Assembly: GCA_035285865.1 (NCBI GenBank)
Contig: JAYKHS010000007.1
Span: forward strand, 64,001 to 128,000
From: Candidatus Sericytochromatia bacterium
GTDB taxonomy: Bacteria > Cyanobacteriota > Sericytochromatia > S15B-MN24 > VGJW01
Direction: 5' to 3'
Length of the DNA: 64,000 nt
In this document: positions 1-64,000 of the stretch, one piece after another
Numbering within the stretch: position 1 is the stretch's first letter
How the letters are laid out: each line of letters opens with the position of its first letter
Made by a program: the position numbers and the translations under genes
Notes under the pieces: model-generated
Told to the model about the DNA's origin: nothing
Database searches by the model: none
The model's input: only the letters and a program-made list of their open reading frames with translations

Positions 1-1484
1 AGCGCCATGACCCTCTGGGCAACAGCTTCATGAACGGTCCGACCTTCGGAACGGATGTCTTCGTGCCGCTCGACTTCATCATCGGCGGACAGAAGATGGC
101 CGGCCAGGGCTGGCGCATGCTGATGGAGTGCCTGGCGGCCGGACGGTCGATCTCGCTGCCCGCCTCGGCCTGTGCCGCGGCCCAGGGTTGCACGCGGGCG
201 GCAGGTGCGTACGCGACGATCCGCGAACAGTTCGACATGCCCATCGGTCGCTTCGAGGGCATCGAGGAACCTCTGGCGCGCATCGGTGGCCTCACCTACC
301 TGATCGACTCCATGCGTCGCCTGACGGCGGGTGCCGTGGATTCGGGCGAGAAGCCCAGCGTCATCTCGGCCATCGCCAAGCGGTGGGCGACGGAAACGCA
401 GCGGCAGATCGTCAACGACGCGATGGACATCGTGGCGGGGGCCGGCATCAGCCAGGGCGAACGCAACGTCATCGCCCGGGCCTACCTGAGCACGCCCATC
501 GGCATCACGGTCGAGGGTGCCAACATCCTGACTCGAACGCTCATCGTCTTCGGGCAGGGGGCCATCCGCTGCCATCCCTTCGTGCAAACCGAGATGCGGG
601 CGTGTGCCGAGAAGAACGTCGCGAAGTTCGACGGGGCCTTCTGGGGCCACATCAACTTCGTGTTCAGCAATGGGGTCCGGTCCTTGCTGCTGGGCCTGGT
701 GGACGGTGCGTGGGCCCGGCCCGGGCATCGGCATGCCAAGGTCGCGCGGTATCTTGGCCAACTCAGCCGGATGTCCGCAGCCTTCGCGCTCTGCTCCGAT
801 GCCGCGATGGGTACGCTGGGCGGCTCGCTCAAGGGGGCCCAGAAGCTGTCCGGCCGCTTGGCGGATGCGCTGGCCTACAACTACATGGCTTCCGCTGCCG
901 TGAAGCGCTTCGTCGACGAGGGCTGCAAGCCCGAGCACGAGCCCTTCATGGACTGGAGCGTGCAGTTCGCCCTGTACCAGATCCAGGAGGCCCTCGACGG
1001 CTTCCTGCGTAACCTGCCGCTCCGGCCGGCCGCGTGGGCCCTCCGGCTGGCCGTGTTCCCCTTGGGTCGCCGTTATGCCCTGCCGGGCGATCGCGTCGGC
1101 GGCAAGGTGGCGCGTGCCCTGCTGGATGACCGTCAGGAGCGTCTGGACCTCACCCGGGACATCTACATTCCTCGGCTGGGCGAGCCTGGCCTCGGACTGT
1201 ACGAAGAGGCCCTCGACGCCGTCGTGGCCGCACAGCCTGCCGTCCGCAAGTTGAAGGAAGCCCTGCGCAGCCGCAAGCTGAACAAGTTCCCCGAGCAGAC
1301 GCAGGTGGAACGGGCGCTCGAGGCCGGCATCCTTACGGCCGAAGACAAGGCCCTGATGGATCGGGCGGATGCCTTCCGCGACGACGCCATTCAGGTGGAC
1401 AGCTTCCCGAAGGAGAGCTTCCCCCGGCGTCCCCGGGAGATCCACTCCAGCCCGGTGCGGGAGGCGGTGTCGGGGCGGCGGTAG
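1..1484 (+). CDS. fadE: Acyl-CoA dehydrogenase, FadE type (5' truncated by window edge)
   Basis: GQGWRMLMECLAAGRSISLP, REQFDMPIGRFEGIEE, PIGITVEGANILTR and the FadE C-terminal extension ending in DAIQVDSF. Confidence 0.9.
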   Translation, partial: RHDPLGNSFMNGPTFGTDVFVPLDFIIGGQKMAGQGWRMLMECLAAGRSISLPASACAAAQGCTRAAGAYATIREQFDMPIGRFEGIEEPLARIGGLTYLIDSMRRLTAGAVDSGEKPSVISAIAKRWATETQRQIVNDAMDIVAGAGISQGERNVIARAYLSTPIGITVEGANILTRTLIVFGQGAIRCHPFVQTEMRACAEKNVAKFDGAFWGHINFVFSNGVRSLLLGLVDGAWARPGHRHAKVARYLGQLSRMSAAFALCSDAAMGTLGGSLKGAQKLSGRLADALAYNYMASAAVKRFVDEGCKPEHEPFMDWSVQFALYQIQEALDGFLRNLPLRPAAWALRLAVFPLGRRYALPGDRVGGKVARALLDDRQERLDLTRDIYIPRLGEPGLGLYEEALDAVVAAQPAVRKLKEALRSRKLNKFPEQTQVERALEAGILTAEDKALMDRADAFRDDAIQVDSFPKESFPRRPREIHSSPVREAVSGRR

Positions 1485-1500
1485 CGCGCCTTCGGACCAA

Positions 1501-1538
1501 GACACCCCCTGTTTCCGGTTTCGGGAGCAGGGGGTGTC
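1501..1538 (+). terminator. GC-rich stem-loop, probable terminator
   Basis: gacaccccctg ... cagggggtgtc inverted repeat just after the fadE stop. Confidence 0.6.
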
Positions 1539-1635
1539 CTCGAAAAGCTGCCTCTGCACGACCATTCATATGGTATGCTTATCTCAGCCAGCGTTTAGAT
1601 AATTATCGGCTATCTTTGAGCTATAGGAGTCTCCT

Positions 1636-2736
1636 TTGCATCGAGTCAACATCGCACTGCGCAGTGTCGTCCCCTTTGCCTTGGCGTGCACCATCGGCCT
1701 CGCTGCCTGCGCTCCTGCTTCGACAACCACCACCACTTCGACCCCTGCTCCCGCAAGTAGCCCCTCGCCCGCAAGTAGCCCCTCGCCCGCAACCAGCCCC
1801 TCGCCCGTGGCACAGGTCACGCCAACCCCGACCCTCACCTTGGGAACGCCTTCGATCGTGGCGAGTTTCGACGCAAGCCAAAGACAGTTCGCTGAGGGCC
1901 TCGCGTTGGACAAGTCAGGTGCTTATGCCTACACTGCCACGCTCGCCGGCGAGATTTTCAGGGTCAACCTGCAGGATGGCAAAAAACTGCGGGTAGCCAC
2001 CCTTGAAAACTTTCCGCAGGACACCGAGGAAGGACAACTATTTGTAGCGGGGGTTGCCTTCGATGCTGACGAGAATCTTGATATCGCCGTCGCCTACTTC
2101 GCCGAAGACGGCAAGTACGAATCTGGTATTTACCGCATGGCGAAGGGCGGTTCGGTTGCCAGCCTGCGCACACGAGTGCTGGGCTTTCCGAACGGCATTG
2201 CCTACGCTCCAGATGGCACGTGCTTCGTCAGCAACTCTTTCGGCCAGATCTTGACAGTCTCCGCATCAGGGGAGGCTTCCGAGTGGTTCAAAGAGGCTGG
2301 GGTGACCAACGGAGATGAGGATTCTGCCTGTGCCACCGGCTTGGTGATCGGTGCAAATGGCATTCATGTCACCGGTGATGCCGTGTACTTCACCAATTCC
2401 GACCGGGCTCAGCTGGTTAAGGTGGTCCGCAAATCCGACGGCACGGCAGGAGAGCGGTCCTTCGTTGTGTCCTCCAACTGCGCCACATTCAACGGTGCCG
2501 ACGGATTGGTCCTGGGTCCCGACGGTAACTTCTACGTAGCATCCAATAACCAGAATGCCCTGCTCAAGGTCACACCAGCCGGCGCTGTCAGTGTCGTAGC
2601 GAGCAGCTCGGTGTTCGCGTTCCCGACCAGCCTGGTCTACAGCGCCAAGGACAGCGCGATTTACCTTAGTAATTTCGCCTACGGCGGCGATGTCAATAAG
2701 CCGGGTATCGTAAAGGTTCCCGTCCAGAGGAACTGA
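1636..2736 (+). CDS. Lipoprotein, SMP-30/gluconolactonase-like beta-propeller
   Basis: Lipobox-like LAAC, Ser/Pro/Thr linker, AEGLALD, FPNGIAY, GANGI and GADGLVL blade motifs. Confidence 0.75.
   Translation: MHRVNIALRSVVPFALACTIGLAACAPASTTTTTSTPAPASSPSPASSPSPATSPSPVAQVTPTPTLTLGTPSIVASFDASQRQFAEGLALDKSGAYAYTATLAGEIFRVNLQDGKKLRVATLENFPQDTEEGQLFVAGVAFDADENLDIAVAYFAEDGKYESGIYRMAKGGSVASLRTRVLGFPNGIAYAPDGTCFVSNSFGQILTVSASGEASEWFKEAGVTNGDEDSACATGLVIGANGIHVTGDAVYFTNSDRAQLVKVVRKSDGTAGERSFVVSSNCATFNGADGLVLGPDGNFYVASNNQNALLKVTPAGAVSVVASSSVFAFPTSLVYSAKDSAIYLSNFAYGGDVNKPGIVKVPVQRN
1753..1806 (+). repeat. Three 18-bp tandem units encoding ASSPSP/ATSPSP
   Basis: gcaagtagcccctcgccc twice, then gcaaccagcccctcgccc. 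Confidence 0.9.
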
Positions 2737-2755
2737 GACCATTGAGGTCGATGCT

Positions 2756-2793
2756 CCCGCGCCCCGCGTTCCTGATGGAACACGGGGCGCGGG
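2756..2793. terminator. Stem-loop between convergent genes
   Basis: cccgcgccccg ... cggggcgcggg inverted repeat. Confidence 0.55.
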
Positions 2794-2833
2794 ATCTCTT
2801 GGGAAGTGTGTGAGCGGATGCGCGGACCGTCCT

Positions 2834-3739
2834 TCAGACGAGTGCCGTGTCGAGGAACGGGAGTAAGTCCACGATGGCCTGTTCCCGTGGAGTAGGCGGC
2901 AAGCCCCGCCGCATCCGCATCTGCACCCACCAGGCGCGCCCGTGAACCTCGAGCCGGATGCCGAGGCGCACGAGGGGCACGGCCCACGGGTGGTGCTTGC
3001 GGGCCAGAAGCACACTACCCGCATAACCCTCACGAATGGCCTTGGCAAGAACCGCAGGGTCCGACCGCGTGGCCACGCCCTCGTGATGACGAACGTGGAT
3101 CGCGGGCGCACACGCGATCGTCCAACCCGCCTTGCGCAGCCGCCATGAAAGGTCGAGGTCCTCGTTGTAGAAGAAGAAGCCCTCGTCGAGCCAGCCGATG
3201 GCGTCAAGCGCCTCGCGCCGAAGCAGAAGACAGGTCCCCGGCAGCCAATTCATCCGGACAAGGCCCCGGCCGCGTCGCCTCCACGGCGCCATCGGCGGCC
3301 CCTGGACCCGACCGTCCGGCCAGTGCATCAGGGGCGACAGGGCACCGAGCGTGGGGTCGGCATCCATGACCGCCACCAGCCTTTCGAGGGCTTGCGGCAG
3401 CATGGTGACATCGGAGTTGAGCAGCAAGACATAGGGCGCAGCTACGTGGCGACCGCCGCGGTTGCACGCAGCCGCAAACCCCACGTTCTCGGCATTCCGC
3501 AGGATGACGGCATCCGGTGCCGCCCGCTCCACAACGGCCAGACTGTCATCCGTTGAGGCGTTGTCGACCACGACCGCCACATAGGACTCGGGAACTGCTG
3601 CAGCAGGCAACGCGGCCAGAGTGGACGAGAGGACGGAGGCACCGTTCAGGTTCGGGATGACGACGACGACCCGCGGTGACGCCTGGAGAGCGGCTGGCGG
3701 GACGGATGGTCCGGGGGCATGGGGCATGGGCAAGCCCAT
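2834..3739 (-). CDS. Glycosyltransferase family 2
   Basis: VVVDNASTD, NVGFAAACNRG, LLLNSD and FFFYNEDLDLSWR. Confidence 0.9.
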   Translation of the reverse strand: MGLPMPHAPGPSVPPAALQASPRVVVVIPNLNGASVLSSTLAALPAAAVPESYVAVVVDNASTDDSLAVVERAAPDAVILRNAENVGFAAACNRGGRHVAAPYVLLLNSDVTMLPQALERLVAVMDADPTLGALSPLMHWPDGRVQGPPMAPWRRRGRGLVRMNWLPGTCLLLRREALDAIGWLDEGFFFYNEDLDLSWRLRKAGWTIACAPAIHVRHHEGVATRSDPAVLAKAIREGYAGSVLLARKHHPWAVPLVRLGIRLEVHGRAWWVQMRMRRGLPPTPREQAIVDLLPFLDTALV

Positions 3740-3757
3740 GCTAGCAGGGCCGCCCGT

Positions 3758-4285
3758 TCAGAAGCCCCACTCACCCACATAGGCTGCGAAGGCCTGCCAC
3801 TGCCGAAACGGGATGATGCCCGGATCCGCACCCTCAGGCGTATCCCAGGCCTTCAGGAACTCCCTCCGCAGGCGATAGGCAAGCGGTGCCCCTCCGATCA
3901 TCAGGTCGTCCAAAGTGCCCACCCATTCGGGAATCTCCTCCCATCCCGTCACGTGCCGCAGGGTGCGCAGCACGGCAGGGTCACCAAGCTGATCGACTCT
4001 GGTCTCGTGCAGCCACCGATCGAGCAGGGCAAGGCGACGAGGTTGCTCGGCAGGATCCATGAAGGAAACCGTCGTGCGGCAGGACTCGGCCAGATCTTCG
4101 AGTGAGCGGAACCAGAACAGCACCGGCCCGACGTCCGGCAGGTCCGGGAGCCGAACGCAATAGCCCACCAGCGTGGCCGGTGCCACACCGTCCCGGACCA
4201 GTTGCGCAAGGGCCCCGAGGGCAATCGGCGGGGCCGGGGCGCGGACGGGCGTGATGCCGAGATCGGTGACGAGCGTGTCCTGCAC
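3758..4285 (-). CDS. Hypothetical protein
   Basis: 175-aa ORF with coding-like codon pattern; aggag RBS-like sequence just upstream of the start. Confidence 0.6.
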   Translation of the reverse strand: MQDTLVTDLGITPVRAPAPPIALGALAQLVRDGVAPATLVGYCVRLPDLPDVGPVLFWFRSLEDLAESCRTTVSFMDPAEQPRRLALLDRWLHETRVDQLGDPAVLRTLRHVTGWEEIPEWVGTLDDLMIGGAPLAYRLRREFLKAWDTPEGADPGIIPFRQWQAFAAYVGEWGF

Positions 4286-4571
4286 GATGAACTCCTTCCG
4301 GAACCCGGTCCGGCCGCGATGCCTTGCATCAACATCTTCAGGGATTTCTCCTGCCGAAGAACACGTCTTTTCCGGACTCTTGAAAATCCCGGAACATGTT
4401 GCCTTGAGCTTGCCGAGACCCCCTGCACGGTGGAAGAAACGAAGCCACTGGCGGCGTGCTTGTCAAGGAAAGCACCGGTGCGTGCGGCCGGTCAGCGGGG
4501 CATGAACCGAGGATTCTCGAACGGATCGGCGACTCCCTCTTGACGCTGACGCCGCGGCTGCCTACGATATC

Positions 4572-4601
4572 TTTAACGCCTCATTAATGCGTTCTTCATC
4601 A
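4572..4601 (+). promoter_or_regulatory. Three 11-bp-spaced direct repeats (OmpR/PhoB-type operator candidate)
   Basis: tttaacgc (4572), attaatgc (4583), cttcatca (4594). Confidence 0.4.
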
Positions 4602-4626
4602 GATACCTTTTACGGAGTGCCCGTTC

Positions 4627-5235
4627 ATGAATAAGTTTCGTGCGGTGGTGATGGCGGTTGCCCTCGGCAGCGTGGCCGCCTGTGGCCAGGTCTCCCCCGT
4701 GGCTCAGGGACAGGCCGTCACGGTCCTGTCGGCCCGCTCGGCGGCGACCGAAGCGCGGCTCCTCGATGCCGCAGGCAAGGGTCAGACCGAGTCTGTCCGC
4801 GCCCTGCTTGATCAGGGTGCGCGGGTCGATGCCCAGAACGGCAATGGCTACACGGCCCTCGCCCTCTCGGCTTGGCGCGGCCATCAGTCGACCGTCGCCC
4901 TGCTGCTGTCCCGCGGTGCGCAGGTCAACCTCGCGACCGAGGACCGCAAGACGCCGATCCACTGGGCGGCCGTGGCCGGCCATGCGGGCATCGTCCGGGA
5001 TCTCGCCGCGGCAGGCGCCCTCGTCGACAACCGTGACAAGGATGGCTGGACCCCCCTCGCGTGGGCCTCGTTCAATGGCAAGGTGGAAGTCGTGCGGGTC
5101 CTTATCGCTGCGGGAGCAGACGTCAATGCCCGCAACGACCGCGGCACGACGGTGCTCGAGCTGGCGCGCAACGGCGGCTTCCTGCTGCCCAACTTCGAGT
5201 TGCTGCGCATCCTCCGCGAGGCCGGCGCACGCTAA
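4627..5235 (+). CDS. Ankyrin-repeat lipoprotein
   Basis: Lipobox VAAC; repeats GYTALALSA, KTPIHWAA, GWTPLAWAS, GADVNARN. Confidence 0.9.
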   Translation: MNKFRAVVMAVALGSVAACGQVSPVAQGQAVTVLSARSAATEARLLDAAGKGQTESVRALLDQGARVDAQNGNGYTALALSAWRGHQSTVALLLSRGAQVNLATEDRKTPIHWAAVAGHAGIVRDLAAAGALVDNRDKDGWTPLAWASFNGKVEVVRVLIAAGADVNARNDRGTTVLELARNGGFLLPNFELLRILREAGAR

Positions 5236-5365
5236 GCCCCGCCTCTGGGGGGCCGGCTCTCGCGCAGGGGGCCGGCCCTTCGTCCGTTTTGCGGACAGGC
5301 AGGGCACTTGACCAGTCAGGGAGTCATCCCCGATGATCTCGCCTGTACCAGAGGAGTCTGCCCCG

Positions 5366-6730
5366 ATGTCCCATCCCTTTCGCAAGGCCGGAGCGTGGTC
5401 CGCCGCTTTGATGAGCGTGGCTGCCTGCACCGCCACGCCGCCCGCCCTCAAGCCCGCGACCGAACTCGCCGGGACCGGCTCCCCCTTGGTCGTCACCCGC
5501 GAAGAGCAGATCCAGGCCATCAAGGACACGGTCTCTGCCGCACAGGGTCTCAGCCGCAAAATGTCGGGCGGCGGTGCCTCGGCTCTGAACAGCGCCCCGG
5601 GTAGCCTCAAGGACAGTGGCACTTCGGCGCTCAACAATACGGCAGCCCTGAACAATACCTCAGCACTCAACAACACGGCGGCACTCAACAATACGGCCGC
5701 CCGCAGGATCCTTGCGGCGGATGTCGCCGGTCGCCTGACGCAGGCCGCAGCCACGTGGAAAGCCGATGCCTCGGCCTCGTTCTCCGTGGACTACGACGCG
5801 ACCACCCGACAGATCACCGCGCTCTCGGGTTCGGACTGGCGGATCGGCATCGGCATCGAGGGCGGTGGCACGCCCGCACGCCGCGCCCAGGCCTCCCTGC
5901 AGAACCTGCCGGACAACTCCAGGGTGGACTTGGCCCTCGGCATCCGTGCCGACACGTGGACGGCCTTCCCCTTCGGTGTAGAGACGGCGACGGATGGCAG
6001 CACGTCTTCCGTGATGCCGTTTGAACTCTTCTACAACCAGCTGCCCGACCTGGGCACGCTGCAGCAGGTGTCCGTGGATGCCGGCGTCCTCTTCGGGGGG
6101 GATGCCGACAAGAGCGCCAGCCTCAAGGTCGTCGCCGAGGAGTTCAAGGACGCAACCGGAGTGCTTGCGGATTCACCCTCACCGGATGCGTCGGCCTCAA
6201 CCGCTGCCGCACCGCTGCGTCTGCCCCACCGGCTCTCGGTCAGGATGACCAGTTCAGGCAACGCCATGGACATGGCCATGACCATGAAGCCGACCGATAC
6301 CTACGTGGAGATGGACCTGAAGGGCACGGTGGCCCTGAAAATGCCCAATGGCAAGGCACTCGAGTGGACCGTCGCCAACCGCATCCAGATCGACCCGAAG
6401 CGCGAGGCCAGCGACCGCCTGGAGGTCGACTGGACCCTGCCCGCCAAGTCCATCCGCTTCACCGGCACGGGCACGGCTGCCCCCGATGGCACCGTCACGA
6501 TCGACGGCCGCTTCGTCTCGACGATCGATGGCACGGAGCTGGGTCGGACCCGCTACACCACGACGGACAAGGACTCCTCGGGCGGCGTGCTTTCTCCCGC
6601 GGTCCTGTTCCCGGACGCGAGCACGCTGGAGCTCAAGGGCGAGGACTTCGTCGACCTCGGTCCCTACGCCGACAAGCCGGCCTCGGGCAGCTTGAACCCC
6701 ATCGAACCGGCCACGACCAGCGCGAACTAG
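5366..6730 (+). CDS. Hypothetical lipoprotein with (S/A)ALNNT repeats
   Basis: gaggag RBS before the ATG at 5366, lipobox VAAC, four ALNNT units, beta-rich C-terminal half. Confidence 0.7.
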   Translation: MSHPFRKAGAWSAALMSVAACTATPPALKPATELAGTGSPLVVTREEQIQAIKDTVSAAQGLSRKMSGGGASALNSAPGSLKDSGTSALNNTAALNNTSALNNTAALNNTAARRILAADVAGRLTQAAATWKADASASFSVDYDATTRQITALSGSDWRIGIGIEGGGTPARRAQASLQNLPDNSRVDLALGIRADTWTAFPFGVETATDGSTSSVMPFELFYNQLPDLGTLQQVSVDAGVLFGGDADKSASLKVVAEEFKDATGVLADSPSPDASASTAAAPLRLPHRLSVRMTSSGNAMDMAMTMKPTDTYVEMDLKGTVALKMPNGKALEWTVANRIQIDPKREASDRLEVDWTLPAKSIRFTGTGTAAPDGTVTIDGRFVSTIDGTELGRTRYTTTDKDSSGGVLSPAVLFPDASTLELKGEDFVDLGPYADKPASGSLNPIEPATTSAN

Positions 6731-6746
6731 CATTCCCGTATCGACA

Positions 6747-6782
6747 AGAGCCCCTGCAACCCATATGGATTGCAGGGGCTCT
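6747..6782. terminator. Bidirectional terminator candidate
   Basis: agagcccctgcaa ... ttgcaggggctct between convergent genes. Confidence 0.65.
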
Positions 6783-6799
6783 CCCGTTTCAAGTCAGAC

Positions 6800-7765
6800 T
6801 CAGATCTTCGGCACGACGGCCACGCGCAGGCCGCCCATCTTGACGTAGCTGTAGGGCATAAGGAAGTAACCACCCGCGGCCCAATCGCTGCCCCACGAGT
6901 TCCGGATGACGAGGACCTGCTTCTTGTCGTCGTAACCGACGGCCAGAACCGCATGGCCGCCCATGAACTTGTCGTTTTCGGTCGGGATCGGCATCAACCC
7001 GTCCTTGCCAGTCTTGCCGATGCTCTGGAAGACCATCATGCCGAGCAGCACGGGCATGCCCTTCTCGAGGCTGGTCCGCACGGCAGACAACTTGGTGGCC
7101 ACGCTGAAACCCGAGACGATCCGCTTCTTCTTGGCTGCGGCCACGAGATCGGACCCGGGCTTGCGAGAGAGAAAATCCTGACGCAGCTTTGCATCTTCCT
7201 GGCCCTTGGCGTCCAGATAGGGGAACGCGGCCTCATCGACGGTACCCAGGTTGTCGAGCATCTTGGTCGCCAGCTCCATCGGAGCACCCGAATCCTCGTT
7301 GCGCATGCCCATGGCCGCACGCGTCTGGTACCACGTGTAGGCCGGGGACTGGGGCTCGTCGTTGCCGCGCTTGCGCAGCAGGAACTCCTGCAGACCCTTG
7401 ACGGTGGCGAAGGACGTGCAGCTGCCGAACTGCCCCTGATTGGCCACCGGACTGCACTGACGCCGCAGGTCGACGCTCACGGGGCGGCTGGCCATCGTCT
7501 CGAAGCCGATGAGACCCCTGCCATCCTCGCCATCGAGGCTCACGCCCTTGGCACCCTTGAGGTCGGCACCGAGCCCGAACTTGAATCCAGCCCGCCGCCT
7601 GCCATCAAGCAGGGAGAGCTCGTCCATCTCGGCTGCGCGCGACATCATGGCCGCAGAAACGGGCTGGCCGAGGCCGGGTGCCATGGTGGCCGAGGGCGCG
7701 CCGCAACCGGCAAGGGCCGAGAGGGCGAGCAAGCCGGGAAGCATGATTCGGGTGCGGGTCTTCAT
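6800..7765 (-). CDS. Papain-family (C1) cysteine peptidase lipoprotein
   Basis: Lipobox LAGC; NQGQFGSCTSF, GGHAVLAVGY and IRNSWG catalytic motifs. Confidence 0.92.
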   Translation of the reverse strand: MKTRTRIMLPGLLALSALAGCGAPSATMAPGLGQPVSAAMMSRAAEMDELSLLDGRRRAGFKFGLGADLKGAKGVSLDGEDGRGLIGFETMASRPVSVDLRRQCSPVANQGQFGSCTSFATVKGLQEFLLRKRGNDEPQSPAYTWYQTRAAMGMRNEDSGAPMELATKMLDNLGTVDEAAFPYLDAKGQEDAKLRQDFLSRKPGSDLVAAAKKKRIVSGFSVATKLSAVRTSLEKGMPVLLGMMVFQSIGKTGKDGLMPIPTENDKFMGGHAVLAVGYDDKKQVLVIRNSWGSDWAAGGYFLMPYSYVKMGGLRVAVVPKI

Positions 7766-7810
7766 ATCGGGTCATCGCCCGGGATGCACCCGCGGATTCT
7801 TGTCCCGAGG

Positions 7811-8926
7811 TTAACTCATGGCCAAGGATGAACCAAGGCGACGACGTCCCGCCTCGGCCCAGTCATCCCAAAGCCCCAGCCATACCGCGAGGATCGCCGG
7901 ACCGAGGAACAGTCCCAGCAGCCCGAAGATCGCAAGCCCCCCCAGGATGGCGAAGAAGGTCTGCAGGTACGGCAACCGTGTCGCATTGGCAATCACGAGG
8001 GGACGCACGAAGTTGTCCACGGTGCTGACCAGCAGGAAACCCCAGGCCAGCAACGCCACACCTTGGAGCAGGTTGCCCGTCACGAGCAAGGCCAGCGACG
8101 TCGGAATCCAGACGAGGGTCGCCCCGAAGGGCAGCATCGCCATGACGGCCGTCGCCACGCCGAGCAGGGCCGGAGCCTTGATGCCCACGAGACTGTAGCC
8201 GACGGCCGCGACCAATCCCTGGGAGATCGCTGCCCCGATGACACCGGCGAAGACGGCACGCAGCGCATCCCGCATGGGCTGTGCGAGCCGCACTGCCCGC
8301 TCCCCGAGCAGATGCGTGGCCACGGCACGGGCCTCGCGGGTGTAGCGCTCGCCGTTGCGGAAGATGAAGAACAGCGTGAAGAGCGCCAGCCCCCCCTGCA
8401 GGAAGCCCTTCAGGAAGCTGGCCAAGATGAGGCCACCCGGTCGGAGCAACGGCAGCACCACCTCGCGTCCCATGAAGCCACCCTTGCGAATGGCTGCCTG
8501 AAGATCCTGATAGCCCGCGGCGGCACCCGGAAGCTGCTCAAGCATGGGCGGCAGGGGCGGGGGAGCCTGCCAGTGGCGCATGAAGGCGTCATAGGTCGGC
8601 CCGACCTCCCGTGCCAAGGATGAAACGATGACGCCCGCAGGCAGCAGCAACACCGCCGCCACGAGCAGCACCGTCGCGCCGGCGGCGAGGTTGACCCGCC
8701 CGCGGAACATGTCCCTGATGCGGCTGTAGAGGGGCCAGCTGATGGCCGCCAGCACGAAGGCCCAAGTGATGGCCTCCCAGAGCGGCCGAAGCAGGATGGC
8801 CGTCAGCAGGATCAAGGCCCCGATGGCCACCGGCCAAGCCAAGGTTGGCGGCAGCAGCCTGTCACCGAACGGTCGCAAGCCGGTCGTCGGGGCACCGGGC
8901 CCGGGGGTCACTTCGGGTTGTTCCAT
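7811..8926 (-). CDS. AI-2E family (PerM/YdiK-like) transporter
   Basis: Multiple TM segments; VDNFVRP and GGLAIFGLLGLFLGP signature. Confidence 0.88.
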   Translation of the reverse strand: MEQPEVTPGPGAPTTGLRPFGDRLLPPTLAWPVAIGALILLTAILLRPLWEAITWAFVLAAISWPLYSRIRDMFRGRVNLAAGATVLLVAAVLLLPAGVIVSSLAREVGPTYDAFMRHWQAPPPLPPMLEQLPGAAAGYQDLQAAIRKGGFMGREVVLPLLRPGGLILASFLKGFLQGGLALFTLFFIFRNGERYTREARAVATHLLGERAVRLAQPMRDALRAVFAGVIGAAISQGLVAAVGYSLVGIKAPALLGVATAVMAMLPFGATLVWIPTSLALLVTGNLLQGVALLAWGFLLVSTVDNFVRPLVIANATRLPYLQTFFAILGGLAIFGLLGLFLGPAILAVWLGLWDDWAEAGRRRLGSSLAMS

Positions 8927-8972
8927 GGGGTTCCTGTCACGATGCACCTCGGCACGGGCCCATCGTACCCCC

Positions 8973-9791
8973 TCAGGGGCGAGTCCAAGGCGCGGCCCCC
9001 TGCATCATGTCCCCGAGGATCCCCGACACCAGGGCCGGCTGCCGCCACGGCACGGCGTGACCGCAATCAGGCGCCACGACACGATCGGCCAGGCCAGCCG
9101 TGCGGGCCATGATCGTCTCGTCATCGCCACCGATCAGCAGGCGAGTTGGACAAGCCGGAGCTTCCGTGACGCGGGTGCCGCGATGGTCCGCCCAGCACAC
9201 CAGCAGCCTCCCGAGCGCCTCCCCGCGCACACGCGCAGCCATCAGTCCGACCGTCGCACGCTCGCGCCCTGCGAGCAACGGCTGGGCATCCCAATCGGCA
9301 AGCACGGTGACGCGGTCCTCCGCACCGAACCGCGAGGCCCACGCCTCGAGCCATGTCTCCCGACCGGGCTGGCCCTCCGCAGCCGAGCGGCCAGGAGCAC
9401 ATGAGACGCCCAGCACCCCCTTGCATGCCGGTCCGAGGCGGCGGGCCAGATGCCACGCGACGCGTCCACCCATGGAGTAACCGCAGAGCAACGGTTCGCG
9501 CAGGCGGTCCCCGCAGACCCCGACAAGGTCGCCGAGGAAAGCTGCCGGGCCATCCTCGTCGGCGGCAAGCCAGGCCGTCGCACCCGACCCAGGCAAATCG
9601 GGGGCGAGGATGGTCCAGTCGACCGGCAGACGTGAGGCGACTCCCTCCCACATGCCCCCCGGCCAGCTGAAACCGGGGAACAGCAGCACCGTCGGGCCTG
9701 CGCCCCCCTCGAAGGCCCAGAGGCCGATCCTGCGCCCGCCGGCTGCGAAGACCTCGGAAGGCCGCAGGCGCGGGGAGGCTTCAGCCGCCAA
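8973..9791 (-). CDS. Alpha/beta hydrolase (MenH-like)
   Basis: PDLPGSG, nucleophile elbow GYSMGG, CGHAVP. Confidence 0.8.
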   Translation of the reverse strand: MAAEASPRLRPSEVFAAGGRRIGLWAFEGGAGPTVLLFPGFSWPGGMWEGVASRLPVDWTILAPDLPGSGATAWLAADEDGPAAFLGDLVGVCGDRLREPLLCGYSMGGRVAWHLARRLGPACKGVLGVSCAPGRSAAEGQPGRETWLEAWASRFGAEDRVTVLADWDAQPLLAGRERATVGLMAARVRGEALGRLLVCWADHRGTRVTEAPACPTRLLIGGDDETIMARTAGLADRVVAPDCGHAVPWRQPALVSGILGDMMQGAAPWTRP

Positions 9792-11007
9792 GCAGCTTGG
9801 TGACGACGCCCCTCAGGCCGTCGCCGAACAGGCCCTGGAACATGCTGTTGCCCAGCATGTAGCCCAGCGTGGTGGCGGCGAAGCCGATGGCGAAGAAAGG
9901 CAAGCCGGCCGTGATGCCGAATCCGGCGGCGACGGCCAGAGCGCCGCCCGAGAAGATGGCCCCGAGGCCGCCCCCCACGAACCCCCCCGCCGTATCGGCG
10001 ACGACCGCCCCGATGGTCTCGGGCAGGCCCTGACGGCCCGTCAGCATCATGTAACCGTTCTGCACCAGCGAGAGCACGCCGGCGAAAACACTGGAAACCT
10101 TGGCGGCCTTGAACGCGCCCTGCGCGATCTGCTTGAAGCCGGCCTTGATGACATTCCAATTCCACGGCTTGGCGGCCTTGGCCGCATCGCCGGCTGCCTT
10201 GGCGGCATCCCCGGCAGCCTTGGCTGCGTCTCCCGCCCCCTTGACCGAGCGCCCCGCCTGACCTGCGGCAGCACGGCCGGCATCACCGGCTCCGCGGGCG
10301 GCACTCGTCGGGCCACCCGCCCCGCCGGGGGCAGCCCCGCGCGCGGCACCGGACGCACCCCTTCCGGCCGCAGACGCACCACGGCCTGCAGCAGAAGCGC
10401 CGCTTGCGGCACCACCGCCCGCAGCACCCGACCCTCCACCGGCGGCCATGGGCGGGGATCCGGAGGCCGCACCTGCTCCCTGCGGGGGACGAAGCCAGCG
10501 CGCACGCACGACCTCGACATCCTGAATCCGTTGCATGCCGGCCGGCGTCCTCAGGACACGGCTGTTCGTTACGACACGCTTCCCGAGGTCCTTGGGCAGC
10601 GTGGCCATGCCATCGAGCGCACCACGAACGGGCACGGCACCAGCTGCTCCGCCACGCGCGGCACTGCCCGCCGCCGAGTGCACGGCCCGTCCGGCGTTGC
10701 CCGCAGCCTCGCGAACGGCGGTCGCAGCCCCCCCGGAGCCTGCCTGCCGGGCGGCTTCGACGGCGCGTTCCGCCACGTCACGGATGGGCTGGGCGCTGCC
10801 GCCCACCGAGCCTACGCCCTTGGCTACCGTCTGCCAGCCCTCGATGACCTCGCTGGGCGTGAATACGTCGCGGGCGTGCTGCATCAGCTTTTCGCCGCCC
10901 GGCCCACGCGCGAAGTCGCCCGCCCGTCGACCGGCAGCACCGGCGATGTCCTTGAGCCTCGCCCAAGCACCTTGGGCGAAGTTCGAAAGGCCTTGGCTAT
11001 CCATCAC
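9781..11007 (-). CDS. Gly/Ala-rich protein with hydrophobic glycine-rich C-terminal helices
   Basis: Low-complexity AG/AAKAAGD repeats followed by about 110 hydrophobic residues; stop overlaps the hydrolase start. Confidence 0.7.
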   Translation of the reverse strand: MMDSQGLSNFAQGAWARLKDIAGAAGRRAGDFARGPGGEKLMQHARDVFTPSEVIEGWQTVAKGVGSVGGSAQPIRDVAERAVEAARQAGSGGAATAVREAAGNAGRAVHSAAGSAARGGAAGAVPVRGALDGMATLPKDLGKRVVTNSRVLRTPAGMQRIQDVEVVRARWLRPPQGAGAASGSPPMAAGGGSGAAGGGAASGASAAGRGASAAGRGASGAARGAAPGGAGGPTSAARGAGDAGRAAAGQAGRSVKGAGDAAKAAGDAAKAAGDAAKAAKPWNWNVIKAGFKQIAQGAFKAAKVSSVFAGVLSLVQNGYMMLTGRQGLPETIGAVVADTAGGFVGGGLGAIFSGGALAVAAGFGITAGLPFFAIGFAATTLGYMLGNSMFQGLFGDGLRGVVTKLLGG

Positions 11008-11188
11008 ATGGGTGCTATCCCCGAAATGGCCGGAGAGGTCGGTTAACGAAGCCTCAAACCTGCATTAAGGCTAACCGGACCGAGGTTTGCCGACCCCGGC
11101 AAAACCGTGTTAGCATCGGCCTTGGAGGGCGTCGCAGCCGTGCGTCCGCCCGCGTCGCCCCCGCAGGTCCCGTCCCAGGAGCGCCCCA

Positions 11189-12532
11189 TTGTCCGTCTCG
11201 GAAGTCCAGCGTTACCACACCCTCATCGACGAGGCAGCCTTGCCCGCCTCCGAACTGTCCGCTTTCCTGGACCGCATTCGCGAGGCGCGGGTGACCTTCG
11301 GGGAGCGGGTCAGTTGCCACTACTTCCGGCCCCAGATGCTGACGCCTGCCCAGTACGAGCAGATCCGCCGGGTGGTCCGGCACATCTGGTCCGCCCTCGA
11401 GAAGTTGGCTCCCGTCATCGCGGGGCGCGACGACCTGCAGGATCGCCTGGGCCTGACGCCCCGCGAGCGCGAGTTGGCTGCGATCGACCCGGGCTACCGT
11501 CGGGTCAGTCCGATGGCGCGCTTCGACAGTTTCCTCGTGGACGACCGCCTGAGCTTCGTCGAGCTCAATGCCGAATGCCCTGCCGGGCCGGCCTACACCG
11601 AGGTGCTCGCGGGCGTGTTCCTCGACTGGCCGCTGATGCACAGCTTCCAGCAGGACTTCGACGTGCGTCCATTCGAGACGCGCAGGCGCCTGCGCGAGAC
11701 CCTGCTCGCGACCTATGCCGAGTGGGGCGGAGATGGCAAGCCCGTCATCGCCATCGTCGACTGGAACGACGTGCCCACGTACTCCGAGTTCGAACTGTGC
11801 AAGGAGTATTTCACCTCCGAGGGTCTCGAGACGCACATCGCCGATCCACGGGAGCTGACCTACGACGGCGAGCGCTTGCGCACCAAGGACGGTGTCGCCA
11901 TCGACCTCGTCTATCGGCGGGTCCTGACCAACGAGTTCCTCGAGAAGTTCGACGAAGTGCAGCCGATGCTCGAGGCCTACCGCGACCGCAAGGTCTGCGT
12001 CATCAACCCCTTCCGCAGCAAGTACCTGCACAAGAAGGCCATCTTCGCGCTACTCACGGCCGAGGACCTGCAGCACCTCTTCACGCCCGAAGAACAGAAG
12101 GCCATCCGGGCCCACATCCCCTGGTCGCGCATCCTGACCGAGATCCGCACGGAGCACGACGGCGAGGCCATCGATCTCGTGTCGTGGAGCAAGGCCAATC
12201 GCGAGCGACTGGTGCTCAAGCCCAATGACGAATACGGCGGCAAGGGCATCCACATCGGCTGGACGCTCGATCAGGCCGCGTGGGAACAGGCCGTCGACGA
12301 TGCGGTCGACCAGGATTATCTGGTCCAACAGGCCGTCGAGGTCGCCTACATGGACTTCCCCACGTGGACGGGGGAAGGCCTCGCCTTCCAGCGCCAGCTC
12401 GTCGATCTCGACCCTTATGTCTTCGAGGGCGAGGTAGAGGGCATCCTCACCCGTCTGTCCGCCTCGGCCCTGGCCAATGTCACGGCAGGCGCCGGCATCG
12501 TCCCCACGTTCGTCGTCTCACCACGGAGCTAG
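11189..12532 (+). CDS. Circularly permuted ATP-grasp (type 2) amide ligase
   Basis: ARFDSF...FVELNAECPAG, DLVYRRV, LVLKPNDEYGGKGIHIG, VDLDPY, ANVTAGAG. Confidence 0.85.
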   Translation: MSVSEVQRYHTLIDEAALPASELSAFLDRIREARVTFGERVSCHYFRPQMLTPAQYEQIRRVVRHIWSALEKLAPVIAGRDDLQDRLGLTPRERELAAIDPGYRRVSPMARFDSFLVDDRLSFVELNAECPAGPAYTEVLAGVFLDWPLMHSFQQDFDVRPFETRRRLRETLLATYAEWGGDGKPVIAIVDWNDVPTYSEFELCKEYFTSEGLETHIADPRELTYDGERLRTKDGVAIDLVYRRVLTNEFLEKFDEVQPMLEAYRDRKVCVINPFRSKYLHKKAIFALLTAEDLQHLFTPEEQKAIRAHIPWSRILTEIRTEHDGEAIDLVSWSKANRERLVLKPNDEYGGKGIHIGWTLDQAAWEQAVDDAVDQDYLVQQAVEVAYMDFPTWTGEGLAFQRQLVDLDPYVFEGEVEGILTRLSASALANVTAGAGIVPTFVVSPRS

Positions 12533-12536
12533 ACCC

Positions 12537-13667
12537 ATGTTCGAGCAGTTCACGCTGGGCGTCGAAGAGGAATACCAGATCGTCGATCCCGTCACCCGGG
12601 AGCTGCGCAGCCACATCTCGGTGATGATGGACGAGGGGAGCGTCCTGCTGGGCGAGCACGTCAAGCAGGAGATGCACCAGTCCGTGGTCGAGGTGGGGAC
12701 CGGAATCTGCAAGAATGTCGCCGAGGCCCGGGCCGACGTGGTCAAGCTGCGCCGCATCGTGTCGGACCTGGCCCGCAAGAACGGGTTGGGGATCGCGGCG
12801 GCCGCGACGCATCCGCTCAGCGACTGGGCCCAGCAGGACATCACGGAAGCGCCCCGCTACCACGCCCTCGTCGAGGATCTTCAGGACATCGCCCGCGGCA
12901 ACCTGATCTTCGGGCTGCACGTGCACGTGGGCATCGAGAACAACGACCAAGCCATCGAGTTGTTCAACCAAGCCCGTTACTTCTTGCCGCACATCCTCGC
13001 GCTCTCCTGCAGCTCGCCCTTCTGGGTCGGCCGTAACACCGGCCTGAAGAGCTACCGCTGCTCGGTCTTCAAGCGCTTCCCGCGCACGGGCATCCCGGAT
13101 GCCTTCGAGTCCTACAGCTCGTTCGATCGGTACGTGAAGACCCTCATCGAGACCGAGTGCATCGACAACGGCAAGAAGATCTGGTGGGACCTGCGGCCCC
13201 ATCCGTTCTTCAGCACCATCGAGTTCCGGGTCTGCGACATCCCGACCAGCGTCGATACGACCATCGCCATCACGGCGCTCATCCAGGCCCTCGTCGCCAA
13301 GCTCTACACCTTGCGGACGCAGAACATGCAGTTCCGCGAGTACCCCCGTGCCCTCATCGAGGAGAACAAGTGGCGCGCCAGCCGGTACGGGTTGGACGGG
13401 AAGATGATCGACTTCGGCAAGAACAAGGAAGTCCACACCAAGGATCTGATCCACGAACTGATCCAGTTCGTGGACGACGTGCTGGATCCGCTTGGCTCGC
13501 GTTCCGAGGTCGAAAACATCTACCGCATTCTGGATCAGGGCACCGATGCGGACCGTCAGCTCGAGGTCTTCAGGGAATCGGGCGGTGACGTCAAGGCCGT
13601 CGTCGACCACATTCTGGCACAGACCATGGTGGGCGTCCCCGAGCGGGCGGAGATTCCGCTGCTTTGA
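12537..13667 (+). CDS. ybdK: Carboxylate-amine ligase (GCS2/YbdK family)
   Basis: FTLGVEEEYQIVD, IFGLHVHVG, WWDLRPHPFFSTIEFRVCD, ENKWRASRYG. Confidence 0.92.
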   Translation: MFEQFTLGVEEEYQIVDPVTRELRSHISVMMDEGSVLLGEHVKQEMHQSVVEVGTGICKNVAEARADVVKLRRIVSDLARKNGLGIAAAATHPLSDWAQQDITEAPRYHALVEDLQDIARGNLIFGLHVHVGIENNDQAIELFNQARYFLPHILALSCSSPFWVGRNTGLKSYRCSVFKRFPRTGIPDAFESYSSFDRYVKTLIETECIDNGKKIWWDLRPHPFFSTIEFRVCDIPTSVDTTIAITALIQALVAKLYTLRTQNMQFREYPRALIEENKWRASRYGLDGKMIDFGKNKEVHTKDLIHELIQFVDDVLDPLGSRSEVENIYRILDQGTDADRQLEVFRESGGDVKAVVDHILAQTMVGVPERAEIPLL

Positions 13668-14692
13668 AAACCCGTCTCGACCTCGTGGCCTTCGACGAGG
13701 ATCTCAGGCCTGGTGCCGCGAACGCGGTGCGGACCTGCCTGAAGGTGCGTGAGGGAGAGCGGGTCACGCTGATCACCGATCGGGACACCATGACGGTGGC
13801 CGCGTGTCTCTTCGACGAACTCAAGGCCGTGGGCGCCGACGTGTCGGACTTCGTGGTTGAGGACTACACGCTGCGCCCGATGGGGCATACGCCGCGGGAG
13901 ATCCTGGAGAGTGTCGCCCAGAGCGGGGCCACGCTCTACGCAGTCAAGCCGCGTCCCGGCGAGGTGCCCAGCCGCGCCGAGGTGATCAACCTCGCGACCC
14001 GCAAGAAAGTCCGTTATGGGCACATGGTGGGCATCACGGAGCAGATCATGCGCATGGGCATGCGCGCCGACTTCGATCGCATCAACCGGATGTCGCTCGG
14101 CCTGAGAAGAATGCTCTCGGAGACCCGCGTCATCCGCGTGACCTCACCGGCGGGCACCGACCTCGAGGTCGAGCACGATCCCCTCAAGTACACGTGGATC
14201 AAGACCTCGGGGCTGATCTCGCGGGATGCCTGGGGCAACTTGCCCGGTGGTGAGATTTTCACCCATCCGTCCCTCGTGCGTGGCGTCTGGGTCTGCGACG
14301 GCCCCGCTGGGGACTATTTCAGTTCCAAGTACGGAGACCTGGTCGCAACCCCGATGAAGGTCGAGATCACGAACTCACGCATTCGCAAGGTCTCCTCCGA
14401 CCTCGAGGGTCTGGCGCAGGAGTTCTGGGACTACGTCAACGACGCCCCCAACGCCAACCGCATCGGCGAAGTTGCCGTGGGCACCAACATCGGCGTCACC
14501 GAATTCACCGGCAATCTGCTTCAGGACGAGAAGATTCCCGGTTTCCACATCGCCTTTGGCGAACCCTGCGGGGTGCTGACCGGTGCAGACTGGTCCAGCC
14601 CCGCCCATATCGATCTCCTGGCCCGGGGATGCAACATCTGGCTGGATGGCCAGTGCATCATGGCCGACGGGGTGTTTCTGATCGACGGTTGA
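13664..14692 (+). CDS. Aminopeptidase (M29/AmpS-like)
   Basis: GNLPGGEIF, IGEVAVGTN, LLQDEKIPGFHIAFG, HIDL; overlaps the ybdK stop. Confidence 0.85.
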   Translation: MKTRLDLVAFDEDLRPGAANAVRTCLKVREGERVTLITDRDTMTVAACLFDELKAVGADVSDFVVEDYTLRPMGHTPREILESVAQSGATLYAVKPRPGEVPSRAEVINLATRKKVRYGHMVGITEQIMRMGMRADFDRINRMSLGLRRMLSETRVIRVTSPAGTDLEVEHDPLKYTWIKTSGLISRDAWGNLPGGEIFTHPSLVRGVWVCDGPAGDYFSSKYGDLVATPMKVEITNSRIRKVSSDLEGLAQEFWDYVNDAPNANRIGEVAVGTNIGVTEFTGNLLQDEKIPGFHIAFGEPCGVLTGADWSSPAHIDLLARGCNIWLDGQCIMADGVFLIDG

Positions 14693-14718
14693 TTGGCCCC
14701 AACGGGCACGGAGGAAGC

Positions 14719-15759
14719 ATGGCGAAGCAGAAGAAGACAGTTGCGCTTCTGGTGGGCTGGGAAGAGACCTTCCCCAAGGCCTTCATCGAAGCTGTGAATA
14801 CCAAGGGCAAGGGTGAAGTCGAGGCGGTCTTCGCCAAGGTCGGCGTCACCAAGATGAGCGATGGCAAGGCCTACGACGTCATCGTGGACCGCATCTCGCA
14901 CGAGATCCACATGTACAAGCCGTGGCTCAAGAACCAGGCACTCAAGGGCGCGTACGTCATCAACGACCCCTTCTGGTGGCTGGCCGATGACAAGTTCTTC
15001 GACAACGCGCTGGTCGAGCAGCTGGGCGTGGCCGTGCCCAAGACCGTGGTCCTGCCCTCGTTCACGCCCAATCCGAACACCTCGGACAAGAGCCATCGCA
15101 ACATGATGCTGATGGACTGGGAGGACATCTTCAACTACGTCGGCTTCCCCTGCTTCCTCAAGCCCTACGACGGTGGCGGCTGGAAGCACGTCTACAAGTG
15201 CCGCACGCCCCAGGAAGTCTTCGAGAACTACGCCAAGAGCGGTCAGCTCGTGATGGTCCTGCAGGAAGGCATCGAGTTCGACAGCTACTGCCGCTGCCTG
15301 TGCATCGGCAAGGACACCATCATCCCCATCAAGTACGATCCGGGCGCCAAGGAGCGCACGGGCTTCGGGGCCTATGTCCAGTCCGACGAGTTCGAGAAGG
15401 GACCGCTGGCCGAGCGCATCCTGCGTGACGCCCGGGCGATCAACCACGCGCTGGGCTACGACATGAACTCGGTCGAGTTCGCGATCCGCGACGGCATCCC
15501 TTATGCCATCGACTTCATGAACCCCGCCCCCGACATGGACTTCTACTCGCTGACCGAGCCGTATTTCAAGAAGGTCGTCGACGCCTTCAGCGATTACGTC
15601 ATCGAACTGGCGAAGTCTGGTGCGGGACCCAACACCCGGCACTATCCGTGGCGCGAGCTGCTCAAGACCGGAGGCAAGCTGCCCGCAGTCAAGACGTCCG
15701 TGACGCCCAAGGCGCGCAAGGCCGCGGCTCCCAAGGCCGAAGCCGCCGCGACCAAGTAA
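14719..15759 (+). CDS. RimK/GshB-like ATP-grasp protein
   Basis: ggagg RBS; DRISHE, INDPFWWLADDKF, FPCFLKPYDGGGWK, EFAIRDGIPYAIDFMNPAPD. Confidence 0.85.
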   Translation: MAKQKKTVALLVGWEETFPKAFIEAVNTKGKGEVEAVFAKVGVTKMSDGKAYDVIVDRISHEIHMYKPWLKNQALKGAYVINDPFWWLADDKFFDNALVEQLGVAVPKTVVLPSFTPNPNTSDKSHRNMMLMDWEDIFNYVGFPCFLKPYDGGGWKHVYKCRTPQEVFENYAKSGQLVMVLQEGIEFDSYCRCLCIGKDTIIPIKYDPGAKERTGFGAYVQSDEFEKGPLAERILRDARAINHALGYDMNSVEFAIRDGIPYAIDFMNPAPDMDFYSLTEPYFKKVVDAFSDYVIELAKSGAGPNTRHYPWRELLKTGGKLPAVKTSVTPKARKAAAPKAEAAATK

Positions 15760-15770
15760 AGCCGTCAACC

Positions 15771-15815
15771 GGCCGCCCCTCGTCTGCCCTCAGGCCGGCG
15801 AGGGGCGGCCTTCTT
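15771..15815 (+). terminator. Rho-independent terminator of the ligase operon
   Basis: ggccgcccctcg ... cgaggggcggcc followed by ttctt. Confidence 0.7.
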
Positions 15816-15886
15816 GAAACGGGAGTTGGCCTCGTGCATCGATGCACCCTTGCGGACTTGACCCACAGGTGGTACCACGACGCTCC

Positions 15887-16381
15887 ATGAGCATCGACAT
15901 CCAGCATCACGCCCTTGCCCACCTGACACTCCTGTCCGAGCCTCAACCGCCTGCCTTGGTGCAATCGGTCGCACGGAATCCGGGCACCTCTCCGTGGATG
16001 GCCGCGGCAGCGCCCGTGGTGCTATCCATCGGTTCCGCCGTCGCGTCCGCTCAGGTATGGCCCAGGATGTTTTCCAGCGACGGCAGAGAGAACTGGGCGG
16101 CCGCCAACGCCATCGGAGCCGTGACGGATACGCTGGCCTTCGGTTCCGGGCACTTCCTTGCCGGAGACGTGCCGCGCAGCATCGGCATGGCGCTGGGTGG
16201 CATGGCCGTCAGGCAACTGGCGTGGGCTGGCTTGATGTCGAGCATCTCTCACAACTGGACGGGCGGGTCCACCAAGCAGCCTTGGGACGATGCGGTCATG
16301 GTGGGCTCCCTCGGCTTGCTCGGCCTCGTCTACATCGGCATTCCCGTGGACGCTTGGCAGACCGCTGCCGCAGCACGCTAA
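15887..16381 (+). CDS. Hypothetical membrane protein
   Basis: 164-aa ORF with several hydrophobic segments (GSGHFLAGD...DAWQTA). Confidence 0.55.
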   Translation: MSIDIQHHALAHLTLLSEPQPPALVQSVARNPGTSPWMAAAAPVVLSIGSAVASAQVWPRMFSSDGRENWAAANAIGAVTDTLAFGSGHFLAGDVPRSIGMALGGMAVRQLAWAGLMSSISHNWTGGSTKQPWDDAVMVGSLGLLGLVYIGIPVDAWQTAAAAR

Positions 16382-17006
16382 AGGCAACACGCACGGCGCG
16401 CCATCAAAGCCTGCCAGACCGATTGCTGGGCTGATCCAAGGGTCTTTCTGGAGCGAGCGCGCTTTCTGTCCGCAACAGAACCACAGGTCGTGCATCGCCG
16501 TGGGACCCTCGAGGCAAGTTGCTTGATAGCCACCTACTGAACCTCAACGGCTCAGGGCAGGGTCCCCCCGCCGAACGCGAGTGCGCGAGGCAAGAAAGCT
16601 GTCCCCTTGGATGCATCAGGCGCTTGTGGATAACCGACCGCCGTGTCACACCGACGGTCCACAGGAACCCTTGCCAGAAGTTGGAACCACCCGAACAGAC
16701 AAGGTCCCCGCAGGCAGGCCACGGAAGCCCTCCGGTCGACGGCAGCAACTCGCCTGCGACGCAGGATTCGGCGATCGCGCCCAAAAGCCGGACAATGGGC
16801 GGGCGAGCCACCCTCCAGACGGCCAGGCCGGTGCAGGATTCGCCTTCTTCAATGTTTCTTTTCAGCAGCATAACCTCTCCTTAACGACATTCGTGTCCTG
16901 ACACCGGATAGTGGAAAGGTGCGGCGGACCTGCAACGTTGCCGGCGACGCTTGCCCTCGGGTGTGTTATTAAATTTCCATTGTCCCGACCTTGGGTGCTT
17001 TTCCTG

Positions 17007-17759
17007 ATGCGTGGTTCTCTCTTCAAGTCCCTGCGGCACTGCGGCAGCCTTGCCGTCGTGGGCGCCGTCCTTGTCGGCTGTGGCACGGGATCGACCCTGG
17101 GCGGACCGGATCCCTTCGCCGGCGCCACACCCCCCGCGCCCGAACCGACCATGCTGCCGACGTTCCCCGGTATCGGGCGTGGCGTGCCGGACAATGGCGC
17201 GGCACAGTACTGGGCCCGGGCCGTCAGCCAGGCGCACCAGCAGGTACCCGCCTACACGGCGCAGATGACCTACCTGCAGATTGCCGGCAGCAAGACCGTT
17301 CGTGGCGTCTACGACCTGCGGGGCAAGCGGCCTCGGTTGCTGCGGATCCAGATCCTGCAGGGCGAAGGCCAGGGGACCAAGCTGTCGTGGTCGGGCGGCA
17401 GGACCATCAAGGTACGCGCCGCAGGCCTGCTGAGTGCCATTCCTCTGGATCTGCCCCTGACGGACCCGCGCATCATCTCCCCGCGCGGCTACACACTCGA
17501 CCAGACGGATATCCCGGGTCTGCTCTCCCTGTTGAACCATCCGGCGGCCCAGGTGCAGTTCCTTGGCGAGCAGGGGGGAATGGCAACGCTGCGCATCACG
17601 GGCAGCCACCTGCTCAGCGGCGTGCGCGACATGACCGCCCGTATCAACACCCGCACGGGCTTCGCGTCGAGCGTCGAGATGTCGGACGGACGACAGGTCG
17701 TCTTCCGCATCGAGCTGATGAACTTCCGTCCCGTTCAGGACGTCTCGGTCGAGATCTGA
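17007..17759 (+). CDS. Lipoprotein, possible LolA-like fold
   Basis: Lipobox LVGC; YTAQMTY...GKRPRLLRIQILQGEGQGTKL; has a decayed paralog at 18611-19348. Confidence 0.6.
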   Translation: MRGSLFKSLRHCGSLAVVGAVLVGCGTGSTLGGPDPFAGATPPAPEPTMLPTFPGIGRGVPDNGAAQYWARAVSQAHQQVPAYTAQMTYLQIAGSKTVRGVYDLRGKRPRLLRIQILQGEGQGTKLSWSGGRTIKVRAAGLLSAIPLDLPLTDPRIISPRGYTLDQTDIPGLLSLLNHPAAQVQFLGEQGGMATLRITGSHLLSGVRDMTARINTRTGFASSVEMSDGRQVVFRIELMNFRPVQDVSVEI

Positions 17760-17775
17760 TGCATTGATTGCGGAG

Positions 17776-18595
17776 ATGTCGCCCGAGGTAGCCCTCTGGT
17801 GGGGCCTGATGAGCCTTGCCGGCGTGCTGAACATCGCCCTTTGGCGTGGCTGCGGCCGCGAGGGGATGACACGGGCGGCGAGGACCTGAAGGGTCTTCTG
17901 CACTACCGCGTGTGGCGCTGGATTCTTGCGGGCGGATTCGCACTGGGTTGCGCATCCCGTTCCCGCGCCGATGGCCAGAGGATCGCGATGCTGGACACCC
18001 CGATCGCCAGTGTGGCCGTCGGCCGCAGCATCGCGGCGATAGCCGAGACGATGTTCGTCGCGCAGTGGGCCTTGTTGCTGAACATGTTGGCACGCCATTC
18101 GGGCTCTCGGACCACCCGCGTGCAATCAGGATGTTGGTGCCCATCATCCTGATTGCCGATACTTGCTCCTGGACGGCGGTCCTGACGACCAACTACCAGA
18201 GCAACGTCGGCGAGGAGTCGTTGCGGGCCGCAACGGGCACGCTTTTCGTCGTGGGCTTGGTGGCCTCATGGAGGCGGACACATGCGGGAGCTCGCCCCTT
18301 CGTGACTCCGGCCATCACCCTGAGCGTCCTCTATGTCCTGTACATGGTCACGGTCGACGTGCCCACGTACATCACGCGGTGGCACGCCGACACGCTTGCG
18401 GGCAAGCCACATCTGGATTTGGCGGCCAGGTGGCTCGACGCGACGCGCGTGGTCTTTACCGGACGATTAGAGGACTGGCGGGACGAGATGCCGTGGATGT
18501 CCCTTTACTTCAGCTGTGCCGTCTGGATGAGCCTTGCCATGGTTTGCCTGCCCCGCTTTCCTGGACAATCGCCGAGCAGTGCCACACCGGACTGA
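17776..18595 (+). pseudogene. Frameshifted membrane-protein gene
   Basis: Consecutive hydrophobic segments (MSPEVALWWGLMSL; GRSIAAIAETMFVAQWALLL; WRDEMPWMSLYFSCAVWMS) lie in different frames with an internal stop. Confidence 0.6.
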
Positions 18596-18610
18596 AACCG
18601 GCGCGTCTGC

Positions 18611-19348
18611 CTAGATGTCCAGCGAGACATCCGAAACGGAGCGGAACTGCTTCAGATCATGCGAACCACCGGCTCTCTCGGGTCGCTCATTTCGACGAAT
18701 GCCGCATGACCCGAGCGCGCGTCGATGCCCCGTAGTCATCGATACCATCCCGGACAGCAGGTGGGAGCCGGTGACCTTGAGGTGGGCCAAGCCCGCCTGT
18801 TCACCAAGGAAAGTCACCCGTTCGGACGGATGATTCAGGAGACCGAGCAGTCCGGGAATGTCTATCTGGTCCAAGGTGTCGCCTCGAGGCGAGTTGATAC
18901 GCGGATCGGTCAGGGGCAGATCGATGGCCACGGCACCCAGCAAGCCTGCGGCACGGACCTTGATGGTCTTGCCACCGGCCCACGAGAGTTTGGTGCCATG
19001 GCCGTTCCCCTGAAGAATCTGGATCCGCATCTGGCGGGGACTCTTGCCCCTGAGGTCATAGAGTCCCCGGTACAGCTGACCGTTGGCCTTCTAGAAGTAG
19101 GACATCTGGGCGGTGTAGGCGCGCACGGCCCCGTGCGCCTGGTTCACTCGGCCCCTCCAGTAGGACACGGCCTCTTGGACCGGCGCACCGGGCATCGACG
19201 GCTGGCCGCCGAATTCCGGCAAAGGTGTGGCCACGGGAAGCGTGAGCACGGGATCCGGACGGGCGGGGGACTGACCGCAGGCCGAAAGCAAGGTGGCGGC
19301 CAGTAACGGCCAACCGCGCACCCGCACGGTTGCGAAAAGGAATCTCAC
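18611..19348 (-). pseudogene. Decayed paralog of the 17007-17759 lipoprotein
   Basis: Clear paralogy (YTAQMSYF, GTKLSWAGGKTIKVRAAGLLG, DLPLTDPRI); in-frame TAG at 19091-19093 and two frameshifts near 18660-18730. Confidence 0.85.
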
Positions 19349-19476
19349 GCAAGGTCTTTCACCCTTGAAGGCCGCGCCTTAACACCGTCTTATACATGCA
19401 ATTTCGCTGTTACAAGCCTGTTGCAACACCTTGCAGGTTGTCGGCAGCCCATGGGTTCATCTATATTTAACAATCC

Positions 19477-20091
19477 ATGCGTTACCCGACCACCGTCGTC
19501 CTATCGGCAGCACTGACCCTCGCGCCCCTCGCAGGGTGCGCCAGCGCGAGCCTCGCACCGCCCCCTGCAACGACTGGCGAGATCCGCGTGGCGGCAGCGG
19601 GAGCGGATGCCGTCGAGAGCAAGCTTGGGGTGACTCGCGTGCTGGTCTCGACGGCCGGTGGCACGCACCTCGCTTGGCGTATCCAGGGCGACGACAGGCC
19701 GGTGCTGACTGAATTGTTGACCAATGACTCCCGGACCGACGAACTGGCTTCCGGACTCGCGCTGCTCGCGGCGGACATGTTGATTGCCGGGGCGCGGGCG
19801 TGGCTGGTCTACGCCGCGACGCATCCCGGTAAGGAGTTCGATCGCGAGGCCTGCGTCCGTGCCATCGTGGCCGCCATGGTCGCGCAGGCCGTTTCGACGA
19901 TTCCCGTCGTCGGGGGCGTCCTGAGTGGCCTTTTGCTGCCGATCGTCTTCGCCTGGATCGCGCGGTCTGGCAAGTGGCCGTGGCAGGTCAGGATGCGCGG
20001 CCTGCTCGAGATCGGCGCCCACCTGCACGCGGCCATCGTGAAGGCCCTTGCGGGAGCTGACGCACGTCCTCGTCCCGTGCCCGCCTCGTGA
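19477..20091 (+). CDS. Hypothetical lipoprotein/membrane protein
   Basis: Lipobox LAGC and a hydrophobic segment IPVVGGVLSGLLLPIVFAW; overlaps the next gene. Confidence 0.6.
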   Translation: MRYPTTVVLSAALTLAPLAGCASASLAPPPATTGEIRVAAAGADAVESKLGVTRVLVSTAGGTHLAWRIQGDDRPVLTELLTNDSRTDELASGLALLAADMLIAGARAWLVYAATHPGKEFDREACVRAIVAAMVAQAVSTIPVVGGVLSGLLLPIVFAWIARSGKWPWQVRMRGLLEIGAHLHAAIVKALAGADARPRPVPAS

Positions 20092-20858
20092 AGACCAACG
20101 TCAATCGGTACCGGACGCTCTGGCTTTCGGACATCCACCTTGGCACGCGCGCCTGCCGTGCGGAGGCGCTCAAGAGCTTTCTCAAGACGCACCACGCCGA
20201 GACCATCTACCTTGTCGGGGACGTGATCGATGCGTGGATGCTCAAGGACAAGTGGCACTGGCCCACGGCCCACAGTGACATCCTCCGGATGTTGGTGAAA
20301 AAAGCCAAGAAGTGCCGCATGGTTTATGTCCCCGGCAATCATGACAGCCTGCTGCGCCCGTTCCTGCCGCTCGACATCGGTGCCATCGAACTCCGTCACG
20401 AAGCTGTCCACGTCACGGCGGACGGCCGTCGCTTGCTGGTGATGCACGGCGACATCTTCGACGGTGCACTCTCGCGCGGCAAGGTCCTGACGACCGTGGG
20501 CACCTGGATTTACGACGCCCTGATCGAGATCAACGGCTGGCTTCATCGATTGAACGCTCGGCTCGGTCGCCCCCACTTCTCCCTGGCGCAGTTCCTGAAG
20601 GAGAACAGCAAGGATGCCCGCGTCATGATCGCGCGCTTCCGCGAGCTGGCAATCGCCCACGCGGCCCGGCGGGGCTTCGACGGGATCGTGACCGGGCACA
20701 TCCACCACGGCGAGTTGGCCATCGTGGACGAGATGCTCTACGCCAACTCGGGCGATTGGGTCGACGACTGCACGGCCATTGCCGAGACGTGGACGGGCGA
20801 ACTCGTGGTGCTGAGACAGACCGCGGAAGCGGTCACCGCCGAGACCGAGACCAGTTGA
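20088..20858 (+). CDS. Metallophosphoesterase, UDP-2,3-diacylglucosamine diphosphatase-like
   Basis: SDIHLG, GDVID, PGNHD, HGD and GHIH motifs. Confidence 0.88.
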   Translation: MKTNVNRYRTLWLSDIHLGTRACRAEALKSFLKTHHAETIYLVGDVIDAWMLKDKWHWPTAHSDILRMLVKKAKKCRMVYVPGNHDSLLRPFLPLDIGAIELRHEAVHVTADGRRLLVMHGDIFDGALSRGKVLTTVGTWIYDALIEINGWLHRLNARLGRPHFSLAQFLKENSKDARVMIARFRELAIAHAARRGFDGIVTGHIHHGELAIVDEMLYANSGDWVDDCTAIAETWTGELVVLRQTAEAVTAETETS

Positions 20859-21541
20859 TCGGAGCCCCCTGGGCCGTAGGCGGTGTGGACGGCTGCAAGT
20901 CCGGCTGGGTCCTGGCCGGGATGGGGCCAGACGGCTCGCTCGGACTCGAGCTCCACTCCGCCATCGACACTGTTTTGGAACGGGTTTCCGGGGTGGTCGC
21001 CATCGACATGCCGATCGGGCTTCCGGAAGCTGGCCCCAGGGCGTGTGACCTTGCGGCCCGCGGCCTTCTCGGTGCGCGGCGCCACAGCGTGTTTCCAGCG
21101 CCTCTGAGGTCGATGCTGGAGGCCAGAAGCCATGCCGAGGCCTGCGCCTTGGGACGTCGGACGGACGGTCGGGGCCTGTCGCTGCAATCGTGGAACCTGA
21201 TCCCCAAAATCAGGGAAGTCGACGAATACGCCAGTCGGGTTCCCGCAGGACGCCTCATCGAGGTCCATCCGGAACTCAGCTTCAGGGGCATGCAGGGCGG
21301 GCATCCCTTGTTCGCGTCCAAGAAGACAGAGGAAGGCCGTCAGCAGCGCGCCAAGCTTCTGCGTCAAGCCTTTGCCGATTGGCTTCCCCAGCGGGCGCCC
21401 GCAGGATCCGGTGTCGACGACGTGCTGGACGCGTTCGCCGCCCTATGGACGGCGCTCAGACATCGCGACGGCTTGGCTGTCCCGACGACAGCAGCCGAAG
21501 AACGGGACGCACGAGGCCTGCTCATGCAAATCCACTGGTGA
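20855..21541 (+). CDS. DUF429 family protein (RNase H-like fold)
   Basis: GVDGCKSGW, IDMPIGL, EVHPELSF, DDVLDAFA. Confidence 0.85.
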   Translation: MIGAPWAVGGVDGCKSGWVLAGMGPDGSLGLELHSAIDTVLERVSGVVAIDMPIGLPEAGPRACDLAARGLLGARRHSVFPAPLRSMLEARSHAEACALGRRTDGRGLSLQSWNLIPKIREVDEYASRVPAGRLIEVHPELSFRGMQGGHPLFASKKTEEGRQQRAKLLRQAFADWLPQRAPAGSGVDDVLDAFAALWTALRHRDGLAVPTTAAEERDARGLLMQIHW

Positions 21542-21651
21542 CGGAGGACCACGAAGCCACATTTTGCCAAGAAGAAACATTCCGCAAGAACGCGTATTTC
21601 CAGCGATGACTCGATTTAGCAATCAGACGGGCAGCAGAGAGGGAATGGATC

Positions 21652-22491
21652 GTGAGCAGCAGGCACGCCGCGCATCATCACGGTAGGCACCACGGCAGCC
21701 ACAGGTCGCATCACGGCCATCACCACGGCTCGCACGGCCATCACAGTTCGCACGGCCACGCCCACGGACCCCATGCGGCCCGCTCGGCCGCCCGTCACGC
21801 TGCGGATGCCGCCCACCGGAAGGCCGAGGCCGCGCGCATCGCTCGAGAAGCCGCAGACAAGCAAGCGAAGCGCGAAGCAGCGCGTCACGCCGAAAAAGGG
21901 CACGGCGACCGGCACCAGCACGCGACGCCCCGGGGCCTGCGCTCGTCGGTCAAGCTGGATGAAGGGCACCACACCCGCCACTCCGAGCCCCACGCCCTCA
22001 AGGCTGCCTCGACGCCCTCCGGCCACGGGAGCAGGGACGTGTCCCCGAACGCCAAGGCGCAGATGGATCGCCTCACCGAGACGGCCGGACGGTCGGCTGC
22101 CCATCGCCGTCCCGGTGGCTGGTGCTATCGCGCGGTCAAGAAATTCATCGCCTCGACCCCGGGCGGATACGGCGGCCTGAACGCCGGCAACATCTACAAG
22201 ATTCCACAGGCCCGGGCCCGGGACTTCGCGGACTTCATGAACCGGGACGGCAACGCCGCCAAGTACGGCCTGCGTAAGCTGGATATTTCCAATCCCTACG
22301 ACGCGCCCAAGGGTGCCCTGGTGGTGGTGGCCCCGGGGACTCCGGGGACCCGCCATCCGACGGCGGGCGACATCACCATCGCCGCAGGCGGCGGGCGATT
22401 CTACAACGACGGCAACATGGGTTACGGGGGTCCGAGGAACTTCCCGCCCGGCAACCGGCATGTGCTGGGCATCTACGTTCCGGCGAACTGA
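21652..22491 (+). CDS. His-rich protein with C-terminal CHAP/NlpC-P60-like domain
   Basis: HHG-rich N-terminus; GWCYRAVK, APKGALVVV, HPTAGDITIA. Confidence 0.6.
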   Translation: MSSRHAAHHHGRHHGSHRSHHGHHHGSHGHHSSHGHAHGPHAARSAARHAADAAHRKAEAARIAREAADKQAKREAARHAEKGHGDRHQHATPRGLRSSVKLDEGHHTRHSEPHALKAASTPSGHGSRDVSPNAKAQMDRLTETAGRSAAHRRPGGWCYRAVKKFIASTPGGYGGLNAGNIYKIPQARARDFADFMNRDGNAAKYGLRKLDISNPYDAPKGALVVVAPGTPGTRHPTAGDITIAAGGGRFYNDGNMGYGGPRNFPPGNRHVLGIYVPAN

Positions 22492-22497
22492 CGCGGC

Positions 22498-24045
22498 TCA
22501 GGCCTCGGCCACCTCGAACGCCACCACGTTGCGTTCGGCCCGGCCGAACTCGATGCCGACCAGCGTGACGTGGGTACCGGGCTGGCGAACCTTGTCGGCA
22601 TAGCCTCTGGCCAGAATCTGGGCCAGCGCTTGGCCCTCTGGCTGGTCGTCGACCACCTTGAATTCGAAGACATACGCGCGTCCCGGCACACGCAGCGTCA
22701 GGTCGATGCGTCCCTTGTTGGTGGCGTCCTCGACCCTCAGGTCCAGGCCAAGGGCTGCGAGGTGGCTGTAGAACACGCTGGCGTAATACCCCTCGAAGCG
22801 GGCGATGGGATTGTTGCGCAGCCAGTCGTGCGGGATGCTGGCGAACAGCCGATAGGTCGCGTCACGCAAGGCATCCAAGTTGCCGGCCAAAAGAGCTTCG
22901 GTAAGCTGTATCGTCAGGTCGCTCGCAGCACCGGCAGTCTGGCCCAATGCGGGCAACAGGCTGAGGTTCAGACTGGCTTCGACCTCGCGATTCGGATAGC
23001 CCAAGGTGTAGACCCAACTGCCCGTGGCGATTTCGCGCGCGTCATGAATGGTCAGGTACCCCGTCTGCCAGAGCAGCGCCTCGGGCTCGATATGGTCGAC
23101 ATCGAAGGCCGACATGATCTCCGCACGGGTGCGGCGCTTGGCCAGATCAGGCGAGAAGAACCCTCGTCGCGCCAGCAAGGCGACCAGAAAGCTGGGCGTC
23201 CCTGTCTCGAACCAGTACGGCCTGAACTGCTTGCTCTCGAGGAACAGCAGGACGTCAAAGGGATTGTAGACGGCCGTCCCGAGCCAGTTGTAGCCGTTGT
23301 ACCAACGCCGGACGGCATAGAGGTCCACGGCGTCCAGTTCCGGCGCAAAGACGGTCTCGAGGTCCTCCTGCGTGTAGCCGCACAACGCCGACCAGCGGGC
23401 ATCCAGCGTGATGTCGCGCAAATGGTTGAGGCCCGAGAACAGGCTCACCTTGCTGAACTTGCTGACGCCCGTCAGGAAGACGAACTTCAGGTGGGCATCG
23501 GCGTCCTTGAGGACGCCATAGATGTCGCGCAACGCGTCACGCATCTGGCGTGCCAGATCGGGCTGTTCCAGATGGTCCAGGATGGGCTTGTCATACTCGT
23601 CGACCAACACGACCACCCGCTGGCCGGACTTTCGGTGAAGTGCCTGAATGAGCTGGTGCAGACGCCCTCGGGTATCCTGCGCCCGGCCAATCAGGCCGCA
23701 TTCCGTCTCGACTTCTTCCAACTGCCGCAGGATCCAGCCCTGAAGGTCTTCACGCGAGAAAGCCTGCCCACCCCCAAAGCTCAGGCGAACGACGGGGTAA
23801 CGGACCGACCAGTCCCATCGGCTCTCCGCCGCAAGGCCCGTGAAGCGTTCGCGGTTCCCCTCGAACAAATCCTTCAGGGTGTCGAGGAAAAGGCTCTTAC
23901 CGAAGCGGCGAGGACGGGACAGGAAGAACGCCTTGCCGGACTGCACCAGATCCACGGCCATCCCCGTCTTGTCGACGTAATAGCAGCCGTCCTCGCGAAT
24001 CTCGCGGAACGTCTGGATGCCGATTGGCAGAGTCTTGCGGGTCAT
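22498..24045 (-). CDS. AAA-ATPase-like plus PD-(D/E)XK nuclease (DUF1703-type) protein
   Basis: LPIGIQTF, SRPRRFGKS, VDEYDKP, TGVSKFSK, GRIDL...VFEFK. Confidence 0.92.
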   Translation of the reverse strand: MTRKTLPIGIQTFREIREDGCYYVDKTGMAVDLVQSGKAFFLSRPRRFGKSLFLDTLKDLFEGNRERFTGLAAESRWDWSVRYPVVRLSFGGGQAFSREDLQGWILRQLEEVETECGLIGRAQDTRGRLHQLIQALHRKSGQRVVVLVDEYDKPILDHLEQPDLARQMRDALRDIYGVLKDADAHLKFVFLTGVSKFSKVSLFSGLNHLRDITLDARWSALCGYTQEDLETVFAPELDAVDLYAVRRWYNGYNWLGTAVYNPFDVLLFLESKQFRPYWFETGTPSFLVALLARRGFFSPDLAKRRTRAEIMSAFDVDHIEPEALLWQTGYLTIHDAREIATGSWVYTLGYPNREVEASLNLSLLPALGQTAGAASDLTIQLTEALLAGNLDALRDATYRLFASIPHDWLRNNPIARFEGYYASVFYSHLAALGLDLRVEDATNKGRIDLTLRVPGRAYVFEFKVVDDQPEGQALAQILARGYADKVRQPGTHVTLVGIEFGRAERNVVAFEVAEA

Positions 24046-24123
24046 GCCACCCCATCGTGGCCGACTCATCGGTGGTGCGCAAGCCTGCGGGCTGGCAAGG
24101 CTGGCACGCCTCGGCGACAGCCC

Positions 24124-25182
24124 TCAGAAGCCCTGGACCATCCCCAACGTCAGCGTGTCCTGGACGGGCAGGCGCGCCCCGCCAGCACCGGGATAAAGGG
24201 CAGCCGCCGCCTCGTCATGCCGGGCCTCGAGCCGCCAGAGCCAATCCCGATGGGCCCGCCAGGAAGCCGTCGCCGTCACGGACCGGACCCAGGGCACGGG
24301 CCAGAAAATCGCACCCGGCACAAGGGCGCTGGCCGCCAGAGCTTCCTCGCGGAAGCCATCCACCCGCAACGCCAGGTCCAGCCGTTCCAGGGGCGTGGCC
24401 CGGACCGTGACAGCCGCCGCCTGCCACTGCGCGAGGCCGGTATCCCCACGCTCGGAACCGATGTCGACATGGGCCTGCAGCGCCCAGACCCGGTCCAACT
24501 GCCACGTCGCATGGGCATCGAGCAAGTGACGCCAGGGCCGCCCCTCCGGAGCACCGAGGGGCCTTTCCTGACTGCCGGCCCACAACACCGAACCCGACAG
24601 GCCCTCCCGCAGCTCCCACGCCCACTGCACCATCGGGGACAACCCCGGCACCCCATCCGTCGCCGCGTTCCAGCCATTGGTCAACCAGAACGCCAAAGCA
24701 TGGCCCGGCGCCAACGACCACGTGGTGCGCACGCCCGAGTGGTAGTAAGGCAGGGCATAAAACAGGTTGGATCGGGACCACGTCCAGTTCTGGCGGACAG
24801 CCACGGTCTCTGGCCCGATGGGTGACAGGAACAGCCCAGCATCGACCGCCCAGCGGGGAGCCACCGTACCCCCGGCCCACGCTTCGAGCAGATGCCTCCA
24901 GAGCGTCGCGTCGCTCGCTCCCTCGCCGGCCGCGGCGCGCCATTCGGGTTCGGACCCGTAATAGGCGGACGGCATCAGGCCCGTCTGCAGCGCCAGTCGT
25001 CCCCGCAGGGCACCGCGATCCCACGGCAGGTCCAGCACGGCATTCGCCACGCTGAAGCCTGTCCGCCCGTCCACCACGCGGTACGCGTTCACGAGGCCGT
25101 CGGGCGCGGTCAGGTTGGCCGAGGCCTGGACCTCCATCCAGCCCGCGGGCGCTACGGGTGGCGTGTAGGGGAGGTCGGTCAT
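24124..25182 (-). CDS. Outer-membrane beta-barrel/porin-like protein, possibly N-terminally truncated
   Basis: DAGLFLSPIGPE, NWTWSRSNLF..LPYYHSGVR, alternating beta strands, terminal Phe; no clear signal peptide. Confidence 0.7.
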   Translation of the reverse strand: MTDLPYTPPVAPAGWMEVQASANLTAPDGLVNAYRVVDGRTGFSVANAVLDLPWDRGALRGRLALQTGLMPSAYYGSEPEWRAAAGEGASDATLWRHLLEAWAGGTVAPRWAVDAGLFLSPIGPETVAVRQNWTWSRSNLFYALPYYHSGVRTTWSLAPGHALAFWLTNGWNAATDGVPGLSPMVQWAWELREGLSGSVLWAGSQERPLGAPEGRPWRHLLDAHATWQLDRVWALQAHVDIGSERGDTGLAQWQAAAVTVRATPLERLDLALRVDGFREEALAASALVPGAIFWPVPWVRSVTATASWRAHRDWLWRLEARHDEAAAALYPGAGGARLPVQDTLTLGMVQGF

Positions 25183-25220
25183 GGGCGGTGATCGTACCAA
25201 GCGAGGAGCATGGGCGAATG

Positions 25221-25286
25221 GCCAGCGTGACCAAGCGCTTCTGCGAGCCTCTGCCAGGAAGAGAAACTGCTCCCCGGGAGTCCTGA
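25221..25286 (+). pseudogene. Remnant of an antitoxin C-terminus
   Basis: Reads ..RFCEPLPGRETAPRES*, resembling the FFEPLPEEELAAWE tails that precede vapC genes. Confidence 0.35.
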
Positions 25287-25291
25287 GCCGC

Positions 25292-25675
25292 GTGCGGTTG
25301 TTGCCGGATCCGCACGTCCCGTCCTGGTGGCCTGCCGGGGATGCTTTCCTGTCGTCGGTGGCCATGGCATCTACCCCCGACCGCAGACACGAAGGCTTCG
25401 TCAGCGCAGCCTCGGCTTGCGAGACTTCAACCAAGCACCGGATTGGCAAACCTTCGGGCGCCGGCCCACTTGTCCTGGACCTGCGGTGCGAAGTCGTAGC
25501 GCATGGATTCATGCCGCTTCCGGTCACGCTTGAGCAGGGGCAGTCGGCAGGTTCTCTGGATTGGGCCCACCGAGAGCCGTTCGATCGCCTGCTGGTGGAT
25601 TAGGCACGCGATGAGAGACTCGCGTTGGTTTCCAGCGAAACCGCCTTTGACGGGCTTGGCAGCGTGCGGATCTAG
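25292..25675 (+). pseudogene. vapC: VapC/PIN-domain toxin pseudogene
   Basis: VRLLPDPHVPSWW...VSAASACETSTKHRIGK...HREPFDRLLVD*ARDERLALVSSETAFDGLGSVRI*; TAG stops at the usual Q and W positions. Confidence 0.75.
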
Positions 25676-25744
25676 TCGGTGGGGGGTCAAGGCAGGCCAA
25701 CTCCCGGTCTCACGGGATTGCGCCTCTGGCCGCCACCGGCTGGG

Positions 25745-25920
25745 CACTGAGATCTCCCGAGGCGAATCTGTCCGGAACCACGTCCACCGCAAGCGACCGA
25801 CAGAAGCGACAGGCTCACCTTCATCGCCCCTGAACCCACCGCCATGAGGGACATTCTCTTGCACGAGTAAGTGCTGCGCGATGTCCAGGACGCGATGGGT
25901 GTCCCTGAACGTCACCAAGG
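25745..25920 (+). pseudogene. HepT/DUF86-like RNase remnant
   Basis: EISRGESVRN..., then AHLHRP*..AMRDILLHE* (RX4H motif), with stops and frameshifts. Confidence 0.5.
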
Positions 25921-26011
25921 CCCGGGTTTGCTGCGCCTCGGCTGTGGTTCCGGATCGGATGCGAACCCAACATGGACAAAGGGTTCCAGAGTCACGGGAC
26001 AAGCCCTCGCC

Positions 26012-26968
26012 CTATGGCATCGACCTGACAAGGCGGAAGCCAAGGTTGCCGTAGCGGAGGCTCGGGACGTTGAAGTTGCGATTCGCCGCACGCGTGCTCG
26101 CGGCATCGTGGAGCCACGATCCACCCCGGATGACTCTGTATCGAGTCGGCCCCAGAGGCTCAGCGAGCGATCCTGGATAGCTGCCGTACCAATCCTGGCA
26201 CCACTCCCAAACGTTGCCCGCCATATCGTACAGGCCCCACGGATTACATTGCGTCAGGCCGACCGGATGGGTCGTGCCGTCGCTGTTGCCGCCGAACCAC
26301 GCATGGGTCCCCAGCAGGTTGCTGTCCGCTCCGAAGACCCACGCTGTCGCGGTACCCGCCCGATACGCATACTCCCACTCGGCCTCCGTCGGCAGACGCC
26401 AACCGGTCGTGCTGTCGGGCGCGGGCGACGTCAGCGTTACCCTGCTGCAGTTGTAACTGCCCGTCCCCGGCTTGCCGGTACAAAACGACAGGTCATAAGC
26501 CTTGGGCAGGCCGTCCTTGGCCGACAGGGCGTTGGCGTAGGCCACGGCGTCGAACCAACTCAATGTCTCAACCGGGCGATTGTCATCATCTGCAAAGGTC
26601 GAGGGATTGTTGCCCATCAGCGCACGCCACTGGCCCTGCGTCACCTCAGTCGTCTGCATCCGGAAGGTACGGGTCAAGGTCACCGGATGTTGCATCTCGT
26701 CCGAGGAGCGGCCCGATTCCGATGACGGGGAGCCCATCTGGAAGGTACCGGCAGGCAGGTCGACAGACTGCATGGTCGCGACTCCGGGGAGCGTCAGGTT
26801 CTCGCCCAAGTGGCCAGCATTCGCGACACCAGCAACAGAGCCTGCCGCGACCAGACTGGCCGTGAACAATATTCTGGCGCGCCAAACCCGCATCACATCA
26901 TCTCCTTCAACCATCATGGAAACATGAATCCGTTCGAACCCAGGATTCGCACGCCATAGGATCGCCAC
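26012..26968 (-). CDS. Formylglycine-generating-enzyme (FGE-sulfatase/CLec) domain protein
   Basis: FQMGS, TEVTQGQW, RLPTEAEWEYA, GLYDMAGNVWEW, RVIRGGSW...GFRL; exact start uncertain. Confidence 0.9.
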   Translation of the reverse strand: MAILWRANPGFERIHVSMMVEGDDVMRVWRARILFTASLVAAGSVAGVANAGHLGENLTLPGVATMQSVDLPAGTFQMGSPSSESGRSSDEMQHPVTLTRTFRMQTTEVTQGQWRALMGNNPSTFADDDNRPVETLSWFDAVAYANALSAKDGLPKAYDLSFCTGKPGTGSYNCSRVTLTSPAPDSTTGWRLPTEAEWEYAYRAGTATAWVFGADSNLLGTHAWFGGNSDGTTHPVGLTQCNPWGLYDMAGNVWEWCQDWYGSYPGSLAEPLGPTRYRVIRGGSWLHDAASTRAANRNFNVPSLRYGNLGFRLVRSMP

Positions 26969-27106
26969 GGGTACCGCGACCTTGCCCTTGGGGTCTTTCC
27001 CCTTGGCCAGAGTGTGGCGCCACGTGGCCAGATCAGGCGGCCACAGCGGCTGTGGAGTCCGAATCCATCAAGCCAGTGATGGCAGAAACCGGAACATCCG
27101 GAGAAG

Positions 27107-27316
27107 CATCACGCCCAGGCAACGGCGGTCATCGATTCCGACCGCAGCCAGCGGCTCTTCACATGGCATCTGGTCGACGCCCTGCTCTACGGAACCCGAG
27201 ACCTCGGCTCCCTCGCCAACCGCGTCCGGGAAGGCGTCGCACGGGCCTCACGCGCGCGCGGGCCGATCTACGAACAGACGCCGGCGATGGAAGGACGACG
27301 GGACGGGAATTTCTGA
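27107..27316 (+). pseudogene. Possible caspase-like (C14) C-terminal fragment
   Basis: ASRPG, then after a frameshift AVIDSDRSQRLFTWHLVDAL...LANRVREGV...YEQTP. Confidence 0.4.
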
Positions 27317-27343
27317 CGCTTCCGCGTCAGTGCCCCGCTGCCG

Positions 27344-29050
27344 TCAGTCCCCCTCGTCCAGCAGCTCCATCGTCTCGTCCGGTTGCCCGTCCTCGTCGGT
27401 ATCCACGTGGACCGTCATCGGGCCCGAGCCGTCCCACGCCGCATAGTCCAGCCAGAGCGTCGCGGTCTTGTCGAGCGAGTTCGTGAAGTTCCGGAAGACG
27501 TGGTCGCCCGAATCGTCGATCCGGTGCACCACCACGTCGAAGCCGGTCTCTCCCGTGACGCCGCGAGCCTCGACGCGCAGGCGCCCCTTGGCCTGTTCGA
27601 TCTCCACCTCGACCTCATGCCCGTCGCTGTCGCCGCCGGCGATGACCGCGAAGGCGTAGTCCGCCTGCTCGGTCTGCAGACCCAGCGTCAGGAACGGGGT
27701 CTCCGAGGTGCGGGTCACGTAGCACAGACGCCGACCGTTGGCATGAAACTTCACCTGATCCTGCTGTCCGGGATCCAGACGGATGTCGTCCACGCTCATC
27801 TCGTAGCCGGGGCCGACCACCGTGATGCTCGAGTCCTCGTCGTCCGACAGGGTCCGGCCATCCAGCGTGACCGTGAGATCGCCCTGTCCGGGGACCAGGA
27901 ACACCGGGGGCGTGTCCTGCCGCCAGAGGTCTCCGCCCTTGGGCGACATGACCTGGCTGCCCGGGAAAGTGTTCACGAACTGGCCGTCCGCGAAGCCGAC
28001 CTGATGGCCGGCATCGTCCTCGACCAGCGCCCGACCCTTGCCATGGGTGAAAACCTGTCGCCCCCGGGCGGCCGGAGGCTGTTCGTCGGCGCCCAGGTCC
28101 TCGCAGAACGGGCACTCCTGCGTTTGCTGGCGCACCGACAAGGGCGTCAGCGTCAGCGTGCCCGTGGTCGCGTCACCCTCATAGACGCTGTCCGGCTCGT
28201 CCGGATTCGTGGCCGCCATGTATGACCAGGTATTGGCGCCCGTATCGACCGTCACCCGGCGCTCCTGACCGGGATGGTTGTTGTCGTAGACCTGCACGTA
28301 GCGGAGCGCACCCGCACCCGCGGCGACGCCCCACGGCGTGATGGCGTGACCGGCCTGGTACCCCCGCTTGTAGATGCCCATCGTGTAGGCCTCGGCAGCA
28401 CCGGCCCTGAAGCTGTCCAGCAGGGCGCGCATGACCTCGACCGGCGTCAGGTCCTTGCGTTCGGCCGGCTGGGTCGGGCTGACGGCCTGCTGGGCAAACC
28501 AGTAGGCGATCTCACGCTGCAGCCCGGCATTGTTGGCGAACGGCAAGGCGTAAGTGGTGTCGACGGCGCCAAAGTCCGCCGGACTGGCAAGCCCCTTGTG
28601 GAACATCAGGCTGAGCACGGCCATGCCTTCGCAATGCCCGCCGGACATGCTCTGGTTGGTCTCGTCCATCCACGACTGCGCAGCCGGCGTCAGCACGCAA
28701 TCGTCCCCGTTACCCGAACCACAGACACCCGTCCCGAACAGCCGCACCATCTCGGCCGCCGTCAGGTTGACCACGCCCGCCTCACCCCCGTAGTTCTCGA
28801 AACCGAAGCCGTCACGCCCCGGATCGAAGGCCAGGGCCCCCACCATCGGGTCGGGCGTCTTCCCCGGCGAGGCCGTCACGACGGGCGTCGGCGCGGGCGA
28901 AGCTGTCGGCTGGGCAGTTGCGGTCGGTGAGGCCGTGGGCGTTTCCGCCAAGGTGGCCAGCAAAGTCTGCGCCGCAGGTGTGCACGCGGCGAGGGCCAGG
29001 GTGGCCGCAACGGGTGCAAGGGCCGGAATCCATCGTTGATGACGCTGCAT
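27344..29050 (-). CDS. Lipoprotein with putative papain-like Cys-His-Asp module
   Basis: Lipobox LAAC, PT linker; GGHCEGMA, GHAITPWG, VYDNNHP; acidic C-terminal DTDEDG motif. Confidence 0.7.
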   Translation of the reverse strand: MQRHQRWIPALAPVAATLALAACTPAAQTLLATLAETPTASPTATAQPTASPAPTPVVTASPGKTPDPMVGALAFDPGRDGFGFENYGGEAGVVNLTAAEMVRLFGTGVCGSGNGDDCVLTPAAQSWMDETNQSMSGGHCEGMAVLSLMFHKGLASPADFGAVDTTYALPFANNAGLQREIAYWFAQQAVSPTQPAERKDLTPVEVMRALLDSFRAGAAEAYTMGIYKRGYQAGHAITPWGVAAGAGALRYVQVYDNNHPGQERRVTVDTGANTWSYMAATNPDEPDSVYEGDATTGTLTLTPLSVRQQTQECPFCEDLGADEQPPAARGRQVFTHGKGRALVEDDAGHQVGFADGQFVNTFPGSQVMSPKGGDLWRQDTPPVFLVPGQGDLTVTLDGRTLSDDEDSSITVVGPGYEMSVDDIRLDPGQQDQVKFHANGRRLCYVTRTSETPFLTLGLQTEQADYAFAVIAGGDSDGHEVEVEIEQAKGRLRVEARGVTGETGFDVVVHRIDDSGDHVFRNFTNSLDKTATLWLDYAAWDGSGPMTVHVDTDEDGQPDETMELLDEGD

Positions 29051-29103
29051 CGCCGAATGCTACGCCCCGGCGAGGATGCCTGTCCAACTCGGCCCAGCCG
29101 GCG

Positions 29104-30345
29104 TCAGGGAAGGGCTCCCCGAAGCACCCGCGGATAGGGCCCCCCGGGCCCGGTCCAGGCGCGCACGTCCTCGCGCTGGGCCAATCGCGCCGCCACGACG
29201 AGCGTGCCATCCGTCTGGACGACCACCCAGCGCTCGCCGACCTCCCGCGCGAGCAGCCACGAGCGGCCACTGACCGCCACGACATCCGGGGCATCCACCG
29301 CAGTAGCCAGATCATCCAGCCGGACACCGGGGGCCTCCATGCGAATGCGCCGCCAGCCATAGCCCCCGCCCGACGCAGACGGTGCCACGCCCAGCCTCAG
29401 GACCAGCAAGTCGCCGATACCTGCGAACCCCGGGCGCATCGCGGCGACGTAGCGATCTCCGGCGGGCAGCGCCGGCAGCATGGCGACAGGCGGCGGGGCG
29501 GACGGGGTCGGGGCCGCCACCGATCGAGGCTGGACGGTCGGACGCGGCAGGCGCGCCTTCCGTGCGGAACCGGAGAGGGAAATGTAGGCAATCTCGCCGG
29601 GAGCGGGCGAGGCCGTGGGCCGGGGCCTGGGCGAGGCCAGCGGTCGCGGTGGGGCAGGCGAGGCCACGGCCGTCGGCACGGGGCGGGGTGCGGGCGTTGC
29701 CGTCGGTCTGACGACAGGTGGACGAGGGACTGCAGTGGCAGCCGGGGCAGGGGTACGCGGGACAGCCGCCACGAGCGGCGTCGCGGAGCGGGCCAAGACC
29801 GCACCGGAACCGGTGGCAGCCGCCTGGCCCGACGATGCGGGGCCCGTTGCTGACCGAGCCGGACGCGCCGGCAGGGGCGGAACCAACGCTCCTGTCCGCT
29901 CGAAGGCCACCTGCGTCGCCTCGGAGCCCGGCGCATCCAGGAGAATGGCCGCCTGCCGGTACGGACTGCGCGCCTCGCCAATCACGAGCAAGCCGGGCCT
30001 CGTGCCCTTGGGCAGGAAGAATGAGACCTCCCACGACCCCGTCGCGAGGGGTGACAACTGTCGGAAGTCGGTCGAGGGCGCCTGACGATTGCGGGGGGGC
30101 AAATAGGTATACGTCTGGGGGTCCCGCTCCTCCGGTGCGTGATGCACGAACAGCCTGTCGCCTTCCGAAAGGTTTTCGACCTCGAGCCTTACGACGAGCC
30201 GATCTCCTTCTCGGGTCATCTCGATCAGAGTCGCGCCGACGGCATCGTTGCCGAACGAACGCCAGACACCGGCGGCCCAAGCGGGAGCCGCGACCAGGGC
30301 AGGAAGCAGCAGCCCGATCGCGAGGCCCCGTCGACGCCACGCCAT
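29104..30345 (-). CDS. Secreted hypothetical protein with long Pro-rich linker
   Basis: Signal peptide ending AWA, beta-rich N-domain, Pro/Ala/Thr linker. Confidence 0.6.
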   Translation of the reverse strand: MAWRRRGLAIGLLLPALVAAPAWAAGVWRSFGNDAVGATLIEMTREGDRLVVRLEVENLSEGDRLFVHHAPEERDPQTYTYLPPRNRQAPSTDFRQLSPLATGSWEVSFFLPKGTRPGLLVIGEARSPYRQAAILLDAPGSEATQVAFERTGALVPPLPARPARSATGPASSGQAAATGSGAVLARSATPLVAAVPRTPAPAATAVPRPPVVRPTATPAPRPVPTAVASPAPPRPLASPRPRPTASPAPGEIAYISLSGSARKARLPRPTVQPRSVAAPTPSAPPPVAMLPALPAGDRYVAAMRPGFAGIGDLLVLRLGVAPSASGGGYGWRRIRMEAPGVRLDDLATAVDAPDVVAVSGRSWLLAREVGERWVVVQTDGTLVVAARLAQREDVRAWTGPGGPYPRVLRGALP

Positions 30346-30449
30346 GCCACGCATCCTGACATGCCCACGACCCCGGACGCCGTGACGACGGTCCATGTCG
30401 TGCAGGCACCCCTTCCAACGGCTACGCCTCGGCCCCTACAATACCGGAC

Positions 30450-31232
30450 ATGGACGAGACCCTCTCCGTCGCCCTCGCCGCCGCGAATGCAGCAGGGGCC
30501 TTGCACCTCGAGGGCCTTGGCCGGGTCCGGCAGGTCCGCACCAAGGCCCATAACGATCTGGTCACGGATGTGGATGTCGCGGCCGAGGCCGCCATCAAGG
30601 CCATCATCCGCGAGGCCTTCCCGGACCACGCCATCGTCGGCGAGGAGAGCGGCGGCACTCTCGTGGACGGTCCCTGCTGGGTCATCGACCCGCTCGACGG
30701 CACGACCAACTACGCGCACGGCTTCCCGTTCTTTGCCGTGTCGATCGCCCTGTGCAAGGACCGGCAACCGGTGCTGGGCGTCATCCACCAGGCGACCAGC
30801 ACCGAGACCTTCTGGGCCCTTTCTGGCCGCGGGGCCTTCCTGAACGGCCAGCCCATCCGCGTCAGCACGGTGCCCGAGCCGTCGGGGGCCCTCGTCGCGA
30901 CGGGCTTCGCTCCAGACGTGGGGCGCGACCCCAAGAACACCGCCGAGTTCCTCGCGGCCCTGAAACAGGTCCAGGCCGTCCGGCGTCCCGGATCGGCCGC
31001 GATTGACCTCGCGGCCGTCGCCTGCGGGCGCTTCGATGCCTTCTGGGAATACGGCCTCGCAGCGTGGGACGTGGCAGCCGGCGCCCTGCTCGTCACCGAG
31101 GCCGGCGGACTCGTCACGGCCGTCGATGGTGGCCCCTTTGCCCTCGACGCCCGCACGATCCTCGCCAGCAACGGCCTGCTCCACGAGACCTTCCGCGAGG
31201 TTCTGGCAGGCAGGACCGAGGCGCGCCCTTGA
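30450..31232 (+). CDS. suhB: Inositol monophosphatase
   Basis: DLVTDVD, GEES, WVIDPLDGTTNYAHG, WDVAAG. Confidence 0.92.
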   Translation: MDETLSVALAAANAAGALHLEGLGRVRQVRTKAHNDLVTDVDVAAEAAIKAIIREAFPDHAIVGEESGGTLVDGPCWVIDPLDGTTNYAHGFPFFAVSIALCKDRQPVLGVIHQATSTETFWALSGRGAFLNGQPIRVSTVPEPSGALVATGFAPDVGRDPKNTAEFLAALKQVQAVRRPGSAAIDLAAVACGRFDAFWEYGLAAWDVAAGALLVTEAGGLVTAVDGGPFALDARTILASNGLLHETFREVLAGRTEARP

Positions 31233-31243
31233 AGAGCCGATCG

Positions 31244-33415
31244 ATGAAGAGGCGCAAACCCGTCGACCGAAAGTCCCGGGCCTTTCCCGTGGGCTGGGTG
31301 GCCGGTCTGCTGATCGTCGCGGGTCTCGGCGCGGGCGCAGCGACCTTGCGAGCGCAGGCGGGCACCGGCATCTCGGGCCATCCGGCATCCGCCGGGGCGA
31401 CACCCGTGGTCCCGACCGACCCCGAGGATGCCTTGGTCGCCTTCCATGCCGCCCGACGCGACCTCACCGAGGGCGACCCGAGCGGGGGCGCTTCCGTGGC
31501 GGGCGCTTCCCCGGCACGCGTGCGCCTCGAAGGCCTTGCCGAACGGGCACCGGGTCGTGCCCGGACACTGGCGCGCATCCTGCTCTCGGACCTCGATCGA
31601 CAGACCGGAACGGCCGGGGCCGCAAGGTGGCTGGAGCAAGCTTCCCGCGAGGGACCCGACCTCGAGGCCTGGTCTGCCGTCGTTGCCGGTGGCGCCACGC
31701 TCGAGGCCAAGGCGCGGAGCATCCCTGCGGATGATCCCCTCGCCACGCTGGTATGGCTCGAGGCTGCGCGGTCCCTCAAGACTGTACCTGCGGCCGACCG
31801 CCTCGGGTGGCTGAAGCGCGCCGCGGCGAGCGGTCCGGGTGATCTGGCGGGTGCCACGCTCGCCCTGCGGTTGGAACTCGGGGATCCGGACGCGCTGGAT
31901 GAGGCCCTCGGCCGACGGGACCTCGCCAGCCAATGGGTGCCGAAACTGAGGGCGATGGCCCCCGCCAGCCGTTCCCCGGAGGCCCGCATGCGGGTAGCGG
32001 GTGCGCTCATGGATCAGGGCCAATACGGACCAGCGGCACGCTGGCTGGAAGGCCTGCCCGATGCCCTCGCCCGCTATCGACTCGCGCGGTGCGCCTGGAA
32101 GACCGGGGACCTCGCCCGTGCGCGCCGTGGCCTCGACGAAGCCCGGCGCCTCGACCCGTACCTCGCCCCCCGAGTCCGGATGACCGAGGCCGAAATCCGG
32201 GCCTCGGAAGGCAAGGGCGACGAAGCGGTCCGACTGGTCCGGGAACTGGCCCGGGGTTCGGGCAAGACCGCCCGGTACGCGCTGGTCTTCCTGCTGAAGG
32301 CGCATCTTCGGGCCGACCGGCTGGACGAGGCGGCGGCCGTCGACGCCGAGATGATCCGGCGATTCCCCGACGACGACGTGGCAGATGACGCCCGCTGGCG
32401 GTCGTTGTGGCGCGCCCACGACGCGGGACGAATCGCAGACGCCCGCCGCTGGGCCTCCGCGCTCGCGGCCCGGAGTGGCGGCTACCGTCCCCCTGCGACC
32501 TTCTGGCTGGGCCGCATGGCCGAGGACGCGGGAGACGCCGCCGCGGCGCGGCGCCACTACTCCGAGGTGGCCCGACTCACCCCGACCGGCTATTACGGCT
32601 GGAGGGGCCGCATGAGGGGCCTCGCGCTCGACGGCGGCACGGACCCCGGCTTCCGGATGCTGCCCGGAGACCTGCGCGAGCCGGCAGACCCTCTTTCTTC
32701 GTGGGTGCCTGCCACCGGATCGCTGCCCGCCCCATCCGGGCCGGATACCCGGGCACCTGCCGGCTGGGCGCCCGCCGTGCGCCTGCTCGCGGCGGCCGGC
32801 GTCTATCCCCCCGGCCTGCTGCCCGAGGGTCAGGCACGCATCGGCCTGGCCTATGCCCGTGGCCAGTGGGCCGAAGGGGCATCGTGGGCCAAGGACGACC
32901 CGGCGAGCGGCTTCCCGCTTGCCTACGCCGCACCGCTGTTCCGCGCCGCCGGCCGCGAAGGCCTGGACCCGCTGTACTTGCTGGCTTTGGTCAAGCAGGA
33001 GAGTGCCTTCGATCCGCTATCCCGCTCTTGGGTCGGGGCGATGGGCCTCGCGCAGCTCATGCCCTTTACCGCCGAGTGGGTCGGCAAGCAGTTGCCGGGA
33101 CCACCGCGGCCGCTCACGGACCCGGACTGGAACCTGCAGCTGGGTGCCTGGTACCTGGCGCATGCCGGTCGGGAAATGACGGGGGACCGCATCCTGCAGA
33201 CGGCCGCCTACAACGCCGGCATCGGAGCCGCCAAGCGCTGGCGCGGCATGCTGCCCAAGGATGCCGAGGTCCGCATCGAGCACATCCCCTACAAGGAGAC
33301 CCGCCACTACGTGAAAAAGGTCTTCGGGTACTACTGGACCTACGCAGCCCGGTACAGGATGCCCGACCTCGCTTCGTGGCCCCGCCAGGAAGGCACGTCC
33401 GAAGCCAGCCGCTGA
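31244..33415 (+). CDS. slt: Soluble lytic transglycosylase with TPR-like region
   Basis: KQESAF, GAMGLAQLMP, AAYNAG, IPYKETRHYVKKV. Confidence 0.88.
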   Translation: MKRRKPVDRKSRAFPVGWVAGLLIVAGLGAGAATLRAQAGTGISGHPASAGATPVVPTDPEDALVAFHAARRDLTEGDPSGGASVAGASPARVRLEGLAERAPGRARTLARILLSDLDRQTGTAGAARWLEQASREGPDLEAWSAVVAGGATLEAKARSIPADDPLATLVWLEAARSLKTVPAADRLGWLKRAAASGPGDLAGATLALRLELGDPDALDEALGRRDLASQWVPKLRAMAPASRSPEARMRVAGALMDQGQYGPAARWLEGLPDALARYRLARCAWKTGDLARARRGLDEARRLDPYLAPRVRMTEAEIRASEGKGDEAVRLVRELARGSGKTARYALVFLLKAHLRADRLDEAAAVDAEMIRRFPDDDVADDARWRSLWRAHDAGRIADARRWASALAARSGGYRPPATFWLGRMAEDAGDAAAARRHYSEVARLTPTGYYGWRGRMRGLALDGGTDPGFRMLPGDLREPADPLSSWVPATGSLPAPSGPDTRAPAGWAPAVRLLAAAGVYPPGLLPEGQARIGLAYARGQWAEGASWAKDDPASGFPLAYAAPLFRAAGREGLDPLYLLALVKQESAFDPLSRSWVGAMGLAQLMPFTAEWVGKQLPGPPRPLTDPDWNLQLGAWYLAHAGREMTGDRILQTAAYNAGIGAAKRWRGMLPKDAEVRIEHIPYKETRHYVKKVFGYYWTYAARYRMPDLASWPRQEGTSEASR

Positions 33416-33463
33416 GCTTTCCGGACGGTTGCCCGCAAGCGCCGGAACCAGTATCCTTGCGCC

Positions 33464-36367
33464 ATGTTGTCCGCTGCGACACGCGCCCGCCTCGGCGTTT
33501 CCGCGGGTCCCGACGTGGCCCGCCGCTGGGACCGTGCGCTTGCCGATCATCCCGCCCTCCTGGGGCGTATGACGACGGCCGAGCGCCTGTTCCTGTCTGA
33601 GAAGTTCGTCGCGGCTGCCCTCGAACTGTCGGACATCCCCGAGGCCGAGGTCGCCGACGCCTGGCTCGCGACCCCGGAAGTGGCCGCTTTGCAGCACCTG
33701 GTCTCGGACTGGCGGGATCGCCTGCCCATCGACCACTTCCACCTCGCCGTCTCGACGTTGCAGTTCGCCGTCCGGACCCACGTCGCCGAGGATGCCGCGA
33801 CCCAGCCCGAAGAGGCGCTCTCGCTCTACGAGGCCATCAACCGCATCCTCGATGCCGTCATGCGGGAGACAGCCCAGGAGTGGGCCTTCCAGCAATCCGA
33901 AATCCGCCGCCTGAAACTGGAACTCGAAGGCCTCTACCGTATCGCCGATGCCGCGACCGGCGACATCGAAGCCTCGGGCCTGCTCGAAGTGGTGGCCCGC
34001 GAGGTCGCCACGGCCCTCTCCGCCGATCTGGTCGCCATCCTCGTGCCCGACACGGACGACGAGGAACCGGACACGGCCAGCGTGACGACCCTCGCCATCC
34101 GCGCGATGAAGGCACCCGAGGGCATGGATCGCCTGCTCGCCGGGATGACCTTCCGGCTGGCGGACGGTGGCGCTCTGGCCGAGGCGTGGAAGTCCGGCAA
34201 CCTGGTCGTCAGCACGACACCGGCGACAGACCTCCATGTCACCCTGCGGCGACGCCAGACGCTGGAAACCTTGGGCTTCCATCACATGCTGGTGGCCCCC
34301 CTGCGCATGCAGAACGAAGTGCTGGGCCTCGCCTTCGTGGCGAACAACGCACCCGAGCGCACCTTCGATTCCGAGGCACGGCACCTCATCGGCACCATGG
34401 GAGCCCAGGCTGCCTCCGCCATGCGCAACGTGTCGCTCATCGCCCGCAACCGCGCCCTGTCCCGCGACCTGGTCTTCGCGCTGTCGCAGGCGCTCGATGC
34501 CCGGGACTCATACACGCACAACCACTCGGCCAACGTCGCGACGCTGGGCCGCCGCATCGCCGAGGAAATGGGCCTGTCCACGCAGGAGTGCGAGGACATC
34601 TACATCGCGGGCCTGTTGCATGACATCGGCAAGATCGGCATCGCGGACTCGGTGCTGCACAAGCCGGGTCCACTGAACCGTGCCGAGCGGCAGTTGATGA
34701 TGCTGCACCCCGTCAAGGGCGCGGACATCCTCGGGCCCGTCCGGGGCCTGGGCCACCTCGTGCCCTGCGTCCGCCACCACCACGAGCGCTGGGATGGCAA
34801 CGGCTATCCGGCCGGACTCAAGGGCGACGAGATTCCGCTGGGCGGGCGCATCCTCGCCATGGCCGACGCCTACGACGTCATGAACAACCACCGCGTCTAT
34901 CGCCGCAGCAGGAGTCCCGAGGAGATCCTGCGCGAGATCAAGGCGATGAGCGGCAAGCAGTTCGACCCTCGTGTCGTCGAGGTCATGCTGCGGCTTGTCG
35001 AGCAGGAGGGCATCACCAACCTGACGCCGAACTCCGGGTCGGTCATGCCCGAGGAAGGCACCTACTACCCCGTCCGGGGCAACGAGATCGAGGGCGAGCA
35101 TGACCTGTTGCCCGTCAACCGCCTGCTGGAGCAGATGACCCGCTTGGGCGCCCCGGACATCCGCCTCGAAAGCCGGGGCAACGCTGCCGACACGCCCGAC
35201 GATCCGTGGCGAAGGGTGCCCCTGACGCTCGGGCGCGCCTCCATCGGCGAGATGTGCGTGCCCCGCCAATTGGACAGCGCGACCGTCGAGGAGCTGACGC
35301 ATTCGGTGCAGGACCTGGTGGGTCGCCACGGCAGTCTCGAGACGCAGCTCCGGCAGTTCCGCGAGCTGGCGGCGGTCTCGGCGCGCATGAACTCGGCCAG
35401 CTCGGCCGAGCAGGTGCTGCAGTACGCCGTAGAAGCCGCCAAGAAGCTGGTTGGGGCCGACACCGCCGCCTTTTGGGAGGCGCGCGACGAGCACCACCTG
35501 CAGTGTGCGGCCGCCGTCGGCAAGAGTCGCTGGTCATGGCAGGGCACGGTGCCCCTCGGCCACGACGGGGGGATCGAGGCCTACGTCGCCTACCGCCGCA
35601 TCACGACGGCCGTCGTCGACTACCTGACGGAAGACCGCTTCAAGGTGCCGTCGTGGGTGCAGGAGGACGGCATTCGCTCCGCATTGGCCACCCCCGTCGA
35701 GCTGGGCCTTCGGCTCATCGGCATCCTGTCGGTCATGACCTACGAAGAGACGGCGTTCTCGAACGAGGAGATCGAGTTGCTGAACGCGCTGGGTCACGCG
35801 ACGGCCTCAGCCTACGAGAACGCGAGGCTGCGCAACCAGGCCCGACATCTTGAAGCCAGCGACCCACTGACGGGCTGGCTGAACCACCGTGGCCTGCAGG
35901 AACGCCTCGCCCGAGAAGCAGCCCAGGCCTTGGACCGCAATGCCGTGCTCGCGTGCGTGCTCTTTGACGTCGACCACTTCGCGGGCCTGAATCTCCAGCA
36001 CGGCTTTGCCGTCGGCGACGAGCTGCTGCGTCAGGTCACGGGCATCGCCGCGCACCACGCCCCGCCCAAGGCCGTGCTGGGCCGGGTCGGCGGTGTCGAG
36101 TTCGCCATGGTGCTGCAGGGGGCCAATCGCTCCGAAGTCTTCGATGCAGCCGACAAGCTGGCGGATGCCTTCCGGCAGTCCATCGCCACCAGCCACTTCC
36201 CCGGACCGCAGTCGTCGGCCGTCCGGCTGACCATCTCGCTCGGCATCGCCGTATGGCCCGACTGCGGGGCAGACATCCAGTCCCTGCTGCTGGCTGCCCG
36301 TTCGGCCATGCGCCAGGCCAAGGCCAGCGGCCGCAACCAGACAGCGCGCTGGCAACCCCGGAACTGA
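33464..36367 (+). CDS. GAF/HD-GYP/GAF/GGDEF signalling protein
   Basis: YTHNHS, LLHDIGK, HHHERWDGNGYP; DPLTG...DVDHF and GGVEF. Confidence 0.9.
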   Translation: MLSAATRARLGVSAGPDVARRWDRALADHPALLGRMTTAERLFLSEKFVAAALELSDIPEAEVADAWLATPEVAALQHLVSDWRDRLPIDHFHLAVSTLQFAVRTHVAEDAATQPEEALSLYEAINRILDAVMRETAQEWAFQQSEIRRLKLELEGLYRIADAATGDIEASGLLEVVAREVATALSADLVAILVPDTDDEEPDTASVTTLAIRAMKAPEGMDRLLAGMTFRLADGGALAEAWKSGNLVVSTTPATDLHVTLRRRQTLETLGFHHMLVAPLRMQNEVLGLAFVANNAPERTFDSEARHLIGTMGAQAASAMRNVSLIARNRALSRDLVFALSQALDARDSYTHNHSANVATLGRRIAEEMGLSTQECEDIYIAGLLHDIGKIGIADSVLHKPGPLNRAERQLMMLHPVKGADILGPVRGLGHLVPCVRHHHERWDGNGYPAGLKGDEIPLGGRILAMADAYDVMNNHRVYRRSRSPEEILREIKAMSGKQFDPRVVEVMLRLVEQEGITNLTPNSGSVMPEEGTYYPVRGNEIEGEHDLLPVNRLLEQMTRLGAPDIRLESRGNAADTPDDPWRRVPLTLGRASIGEMCVPRQLDSATVEELTHSVQDLVGRHGSLETQLRQFRELAAVSARMNSASSAEQVLQYAVEAAKKLVGADTAAFWEARDEHHLQCAAAVGKSRWSWQGTVPLGHDGGIEAYVAYRRITTAVVDYLTEDRFKVPSWVQEDGIRSALATPVELGLRLIGILSVMTYEETAFSNEEIELLNALGHATASAYENARLRNQARHLEASDPLTGWLNHRGLQERLAREAAQALDRNAVLACVLFDVDHFAGLNLQHGFAVGDELLRQVTGIAAHHAPPKAVLGRVGGVEFAMVLQGANRSEVFDAADKLADAFRQSIATSHFPGPQSSAVRLTISLGIAVWPDCGADIQSLLLAARSAMRQAKASGRNQTARWQPRN

Positions 36368-36374
36368 GGGCCTC

Positions 36375-37349
36375 ATGTCCATCCCGCAGGTCGATCTGCA
36401 TCTCCATCTGGACGGCGCTCTCCGGCCCGCAACCATCGTCGCGTTGGCGGAACCGCTGGGTCTCGACGGCGCGGCCATCCTTGACGGCCTTGCCGCCATC
36501 GGCGCCGGCAGGCTCGATGCCTACCTCGCCCACTTCGATGCGGTGCTGCCCCTGCTGCAGACCCCGGAAGCGCTCGCCCGCGTGGCGGAGGAAGCCGTCC
36601 TCGATGCCGCTGAACAGGGGCTGGGCCACGTCGAGATCCGCATCTGCCCCTGGCAACACCTGAAAGGCAACCTCACGCTGGAACGGGCAACCCGAGCCAT
36701 CCTCGAAGGCCTCGATGCCGGCAGCCGCAAGTCGGGCATCCCGGCCCCGATGATCGTCTGCCTGCTCCACGGGATGTCCGAACAGGAGGCCGAGGATCTC
36801 GCGACGCTCGCGGTGCGCCTGCGTCCGGAAGGCGTTGCCGGCCTCGACCTCGCCGGGAACGAGGGCGGGGGCTTCCGCATCGAGTCGTTCCGCCGTGCCT
36901 TCTCCATTGCCGCCGAGGGTGGCCTGCGCCGCACGGTGCACGCCGGCGAGGCGGGACCGGGCCTGCACGTCCGCCGCGCCATCCTCGAACTGGGCGCCGA
37001 GCGTATCGGCCACGGCACCGCCATTCTCGAGGACGAGGAGGCCATCGCGCTCGCCCGGGACCGGGGGGTGCTGCTCGAGTGCTGCCTGTCCAGCAACCTG
37101 CACACGGGTGCCATCGCCCGCCTCGAGGACCACCCCTTGCGCGCCATGATGGAGCGCGGCCTGAAAGTCTCCCTGAACACCGACAACCCGACCCTTTCAC
37201 GCACCACCCTGGCCCGCGAATGGGAGCTCGCACGCACCCACCTGGGCCTGACCGAAGACGAGGAAACCCGGATTCGGCAGTGGGCGTGGGACGCGCGCTT
37301 CCAGGCCGCGCCCCGCCTGCACCGGACCGGTCCCCTGAAGGAGGCCTGA
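36375..37349 (+). CDS. add: Adenosine deaminase
   Basis: [26 protein letters not shown]. Confidence 0.88.
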
Positions 37350-37351
37350 AG

Positions 37352-37771
37352 ATGGAACGGTTGATCCTGAGCGATGCGCAGTGGCGGGCCCGGCTGACAC
37401 CCGAGCAGTACGACGTGCTGCGGCATGCCGGCACGGAACGCCCCCACACCGGCTGTTTCGTGGGCACCAAGACCCCCGGTACCTACGTCTGTGCCGGCTG
37501 CGGCAATCCGTTGTTCCCGAGCGGCACCAAGTTCGAGTCCGGCACGGGCTGGCCGTCTTTCACCCAGCCGGTTTCGGATGATGCGCTCGCCACCGTCGAG
37601 GACCGCAGCCACGGGATGGTGCGCACCGAGGTGCGCTGTGCCCGCTGCGACGGCCATCTGGGCCATGTCTTCCCGGACGGTCCGCCGCCCACGGGCCTGC
37701 GCTACTGCATGAACTCGGTGGCGATGAATCACGTGCCCGAAGGCGCCCCGCTGACCCTGGCCCAGCCCTGA
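37352..37771 (+). CDS. msrB: Peptide-methionine (R)-S-oxide reductase
   Basis: [35 protein letters not shown]; aggagg RBS. Confidence 0.95.
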
Positions 37772-37794
37772 ACCACCCGGTCGAGATCCCGAAC

Positions 37795-38577
37795 ATGCTG
37801 CCAACCCGTCGCCTGCGCCTGCCGTCCTTCCTGCCCCTCGTGCTGCTTGCCGGGTGTACAGGGGCGGGTGGCGCGACGGTTTCGGCCCCGACGCCCGGAC
37901 CCGCCGGTGAACTTGTCGTCGAGATCAGCAACTTCGCCTTCAAGCCCGAGTCCGTCACCCTTGCCGTCGGGCAGTCCGTCCGCTTCGTGAACAAGGACTT
38001 CATGGCGCATACCGTGACGCCGCTCGATGCTGCGGCGTTCCCGGCCGAGGATGACATCCGCCCGGGTCAGGAGCGTCTGGTCACGCCGAAACGCGCCGGG
38101 TCGTGGGCCTTCCGCTGCGACTATCACCCCTCGATGAAGGGTGGCCTGACGGTGACGGGGGATGCGGCACCTGCAGCTTCGCCGACCCAGGCGCCCCTGC
38201 AGACACCGACACCCCAGCCAACGGCCATGCCGAGTCCTGCCGGCAGTGTCACGCTTTCACCAGCCATCCCGCCGCCATCGCCCTCCCCCTCGCCGACGCC
38301 AATCCCGACGGACTTCGTCGAGGTCAAGATCAGCGCCTTTGCCTTCGTGCCCGCAACCATCCTCGCGCGCCCCGGCCAGACGTTGCGCTTCACCAACGTC
38401 CACACCGGTGTCCCCCATACCGTGACATCGGTCGTGACGGGTTCCGAGGCACGGGTCTTCGATTCGGCGCGGCTCGAGACCGGACAGACCTACACCGTCT
38501 CGGTCCCGGCCACCGGCAGCTATCCGATCGTCTGCAACTTCCACCCGAGCATGACGGCGACGGTCAGGGTCGAGTAG
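37795..38577 (+). CDS. Lipoprotein with two cupredoxin domains
   Basis: Lipobox LAGC; HTV...CDYHPSM and HTV...CNFHPSM type-1 copper ligand sets. Confidence 0.88.
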   Translation: MLPTRRLRLPSFLPLVLLAGCTGAGGATVSAPTPGPAGELVVEISNFAFKPESVTLAVGQSVRFVNKDFMAHTVTPLDAAAFPAEDDIRPGQERLVTPKRAGSWAFRCDYHPSMKGGLTVTGDAAPAASPTQAPLQTPTPQPTAMPSPAGSVTLSPAIPPPSPSPSPTPIPTDFVEVKISAFAFVPATILARPGQTLRFTNVHTGVPHTVTSVVTGSEARVFDSARLETGQTYTVSVPATGSYPIVCNFHPSMTATVRVE

Positions 38578-38598
38578 CACCGGAGCCTTCCCCTCGCC

Positions 38599-40683
38599 TC
38601 AGGGATAGCCCTCGGGCACCAACCGCGCCAGATGCCCGCCCACCTGCTCGAGGCGCGCCGAGGCCTCTTCGGCCGAAAGCCCCAGCAACCCCATCGCGGC
38701 CGCCAGGCGGACCTTACCCCCGGCCGCATCCAGCAGGCGTTCCGCTTCGGGCATGCCCTTCATCACGATCTCGTCGATGATGCGGATGGCACGGTCGCGC
38801 AATTTGCGGTTCGAGACGTTCACATCGACCATCAGGTTGCCCCATGTCTTGCCCGTGAGCACCATGATGCCGGTGGATAGGGTCCCCAACACGACCTTGG
38901 TCGCCGTGCCGGCCTTCAGGCGGGTGCTGCCCGTCAGCAATTCGGGGCCCGTGACGATCTCGATCAGGTGGTCGACCGGGGGCTTGCCCTCCGGCCATCG
39001 GCCCTCCTGCGGCACGCACGTGACGAGCGCCGTCAGCGCTCCTTGGGCACGGGCGTGGGCGAGACCGGCACGGACATAGGCAGCCCCCCCTGAAGCCGAC
39101 AGGCCGACCACGATGTCGTCCGGCCCGACGCCTGCTCCCTGCAGATCGGCCACGCCAAGTTCCCCACGGTCCTCGGCCCCTTCGACGGCACGCGTGAGCG
39201 CCGACGGACCACCGGCCATGAAGCCGAGGACGCGCTCGGGAGCCGTCGAGAACGTCGGCGGACATTCCGCCGCATCCAGCACGCCCAGTCGTCCCGAGGT
39301 ACCGGCCCCGAGGTAGATCAGCCGGCCCCCGCGCCCGAACCGCTCGGCCGCATCGGCCAGCAGGCTCGCCAAAGGCGCCCGGGCACTGCGGACGGCAGCC
39401 GTGACGCTGTCTTCCTCGGCCGCGAAGTGCTCGACGATGTCCCCGGCGGAGGCTCTGTCGAGGTAAAGCGTGCCCGGATGACGGCGCTCGGTCGGCGGCA
39501 GGTGGGGATCCAGCCTCACCCACGGCATCTCGACCAGCAAGCGCTGATAGTTGGCGCCCGGGGCAATCGTCCCGAGGATGGTGGCGCGACGGGCGCCCGT
39601 AGCCTCCGGAGCATGGTTGAGGCGACCGAGGACGGCTTCGTAGGCAAACAACGCAAAGGCCACAGCTTCGCGGGCCGCCGCCTCGGGCAACTTCTCGAGC
39701 ACGAGGCCATGCTCGGCGATGAGGGCCTTCAGGCGACGCATCAGCGTCCTGTTGCGCACGCCACCGCCGGCAACCCTGACCCGCGAGGGCCGGAACGACC
39801 GATTCGGGGGCTGCTCCATCCACTGCACCAGCCCCCGGACGACCGTCCGGGCCGTCAGTTCGGTCGCCGTGGCCAGCACGTCCTCGACCGACAGCTCCAG
39901 TTGCATGGCCCGCTCCAGAAGACGCGCGACATAGGGCTGGCCAAACGCTTCGCGTCCCGTCGACTTGGGTGGAAGCTGCCCGAAGTAGGGGTTGTCCAGC
40001 AGCGCCCCGAGCAACACCGGATGCACCTGGCCACGGGCCGCCACCGCTCCGTCCCTGTCGCAAGGCAGGTTCAGCAGTTCCTGAGCCAGGCCGTCGAGGA
40101 CCATGTTGGCCGGACCGGTATCGAAGCCCGCGGCCGGCCCCTGCCGCGGAAGCAGCGTGAGGTTCGCGATGCCGCCCAGATTGAGCAGCACCTCGTCGGC
40201 CTCTTCCGAGCCGTACAGGATCTGGTCCGAGTGGGGGACCAGCGGTGCCCCCTGACCGCCCAGCGCCAGATCGGCCACGCGAAAGTCCCCGACGGTCGTC
40301 AGCCCGGTCAAGGCCGCGATTCGCGATGGCGATCCGAGCTGCACCGAGGCCACGCCCGGCAGATGCAGCACGGTCTGGCCGTGGCTGCCCACGAGCTGGA
40401 TCGTCTCATCGGGCGTCTTGCGCCACGGCAAGGGCACATCCGCGACGGCGGTGGCAAAGGCATCGGCCACCTCCACCTCGAGGCGCGCGACCTCCTCGAG
40501 GGGCGTACCGGGGCCCACTGCCCGGATGCGCGCGCCCAGTCCCTCCGGGTAGCGGACGGTCATGTGACCTTCGACGCGATGCCGGATGCGTCCCCCCGCC
40601 GTCCAGAAGACCACCTGCGCCACGTCGATCCCGTCGGCCGACGTGCCGGACATCAACCCGAGGACCCGCATCCTGTAAGCCAT
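38599..40683 (-). CDS. anmK-murQ: Fused anhydro-MurNAc kinase / MurNAc-6-P etherase
   Basis: GLMSGTSADGID, GGQGAPLVP, FDTGPAN; then GAGTSGRLGVLDAAECPPTF, GSTRLKAGTATK, GNLMVDV. Confidence 0.92.
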   Translation of the reverse strand: MAYRMRVLGLMSGTSADGIDVAQVVFWTAGGRIRHRVEGHMTVRYPEGLGARIRAVGPGTPLEEVARLEVEVADAFATAVADVPLPWRKTPDETIQLVGSHGQTVLHLPGVASVQLGSPSRIAALTGLTTVGDFRVADLALGGQGAPLVPHSDQILYGSEEADEVLLNLGGIANLTLLPRQGPAAGFDTGPANMVLDGLAQELLNLPCDRDGAVAARGQVHPVLLGALLDNPYFGQLPPKSTGREAFGQPYVARLLERAMQLELSVEDVLATATELTARTVVRGLVQWMEQPPNRSFRPSRVRVAGGGVRNRTLMRRLKALIAEHGLVLEKLPEAAAREAVAFALFAYEAVLGRLNHAPEATGARRATILGTIAPGANYQRLLVEMPWVRLDPHLPPTERRHPGTLYLDRASAGDIVEHFAAEEDSVTAAVRSARAPLASLLADAAERFGRGGRLIYLGAGTSGRLGVLDAAECPPTFSTAPERVLGFMAGGPSALTRAVEGAEDRGELGVADLQGAGVGPDDIVVGLSASGGAAYVRAGLAHARAQGALTALVTCVPQEGRWPEGKPPVDHLIEIVTGPELLTGSTRLKAGTATKVVLGTLSTGIMVLTGKTWGNLMVDVNVSNRKLRDRAIRIIDEIVMKGMPEAERLLDAAGGKVRLAAAMGLLGLSAEEASARLEQVGGHLARLVPEGYP

Positions 40684-40691
40684 GGCCCTAG

Positions 40692-40710
40692 CATAACCTT
40701 TTCTTATCCT
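40692..40710 (+). promoter_or_regulatory. 11-bp-spaced direct repeat between anmK-murQ and the TnpB-like gene
   Basis: cataacct (40692), cttatcct (40703). Confidence 0.35.
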
Positions 40711-40796
40711 CCGCCTGCCGATTTCATGGCAAACTGAAAATGGCTCGCACCTGACCGCATCATCGCCGCCCGTTGCCGGGCCAACCCCTTTTTGCG

Positions 40797-42605
40797 ATGA
40801 GCACGCTGCGTACCTTCGACCTCGAACTGAGGCCCCTCGATCGGGCCCAGCGCGAAGGCCTGCGCCGAATCCGCACTCAGGTCGAGTCCTGGTCGGCCCT
40901 CTGGAACGAAGCCCTCGCCCCGCTCGGCTGGGTGGATCTGGCCCAGTCCGTTCGGGATGAAGGCCTCGCCCGAGCCCGCACGATGCTCGACAGCGCCCGC
41001 GCGGGTGTCGAAGCCCTGCCCGAGCCTTTCCGCGGCACGCTCCTGGGCGCCCTCAGGACCCAGTACCGGGCGCTCACGGCCGGTGTCGCGGCCACCCGGG
41101 GCGAAGCCTGGACCTGGGCCGTATTCGCACCGGGCACGTGGACGCTCGTGCCTGCCGGGGATGACACCCTGCGCCTGCACCTGCCGCTGCTGGGCCGGGA
41201 TCTGCCTGTCCACGCCCGCCTGCCCCAGGGCCTGGACACCGAGACGTTCCGGCGCCAGACGGAGGGTGCCCGCTGGCTCGAGGCGCGCATCGGCCGCAGG
41301 CAGGGCCGCTGGGTGCTGCGCATCCGTTGCCGCCTCGCTGTCCGCACGCCCGTGGGCGTGGATCTCGGCATGCGCCACCGGGCGGTTGTGGCCGATGCCG
41401 ACGGCCGACTCCTGCTCGATGCAACCGGTCGCCGTGAACGCGGCAAGGTTGCCCGGATGGAGCGCGTGATGGCCTCGATGCAGCGCAAGGGCGCCCATCG
41501 GGCCGCACGACGCCTCGCCGCCCGGCGTGACCGCTATCAGGCCAACTGCGACCTCGCGGTGGCCGGGGCGGTGGTTCGCGCCGCCAGCAAGGTCGCAACG
41601 CCGGTCCTGCATCTCGAGAACGAGGCCACCTTCGCGACCTTGCCCGACGCCATGCGTCGCCGTCTGGTCCGCACCAGCCGGGCCATTCGCCGCAGCGCCA
41701 GCCGCGCCGGCGTGCCCGTCCGCTTGCTGGACGGTCGCCAGTCCACCCATCGCTGCGAAGCGTGCGGGACCCACGTCCCCGCTTCGTCTGCCCCCCTCGT
41801 GTCCTGCCGGTGCGGTTCGCGCCCGCGGGATCTGCAAGCGTCGCGCAACCTTGCGCGTCTCGCGTCGGCACGGGTTCGCCCGTCCGGCGAAGCTCCCCGA
41901 CCGGATTCGGGGAGACAGGCCGTCGGCACGGCTGCATCCCCGCCTCCTGCCCGTTACAAGGGCGTGCAGGAGCGCGCGGGAAGGGGCACGCAAGTCCCCC
42001 ATGCCTGGATGAACAACATCCCGTCCCTTGGTGCGCCCGCAAGGCGCCAGAAGGAGAAACCCCTCATGACGACCATCGTCAAGGATCTCGGCGAGACCAC
42101 CCAGAAGCTCGTCGTCCACTCGCTCGACAACCTCAAGACCTATGTCGAGAAGACCTCCCAGGAACTGGGCGGCGTCAACCTCGTTGGCGCGACCCGGAAC
42201 GTCCTCGACACCGCGATTGACGGCGCCAAGAACGTCGTCAAGGCGGCCGAGACCCTCTCGGACGATCCCTTCACGGCCATCAAGGTCGTGGCCGATCGCT
42301 CCGTCGAGGCCACCCGGGAAGTCCTCAACACCATCGCCGAGGAAGGCCGCAAGGCCGATCTCGTCGGGGTGTCGAGCCGCATCGCGATGGAAGGGCTCAA
42401 CACCCTTCGCTCCGAAGTGGATTACGGCCTCGAGACGGGCAAGGCGCTCGTGAACCGGCTTCAGGCCTCGGCCACGCCGACCCAGCCGGTCGTGACGCGT
42501 CCGCCTCAGGTGACCCGTGTCGAGATCGAACACGAGAAGCCCGCGAGGAGCAGCGCCAAGAGCACCGAGAAGGCCGCCGCGGCTGAAAAGCCCGCCAACG
42601 CCTGA
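40797..42605 (+). CDS. TnpB/Cas12f-like RNA-guided nuclease homolog, in frame with a downstream amphipathic protein
   Basis: N-terminal RTFDLELRP..Q...LWNEAL; GVDLG (D at 41361), LHLEN (E at 41616), CEAC...CRCG, RDLQASRNL (D at 41829); no stop until 42605. Confidence 0.8.
   Translation: MSTLRTFDLELRPLDRAQREGLRRIRTQVESWSALWNEALAPLGWVDLAQSVRDEGLARARTMLDSARAGVEALPEPFRGTLLGALRTQYRALTAGVAATRGEAWTWAVFAPGTWTLVPAGDDTLRLHLPLLGRDLPVHARLPQGLDTETFRRQTEGARWLEARIGRRQGRWVLRIRCRLAVRTPVGVDLGMRHRAVVADADGRLLLDATGRRERGKVARMERVMASMQRKGAHRAARRLAARRDRYQANCDLAVAGAVVRAASKVATPVLHLENEATFATLPDAMRRRLVRTSRAIRRSASRAGVPVRLLDGRQSTHRCEACGTHVPASSAPLVSCRCGSRPRDLQASRNLARLASARVRPSGEAPRPDSGRQAVGTAASPPPARYKGVQERAGRGTQVPHAWMNNIPSLGAPARRQKEKPLMTTIVKDLGETTQKLVVHSLDNLKTYVEKTSQELGGVNLVGATRNVLDTAIDGAKNVVKAAETLSDDPFTAIKVVADRSVEATREVLNTIAEEGRKADLVGVSSRIAMEGLNTLRSEVDYGLETGKALVNRLQASATPTQPVVTRPPQVTRVEIEHEKPARSSAKSTEKAAAAEKPANA
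41880..42050 (+). ncRNA. Candidate omegaRNA/guide scaffold or structured leader
   Basis: Six consecutive hairpins right after RuvC-III, where TnpB omegaRNAs normally lie. Confidence 0.4.
42066..42605 (+). CDS. Amphipathic helical (phasin-like) protein with own RBS
   Basis: aaggag at 42051, ATG at 42066, strongly biased codons, helical V/A/K/E/T pattern, K/A-rich tail. Confidence 0.7.
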   Translation: MTTIVKDLGETTQKLVVHSLDNLKTYVEKTSQELGGVNLVGATRNVLDTAIDGAKNVVKAAETLSDDPFTAIKVVADRSVEATREVLNTIAEEGRKADLVGVSSRIAMEGLNTLRSEVDYGLETGKALVNRLQASATPTQPVVTRPPQVTRVEIEHEKPARSSAKSTEKAAAAEKPANA

Positions 42606-42617
42606 TCGACGGCTGCA

Positions 42618-42660
42618 GCCGCCGGGTCCGGACCAGTCCGGGCCCGGCGGTCCGCCTTTT
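42618..42660. terminator. Terminator stem-loop
   Basis: ccgccgggtccgga ... tccgggcccggcgg then ccgcctttt. Confidence 0.65.
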
Positions 42661-42664
42661 GAGG

Positions 42665-43318
42665 TCAGGCGAGGTCGGCGAGCGCCACCCCTGCCGCTAC
42701 GAGAACCGCATCCGGATCGGCGGTGCCATCAACCCGAACAATGCGTGCGCCATGTTCACGTGCAAGCACGGCAAAGCCTTCGCGCACCCGCTCGTGGAAA
42801 GCCACCCCGGCACCCTCGAGCCGGTCCGGACCACGCGAGGCGGCGGCGCGGCGCAGACCTTCCGCAACAGGCACATCCAGCCAGAGGGTGCGATCCGGCA
42901 CGAGCCCGGCCGTTGCCCACGCATTGACCTGCTCGACCATGGCGCGGTCGAGCCCTCGACCGAAGGCCTGGTAAGCCACCAGCGAATCGACGTGGCGATC
43001 GCAGAGCACCCACGCACCCCGCGCCAGAGCCGGACGAACCACCTCGGCCAGATGCTGGGCACGGTCTGCGCCATACAGCAACAACTCAGCCAACGGGTCC
43101 ACATCGTGCCCCGGTGCCAGCAACAACTGGCGAATCGCACCCCCAAGACCCGTTCCTCCGGGCTCGCGGGTGACGACGACCTCCCTGCCCTCGCTGCCCA
43201 GCATCTCGGCAAGCGCGCGGATGAGCGTCGTCTTGCCCGCGCCCTCCCCGCCCTCGAAGGTCACGAAACGGCCCTTGCCGCTCCGAGGCAACGGGGATAG
43301 CCGGTCCACGCCGCTCAA
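42665..43318 (-). CDS. tmk: Thymidylate kinase
   Basis: FVTFEGGEGAGKTT, TREPGGT, DRAQH, LCDRHVDS..AYQ. Confidence 0.95.
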   Translation of the reverse strand: MSGVDRLSPLPRSGKGRFVTFEGGEGAGKTTLIRALAEMLGSEGREVVVTREPGGTGLGGAIRQLLLAPGHDVDPLAELLLYGADRAQHLAEVVRPALARGAWVLCDRHVDSLVAYQAFGRGLDRAMVEQVNAWATAGLVPDRTLWLDVPVAEGLRRAAASRGPDRLEGAGVAFHERVREGFAVLAREHGARIVRVDGTADPDAVLVAAGVALADLA

Positions 43319-45420
43319 GGGACCGCTCCCGGAAGACGTGGGCGCAAGGGCGCTTCAGACGGCGACCAGACGGGCATCGGCAGCACCTGGGGCGACGACG
43401 ACGCAGGCGACGACGCAGGCGACGACGCAGGCGACGACGCAGGCGACGACGCAGGCGACGGCGCTTCCGTGGCCCCTTCCGAAACACTGCTTTCCCGCGC
43501 GCCTGGCAACACGACGGGTTCCGCATCCTGGAAGGGATCCCAGGTGGGACCAGGTGACGGCAGACCCGGTGGGGGGCTGGCCTCGGGGAAGTTCCGCACG
43601 GGCAGGCCGGAGTGCCAGTCCTTCATGACCTTGCGCCAGATGCGGGCGGCCACCCTCCCCCCGAAGGCCCCGTCCTTCATCGGTGCGCGATCGTCGTTGC
43701 CGACCCACACGGCCAGGCTGACCTGCGGCGTGAATCCTGCGAACCAGGCATCGCGGAACGCACTGGTCGTCCCCGTCTTGCCCGCGGCCGGCCGACCGAT
43801 GCCCTGGCCCTTGGCCGTGCCGCGCTCGAGGACGCCGGAGAGCACCGAGACCAGGCGGGAAACGGCATGGGGCGGGGCTACCTCGGCCCGACGGGGTGCC
43901 GGACGCTCGTCGAGGCCGCCGCCCACGACCCGCACATGCAGCTGTGGCTGGACCCACTGGCCCTTGTTGGCGAACGCCGCGTAGGCGGCCGCGAGCTCGA
44001 TGGGGTTGGTGGCTCCCGAGCCCAGTGCAAGCGTCAGGTCCCGGGGATGCGGTCCCCGCATGCCGGCCGCCTTGAGGATGGCCTCGACCGGCTGGCGCCC
44101 TACCTCGGCATAGGTCCGGACCGCCACCGTGTTGACCGACTGCTCCAACGCGGCGCGAAGCGTCAGCGCACCATAGATGCGCCCGTCGTCGTTGCGCGGC
44201 TGGTACCAGCGCCCGTTGCCGGCCGGGTAGCGCGCCGCCGCGTCCACCACCACGTCCTCCGGCGTCCGGCCGGAGGCGAAGGCCGCAAGGTAGACGAACG
44301 GCTTCATGCAACTGCCCGGCTGCAGGTTCGCCATCGTCCGGTCGTAGTCCGTCGCCCCGACGCCACCCACAAGGGCCAGCACGTGGCCCGTGCCGGGTTC
44401 GACGGCCGCCATGGCCACCTGTCTGAAGCCCATCCGGGCACCATCCGTCCGCACGGCCTCCTCGGCCGCGGCCACCGCCAACTCCTGCAACCGGGCATCC
44501 AGCGTCGTCTGGACCACAAGCCCGCCCTCCTGCACGCGCGCCGGCCCGAGACGCGCCTCGAGCACGCTCTGCAGGCGACGGCGGAACCAGCCGTGGTCAT
44601 CCCGGGGCGAACGCTTGATGCCAAGGTGCCGACGCAGACCGTGTCCATCGATCTCTCCGGCACGCCAACGGGCCACCTGTCGGGTGCGTGCCTCGCGAAC
44701 CAAACGATCCGCCTTGAGATGACCGGCATTCACCATGCGGCCAAGCACGAAACGCTGGCGATCGATGAGTCGGTCGAGTCCATCGTCCGAGAAGGGATCG
44801 TATTGTGACGGTCCCTTGAGCATGGCGACAAGCACGGCCCCTTGGCCGGGATCCAGTCGGCTCGCCGGCTTGCCGAAGTAGACCTCCGCCGCTGCGGCAA
44901 CGCCGTACGCACCCCGCCCCCACCAGACCTCGTTCAAGTAGCGTTCCAGAATCTGGTCCTTGGTCATGCCACGCGTGAGCTGGACCGTGACCATGGCCTC
45001 GCGCAACTTGCGGTCCAGGGTCTTGCGTCGGTCCTGGATCAGCGTCTTGGCCAACTGTTGCGTCAGCGTCGACCCGCCCTCCCGAGCCTCTCCCGCGAGC
45101 AGGTTCTTGAACATCGCCCTTGCGAGGCCCTTGGGATCGAAACCGACATTGCCGTAGAAGCCGGGATCCTCGGTATCGATCAAGGCCTGCCGCAGGGACT
45201 CCGGCACGTCGGCCAGAGCCACGGCGTGCTGATGGCGTTCGCCCCGGATCTCCCCGAAGACCCGACCGGCCCGATCCCGAAGGATTGAGGGGGGACCGGG
45301 AAAAGGACGCAGCAAATCGGCCAAGGTATCGGCCGCGAGGCCCGGGCGGGCCAGGACCAGCATGGCCATCGTGGCGACCACCCCGGTCAGAGCCGAACGG
45401 CTCCGTCCGAAGGACCCCAC
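43315..45420 (-). CDS. Class A penicillin-binding protein (PBP1A family)
   Basis: GGSTLTQQLAK, RKLRE, YLNEV; QPGSCMK, SVN and KTGTT motifs. Confidence 0.92.
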   Translation of the reverse strand: MGSFGRSRSALTGVVATMAMLVLARPGLAADTLADLLRPFPGPPSILRDRAGRVFGEIRGERHQHAVALADVPESLRQALIDTEDPGFYGNVGFDPKGLARAMFKNLLAGEAREGGSTLTQQLAKTLIQDRRKTLDRKLREAMVTVQLTRGMTKDQILERYLNEVWWGRGAYGVAAAAEVYFGKPASRLDPGQGAVLVAMLKGPSQYDPFSDDGLDRLIDRQRFVLGRMVNAGHLKADRLVREARTRQVARWRAGEIDGHGLRRHLGIKRSPRDDHGWFRRRLQSVLEARLGPARVQEGGLVVQTTLDARLQELAVAAAEEAVRTDGARMGFRQVAMAAVEPGTGHVLALVGGVGATDYDRTMANLQPGSCMKPFVYLAAFASGRTPEDVVVDAAARYPAGNGRWYQPRNDDGRIYGALTLRAALEQSVNTVAVRTYAEVGRQPVEAILKAAGMRGPHPRDLTLALGSGATNPIELAAAYAAFANKGQWVQPQLHVRVVGGGLDERPAPRRAEVAPPHAVSRLVSVLSGVLERGTAKGQGIGRPAAGKTGTTSAFRDAWFAGFTPQVSLAVWVGNDDRAPMKDGAFGGRVAARIWRKVMKDWHSGLPVRNFPEASPPPGLPSPGPTWDPFQDAEPVVLPGARESSVSEGATEAPSPASSPASSPASSPASSPASSSPQVLPMPVWSPSEAPLRPRLPGAVP
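43397..43456. repeat. Five perfect 12-bp tandem repeats (gacgacgcaggc) encoding PASS in the PBP tail
   Basis: Directly visible. Confidence 0.95.
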
Positions 45421-45421
45421 C

Positions 45422-46960
<1,539 letters not shown>

Positions 46961-47947
46961 CTACCGGGCCTCCAGGGGTTCGAGGGCAGAGGCCACCAGC
47001 TTGCGGGCGCGGGAAAGGCCTTCGGACATGCCTGCGTTCGGGTCGCCGAGCCCGCGGATGTCGCGAACCAGACGGCGGGCAAAGCTGCCGATGGCCACGC
47101 CGGCAAGGCCCAGCCCCATCTCGCGGGCCAGCTTGCCCGTGAGATCGTTGGTCCCGCCGGCCACCTGGACATGCGGCACTCCCGCCGCCATGAGGGCCTC
47201 GGCAAAGGTCAGCGCCGGCCGGGTCGAAGCCTCGCCGGCCGTACCGCTGATGGGCTTGCCGTCCGCCTGCAGGAGCAGGGGCCCGTCCACCCACCGGGAG
47301 GCCGTCCGCCACGCCCCGACAGCCTGGTCGACCGTCATCTGCACCGCGTTGACCGACAACGAGAAGACTCCGCCCTTGGCCGTCCAGGCCCGGACCTGCC
47401 CCTCATAGGCCTCGAGTCCTGCACCGGTCCCGGCATGGAGCTCGAGCGCTCGGGCGCCGGCATCCCACAAGTCATCCAGTGCGGCAGGAGGCGCCGCGGG
47501 CACCATCTGCACGGCCTCTTCCGGGCAGGCCGCCACGCACTGGCCGCAGCCGACGCAGCGCTGGGCCACGATCTTGAACTGAGCGTCGATGGCGCCGTGG
47601 GGACAGGCATTGAGGCAGTGCGGGCACTCCCAGGTGCAGCGCGCGTCGATCTTCTCGGCAATCTGCACATGCGGGTCGTCCTCGGGACCGATGGACACCA
47701 TCACGAGCGGCACGGGGGCCTGCGGCAGCCAGGCCGAACCGAGGCGTCGGGCCCGGCGGACGCCCGACAACGCGGCGTCCACGGCGTCGGGGCGCGCGGC
47801 GACGTCCACGAGGCGTGCACCGGCCAGCGTGAAGATGGTCGCGAGGTGCGCGAGTTCGGAGGTGTCCTCGAAGGTGGCTCCGCACACCAGCTTGAAGTAC
47901 GGTCCCTCCGCGACGAGTGGCTGTATGAGCTTGGACAGCGTGGTCAT
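46961..47947 (-). CDS. ldpA: LdpA-like 4Fe-4S protein
   Basis: FKLVCGA, DVAARP, EDDPH, CPHCLNACP and CVGCGQCVAACP, QADGKPISG, QVAGGTN. Confidence 0.8.
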   Translation of the reverse strand: MTTLSKLIQPLVAEGPYFKLVCGATFEDTSELAHLATIFTLAGARLVDVAARPDAVDAALSGVRRARRLGSAWLPQAPVPLVMVSIGPEDDPHVQIAEKIDARCTWECPHCLNACPHGAIDAQFKIVAQRCVGCGQCVAACPEEAVQMVPAAPPAALDDLWDAGARALELHAGTGAGLEAYEGQVRAWTAKGGVFSLSVNAVQMTVDQAVGAWRTASRWVDGPLLLQADGKPISGTAGEASTRPALTFAEALMAAGVPHVQVAGGTNDLTGKLAREMGLGLAGVAIGSFARRLVRDIRGLGDPNAGMSEGLSRARKLVASALEPLEAR

Positions 47948-48055
47948 CGCGGCGAGCGCCTCCTGGACGGGACGTGATCAAGGGCACGGCCATGATACAA
48001 AGGTTTCTCCTTAACCGCCAGATAACCCTCGCCCACCTGCCGGAGTCCGTCCATC

Positions 48056-49036
48056 ATGTCCGCACCCGAAACCCTGCTCGGCATCGACCTTGGAGGCACC
48101 AAAGTCCACCTACGCCTCGCGGGCCCGCAGGGCGTGGTGCTCGATCGGCGCCTGCCCACGGCGGATCATCCGGATCTCGAGACGCTGGTGCTGTCGGCCC
48201 TGGGGGACAGGATGCCCGACGCCACGGCCGTCGGCATCGCCGGCCCCGTTCAGGGCGATCGGGCCCACGTCACCAATGTGGGCTGGAACATCGAAGCCGG
48301 TACACTTGCCCGGGCCCTCGGCGGCGGCAAGGTCGTGCTGGCGAACGACATGGCCATCGTGGCCCATGGGCTGGCGACCCTGCGGGCGGAAGAAACGATC
48401 GTCCTGCAGGAAGGGAGCCGCGAGGAGCGTGGCCCGATCCTGATCGTCGGGGTCGGCACGGGCATGGGGACCGGCCTGCTGGTGCCGGAACTGGGCGGAG
48501 CGGCCGATCGCTATCTCGCCGGCGAGGGCGGGCACGCGACGTGGGCACCCCGGACGGAGGAAGATCGGGAATTGCAGGCCTGGCTGGCGGAACGCCATGG
48601 GCATGTGTCGCTCGAGCGCGTGGTTTCGGGAACGGGCCTCGCCACCGCCGCACAGTGGGCCGACGGTTCGGGAAGACCGCTGGCCGAGGGCGTCCGCGAG
48701 GCACTCGCGTCGGGCGAGGGGGTTGCCGCCGCCGTCGTGGCCGCGGCCGAATCCGGCACGTGTCCGACGAGCGCGGGCATCCTCGGGCGCTTCGTCTCGA
48801 CGCTGGGAGCAGCCATCGGCAACGCCGCCCTGACTACCCTGCCGACCGGCGGCATCTTCCTCGCCGGCGGAGTCGCCCAGAAGCTGGCCGGGCATCTGGG
48901 CCAAGGCAGCCTCTTCCTCGAGAGCATGCGGGACAAGGGGAGGATGCGAGGCCTTGTCGCCGGCCTCCACGTCGCGGTGGTCAAGGCCGAGGACGTCGCC
49001 ATCCGTGGGGCGCTGGCGCTCGCTGCCCGGGCCTGA
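48056..49036 (+). CDS. glk: Glucokinase
   Basis: GIDLGGTK, GIAGPV, ND, GVGTGMG, GEGGH, ERVVSG, FLAGGVA. Confidence 0.9.
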   Translation: MSAPETLLGIDLGGTKVHLRLAGPQGVVLDRRLPTADHPDLETLVLSALGDRMPDATAVGIAGPVQGDRAHVTNVGWNIEAGTLARALGGGKVVLANDMAIVAHGLATLRAEETIVLQEGSREERGPILIVGVGTGMGTGLLVPELGGAADRYLAGEGGHATWAPRTEEDRELQAWLAERHGHVSLERVVSGTGLATAAQWADGSGRPLAEGVREALASGEGVAAAVVAAAESGTCPTSAGILGRFVSTLGAAIGNAALTTLPTGGIFLAGGVAQKLAGHLGQGSLFLESMRDKGRMRGLVAGLHVAVVKAEDVAIRGALALAARA

Positions 49037-49073
49037 ATCGAGGGCACTCCGCTCCGGGCGGTATACTTGGGTC

Positions 49074-50027
49074 ATGCGCGGGTTCCCGGCGGTGTGCGCG
49101 GCCATCCTCGCGATCTTCCTCGCCGGACCGCGCACGGGCCCCGTCGCGCCCGTACCTGCTGCCGAGGCCCAGGTGCTGTACTGCGCCTACTGCGGCCGGC
49201 AGATCGAGGGGCGATACCTGCAGGACCAGGGCCGTGCCTACCACCCGAAGTGCGCCGCCCAGGTCGCCCCGCGCTGCGTCATCTGCACCAAGCCGATCCT
49301 GACCAGCGCGCGCGTGGACATCTGGGGCTTCCACGCCCATTCCGACCACGGCTGGGACATCGACTGGTGCACCTATTGCGGGCGCATCATCGGCCAAGCC
49401 AGCACCGGTGGCGGAGTGACCTACACCGATGGCCGGGCGGTCTGCAACCTTTGCCGCAAGACGGCCATCGACACGCCTGAAGCCGGTGCGCGGGTAATGG
49501 CCCGGGTGCGCAAGCGCTTGGTCGAATGGGGTATCGTGCTGGACTACCCGCCCATCCCGCTGCAAGTGGGGATGAAACCATGGTTGCGGCAGGTCCAGGG
49601 GCAGGGCAGCAGGCACATCGGGGAGACGGCCGAGGGCCTGATGGAGGCCGAAGTGACACAACGGGTAAAGAGGGGAAAGGGCCTCGGCCGGCGGGTGGTC
49701 CTGTCCATCTACGCACTGTCCGGCATGCCCGAGGAGAAATTCGCCAGCGTCATGGGCCACGAACTGATGCACGCGTGGGGCTATCTGGCCGGCAGCCAGC
49801 GGCGACATCCCCAGCTCGAGGAGGGAGCGGCCAGCTATGTCGAAGCCCTCATCCTCGCCGAGGCACGAAGCCCTGAGGGGGCCAAGCGACTCGAAATGAT
49901 CCAGAACGAGCGCGATTACACCTACGGCACGGGCTTCCGCCGGGTCAGGCGCTTCGTCGAGACTCGGGGATGGACCGCCCTGCTGGACGTCCTCAGAACG
50001 CAGGAGGATCTGCCGCCCGGCTATTAG
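49074..50027 (+). CDS. DA1-like LIM/Zn-finger metallopeptidase, copy 1
   Basis: CAYC..HPKC, CVIC, CTYC, CNLC; GHELMHAW...EEG. Confidence 0.8.
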   Translation: MRGFPAVCAAILAIFLAGPRTGPVAPVPAAEAQVLYCAYCGRQIEGRYLQDQGRAYHPKCAAQVAPRCVICTKPILTSARVDIWGFHAHSDHGWDIDWCTYCGRIIGQASTGGGVTYTDGRAVCNLCRKTAIDTPEAGARVMARVRKRLVEWGIVLDYPPIPLQVGMKPWLRQVQGQGSRHIGETAEGLMEAEVTQRVKRGKGLGRRVVLSIYALSGMPEEKFASVMGHELMHAWGYLAGSQRRHPQLEEGAASYVEALILAEARSPEGAKRLEMIQNERDYTYGTGFRRVRRFVETRGWTALLDVLRTQEDLPPGY

Positions 50028-50200
50028 CCGGTGGGTCGTCGGACTCTCCCTGCTGCTGGGCCGGACCCTGCCGTCCGTCAGCACCTTGCGGGCCAAGGGC
50101 CGCATGGAGGGCCTCGTCGCCGGGCTGCATGTCGCCGTGGCCATGGCAGAGGATGTCGCCGCGCGTGCCCAGGGCGGCCAGGAGCGTGCCGGGCGGGTAT
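50028..50200 (+). pseudogene. Duplication scar: TolC 5' fragment joined to glk 3' fragment
   Basis: 50024-50085 resembles 51163-51270; 50086-50170 resembles 48926-49030. Confidence 0.8.
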
Positions 50201-50209
50201 CCTTGGATC

Positions 50210-51166
50210 ATGCTCAGGGTCTTACTCGTGGGGTTGGCCATCCTCGCGACGATGTTCGGCGGCCCGCGCACGGGCCCCGTCGCGCCCATCCCTGCTGCCG
50301 AGGCCCAGGTGCTGTACTGCGCCTACTGCGGCCGGCAGATCGAGGGGCGATACCTGCAGGACCAGGGCCGTGCCTACCACCAGGCGTGCTACGCCGGCAA
50401 CGTCGCCCCGCGCTGTGCCGTCTGCAGCCAGCCGGTCCTGACCAGCTCGCGCGTGGACCGCTGGGGCTTCCACGCGCATGTCGCCCACGGCTCGGCCATC
50501 AACCTCTGCAGCTATTGCGGGCGCATCATCGGCCAGGCCAGCACCGGGGGCGGCGTGGCCTACACCGATGGCCGGCCGGTCTGCAACCTTTGCCGCAAGA
50601 CGGCCATCGACACGCCTGAAGCCGGTGTGCGGGTGATGGCCCGGGTGCGCAAGCGCTTGGCCGAATGGGGGGTCGTGCTGGACTACCCGCTCATCCCGCT
50701 GCAACTGGGGATGAAACCGTGGCTGCAGCAGGTCCAGCGGCAAGGCAGCTTTGCCTTCGGGGGGGAGACCGTAGGCCTGACGCGGGCCGTCGTGAGTCAA
50801 CGGGTACGAGGCCGGGAGATCCTCGACCGGCGGGTCGACCTGTCCATCTACGCGCTGGCCGGCCTGCCCGAGGAAGTCTTCGCCAGCGTCATGGGCCACG
50901 AACTGATGCACGCGTGGGGCCATCTGGCCGGCAGCCAGCGGCGACAGCCCCAGCTCGAGGAGGGAGCGGCCCGCTACGTCGAGGCCGTCATCCTTGCCGA
51001 GGCAGGCAGCCCCGAGGGGGCCAAGCGACTCGAGATGATCCATTATGATGACGATCCCACCTACGGCAGGGGCTTCCGCCGGGTAAGGCGCTTCGTCGAG
51101 ACCCGGGGATGGACCGCCCTGCTGGAAATCCTCAGAACGCAGCATGATCTTCCGCCCGGCTATTAG
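50210..51166 (+). CDS. DA1-like LIM/Zn-finger metallopeptidase, copy 2
   Basis: Close paralog of 49074-50027 with the same Cys pairs and HELMH. Confidence 0.8.
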   Translation: MLRVLLVGLAILATMFGGPRTGPVAPIPAAEAQVLYCAYCGRQIEGRYLQDQGRAYHQACYAGNVAPRCAVCSQPVLTSSRVDRWGFHAHVAHGSAINLCSYCGRIIGQASTGGGVAYTDGRPVCNLCRKTAIDTPEAGVRVMARVRKRLAEWGVVLDYPLIPLQLGMKPWLQQVQRQGSFAFGGETVGLTRAVVSQRVRGREILDRRVDLSIYALAGLPEEVFASVMGHELMHAWGHLAGSQRRQPQLEEGAARYVEAVILAEAGSPEGAKRLEMIHYDDDPTYGRGFRRVRRFVETRGWTALLEILRTQHDLPPGY

Positions 51167-52466
51167 CCGGTGGGTCGTCGGACCCGCCCTCTTGCTGGGC
51201 TGTGCGCTGCTGTCTCCCGTCGCCGAGGCCGCACCGGACGATACGCTGGACGCTGCCGTCCGTCAGCATGGCCGGGTCCGGGCCGGGTGGCAGAGACTGG
51301 ACGAGGCCCGCGCGGCCGCCGGACAGTCGCTGGCCGCGCTGCTGCCGGCGCTCAGGCTGGGTGGCGATGTCCGCTGGGCCACCCCCGAGGATCACCACGG
51401 TGGCCCTCCCGAATGGATGTGGGGTCCGCTCGGCGATCTCGACTTGCCCTTGCCCCTGCCGTGGACGGTTTCCGGGACCCTGGCGGCAGCATCGGGTGAA
51501 GTCGAGGTGGCGACGGCACGCTGGGCTCAGGACGTCCGGGCTGTCGGCCGGGAGCTGACGCAGGCCCTGCTCGACCTCGGGCTGGCGAGAGTCCGCCTCG
51601 CCGCCCTCGAAGATGCCGAGTTGCGAGCGGGTGAGTTGTTCGAAGCCGTCGGTCAGCTGGAGCGACAGGGACTCGCGACGACGGCGCAGCGCCTCGAGGT
51701 GGCGACGGCGCGGGATCTGGTCCGCGCCGAGCGGCTGATGGCCGATCCCGAGGTCCGCAGGCAGGAGGCCAGGGTCCGCTCCTGGCCGGGCATGCAACCG
51801 GCCGCAGGCCGTTGGCCCGGACCCGCGTGGGCTGCGGAACTGACGCTGCCGGCCACGGCCGACGTGTCTCTCGTGACGGCGCTGGCCCCGGAACTGCTCG
51901 AGCCGGCGGCAAGGGTGCGGCGCGCAGCGGCACAGGGCGAGGTGGCCCGGTCGCGGGTCTGGCCCCGCCCCGAACTGTTTGCGCGGGGACAGGCCATGAG
52001 CTATGCGGGCCAACTGTCCAGCGGCCGCTGGGTGTCCGGACAGGCACCCCTCTATGCCGTCGGCGGGCGCCTCGTCTGGGAACCGCGCGAAGCGCTGGTG
52101 CAGACACTCGCCGACCAGCGGAGCGGGGCTCAGCAGCAGGCCGCGGAAGGGGACCTCGATGCGGCGAGACGGCAACTGGGAGCCGATGTCGCGGCCCGGC
52201 TGGCCGAGGCCGAAGCATTGGCCATCGCAGGCCAGCGAGCCGGCGAGGCGCTCGAGGCCGCCGAAAAGCGCGAACGCCTGCTGCGGGCGGCACTGGGCAC
52301 GGGCCTCGCCACGGTCCGGGACACCGTGGACGCCCTCTCGGGCATACGCCGGGCGAGACAGGCCCGGGACGAGATCGAGGTCCGCCAACTGGCCCTGCGT
52401 CTGGATTGGTGGTGGCGAACCCGCACGCTCGAGGCACTCGTCCCCACGGGAGGAACCTTGCCATGA
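51144..52466 (+). CDS. TolC-like outer-membrane efflux protein (divergent)
   Basis: Signal peptide, LLPALRL, two helical repeats ending in G.AT..., WPRPEL. Confidence 0.65.
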   Translation: MIFRPAISRWVVGPALLLGCALLSPVAEAAPDDTLDAAVRQHGRVRAGWQRLDEARAAAGQSLAALLPALRLGGDVRWATPEDHHGGPPEWMWGPLGDLDLPLPLPWTVSGTLAAASGEVEVATARWAQDVRAVGRELTQALLDLGLARVRLAALEDAELRAGELFEAVGQLERQGLATTAQRLEVATARDLVRAERLMADPEVRRQEARVRSWPGMQPAAGRWPGPAWAAELTLPATADVSLVTALAPELLEPAARVRRAAAQGEVARSRVWPRPELFARGQAMSYAGQLSSGRWVSGQAPLYAVGGRLVWEPREALVQTLADQRSGAQQQAAEGDLDAARRQLGADVAARLAEAEALAIAGQRAGEALEAAEKRERLLRAALGTGLATVRDTVDALSGIRRARQARDEIEVRQLALRLDWWWRTRTLEALVPTGGTLP

Positions 52467-52765
52467 GCCGCCTTCCCGACACCACGCGCCTCGAGATGAT
52501 CCGGGACGAGTGGTTGCGCGCGCTGGGTCTTCCGGCTGGAAGCCTGCCGCTCGACTCCCAGGGCCGTCCGACGCTGCCCGAGCCGCCCTGGCAGGACATT
52601 CTCGCTGGCGATCTCGAACTCTGGCAGGCCCGGTGCTATGGCCTGTACGAGCGCCTTGGCATGATCGACCCCGCCGCCCTCGGCCCGGAGGATGCGGCGT
52701 GCCTTTCCGTCCTCCTGCCCCACGTCCGGACCACTCTGCAGCGGCTCCACACCACGTCCTGCTGA
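52463..52765 (+). CDS. Hypothetical protein (100 aa)
   Basis: ggagg RBS, ATGA overlap with the TolC stop, terminator downstream. Confidence 0.6.
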   Translation: MSRLPDTTRLEMIRDEWLRALGLPAGSLPLDSQGRPTLPEPPWQDILAGDLELWQARCYGLYERLGMIDPAALGPEDAACLSVLLPHVRTTLQRLHTTSC

Positions 52766-52780
52766 ACGGCGCCCCAAAGC

Positions 52781-52822
52781 GCGAAGCCCCGGGGAAATCC
52801 CCGGGGCACGCGGTGGCTTCGT
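52781..52822. terminator. Bidirectional terminator candidate
   Basis: gccccgggg aaat ccccggggc hairpin between convergent genes. Confidence 0.65.
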
Positions 52823-52823
52823 G

Positions 52824-53378
52824 CTACTTCTCGCCGAAGACCTTGGCGACGTTGTCGCTGATGGTCTTGCGGAAGCCGAACTTCTCGTCGAGCTTGTTCA
52901 GGCCGCGGTTGACGCCCCAGCTTACGGCCATGGTGCCGATGATGGCGGGTGCACCCAGCAGGACGGGAGCAGCAGTCAGGCCTACCGCGGTGATGGCCAT
53001 GGTGGCGCCGGTGACGGCGAGACCGGTGACCACACCGTTGGCCGTGCCGATGGCGAGGTCAGCCGCCACGTTGCCGACGGCGCGAGCCGGGGTCTGCTGG
53101 TGCTTGGCGAGGGCCACGACGTTGCGGACCGTGGAACCGACGCCGTTCCAGAGAAGGTTGCCCTTGAGATTGCCCTTGAGCGTGCTGAGCCCCAGCTCCT
53201 TCCAGAAGGACCCCTGGGCGACGGCCTTGCCGGTCTCGCGAACCACGGCGGCGACACCGGGGACCACCACGGCCTTGATGTCTTCCATCAAGGGATCCGG
53301 ACGGGTGAGATCCTTGGGGGCCACGGCCGGACGGACGGCCTTGGGTGCGACGACGGGCTTCAAGCTCTGGACGGCCAT
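52824..53378 (-). CDS. Hypothetical hydrophobic-helix protein, paralogous to the C-terminus of 9781-11007
   Basis: gaggag RBS; GVGSTVRNV...VGNVAAD...GLTAA. Confidence 0.7.
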   Translation of the reverse strand: MAVQSLKPVVAPKAVRPAVAPKDLTRPDPLMEDIKAVVVPGVAAVVRETGKAVAQGSFWKELGLSTLKGNLKGNLLWNGVGSTVRNVVALAKHQQTPARAVGNVAADLAIGTANGVVTGLAVTGATMAITAVGLTAAPVLLGAPAIIGTMAVSWGVNRGLNKLDEKFGFRKTISDNVAKVFGEK

Positions 53379-53476
53379 CTTTGGACTCCTCTTCCTGCGG
53401 ACGGCTGGGTGACAAAGAGGTCATCGCCAGCTCCGCCGCCCGGGATTCTTAAGGACGGCTCAAGCTTCCCCCAAGA

Positions 53477-53845
53477 TCAAGGGGCCACTGCCACGGCTTC
53501 CCAGTGCGACCCGCGAATCGGCCCGAAGGCCTCCACGCCCTTGCCCGCATCGAGGAACAGGAACTGCCCGACCAGGATGAACGCATGCTCGCCTTCCATC
53601 ATGCCGCCGGCCTCGGGGACCGAAGACACGCGCAGCATCCGATTCGCATCCCAGCGCGGGTAGGGACCGAAGCCCACGAGGGCGGCCCCCAGTGGCGGCA
53701 GGGAACGCCTGCGACCGAAGTCGGGGCTGGCTTCGAAACGGACCAACCGGAAGGCCTGCCGGGCCGGTTCGCGCTCGAGCCACGCCGTGCTGCCGCAGGC
53801 AAGCGACAGGCGCAGGTGGGAGGGGGTGGAAACGTTACCGGCCAT
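53477..53845 (-). CDS. Hypothetical protein
   Basis: 122-aa ORF overlapping the peroxiredoxin stop. Confidence 0.45.
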   Translation of the reverse strand: MAGNVSTPSHLRLSLACGSTAWLEREPARQAFRLVRFEASPDFGRRRSLPPLGAALVGFGPYPRWDANRMLRVSSVPEAGGMMEGEHAFILVGQFLFLDAGKGVEAFGPIRGSHWEAVAVAP

Positions 53846-54389
53846 CTTGCCTCGCAGGAGTCGTGACAGGGGTGGGACGAAGATTCGGTGAGGACGTCGC
53901 GGCGGCAGGCGCCAGTTCGGTGACGGCAGCCAGAAGTCGATCTGCCTCCGGCATGCCCTGAAGAACGTGCCGGATCCGGCGATCTCCGTCGAGGACGAAG
54001 GTCACCCGATCGGCCATCGGCATGAACCCCAGCCATCTGGAGCGGTAACGGTCGGCCACCCGCGCCCCCGGGTCGGAGAGCAGGGGGAAGGGCGTGGCAC
54101 AGTGCAGGGCAAATCGCCCTTGCGTGGAGGGGTCGTCGGCGGAGAGGCCCAGCACCTGGGCCCCCAGCGCTCTCAGCTTCGGATAAAGGCCGGAGAGCAG
54201 CTTCATCTCGGCCTCTCAGCCGGGGGTGAAGGCCTTGGGGAAGAAGGCCAGGACGATGGGACGCCGCGGCAGGGCGGAGAGGCGCACGGGCTTCTCGTCC
54301 TCGGCCAGCAACGTGAAGTCGGGCGCGAGGTCCCCGATGGCCAGTCCGGCGAGCAGGACCGCAGCGTGCAACAGCATGCCGCCCATCAT
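53835..54389 (-). CDS. bcp: BCP-type peroxiredoxin, probable selenoprotein (TGA at 54216-54218)
   Basis: GDLAPDFTL...FFPKAFTPG-TGA-EAEM...VLGLSAD...FPLLSDP...RVTFVLD in one frame; start uncertain. Confidence 0.85.
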
Positions 54390-54457
54390 ACCAAGGCCGG
54401 TCAGGAGGTCGCCCGTTTGCCGCCCCGGGCCGGGGGGGCTAGACTGACGGGACACAC

Positions 54458-55501
54458 ATGTTCGTCGTCATGCGCCCTCACGCCACCCCCGCCGAAGTCG
54501 GCGAGGTCATCGCACACGCGAGGGCGATGGGCTACGAGGCACGCCAGATCATCCAAGGCGAGCGCGTCGCGGTGGGCCTCTGGGGTGGACCCGACGGCCA
54601 GCCGTCCGGCCGACTCGCCAGCCTGCCGGGCGTCGTCGATCTGGTTCGCGTCTCCTCTCCCCACCCGCTCGCCAGCAGAGCCCTCGACACGGCGACCACG
54701 CATGTGACCGTCGCGCCGGGCGTGGTCTTCGGCGGCCCCTCCATCGTGGTCATGGCCGGCCCGTGTGCCGTCGAGAACGAGGACCAGTTGCTGGCCGCGG
54801 CGCGGGGCGTTCGGGCAGCCGGTGCGACCGTGCTGCGCGGCGGGGCTTTCAAGCCGCGCACCAGCCCCTACAGCTTCCAGGGCCTCGGAACCGAGGGGCT
54901 CGCCATGCTGGAGGCCGCCCGTCGGGAGACCGGGCTCGCCATCGTGACCGAAGCCGTCGACGTGGCCAGTTTCGATGCCGTCGAGGCGGTAGCGGACATC
55001 GTCCAGATCGGCGCGCGCAACATGCAGCACTATCCGCTGCTGCGCCGTGCCGGCCGCAGCACGCGCCCCATCCTGCTCAAGCGAGGCCTGTCGGCGACCC
55101 TGAAAGAGCTGCTGCTGGCCGCGGAGTACATCCTTGCGGAAGGCAACATGAATGTCATCCTGTGCGAACGGGGCGTCCGGTCCTTCGAGGACTACACGCG
55201 CAACATGCTGGACCTCGCCGCCATTCCGGCCCTGCACGAACTCTCCCACCTGCCTGTCGTCGCCGATCCCTCCCACGGCACGGGTCGTCGATCGCTCGTC
55301 GGCCCGATGGCCCGGGCGGCCCTTGCGGCAGGTGCCGACGGCCTGCTGATCGAGGTTCATCCCGAACCCGGCATGGCCCTGAGCGACGGGCCGCAGTCGA
55401 TGGATCTCGAGGCCTTCCACGCCCTGATGGCAGACTTGCCCGCGGCTGCGGCGTCCGCAGGTCGCGACGTCGCCGGCGGGAAGCCCTCGGCCGTGAGCTG
55501 A
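54458..55501 (+). CDS. aroF: DAHP synthase (class I-beta, N-terminal regulatory domain)
   Basis: AGPCAVE, RGGAFKPRTSPY, QIGARNM, DPSHGTG. Confidence 0.93.
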   Translation: MFVVMRPHATPAEVGEVIAHARAMGYEARQIIQGERVAVGLWGGPDGQPSGRLASLPGVVDLVRVSSPHPLASRALDTATTHVTVAPGVVFGGPSIVVMAGPCAVENEDQLLAAARGVRAAGATVLRGGAFKPRTSPYSFQGLGTEGLAMLEAARRETGLAIVTEAVDVASFDAVEAVADIVQIGARNMQHYPLLRRAGRSTRPILLKRGLSATLKELLLAAEYILAEGNMNVILCERGVRSFEDYTRNMLDLAAIPALHELSHLPVVADPSHGTGRRSLVGPMARAALAAGADGLLIEVHPEPGMALSDGPQSMDLEAFHALMADLPAAAASAGRDVAGGKPSAVS

Positions 55502-55544
55502 ACGGAGTCACCGGGCTCGCACGAACCCGACGCTCCCGAAGACC

Positions 55545-56726
55545 TCAGGGGGCCGAGACCACCCGCCCCGTGACGACAAGGCCCTCGCCCGTCACGCGGG
55601 CTTCCAGACCCTCGAGACGCGGCGCCGACTCCACGAAAGCGTGCCCGAGTCCGCCCACCAGCGAGGGCGAAGCGGCCCCCCCGAGCAACGACGGGTGCAG
55701 GAACAGCACCAGACGGTCGACCAGACCGGCCTCGAAGGCGGCATCCGCGAGCGTCCCGCCTGCCTCGACGAGCACCGAGGCCACGTTGCGGCGCCCCAGC
55801 AGCATCAGCAGGCGATCGAGGTCGATGTTGACAGCCAGCGGATCGCCTGTGGTCGGAACCTCGAGAATCTCGGCCCCTGCCTCGCGCAGGGAAGCGACCC
55901 GATCCTTGGGCGCATAGCGGCTGGTCACCAGCAGGGTCGATGAGCGTTGGCCAGCGATCTGAGGGCGCGAGAGAATCCGGGCACCCAAGGGCAAGCGCGC
56001 CATGCCGTCGATGACGACACACAGCGGGCTGCGCCCGCGGGAGCGGGTGGTCTCGGGCAACACGTCCTCGGCCACCAGGTCCTGCACGCCCAGCAGGACG
56101 GCATCGTGTTCCGCACGCAGGTCATCGAGCAGGGAGGCCGGCGCGGGCGGGCGCTCCCCGATGCTGGTCGCGGTCTTGCCATCGACGCTCATGACGGAAA
56201 AGACCGTGACGAAGGGGCGTCGCGTCCGCAAAAAGACCTCATGGGCCTCGTTGAGGCGGGCTGCAGCCTCTGTAAAGGGGCCGTCCTCGACCTTGACGCC
56301 GGCCTGGATCAAGGCATCTCGGACCTGACCCCGGCTGGCCGGGTTGGGGTCAGGGGCCGCCATGACGACTCGGGCAATCCGGGCGCCAAGCACGGCCTCG
56401 ACGACCTGTCCGGGGGTACCCCCGGGCTCCGTCGTCAGCACCAACGTGGCACCCCGCGCGGCGTCGCCCGCTGCCGCGAGCGCGTGGAAGATGGCGTGAC
56501 GTCCGCCGGCATCCTGCGTGAAGCCCTCTGCCAAGGGCACGCCGTCAAGCAGGACCACGGCCCCGGCCAAGGGTGAGGGGGACGTCCATCCCCGGCCCAG
56601 CTCGGCAAGCTGCAGCGCCCGTTGCATGGCGTCGGCGACCGAAGCCCCGAGACCTCGCCCCTCCGACTCCGTCGCGCTGGACAAGCTTTGCCGTTCCTCC
56701 CGAATGAAGGTACCCGGTCCGGGCAC
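55545..56726 (-). CDS. ribD: RibD-like deaminase/reductase with degenerate deaminase site
   Basis: MQRALQLA..G.TSPSP..GAV, APDPNP, SVDGKTA, VLVEAGG; HAE and both Cys ligands are replaced. Confidence 0.8.
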   Translation of the reverse strand: MPGPGTFIREERQSLSSATESEGRGLGASVADAMQRALQLAELGRGWTSPSPLAGAVVLLDGVPLAEGFTQDAGGRHAIFHALAAAGDAARGATLVLTTEPGGTPGQVVEAVLGARIARVVMAAPDPNPASRGQVRDALIQAGVKVEDGPFTEAAARLNEAHEVFLRTRRPFVTVFSVMSVDGKTATSIGERPPAPASLLDDLRAEHDAVLLGVQDLVAEDVLPETTRSRGRSPLCVVIDGMARLPLGARILSRPQIAGQRSSTLLVTSRYAPKDRVASLREAGAEILEVPTTGDPLAVNIDLDRLLMLLGRRNVASVLVEAGGTLADAAFEAGLVDRLVLFLHPSLLGGAASPSLVGGLGHAFVESAPRLEGLEARVTGEGLVVTGRVVSAP

Positions 56727-56742
56727 GGGCTAACCTCTCGGC

Positions 56743-57666
56743 ATGGACATCGCGTGGTGCACGGACGGCAGTCCGACGGCCAATCGGGCCCTGCGGGACG
56801 CACCACGGCTGCTTCGGGACGAGGATCGGTCCGACCATGTGCTGGTCGTGGTACCCCCGATCCAGAGCACGGGCATGAGCATGACCTTCGGCAGCCCTTA
56901 CCTGCCAGAAGCAACCCTCCTCGAGGCTGCCGAGGTAGAAGGACGACTGCAGCTCGCCGAGGGCATCGGCGTGCTGGAGGAGCAGGCCGCGGGGCGTCTC
57001 CCTGTTCCGGAAGGCCATCTGCTGCACGGTGATCCCGGTGCTGCGCTCATCGCGTGGATCAGGTCCATGCATCCGGCACTTGCGGTCCTCGGCACCCACG
57101 GTCGGGGAGGCCTCGGGCGGCTGCTGCTCGGCAGCGTTGCGGACCACCTGATCCGGCACGCCCCGTGTCCGCTGCTGATTCACCCGGCGAAGGCACCGGA
57201 AATGCCGTCAGCAGGCCCGATCAGCATCCTTGCCGACAGTGCTGCGATGGCCGGTCGGTTGCTGGCGCAGGCCGCCCCCCTGATCCGTCTCGCAGGCCAC
57301 GACCTCGAGGTCGTGCTGGCTCTGCATCCCCCTCCGGGGCCGCTACCGGGCCAGATGCTCGGGGACCCGCTGGTGGACTGGGCCGAGTTGGAGGCCCTCG
57401 AGCATGCGAGGGCACGCGACGAACTGGCAGCGGCAGCGCGAATGGCCGGGCCCGGCACGGCCACCCACCTGCTCGTCGGCCATGTCCCCGACACGCTGGC
57501 CGAACACCTGCGTCGCACAAGACCGGCCCTGGCGGTCCTCGGCACGCACGGACGCAAGGGCATCGAGCGCGCACTCCTCGGGAGCGTCGCCGACCACCTC
57601 ATCCGCCACGCCCCCTGTCCGATGCTGCTCATTCCGGTGCACGCGCGGTCCGATGAGGCAGACTGA
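56743..57666 (+). CDS. Tandem universal stress protein
   Basis: TDGS and two copies of GTHGR.G..R.LLGSVADHLIRHAPCP. Confidence 0.92.
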   Translation: MDIAWCTDGSPTANRALRDAPRLLRDEDRSDHVLVVVPPIQSTGMSMTFGSPYLPEATLLEAAEVEGRLQLAEGIGVLEEQAAGRLPVPEGHLLHGDPGAALIAWIRSMHPALAVLGTHGRGGLGRLLLGSVADHLIRHAPCPLLIHPAKAPEMPSAGPISILADSAAMAGRLLAQAAPLIRLAGHDLEVVLALHPPPGPLPGQMLGDPLVDWAELEALEHARARDELAAAARMAGPGTATHLLVGHVPDTLAEHLRRTRPALAVLGTHGRKGIERALLGSVADHLIRHAPCPMLLIPVHARSDEAD

Positions 57667-57730
57667 GGCATCCGGGCGGCAGGGTGCAGCCGACACTGCC
57701 TCGTCCCCGGGCGCGTGCCATGCTCCCTGC

Positions 57731-58915
57731 ATGTTGCCCAAGGCCACGGTCCAGGCCATCTGTCACGACGAGGCGGCTGCTGCCGTGCTCGTGCCCGTCC
57801 TGCGTGGCCTCTCGCCGGACAGGACGCGGCCCGAGATCGTCAGCCTCCATCGTTGGGGCAGGCGGCGCGGCATTCCGAGCGGCCCCGGGCCCCTGCTGCG
57901 CTCGGCCTTCCTGAGGGCGGCCGGCCCGCGTCCGGACCTGCTGCTCATCCACGCCGATCCCGGCCACCCCTTGCCGGACTGGGCCCAGACGCAAGTGGAC
58001 CGCGAGCGGGGACGCGGCGCCCTCGTGCTGGCCGTCCAGCGCGGCAGTTTTCATCCGCCGGCCCATGGTGGCATAGACCCCGACATGGTCGTCGAGGGAC
58101 AGGTCCCACCGCCGATGGCTCGCCCCGCAGATCCGGGCTGGGATGCCCTCGCCATCTGGGGTGAGGGCTTCCGCGAGGCCCTTCCCGCAGGCAGTCGGGC
58201 CGTTGTCACGGGATCGCCGGCCCTCGAGGAGTTGCTGGCGGCCGTCGACCCTGAGGGGGATGGGCTGCCGGCGCGCCACAAGGAGCTGCGCTTCAAGATG
58301 GCCCAGGCGGTCAATCGCGCCGTAGGCCTCGCCCCGCGAAGCCCCGTGGCCCTGCTGCATCTCGGGCTTAAGCCGCACTGGTGGCCCGAGGCGCGCATCC
58401 AGATCCTGATGGGCACCATCCTGACGACCTTGCGGGACAAAGGCCTGCATCCGGTCGTCTGGCCCACGCCCGGGGAGGACGCCACGGTGATCCGCCTCTA
58501 CCGCGAGGCCGCGTCGGGCATCCTGCCCGCCGGGCTGCCCGTCCTGAAGCCCCGCACCCTCGCCAGCCTGCCGCTCGGCACGTGGCTGCTGGGCAGCCAC
58601 CTCATCCTGACCGGGGGACACACCCCAGGCCTTCAGGCCGCAGCGCTCGGCGTCCCGGCGGTGGCCATCGTGCCGCCGGACGCCCCCTATGCTCCCGACT
58701 TCCTGCACGCCACGGGGCATCCGGTCCTCCGGGATCCGCTCGCCTATCTGGGCGAGGCCCTGGGCTCCCGGATCGAACAGCTGCTCGAGATGCCGCCGGA
58801 CCCGGTGCCGTTCCGCGACTTCCTCGCCCGCATGGACGGTGGATCGTTGCCGCGGCTGCTTGCGGCCGCCTCGTTCCTCCTCGAGCAGGTCACGGGTCCA
58901 AGATCTCCCGCATGA
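57731..58915 (+). CDS. Hypothetical protein, possible GT-B-like fold
   Basis: [23 protein letters not shown] motifs resembling capsule/CDP-glycerol transferases. Confidence 0.5.
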
Positions 58916-58940
58916 CGCCGCTTCGTGCGATCATGGCGAG

Positions 58941-59345
58941 ATGACGAACCTCTCCGCACTGGGCCAGCAGGTCCCCACCCCGACGACGCCATCCGTCTCG
59001 ATCCTCGAGCGTTTCGACAACCCGCGGCCCGGCCGGGACTACACCATCCGCTTCGACTGCCCCGAGTTCACCTGCATGTGCCCGATCACCGGCCAGCCAG
59101 ACTTCGCGACCTTCACCATCACCTACGTCCCGGATCGGCATTGCGTGGAGCTCAAGTCCCTCAAGCTCTACATGGCGAGCTTCCGCAACACCGGCGCCTT
59201 CCACGAGGATGTCACGAACCGCATCCTCGACGATCTGACCGCGACCGTGTCGCCGCGTGCGATGCAGGTCGTCGGTGATTTCGCGGTGCGCGGCGGCATT
59301 CGCACCGTGGTCACGGCCCTGCACGGCGACCGCACCCTACTCTGA
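58941..59345 (+). CDS. queF: NADPH-dependent preQ0 reductase (type I)
   Basis: [32 protein letters not shown]. Confidence 0.95.
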
Positions 59346-59440
59346 CGACGGTCTTGCCGGCGGGACATCAACAGGCCCTTGCCGTCCGCTCAGACTCTGT
59401 TAATATACTGTTGTCTGATTATTTTTTGGAGGTCCAGCCG

Positions 59441-59623
59441 ATGTCTCCCGCACCGCTGCCGGCCCCTGCCGGACTCGAACTCCTGTTGACCCCCGAGAAC
59501 CTGCTGCGTGCAGGTCACGACGAGCTGCCCGTCTACAGCCAGCCGGAAGATCTGTCGCAGTTCACGGACGAGCCTCGCCCGGTCCGTGAACTGCGTCAAC
59601 GCCAGGCATACCACTGGTACTGA
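59441..59623 (+). CDS. Small hypothetical protein (60 aa)
   Basis: AT-rich promoter-like stretch and ggagg RBS before the ATG at 59441. Confidence 0.55.
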   Translation: MSPAPLPAPAGLELLLTPENLLRAGHDELPVYSQPEDLSQFTDEPRPVRELRQRQAYHWY

Positions 59624-59642
59624 CCCGCGCGGAGAGCCCGGC

Positions 59643-60362
59643 TCAGCGGGCCTCGGAGCCCGTCCTGCGCGTCCTGCCCACCAGTGCCGCCACCAGACCG
59701 GCCTCGTCCGGTGCGAGCGGCAGGCGGTCCAGCATCCTGCAAAGCAGCATCGTCTTGGCGCGGGCCGAATCCTCGTCGGTCGCGAGGTAGCGGGCCAGCG
59801 CCCCGGCAAGCGCCCTCCGCGTCGTTTCGTCAGCCCAAGGAACAGCTGCGTGATTCGGCCTCACGGGTGAAGGCTCGGGTGCCGGACGCTCCCGTTCCAT
59901 GGCCACCAGCGTGATCAGGGCCGTGACGGCCTGGGCGAGGTTGAGACTGGGGCCCGGAGCCGGTAAGCGGACCAGCCACGGCAGGTGCGCGCGCTCGGCC
60001 ACGCCGAGGCCCGTCCGCTCGCTACCGAAGACCCACGCGACAGGGCCGGGCACGGGTGCCATGGCGAGCGCCTCGGCCGGACCAATCGTGACGCCGGCGG
60101 GACGCACGTAAACTCTGGCCGTCGTCCCGAAGACCCGCCCCGTGCCTTCGAGTGCCTCGGGCAGGGAGGCCACGACCCGGGCGCTCCGGAGCACGTCTTC
60201 GCCTCCGGGAGCCGCAGCGAGGGCCAGCGGGTGGGTCGGAGCCACTCCCCCCACGAGCACCAGGTCCGTCCATCCGTATGCCGCCATGGCCCGCGCCACC
60301 ATCCCGACATTGTCCGGCAAGGTCGGATGGACGAGGACGACGCGATCCGTCAGCCCACCCAC
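59643..60362 (-). CDS. trmJ: TrmJ/LasT-family SPOUT RNA methyltransferase
   Basis: NVGMVARAM, VFGSERTGL, SLNLAQAV. Confidence 0.85.
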   Translation of the reverse strand: MGGLTDRVVLVHPTLPDNVGMVARAMAAYGWTDLVLVGGVAPTHPLALAAAPGGEDVLRSARVVASLPEALEGTGRVFGTTARVYVRPAGVTIGPAEALAMAPVPGPVAWVFGSERTGLGVAERAHLPWLVRLPAPGPSLNLAQAVTALITLVAMERERPAPEPSPVRPNHAAVPWADETTRRALAGALARYLATDEDSARAKTMLLCRMLDRLPLAPDEAGLVAALVGRTRRTGSEAR

Positions 60363-62206
60363 TGGCGCAGGTCCCCCTGACGTCGGGTGTGGCCTCGGGC
60401 ATCGAGCGCTTCCAGCAACGGCACGATGAACCGTCGGCTCAGGCCGAGGGCCTCGCGTATGGCCGCCGTCGAGGCCCCGGCAGCATCCGGGATGGCGGAA
60501 CGCACGCGCTCCTTCCAGACATCCCAATCCTCGGGACGGACCATGATGTCCTGTCCCAGATCCAGCCATTCACCCAGGACGGCAGCCTCATCGAGCAGGT
60601 CCGACCACTCGGGCGGCTGGCCCCTGAGGACCTCGCCCCGGTCGACCAGTCCCTGCTGCGTGCCCGCTGCCGCGCGGATGCTGCCCCAGGCCGCGCCGAC
60701 CCAGTCGGGTGCCGTTCGTGCCTTGCCCCCGGGCACCAGCCAGCGACCGACGGCGGTCCAGCCCGGAATCCGGGCCAACACCTCGCCCAGGACCCCCGCC
60801 TGCGCGGGGATTCTGGCCTGAATCTCCTCGCGCCGAAGCAGGCGACGATGCGCGGGCAACTGGTCCCACAGACCATCGAGCACCGCGGCAAGATCGCCCA
60901 TCCTGTCCGGATGCAGCCCGCCCGCCGAAACCGGCAGCCACTGGCCAGCCCCGATGAGCTGCGCGAGGACCTCCCCGCGGGCATGCGCCGGCACCATGGC
61001 GCGTGCGGAGGCTTGGGACAGCGGCTCCCATCCCCCCTCCCCGAGCGTCAGCGCGATGCGTTCCGGCCAGCGTTCCTCCGCCGCGGCGGCAAGGCGCGCC
61101 CATCCCGTCCGGTCGCGACGGCGCAGCCGTTGGCCCATCGGTGCCACGACCGTCGCCCCGGCCTTGACGTAGCCCGGATCGTAATGACGCAGGACCACGC
61201 GATCGCCGAAGTCCGCCCACAAAGGCTGCTCGAGCAGCAGTTGGGCAAGACACGCCCCACCTTGCGCCAGGACCTCTCCCTCGTGCAGGGCGACACGCGC
61301 CAGCACCTCGCGCGTCCCGTGGTGCACGCGTACCCGCTCGCCGTGACGGACCTCGTGTCCGGCCGCAGACAACCGCACGTCAAGGACTTCCGAAGGCCCC
61401 AGCGTATCCGGGTCCAGCAGCCAATGGCCGCGCGCGACCTCGGGATTGCCGGTCACGGCCAGGTTGACCGCCACGCGATGACCGGCCGGCACCTCGGGCA
61501 TCGCGTCCCCATGCACCTGCAAGCCGCGCACGCGCACCCGATGGCCGCCCGGCTCGAGCACCAGCGCCATGCCCTCCCGAAGGGTCCCCGCCGTCAGCGT
61601 TCCCGTCACGACGGTGCCGAAGCCCTGGCGGACGAAGACACGATCCACGGCCAGCCGGACCGGAGCAGCGGCCGGCCGCGACGAGGGCCGGGCAGTCCGG
61701 GCATCGATGGCGGCCACCAGCGCCTCGAGGCCCTCGCCCGTGACGCTGGAAACCGGCAGGATCGGGGCCTCCGACCACGCCGTGCCCGACAGGCCCTCTC
61801 GGATGTCGGCCTCGGCAAGCTCGACCAGCTCCGGACCGGCCAGGTCGATCTTGGTCATCACGATCAGACCGGGTGGCAGCCCGAGCAATTCCAGGATGGC
61901 CAGATGCTCGCGGGTCTGGGGCATGACGCCGTCGTCGGCCGCCACGACCAGCAGCACCAGGTCCATGCCGCCGACGCCTGCCAGCATGTTCTTGAGGAAA
62001 CGTTCGTGCCCGGGCACGTCGATGACACCGGCGACCCTCCCCGATGGGAGGGGGAAGGCTGCAAAGCCCAGATCGATCGTCAGCCCCCGGCGCTGCTCCT
62101 CGGCCAGGCGATCGGTGTCCACGCCTGTCAGACGGCGGACCAGAGACGTCTTGCCGTGATCGACATGACCAGCGGTGCCGATGACTACGGGCACGAGACC
62201 GCTCAC
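60350..62206 (-). CDS. selB: Selenocysteine-specific elongation factor
   Basis: GTAGHVDHGKT, DRLAEEQRRGLTIDLGF, DVPGHE, C-terminal SRRFIVPLLE. Confidence 0.95.
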   Translation of the reverse strand: MSGLVPVVIGTAGHVDHGKTSLVRRLTGVDTDRLAEEQRRGLTIDLGFAAFPLPSGRVAGVIDVPGHERFLKNMLAGVGGMDLVLLVVAADDGVMPQTREHLAILELLGLPPGLIVMTKIDLAGPELVELAEADIREGLSGTAWSEAPILPVSSVTGEGLEALVAAIDARTARPSSRPAAAPVRLAVDRVFVRQGFGTVVTGTLTAGTLREGMALVLEPGGHRVRVRGLQVHGDAMPEVPAGHRVAVNLAVTGNPEVARGHWLLDPDTLGPSEVLDVRLSAAGHEVRHGERVRVHHGTREVLARVALHEGEVLAQGGACLAQLLLEQPLWADFGDRVVLRHYDPGYVKAGATVVAPMGQRLRRRDRTGWARLAAAAEERWPERIALTLGEGGWEPLSQASARAMVPAHARGEVLAQLIGAGQWLPVSAGGLHPDRMGDLAAVLDGLWDQLPAHRRLLRREEIQARIPAQAGVLGEVLARIPGWTAVGRWLVPGGKARTAPDWVGAAWGSIRAAAGTQQGLVDRGEVLRGQPPEWSDLLDEAAVLGEWLDLGQDIMVRPEDWDVWKERVRSAIPDAAGASTAAIREALGLSRRFIVPLLEALDARGHTRRQGDLRQWVG

Positions 62207-63609
62207 GGACGCTCACCCTGCAACTGCCGGAAGGCCGCGACCACGTCGTCCGCATCCCCGGGCAGCAGGGTCCGGACATCCAGCCACCACGCCCCGTCGC
62301 GCAACCGCCCGATGACCGGGCGCGCACCAAGACGCAGGGCCGTGGCCAGCGCATCCGCCGACCAACCGCCCGCAGGACAGGGGACGCGCACGGCCCAGCT
62401 TGCGACCTCGGTCGCAGGCAAGGCCCCACCACCCGGCATGGAGACTGTTGCCACGGCCTCGGCAGGCCAGCCGGCCTCCAGCAGGCGCGAAGCAAGGTCC
62501 CGGGCGAGGGGCTCGAGCTCCTCGGCCGTCGCCGACAGCATCGCGAGGGCCGGCAGGGCCTGCTCGGGCGGGATGCCCGTGCCGTATCGCCGCAGCGTGG
62601 CCTCGAGCAGGGCCAGCGTGACCTTGTCGCAGCGGAACGCACGCAGCAGGGGGCGACGCCGCAGGCGATCGATCAGGTCCTTGCGTCCGGCGATTATGCC
62701 CGCCTGGGGGCCACCCAGCAGCTTGTCCCCCGAGAAGGTCACGAGGTCCAGACCGTCGGCCAGCACGCGCGGCACGGTCGGCTCGTCCGGAAGTCCGAGG
62801 GGCCCCAGCGGCACCAGGGAACCGGAACCCAGATCCTCGACCACGGGCAAGCCATGCCGGCGTCCGAAGGCCACCAGGTCGGCACGGGGCACCTCGGCCA
62901 CGAATCCGGTCATGCGGTAGTTCGATGTGTGGCACTTCAGGACGAGCCGGGACTGCTCGGAGACGGCCGCTTCGAAGTCCGCGAGACGCGTGCGGTTGGT
63001 CGCTCCCACTTCCCGGAGCACGGCGCCGGAGGTCGCCACCACCTCAGGAATGCGGAAAGAGCCCCCGATCTCCACCAGCTCCCCGCGCGAGACGAGGACC
63101 TCGCCCGACCGGGCCAGCGCGTCGACGACCAGCAGGACGGCTGCGGCGTTGTTGTTGACGACCAGCACGGCTTCTGCGCCCGTCAGTCGTCGCAGGTGTT
63201 CCTCGACCACGAGATGCCTGTCTCCCCGGGAGCCGGTCTCGAGGTCGAACTCGAGGTTGCAATAACCCGTGGCCTCCGCCAGAGCCTCGCGGACCACGTC
63301 CTCGGAAAGTGGAGCCCTTCCGAGATTCGTGTTGAGGACCACGCCCGTTCCGTTGACGACCCGACGCAGGCGGGGTGCCCACGTCCGGGCCAGTTGCTCC
63401 TCGACGAGGGCCACCCAGTCGGCGGCTTCGTCCGGCACGGATGTCCCGGCCTGAAGGGCGGCACGGGCCCCGGCGATCACGATGCGGACCGCCTCGGCAA
63501 CCGCCTCGTCCCCGTGGCGTGCGCGACTGGCCGAGAGCGCGGGCGAGGCCATCAGGCGACCGACGGCAGGCAGCGCCCGCAGGGATCCTGATGCAGAGGG
63601 GTCGGGCAT
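62203..63609 (-). CDS. selA: L-seryl-tRNA(Sec) selenium transferase
   Basis: NGTGVVLNTNLGRAP, VNNNAAA, SRGELVEIGGSFRIP, FSGDKLLGGPQAG. Confidence 0.95.
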   Translation of the reverse strand: MPDPSASGSLRALPAVGRLMASPALSASRARHGDEAVAEAVRIVIAGARAALQAGTSVPDEAADWVALVEEQLARTWAPRLRRVVNGTGVVLNTNLGRAPLSEDVVREALAEATGYCNLEFDLETGSRGDRHLVVEEHLRRLTGAEAVLVVNNNAAAVLLVVDALARSGEVLVSRGELVEIGGSFRIPEVVATSGAVLREVGATNRTRLADFEAAVSEQSRLVLKCHTSNYRMTGFVAEVPRADLVAFGRRHGLPVVEDLGSGSLVPLGPLGLPDEPTVPRVLADGLDLVTFSGDKLLGGPQAGIIAGRKDLIDRLRRRPLLRAFRCDKVTLALLEATLRRYGTGIPPEQALPALAMLSATAEELEPLARDLASRLLEAGWPAEAVATVSMPGGGALPATEVASWAVRVPCPAGGWSADALATALRLGARPVIGRLRDGAWWLDVRTLLPGDADDVVAAFRQLQGERP

Positions 63610-63640
63610 GACCTGCCCATTCTATCCCTTGACACCGGGA

Positions 63641-64000
63641 ATGCCGAATGCACACGATGAATCCGTGCTTCTGGACGTGCTTGCCTGGGTCGCCCGCCGC
63701 GAGGGTGCGCGGATGACCGAGATCCGCAGTGCCTTCGGCCTGAGCCCGTGGATGGCGGGCGCGCTGGTGGTGCAACTGCAGGATGCCGGATGGCTCGAGG
63801 ACCCTGTCCTCGGTACCTGCCATCATCTGGGACCGGATGCCGACGCCGGTTCCTGCGGCAACTGCTCGGGCGGGGGCTGTTCGTCGCAACGGAGTGTCAC
63901 GGACGACCACGGCGCCCTGCTGGGCACGGAGATGGCCTTCGAGCAGGGCTGCTGCGGCATGAACCAGCCCTACAGGGTCACGGCAGCAGGTCGCTCCGTG
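63641..64000 (+). CDS. Cys-rich winged-helix protein, FeoC-like (3' truncated)
   Basis: LLDVLAWVARREG..MTEIRSAFGLS...LQDAGWLE, then C...CGNCSGGGC...CCG..YRVTAAG. Confidence 0.55.
   Translation, partial: MPNAHDESVLLDVLAWVARREGARMTEIRSAFGLSPWMAGALVVQLQDAGWLEDPVLGTCHHLGPDADAGSCGNCSGGGCSSQRSVTDDHGALLGTEMAFEQGCCGMNQPYRVTAAGRSV

Follow-up and report, generated by a model that had tools for sequence, protein, structure and literature searches.

The window analysed here is a 64,000-nt stretch of contig JAYKHS010000007.1 from a Candidatus Sericytochromatia bacterium (G+C content, 68%). It contains one open frame on the + strand that runs from 40773 (TTG) or 40797 (ATG) to 42605 in a table-11 ORF listing with translation, and that comprises 602 codons when counted from the ATG. 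The first part of the frame resembles a TnpB nuclease and is joined by a linker of ~70 codons to a helical protein of 179 aa (Table 1). A divergent gene encoding an AnmK+SIS fusion lies upstream, and downstream, in convergent orientation, are the genes for Tmk and a class A PBP, in keeping with the initial annotation, which had placed the gene between anmK-murQ and tmk. On the opposite strand, a 609-aa antisense frame occupies 40704-42533; long spurious frames are common at 68% G+C.

Table 1. Features of the TnpB-like locus, in coordinates of the window.
Feature	Position	Strand	Observation
Intergenic region, divergent anmK-SIS gene to TnpB-like start	40684..40796	+	No SD-like GGAG before ATG 40797 in the window's genus
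TnpB-like coding part (WED/REC, RuvC-I/II, zinc finger, RuvC-III)	40797..41858	+	Motifs, family matches, fold, omega
D189 codon of TnpB-like part	41361-41363	+	Within GVDLG, residues 187-191
E274 codon of TnpB-like part	41616-41618	+	Within LHLEN, residues 271-275
CEAC of TnpB-like part	41754-41765	+	Residues 320-323
CRC of TnpB-like part	41805-41813	+	Residues 337-339
D345 codon of TnpB-like part	41829-41831	+	Within RDLQASRNL, residues 344-352
Structured RNA, omega-RNA-like scaffold, within linker codons 355-412	41859..42033	+	Covariance model R1, covariation, linker dS
Metatranscriptome contig extent, leader and helical gene	41869..42608	+	4 runs from 4 studies
Hairpin P2 (CUCCCCG...CGGGGAG)	41893..41914	+	Eight pairs unbroken in 17 sequences, each changing on both sides
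Near-invariant core CAGGCCGTCGGCACGGCTG, hairpin P3, loop UCGGCA	41916..41934	+	Two loop positions vary
CAAGGG, 5' strand of long-range pairing	41957..41962	+	Pairs with CCCTTG 42025-42030
CCCTTG, 3' strand of long-range pairing	42025..42030	+	Likely 3' end region of scaffold
Variable segment in guide position	42031..42065	+	Small hairpin 42033-42047; SD AAGGAG 42051-42056
Helical-protein gene, 179 aa, in frame with TnpB part	42066..42605	+	Four amphipathic helices, disordered tail with conserved TRVEIE
Terminator-like 15-bp G+C hairpin, then CCGCCUUUUGAGG	42618-42651	+	3' of shared stop codon

The TnpB hallmarks initially claimed for the translation (GVDLG, LHLEN, CEAC/CRC, and RDLQASRNL) were all found at the residues given for them. 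In an alignment with 10 standalone TnpBs, D189, E274, and D345 fell on the D, E, and D that are invariant in those proteins, and the interval between RuvC-II and RuvC-III contained a C4 zinc finger (C320, C323, C337, and C339). Profile searches returned significant matches to TnpB families, yet all of them scored under the curated Pfam and NCBIfam cut-offs: guided_TnpB (NCBIfam; E 2e-9, 37 bits vs. a cut-off of 100), Cas12f1-like_TNB (Pfam; 23.9 vs. 26.3), and OrfB_IS605 (18 vs. 30.5). Residues 1-310 of an AF2 model had block pLDDT values of mainly 65-94, and Foldseek returned 46 PDB matches at E <= 0.001, the best being complexes of Cas12f, ISFba1 TnpB, and ISDra2 TnpB. Cas12f structures among the top matches (8j3r, 9nzq, and 8dzj; E ~1e-9) share the WED/REC/RuvC/zinc-finger core fold, whereas sequence identity to them is only 14-16%; TM scores against Cas12f were low because the linker and the helical part are also included in the model. 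Judging from the model, the first part of the frame is a divergent TnpB/Cas12f fold, and the relationship initially proposed is thus borne out by fold and by sub-threshold family matches.

The TnpB-like gene is present as a single copy in its own genome (82.67% complete), where Y1 transposase (PF01797) gave zero matches and where neither IS ends nor TnpA were found accompanying it. No CRISPR-like array was detected in 30000-52000, a further difference from Cas12f; two short tandem repeats in that interval both lie within the PBP gene. These results agree with the earlier description of a solitary gene that has neither a tnpA nor an array. At 0.84, the GC3 of the gene resembles that of its neighbors. 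Comparison with related genomes recovered 17 single-copy orthologues in two families, f1 (the window's genome and six of seven others) and f3 (10 of 10), although these counts are not independent, since the genomes are MAGs and related to one another. Relatives thus keep the gene at this site, with anmK divergent upstream of it in 17/17 loci, and in a quick tree the 17 TnpB-like sequences formed one clade (SH-aLRT 99) whose branching order follows the genera.

Values of omega for the TnpB-like parts ranged from 0.08 to 0.43 over ~350 codons (12 pairs, genus g1 included), indicating that this part is under purifying selection. D189, E274, D345, and the four cysteines were kept in 14 of 15 aligned sequences, and the triad was absent only from a congener of the window's genome (G002) and from the remnant in family f2; in the congener the zinc-finger cysteines were also lost and the frame was kept. 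Within the window's genus the TnpB part is fast-evolving and sits on a long branch (1.59). Since it lacks an SD there, lies on that branch, and has lost the triad in one congener, the module may be decaying in this genus. Taken as a whole, purifying selection and the retention of D/E/D and Cys fit domestication with the triad kept, unlike in TldR, a distinction that the initial annotation had already drawn. Domestication is further supported by the single copy and the synteny, and we consider it, together with the anatomy of the locus, very probable.

The two parts stand in one frame in 18/18 related loci that hold both, including the degraded copy in f2, and the linkers have six lengths (67, 70, 71, 75, 77, and 79 codons), all multiples of three nt in frame. 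Across 17 linkers there were 0 stops in the shared frame vs. 19 and 18 in the other two, and, by lineage, just 9-27% of shuffled linkers remained open. A stop codon in orthologous linkers had been named beforehand as the mark of chance read-through; by these counts, the open linker is not chance read-through and its frame is selected. The two other conditions named beforehand as refuting, relatives lacking the gene at this site and multiple near-identical copies with IS ends, did not refute the reading either. As had been reported, the single frame continues to 42605 through a 179-aa protein with its own ribosome-binding site, AAGGAG, which lies 9 nt before the ATG encoding M424 of the 602-aa frame.

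The linker also encodes a structured RNA of ~175 nt, to which covariance model R1 gave 123 bits. In the consensus structure 91.2% of cells were paired, vs. 33-52% when the structure was slid, and compensatory change was seen in 23 of 39 pairs. The five stem pairs of P3 were identical in 17/17 sequences, and the CAAGGG:CCCTTG pairing was kept in 96% of cells, with a double change to CAAGGA:TCCTTG in locus L008. Linker dS was lower than RuvC dS in 12/12 pairs. Linker omega was 0.55-2.4 in eight of 11 computable pairs and 0.17-0.45 in three close pairs (L007/L012, L010/L011, and L013/L016). In the RNA core, third-codon positions were kept, yet V was replaced by D through a second-position change. 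This pattern of substitution indicates that the linker is constrained as nucleic acid, i.e., as structured RNA, and not as peptide. The RNA is present in families f1, f2, and f3, where it accompanies the TnpB part, and its core persists in f2 despite the decayed nuclease part; it was not found in the loci of family f4, where the helical gene stands alone. An Rfam scan of 40400-42900 returned no relevant family, its sole match being to a lncRNA model (E 3.3). A structured RNA in this place suggests that the TnpB-like part would be RNA-guided.

Several observations suggest that the linker RNA may descend from an omega-RNA. Its start directly follows RuvC-III, at the point where the ORF, or the ORF tail, of 10 standalone relatives terminates, and in mobile cyanobacterial TnpB copies the ORF reads 47-68 aa over its own RNA, nearly to the right end. 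Five mobile cyanobacterial copies carry, 109-110 nt past the RuvC-III D codon, a hairpin that resembles P3 and has a covarying stem (GGGYUG-CUUGGCA-CARCCC), and a YYGGCAC-loop hairpin is common to both groups (+94 here, +109 in the mobile copies). In genus g6, CCCTTG is followed by GTGTCAA, which resembles the ...GAGTGTCAA right end of mobile relatives; three copies of the latter gave no readable TAM. R1 itself found nothing below E 0.17 when run against 14 loci from TnpB relatives, standalone or mobile, either at default filter settings or with filters off, so that the proposed ancestry draws on position, size, and one hairpin. One R1 match at E 1.4e-5 in locus L062 was rejected as chance, since it falls within riboflavin genes and on the other strand.

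Transcription across the leader and the helical gene is documented by metatranscriptome contigs. Contig X11 spans 41869-42572, X15 starts at 41871 with adapter directly before it, X10 spans 41887-42577 and is flanked by adapters, and X18 extends to 42608. The starts at 41869, 41871, and 41887 (three studies) fall at the first hairpin of the RNA, and all run into the helical gene, although such contigs give no true 5' end, strand, or level, nor any ranking of expression. Two of the contigs each cover the leader to ~42575 unbroken. No RNA contig fell on 40700-41868, an absence that is not evidence of silence of the TnpB part. A consensus scan of 40600-42720 listed no sigma-70-like promoter. Extended -10 boxes of the TGCTATAAT type occur 40-130 nt ahead of the f3 orthologues, several of which also show GGAG in front of their start, whereas the four g1 loci have neither. 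Past the common stop codon, the terminator-like hairpin (-41.2 kcal/mol, z -4.18, 0/200 shuffles as good) matches the single shared terminator of the initial description; the consensus scan did not list it because its T run is only 4 T. Intrinsic terminators also follow the helical stop in loci L011, L013, and L014, and the stretch separating the two parts has none. The locus therefore looks like one transcription unit, which would have its promoter ahead of the TnpB part and its terminator only past the helical gene. Since the GGAG and ATG of the helical gene are invariant across loci and RNA contigs cover both leader and gene, two products, the 602-aa fusion and the free 179-aa protein, are plausible.

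Values of omega for the helical-protein gene were 0.06-0.35, and its family was found only in MAGs of the window's lineage. The predicted helices have mean hydrophobic moments of 0.39-0.54, vs. 0.19-0.23 when shuffled. The AF2 model of the protein alone had a pLDDT of 47, too low for a fold search, and a profile search of the PDB gave E 0.19 or worse, hence no PDB relative. With ~170 aa and four amphipathic helices, the protein resembles phasins and other amphipathic helical coat proteins, and it had been labelled phasin-like on first inspection. That label found no support: no Phasin family in Pfam or NCBIfam matched at E <= 1, and PhaC_N does not track the gene, being present in 33 of 41 genomes, among them 10/10 of family f6 and 3/3 of family f7, both of which lack the helical gene, and in 0/3 genomes of genus g8, which carries the fusion. 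What is left is a lead from an atlas search, in which unnamed clusters were accompanied by Phasin_2 at rank 20 (score 0.89). Beside the f4 homologues, an RlmL-like gene was seen in three of four loci viewed, which gave no functional hint.

Building on the observed anatomy, conservation, selection, RNA structure, and transcript cover, we favor, at a probability of roughly 0.45, an immobilised TnpB/omega-RNA module whose RNA has turned into the leader of its partner's mRNA and whose protein is made as a fusion. An IS200/IS605-type TnpB gene and its omega-RNA region would have been immobilised upstream of a lineage-specific helical-protein gene in the ancestor of at least two, and probably three, families of one Candidatus Sericytochromatia order. 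With the TnpB stop codon missing, full translation would cross the ~70 codons into the helical protein, and the TnpB-like protein is predicted to be available in complete form only as the 602-aa fusion. The structured RNA would be the 5' leader of the helical-protein mRNA, and ribosomes would start at the invariant SD and AUG of that gene to make the free 179-aa protein. The TnpB-like part would bind its cognate scaffold in the transcript that carries both, and probably process it at the 5' side, in the way that TnpB produces omega-RNA. Processing or binding may then release or control a stable structured-leader mRNA, the SD being inside the guide-position segment, and the fused helical domain would couple the regulator to its product. 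The cis-acting mechanism taken separately is a little less secure than the reading as a whole and is put forward tentatively. Counting against the favored reading, long retention of D-E-D would also fit DNA cleavage.

The alternative that survives best, which we nevertheless consider unlikely, is a trans-acting RNA-guided DNA binder or nuclease, resembling either TldR or a TnpB with a fixed guide that serves defence or regulation; trimming of the leader would yield an omega-RNA, the 3' segment of which directs the fusion to a DNA target elsewhere, and the helical domain would be an effector or tether. The TnpB/Cas12f fold, the triad and zinc finger kept in 14/15, the structured RNA in omega-RNA position with a variable 3' segment (CCCTTG-to-ATG distance 32-47 nt in 14 loci), and the precedent of immobilised TnpBs linked to a neighbor gene in the available portions of two reports (PMC10691335; PMC13622181) all fit such a module. 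Yet searches for a guide target, which took the assumed segment as the guide and covered host genomes and loci, found none. The 13-mers of 41800-42120 matched the window's own genome in runs of <=16 nt (13- to 16-mers), which is chance level, and the CCCTTG-to-ATG segment had 9-mers and one 12-mer only when compared with each of the 14 loci. Patterns of 20 nt with <=3 mismatches yielded self-matches only in two g6 genomes (G009 and G011; 100% and 96% complete) and, in G013, G023, and G026, one extra 3-mismatch match (in G013), which equals the level of a reversed-pattern control. Moreover, the SD sits inside the guide-position segment, and the RNA contigs join the scaffold to the helical gene. 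These search results, and an RNA core that outlives the f2 nuclease, favor action in cis over action in trans.

More doubtful still is that the fusion is a by-product, the host needing only the promoter and leader RNA of the old element and the TnpB-like protein being functionless. An open frame would then serve to keep translation coupled to transcription over the ~200-nt leader, which avoids polarity or out-of-frame clashes. This would account for the persistence of RNA core and frame in f2 after nuclease decay, for the congener that has lost the triad and kept the frame, for the missing terminator between the parts and the strong upstream -10 box in f3, and for the g1 copies that lack an SD. 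Openness alone, however, would not conserve the low omega over ~350 codons (12 pairs, g1 included), the catalytic and zinc residues, or the TnpB fold modelled with high AF2 confidence, which counts against the explanation. A last explanation, that the frame is open by chance in G+C-rich DNA, is a pseudogene, or belongs to an IS element that still moves, could appeal to spurious frames such as the antisense one and to family scores under the cut-offs, but the in-frame parts in every locus, the linker-stop counts, purifying selection, and a single, syntenic copy that has no TnpA, with none of the predicted stops, frame shifts, or multiple IS-ended copies seen, make this highly improbable.

Known systems resemble the locus in part. 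In the available portions of the TldR reports (bioRxiv 10.1101/2023.11.30.569447; PMC13622181), TldRs are nuclease-dead TnpB-like repressors with fliC-, csrA-, and oppF-associated clades. The present gene is likewise an immobilised, single-copy TnpB derivative, vertically kept, with one conserved neighbor and an RNA encoded 3' of the TnpB part. It differs from TldR as there described in its retained D/E/D and zinc finger and its in-frame fusion to the partner, in an RNA that is part of the partner's mRNA leader with no promoter target found, and in both lineage and partner. Immobilised TnpBs with apparently active RuvC (Altae-Tran et al., 2023; PMC10691335) are similar in forming a non-mobile, lineage-fixed clade with an intact catalytic site. 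However, the linked cases named in the consulted part of that work (RHH/MazE, PrimPol, GATase, sigma, SpoIIE, flagellin, and DppD) include neither this helical partner nor a read-through fusion, and one of its supplementary files has no mention of Sericytochromatia, UBA8530, phasin, or AnmK. Mobile IS200/IS605 TnpB, according to the portion of Nety et al. (2023; PMC10278001) available to us, 5'-processes an overlapping omega-RNA from its own mRNA; as here, the RNA begins where the RuvC-III coding region ends, and the last part of the ORF reads across it. At the present locus, in contrast, there are no ends, copies, or TnpA, the stop has been lost, and the ORF enters a flanking host gene, and the RNAs of mobile relatives go undetected by R1. 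The literature on exapted TnpBs that we searched held no match for three features of the locus, namely the retention of a catalytic triad by a non-mobile gene despite order-level divergence, a frame apparently selected to cross an RNA-coding region into a host gene, and an RNA that would serve as a host gene's mRNA leader; the initial annotation had likewise named no described system with this partner.

Exapted TnpBs, e.g., Cas12 and TldR, reveal how mobile RNA-guided nucleases turn into host functions. A broader version of our reading, more tentative than the cis-acting mechanism, is that a TnpB with its omega-RNA scaffold in the 5' leader of a host mRNA has been joined by selected read-through to that mRNA's product, and either acts in cis or tethers an active nuclease to a structural helical protein. 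If true, either version would represent a form of TnpB exaptation that differs from TldR, Cas12, and toxin-like TnpBs. With one promoter, one RNA, and two nested products, as predicted, the locus is a compact, testable system for asking whether recognition between TnpB and RNA can be turned to RNA processing or translational control, and why an immobile nuclease stays active. In addition, a protein family of unknown function, confined to a non-photosynthetic sister lineage of cyanobacteria, gains a first context.

The N-terminal part of the gene is a divergent member of the TnpB family. The motifs listed in the initial annotation lie at the positions claimed, with GVDLG containing D189, LHLEN containing E274, CEAC at 320-323, CRC at 337-339 and RDLQASRNL containing D345. 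The searches that it proposed against TnpB and Cas12f gave a match to guided_TnpB that was significant but under the curated cut-off (E 2e-9, 37 of 100 bits), and matches to Cas12f1-like_TNB (23.9 of 26.3 bits) and OrfB_IS605 (18 of 30.5 bits) were likewise under their cut-offs. Foldseek returned 46 PDB matches at E <= 0.001, with Cas12f and TnpB RNA-DNA complexes ranking first. In the AF2 model, which was built from 15 orthologues, pLDDT by block was mostly 65-94 for residues 1-310, below 40 for 357-424 and 50-68 for four long C-terminal helices. When 1.84 billion representatives were searched with a profile, 8257 proteins matched at E <= 0.001; among the 150 matches listed, at least five span both parts (P0007, P0008, P0004, P0009, and P0010), P0011 is a partial, at least four are stand-alone helical proteins, and the remainder are TnpB-only, mostly of 200-470 aa. 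The triad and the four Cys were invariant in an alignment with 10 of these relatives, and an HSW..QL block that lies after RuvC-II and before the zinc finger, nearly invariant in the aligned relatives, is absent from the clade studied.

Since no stop occurs in the frame before 42603, any complete TnpB-like protein, if made, would carry the helical domain. Openness alone proves nothing here, because G+C is 68% across the window and a 609-aa antisense frame (40704-42533, minus strand) mirrors the whole gene; we take the latter to result from the G+C content and sense-strand codon bias. The neighbors named initially were confirmed, i.e., a divergent AnmK-SIS (MurQ-like) fusion upstream and convergent Tmk and class A PBP genes downstream. 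Within the C-terminal tail of the PBP, a 12-nt tandem repeat (43396-43464; 5.8 copies, 98% matches) encodes a repeated Ser/Pro/Ala tract. The hairpin that follows the fusion's stop codon was not listed by a terminator consensus scan, as its T run is too short.

Features of the locus and matching metatranscriptome contigs (window positions)
Feature	Position	Strand	Details
TnpB-like/helical open frame	40797-42605	+	602 codons from 40797, 610 from TTG 40773; stop TGA
179-aa C-terminal part	start ATG 42066	+	AAGGAG at 42051-42056, 9 nt before ATG
15-bp G+C hairpin	42618-42651	+	3' of stop codon; folding z -4.18
AnmK-SIS (MurQ-like) fusion	38599-40683	-	single 694-aa frame; AnmK part beside locus in 17/17 relatives
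X11	41869-42572		single contig
X15	pieces from 41871		adapter sequence immediately before 41871
X10	41887-42577		single contig, adapters both sides
X18	reaches 42608		metatranscriptome run

The gene is fixed and not mobile. The assembly of its genome (G000; 2.82 Mb, 32 contigs) contains a single copy; at 82.67% completeness, neither a second guided_TnpB match nor a Y1 transposase was found in it, and no CRISPR array was found near the gene, in agreement with the solitary state first described. The class was represented by 41 genomes. A strong match (E <= 1e-17), both parts lying on a single contig, was present in 17 of them, namely G000, six of the seven other members of family f1 and all 10 of f3. 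In 15 of these the strong match stood alone, and G019 and G021 added weak TnpB-type matches elsewhere. Matches in other families were weaker (E 1e-7 at best) and came from multi-copy frames, roughly 200-440 aa in length. Relatives also keep the proposed synteny, with divergent anmK upstream in all 17 loci and tmk visible downstream in 5 within the 1.5-kb flanks that bounded the view. In a quick tree that included 52 standalone relatives, the 17 TnpB parts grouped as a single clade (SH-aLRT 99); its branching matched the genera, with a long stem (1.59) for g1, the window's genus. Source names of homologous proteins point to Candidatus Sericytochromatia.

The helical part is distributed more widely, occurring in every f1-f4 genome and in none of the 14 from f5-f7 (27 of 41 in total). 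The f4 homologue (27-32% identity) stands alone at another site, 3' of an RlmL-like gene in three of four loci inspected. No Pfam or NCBIfam family and no PDB relative were found for the helical protein; its 40 homologues (9 source-named) are hypothetical proteins without an organism or carry MAG labels of the Sericytochromatia lineage, and 39 of them have no Pfam domain. Of the phasin-like character first ascribed to it, the amphipathic helices stood but the family assignment was not supported, as phasin appeared only as a lead in an atlas search (score 0.89) and the distribution of PhaC_N, present in 33 of the 41 genomes, does not follow the helical gene. G000 itself has a PhaC_N match above the cut-off (44.8 bits) in a 374-aa frame (L074, C30:22240-22410), on the basis of which the organism may make PHA.

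The linker of ~70 codons is constrained as nucleic acid and not as peptide. Linker dS was below that of the adjacent RuvC region in 12 of 12 orthologue pairs (e.g., 0.086 vs. 0.686), and linker omega was 0.55-2.4 in 8 of 11 computable pairs, with three close pairs giving 0.19 (L007/L012), 0.45 (L010/L011), and 0.17 (L013/L016). Omega was 0.08-0.43 for the TnpB parts (12 pairs; dS 0.03-2.2) and 0.06-0.35 for the helical part. Within g1, TnpB-part dS (0.47-1.5) was three to six times as high as helical-part dS (0.11-0.29) in the same genome pairs, and the helical part has a GC3 of 0.88; this gap may stem from the codon bias of an abundant gene or from a difference in history between the parts. 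The DNA alignment of the linker contains invariant blocks (CAGGCCGTCGGCACGGCTG, in which two loop positions vary, AAGG, AAG, CATG, and CCTT) together with an invariant Shine-Dalgarno sequence (SD; GGAG) and helical ATG; third codon positions of the core are conserved, and a second-position change converts V to D. RNAalifold predicted 43 pairs, 26 with compensatory change. A structure drawn up in the analysis itself, comprising five nested helices and a long-range CAAGGG:CCCTTG pairing, had 91.2% of 649 cells paired vs. 33-52% with the 3' partners slid by 1-3 columns, two-sided change in 23 of 39 pairs, and a covariation score of 0.406. The slid versions scored at most 0.157 and the shuffles 0.144, none of 500 shuffles reaching 0.406. 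In the long-range pairing there was one double change, in L008.

A covariance model of this RNA (R1) scored 123 bits at window 41859-42033 and 56 bits at an f2 locus (L034/L069), and gave no match beside the helical gene in f4 loci; therefore, the RNA travels with the TnpB part. As the f2 core follows a decayed TnpB remnant, the RNA has outlived the nuclease there. A weak R1 match in the f4 genome G010 (L062:2763-2901, plus strand; 22 bits, E 1.4e-5), has CAAGG and CCCUUG blocks, lies opposite riboflavin genes and away from the helical gene, and is probably due to chance.

The linker RNA likely descends from an omega-RNA. Its structured region spans ~175 nt, from directly after RuvC-III to a point 32-47 nt short of the helical ATG. 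Among mobile cyanobacterial TnpB copies, the nearest (G227, G245, and G096) likewise have an ORF that continues for 47-68 aa beyond the RuvC-III Asp, reading over the RNA region, and stops ~28-43 nt before the right end (...GAGTGTCAA), beyond which the copies diverge. The copies in G227 and G245 are L042, L044, and L070-L072, that of L071 having a frame-shifted tail. At 109-110 nt past the Asp codon, the mobile copies carry a hairpin with a covarying stem, GGGYUG-CUUGGCA-CARCCC; the core hairpin (P3) of the clade studied is GGCCG-UCGGCA-CGGCU at +94 nt, with UUGGCA in two lineages, and genus g6 carries CCCTTGGTGTCAA, which we counted in favor of an omega-RNA. Against such an ancestry, R1 matched none of 14 loci of standalone relatives, even with filters off, and Rfam gave no match.

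Near-identical contigs from RNA libraries were present in four metatranscriptome runs from four studies, and their starts coincide with the first hairpin (CGGG-UUCG-CCCG, 41871-41882), although contigs are not proof of an RNA end and missing upstream cover carries no weight. No sigma-70-like promoter was found in 40600-42720. Loci of f3 (L010, L011, L013, L016, and others) have a conserved extended -10 box (TGCTATAAT/CGCTATAAT) 40-130 nt before the TnpB start; f1 loci share TCTTAACGTCAGCT instead, with TTTTCTTATCC as the g1 variant. In genus g10, an operator-like inverted repeat, GGTTAAG(G)...(C)CTTAACC, flanks the box. Intrinsic terminators occur 3' of the helical stop in f3, with none found between the two parts. 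A single operon would fit, its co-transcript being cut at the scaffold start, much as TnpB is reported to cut its transcript when making omega-RNA (PMC10278001).

The segment following CCCTTG, assumed to be the guide, differs among genera and contains the SD. No second match beyond chance was found in G000 or in 14 loci, none occurred in G009 and G011 when as many as 3 of 20 nt were allowed to mismatch, and G013 gave one extra match, at control level. DNA targeting in trans by the TnpB-like part is a rival reading that we consider rather unlikely.

The fusion frame is under selection. The RuvC-III motif is separated from the helical Met by 67, 70, 71, 75, 77, or 79 codons, in frame in all 17 loci, and each of at least five linker length changes preserved the frame. 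Across the 17 linkers, the fusion frame contains no stops, vs. 19 for frame +1 and 18 for frame +2, and shuffled linkers from seven lineages were open in just 9-27% of trials each; chance read-through, raised initially as a possible refutation, does not describe the relatives. At the f2 locus (G008), a 337-aa frame leads from a TnpB remnant of ~170 aa, which lacks GVDLG (RuvC-I), RuvC-III and the zinc finger, across the RNA core and on into the helical part. Over the 196 of its 337 residues that were compared, this frame is identical to protein P0161. Since this locus and the 17 others all keep the frame, it is retained in 18 of 18 loci holding both parts, a count that overstates independence because the loci are kin. 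A second rival, in which the frame is a by-product that stays open for the sake of coupling, we consider slightly less likely than targeting in trans.

We read the anatomy, with a probability of roughly 0.85, as an immobilized TnpB accompanied by a conserved structured RNA and joined by selected read-through to a partner that also has an independent start, nested in the fusion frame. Exapted or immobilized TnpBs are already known, including TldR and cases listed in PMC10691335, one supplement of which contains no matching term and whose other supplementary tables could list the clade. Our literature search found no paper linking TnpB with Sericytochromatia, and work on immobilized TnpB in cyanobacteria included nothing relevant by title or abstract start. 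For this immobilized module we tentatively propose a cis model, in which the TnpB part would recognize and process its scaffold within the co-transcript, and this processing would shape the leader mRNA of the helical partner. In the g1 congener G002 (L005), the motifs read GVALG and LQLAD, the zinc-finger Cys and the RuvC-III Asp are gone, yet the congener retains the RNA, the helical part and an open frame of 590 codons. Given the lack of an SD before the TnpB start, the long branch and the loss of triad and Cys in G002 though the frame is kept, the module may be relaxing in the window's genus.

Follow-up and report, generated by a model that had tools for sequence, protein, structure and literature searches.

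A TnpB derivative fused in frame through its RNA scaffold to a host gene in Sericytochromatia, with a possible cis-acting role on the partner mRNA

In the window, by which we mean the whole 64,000-nucleotide stretch of a Candidatus Sericytochromatia contig analyzed here, a TnpB derivative, a linker encoding a structured RNA and a partner protein share one open reading frame, and the tnpB-RNA-partner fusion was in frame in all 24 loci examined (Table 1). The scaffold RNA at 41893–42007 is, judged from sequence, a domesticated IS200/IS605 TnpB omegaRNA scaffold. It seems to form the structured front end of a host-gene mRNA instead of a DNA guide, and we assign a probability of about 0.55 to a reading in which the TnpB derivative acts in cis as a ribonucleoprotein (RNP), binding the scaffold in its own transcript, trimming it and tuning the partner mRNA.

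Table 1 Coordinates of features at the tnpB-RNA-partner locus (positions in the window)
Feature	Position	Strand	Remarks
Open frame of 602 aa: tnpB derivative, RNA-encoding linker and partner	40797..42605	+	stop-free throughout
TnpB-derived part (WED, REC, RuvC, zinc ribbon)	40797..41879	+	profile matches, structure model, dN/dS
RNA contig starts from three studies; possible processed 5' end	41869..41887	+	41869, 41871, 41887; weak hint
H1 of omegaRNA scaffold	41893..41914	+	compensatory change in 8/8 pairs
H2	41918..41933	+	5/5 stem pairs invariant in 20/20 orthologs
Pseudoknot 1 (PK1), canonical element-end pairing	H2 loop 41925-41928 with 42002-42005	+
H3	41938..41980	+	7/7 scored stem pairs covary
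Pseudoknot 2 (PK2)	H3 loop AAGGG 41958-41962 with 42025-42029	+
H4, stem of variable length	41983..42000	+	2/3 basal pairs covary
Transposon right-end equivalent, scaffold 3' boundary	42002..42007	+	divergence point of mobile copies; G017 motif
Former guide slot, 17 nt (19 nt from 42006)	42008..42024	+	hairpin 5 in the window's genus
CCCTT strand	42025..42029	+	pairs with H3 loop (PK2) or, in the window's genus, with AAGG of the Shine-Dalgarno sequence
Hairpin 6, genus-specific	42033..42047	+	within the anti-SD/SD helix
Shine-Dalgarno (SD) sequence 42050-42056 and internal ATG 42066 of partner	42050..42068	+
Partner, 179-aa four-helix protein	42066..42605	+	own SD and ATG
Strong hairpin after partner stop, probable terminator	42618..42652	+	z −3.73

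Reading frame, TnpB-derived protein and partner

The preliminary description had placed the RNA in a linker between TnpB and its partner. A single stop-free frame spans ATG 40797 to 42605, and the region is therefore neither intergenic nor a gap between two open reading frames. Across the 24 loci, stops were absent from the actual frame and present in 37 of 48 shifted frames. Linker segments fell into two, five and six length classes, and all ten length changes were multiples of three (~2 × 10−5 if independent); together with the missing stops, this indicates that the reading frame has been kept by selection. We infer that the fusion protein is made. Public databases contain fused proteins of 587–623 aa. 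Within the window's genus, linker dS was 0.03–0.12 compared to 0.48–1.08 for tnpB, and linker dN/dS was 0.87–3.1, such that the nucleotides rather than the peptide appear constrained there. Four pairs in family f3 had linker dN/dS of 0.16–0.23, and some constraint on the peptide is therefore possible in those pairs. The linker peptide had been thought to be unstructured, in agreement with residues 354–436, which were modelled at pLDDT <50. An omegaRNA obliged to remain an open reading frame as well is unusual in itself.

Pfam and NCBIfam matches to the TnpB part were below cut-off, and its structure model matched Cas12f/TnpB structures. Domain names follow the secondary structure of the model and the general architecture of TnpB. 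The RuvC residues were present in the window (D 41361, E 41616 and D 41829), and inspected translations showed the D-E-D triad in 16 of the 18 carrier genomes. RuvC motifs were lost in G002 and G008 only, and both kept the RNA, indicating that cleavage is dispensable. REC helices were deleted in G006 and in genus g8, with loss of the REC lobe at least twice, and the N-terminal half was absent in G008 and P0010; RNA motif and frame persisted despite the REC, RuvC or N-terminal losses. With dN/dS of 0.13–0.37 in all 12 close pairs, and 0.27 in the RuvC-dead G002, the TnpB part is by this measure under purifying selection. We saw no purine-rich SD in the sequence upstream of ATG 40797.

The partner occurred in all 27 genomes of the order and in none of 14 other genomes of the class, and it stands alone in family f4. 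It is phasin-like as a lead only. Like phasins (Phasin_2, PF09361), it is small, amphipathic-looking and all-helical with a low-complexity tail, and Atlas leads pointed to a Phasin_2 cluster (0.89 and 0.86). Unlike them, it matched no Pfam or NCBIfam family at cut-off, with Phasin_2 reaching one of 17 family members at E 0.057, below the Pfam cut-off. PhaC was found in 20 of the 27 genomes of the order but in none of three in genus g8, which has the partner. The fold model of the partner was of low confidence (pLDDT 49.6).

Fold, origin and distribution of the scaffold RNA

All six stems previously described were present, and all six appeared in the minimum free energy fold of 41880–42060 (−88.1 kcal/mol), in which the register of stem 2 was one pair shorter. 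Folding of this segment was stronger than that of dinucleotide shuffles (z −2.97; 1 of 200 shuffles as good), and z-scores of the scaffold in 11 lineage representatives ranged from −0.7 to −4.7, with eight below −2. Covariation was assessed in an alignment of 20 orthologs (A2; L041 and L042 were omitted as duplicates of G003 and G004, and L044 and L046–L048 lie outside it). The 32-pair structure, including two pseudoknots that were added by inspection, was paired in 96.6% of cells, and 18 of the 32 pairs changed on both sides. Covariation was 0.41 compared to 0.12 in shuffled alignments (0 of 500 as high) and at most 0.10 when the structure was slid, though these controls overstate the contrast because the structure was derived from the same alignment and the sequences are related.

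Support differed among helices. Since the H2 pairs are invariant, they carry no information for or against pairing. PK1 was pairable in all 20 orthologs (100%), with three invariant pairs, one pair with G-U variants and no compensatory change within the family, and PK2 was 99% paired with a single compensatory change (L009). An alternative helix, 41934–41937 with 42001–42004, was rejected as a poorer fit (pairable 0.8–1.0) than PK1 (1.0). H4 occurred in five length classes, all in frame. Two members of the six-hairpin element first proposed, hairpins 5 and 6, occur in no genus but that of the window, where hairpin 5 is altered in G002. The proposal had also overlooked that the slot is fixed, that the fusion is conserved in frame and that two pseudoknots form part of the structure. 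No Rfam family reached gathering score in the window or in five other loci, and searches of six ortholog loci by E-value gave three weak matches, all outside the scaffold RNA, which matched no known riboswitch or Rfam covariance model.

The position of the RNA is that expected of a TnpB omegaRNA: it begins 64 nt after the RuvC-III Asp codon, and the distance from RuvC-III to H2 was 87 nt in all 22 loci with the RuvC-III motif. Mobile TnpBs retrieved together with P0012, the closest stand-alone TnpB relative, and two from G016 had the same stem order as the scaffold, and in mobile relatives the H2 loop is complementary to the element end, matching PK1. Three copies of a Pontibacillus element diverge directly after the end motif, and G017 (L005) retains the ancestral end motif, which together place the scaffold end at 42007 and the 17-nt former guide directly after it. 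The alignment of H1–H2 to the Pontibacillus element beat shuffles at ≤0.05 in five of ten lineages, with 0 of 1000 shuffles as good for G006 and 0.40 for the window, whose own lineage is not significant. Covariance model R1 gave no significant match in the omegaRNA regions of 15 mobile loci, such that homology rests on topology, position and partial H1–H2 likeness. The earlier term "guide scaffold" is accordingly borne out by topology and H1–H2 likeness to the mobile TnpB element, but not by the covariance model, which misses mobile omegaRNAs. The P0012 locus was sought in viral contigs and not found there. A −10-like hexamer lies in the H1 loop of a mobile element (L095:1790–1815) and of several domesticated copies, including L011; mobile omegaRNAs may be transcribed from it as an internal promoter.

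Among 151 genomes of the phylum, the RNA covariance model had a single match in each of 18, all in families f1–f3, and none in eight genomes of f4, which have the partner without tnpB; R1 likewise detected nothing upstream of the eight f4 partner genes. No match was found in G007, which is 86% complete and has its partner cut at a contig end. Of 41 genomes, 17 had one copy of a TnpB ortholog with a long open frame, and G008 had a reduced form. Scanning 185,579 species genomes for the motif gave 15 matches, 14 of them in Sericytochromatia-type records; the match at L086 was discarded as a chance match within a topoisomerase-like frame. A divergent anmK lay upstream in all 17 loci compared (L001–L017). 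In the window (38599–40683, − strand), anmK and a MurQ/GKRP-like SIS protein make up one 694-aa fusion, encoded divergently to the tnpB derivative. Fused TnpBs formed one clade of 13 among 56 rows in a quick tree (SH-aLRT 100), in which the window's genus had a long branch. No Y1 transposase was found in G000–G003, and one occurred elsewhere in the genome in 11 of 27 genomes of the order. These patterns demonstrate vertical single-copy inheritance of the locus, which is immobile and tied to a non-transposon gene, as TldR loci are. An IS200/IS605 tnpB element would have landed once, just upstream of the host gene, in the ancestor of three Sericytochromatia families, where tnpB would have been domesticated together with its omegaRNA. 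Many genomes of the order gave two full-length matches to recA.

Guide slot, transcript and translation of the partner

The spacing from the slot to the PK2 strand was constant in all 24 loci by motif position, with a one-base register ambiguity in L033, and PK2 is predicted to clamp a fixed 17-nt guide slot. Slot sequence was conserved within genera and variable between them. Rather than being drawn from the variable flank of a mobile multi-copy element, the slot is part of a single-copy locus in fixed synteny. Target searches covered 16 of the 18 carrier genomes (all but G002 and G026; 64–100% complete) and found no conserved DNA target of the slot and no conserved promoter or 5' UTR match with a TAM. 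No target had been spotted by eye either. In G000, none of the exact matches of at least 13 nt started at the slot, and mismatch scans gave as many matches as shuffled controls. Scanning viral sequences with the 17-mer gave one match compared to three for the reversed control.

One perfect 17/17 match to the G011 slot lies inside a sensor histidine kinase gene (L215; G011:C32:51864), where we estimate ~5 × 10−4 such matches per genome before multiple testing. As a target, the site was rejected: it is not conserved in the G009 ortholog (72% identity), where the sequence does not follow the guide of G009 either. A g13 match common to three genomes was also rejected, being inside a permease coding sequence with counts equal to control, and other slot matches common to several genomes fell within coding regions of orthologs. 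One-mismatch seed matches exceeded the reversed control in G019, G021, G013, G001 and G003; those viewed in context (108 of 165) were mostly in long open reading frames, without a common flank. DNA targeting by the TnpB derivative looks dispensable on these comparisons.

Ten RNA runs from seven studies contain part of the locus, and four of these runs were examined; they were chosen because they contain this stretch, and their contigs give no start, strand or level. In X1, a single contig covered 41887–42577 (one difference, 99.9% identical to the window, adapter at both ends), and in X2 a single contig covered 41869–42572 (six differences, 99.1%), while contigs began at 41871 in X3 and 42061 in X4. 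The tnpB part was without RNA contig cover, which we do not take as proof of low expression. No sigma-70-like promoter was found in 40600–42800. Hairpins like the one after the partner stop occurred in orthologs too; a terminator scan missed that of the window because its T-run is short. At L046 (796–1500), an otherwise unrelated AT-rich contig contains a GC-rich piece that starts at the H1 3' arm and ends just beyond the partner stop. The assembly is probably chimeric, but the piece marks out the RNA-plus-partner unit also seen in the RNA contigs. The proposal that the scaffold doubles as the 5' leader of the partner gene is hinted at by the RNA contigs and accords with the in-frame SD-ATG conserved in all 24 loci.

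The distance from GGAG to ATG was the same in 23 of 24 loci. The pairings of CCCTT with the H3 loop and with the SD are mutually exclusive. SD pairing in the window was 0.60 compared to 0.13 for shuffled sequences, one of 200 of which reached this value, and the anti-SD in f3 is part of the slot itself. Among 11 lineages, SD masking was above the shuffled mean in nine, at ≤0.05 in three, and below the mean in two (L008 and L009), and in f3 models blocking PK2 alone barely freed the SD. Masking of the ribosome site as a gate on partner translation is plausible and modestly supported by these models; RNP binding, suggested earlier as the gate, may act on the same step.

Competing readings and comparison with known systems

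In the cis-acting reading, the fusion protein would arise from a weakly translated long mRNA, its TnpB moiety would bind the scaffold within its own transcript, and an intact RuvC would cut ~10–25 nt upstream of H1, as in mobile TnpBs. The cut would destroy the tnpB message, a negative feedback, and leave an RNP-capped mRNA of ~750 nt from which the partner alone would be translated. AmaTnpB provides a precedent in RuvC-dependent trimming of the 5' side of its omegaRNA with the 3' flank uncut, according to the available text of PMC10278001, and trimming of this type would yield exactly an RNA-plus-partner mRNA at this locus. The old guide would no longer be used on DNA, its 3' side being locked by PK2 or paired with the partner SD; we propose that scaffold occupancy would therefore set the stability and initiation of the partner mRNA. 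More speculatively, the fused partner half might tie the regulator to a structure built by the partner, and the regulator would in that way sense its own product. A more general formulation, in which a TnpB without DNA targeting has become a post-transcriptional regulator with a leader operator, RuvC maturation, an anti-Shine-Dalgarno guide and read-through fusion with its target, is more tentative, at a little under even odds.

We consider it unlikely that the protein is still an RNA-guided DNA binder, acting as a TldR-like repressor or short-pairing nuclease through the 17-nt guide on a target missed by our searches, with the partner as effector or anchor. The fixed length of the slot and its conservation within and variation between genera agree with such a role, as do the D-E-D triad in 16 of 18 carriers, the REC lobe kept by most lineages, the perfect match in the G011 sensor-kinase gene and the excess of one-mismatch seed matches in five genomes. 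Against it, the G011 site is lost in the G009 ortholog and the other common matches lie in coding regions, counts in G000 and in viral sequences did not exceed their controls, REC has been lost repeatedly, and the slot is taken up by a hairpin in the window's genus and by SD pairing in f3.

The scaffold might alternatively be a cis-regulatory leader independent of TnpB, a stabiliser or small-ligand switch that a host RNase or an internal promoter would generate, with TnpB kept for another job. Loss of RuvC, zinc ribbon or N-terminal half from the protein leaves the RNA core unchanged, several lineages have an H1 loop that looks like a −10 hexamer, and the two alternative CCCTT pairings resemble an expression platform. 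This explanation is nevertheless improbable, given that the RNA is absent from all eight f4 genomes with the partner but without tnpB, that the 87-nt distance from RuvC-III to H2 is fixed in 22 of 22 loci, and that no Rfam riboswitch matched; the −10-like loop, moreover, is common to the mobile element, and the RNA contigs of the window begin upstream of it. A decaying transposon relic, with frame and structure incidental, would fit the progressive domain loss in several lineages and the long branch of the window's genus, but is largely refuted by purifying selection in every pair, including G002, by covariation and by a frame maintained through ten length changes. Comparative sequence data thus demonstrate selection on the TnpB protein, the RNA structure and the reading frame, and the cis-acting reading remains the one we prefer.

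Among known systems, the IS200/IS605 TnpB-omegaRNA (AmaTnpB; L095–L100) shares with this locus the H1–H4 scaffold after RuvC-III, the pairing of the H2 loop with the element end and the protein fold; the part of PMC10278001 available describes four stem-loops in a 106-nt scaffold for AmaTnpB, compared to ~115 nt here. The locus differs in being single-copy at a fixed site beside anmK with no target found, in a frame that runs without a stop through the RNA into a host gene, and in the second pseudoknot after the slot. TldRs, as covered in the accessible portion of the preprint (bioRxiv 10.1101/2023.11.30.569447), are defined by loss of at least two D-E-D residues and have guides matching conserved promoters, and they retain TAM recognition according to the portion available of 10.64898/2026.09.22.753285. 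From these sources, both systems have a TnpB derivative that does not move, followed by a conserved RNA and accompanied by a stable partner gene. The differences are that the D-E-D triad is mostly intact here (the window has not lost two or more of its residues) and REC is the part lost, that no promoter target was found, and that the partner, here part of a fusion, follows the RNA.

Non-mobile, catalytically intact TnpBs (RHH/MazE-, PrimPol- and GATase-TnpB and short halobacterial forms) appear in the main text of PMC10691335; they too are immobile with an intact active site, and some consist of WED plus RuvC only. Reduced forms are thought there unlikely to bind RNA, whereas no part of the present locus is more conserved than the RNA. 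Fusion through an omegaRNA was not found among them in that text, whose supplements may list these proteins. Our literature search found no description of a tnpB-RNA-partner system, although the supplementary datasets of PMC10691335 and the TldR work may list the proteins, and it found no paper linking Sericytochromatia and TnpB. TnpB exaptations in the literature found, as far as the sources available go, have either kept RNA-guided DNA recognition (Cas12, TldR, sigma-linked dCas12f) or are of unknown function. The clade, whose hosts are non-photosynthetic relatives of cyanobacteria, suggests a third path, along which DNA recognition is given up while mRNA processing and the interaction of protein with scaffold survive. 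In its natural deletion alleles (REC-less and RuvC-dead), RNA binding can be told apart from RNA processing and from DNA targeting, and the locus would amount to a compact protein-RNA switch that could be rebuilt in E. coli.

Several other features were seen downstream of the locus. A ~15-nt tandem repeat at 43376–43460 encodes SPASS repeats at the C-terminus of a penicillin-binding protein. At 45422–47947 (− strand), a gene for an LdpA-like Fe-S protein adjoins one for an AAA-R3H protein in this Sericytochromatia-type genome; the pair is familiar from photosynthetic cyanobacteria. Two tandem paralogs at 48954–51166 (+ strand) have repeated CxxC motifs and an HExxH motif and look LIM/DA1-peptidase-like by eye.
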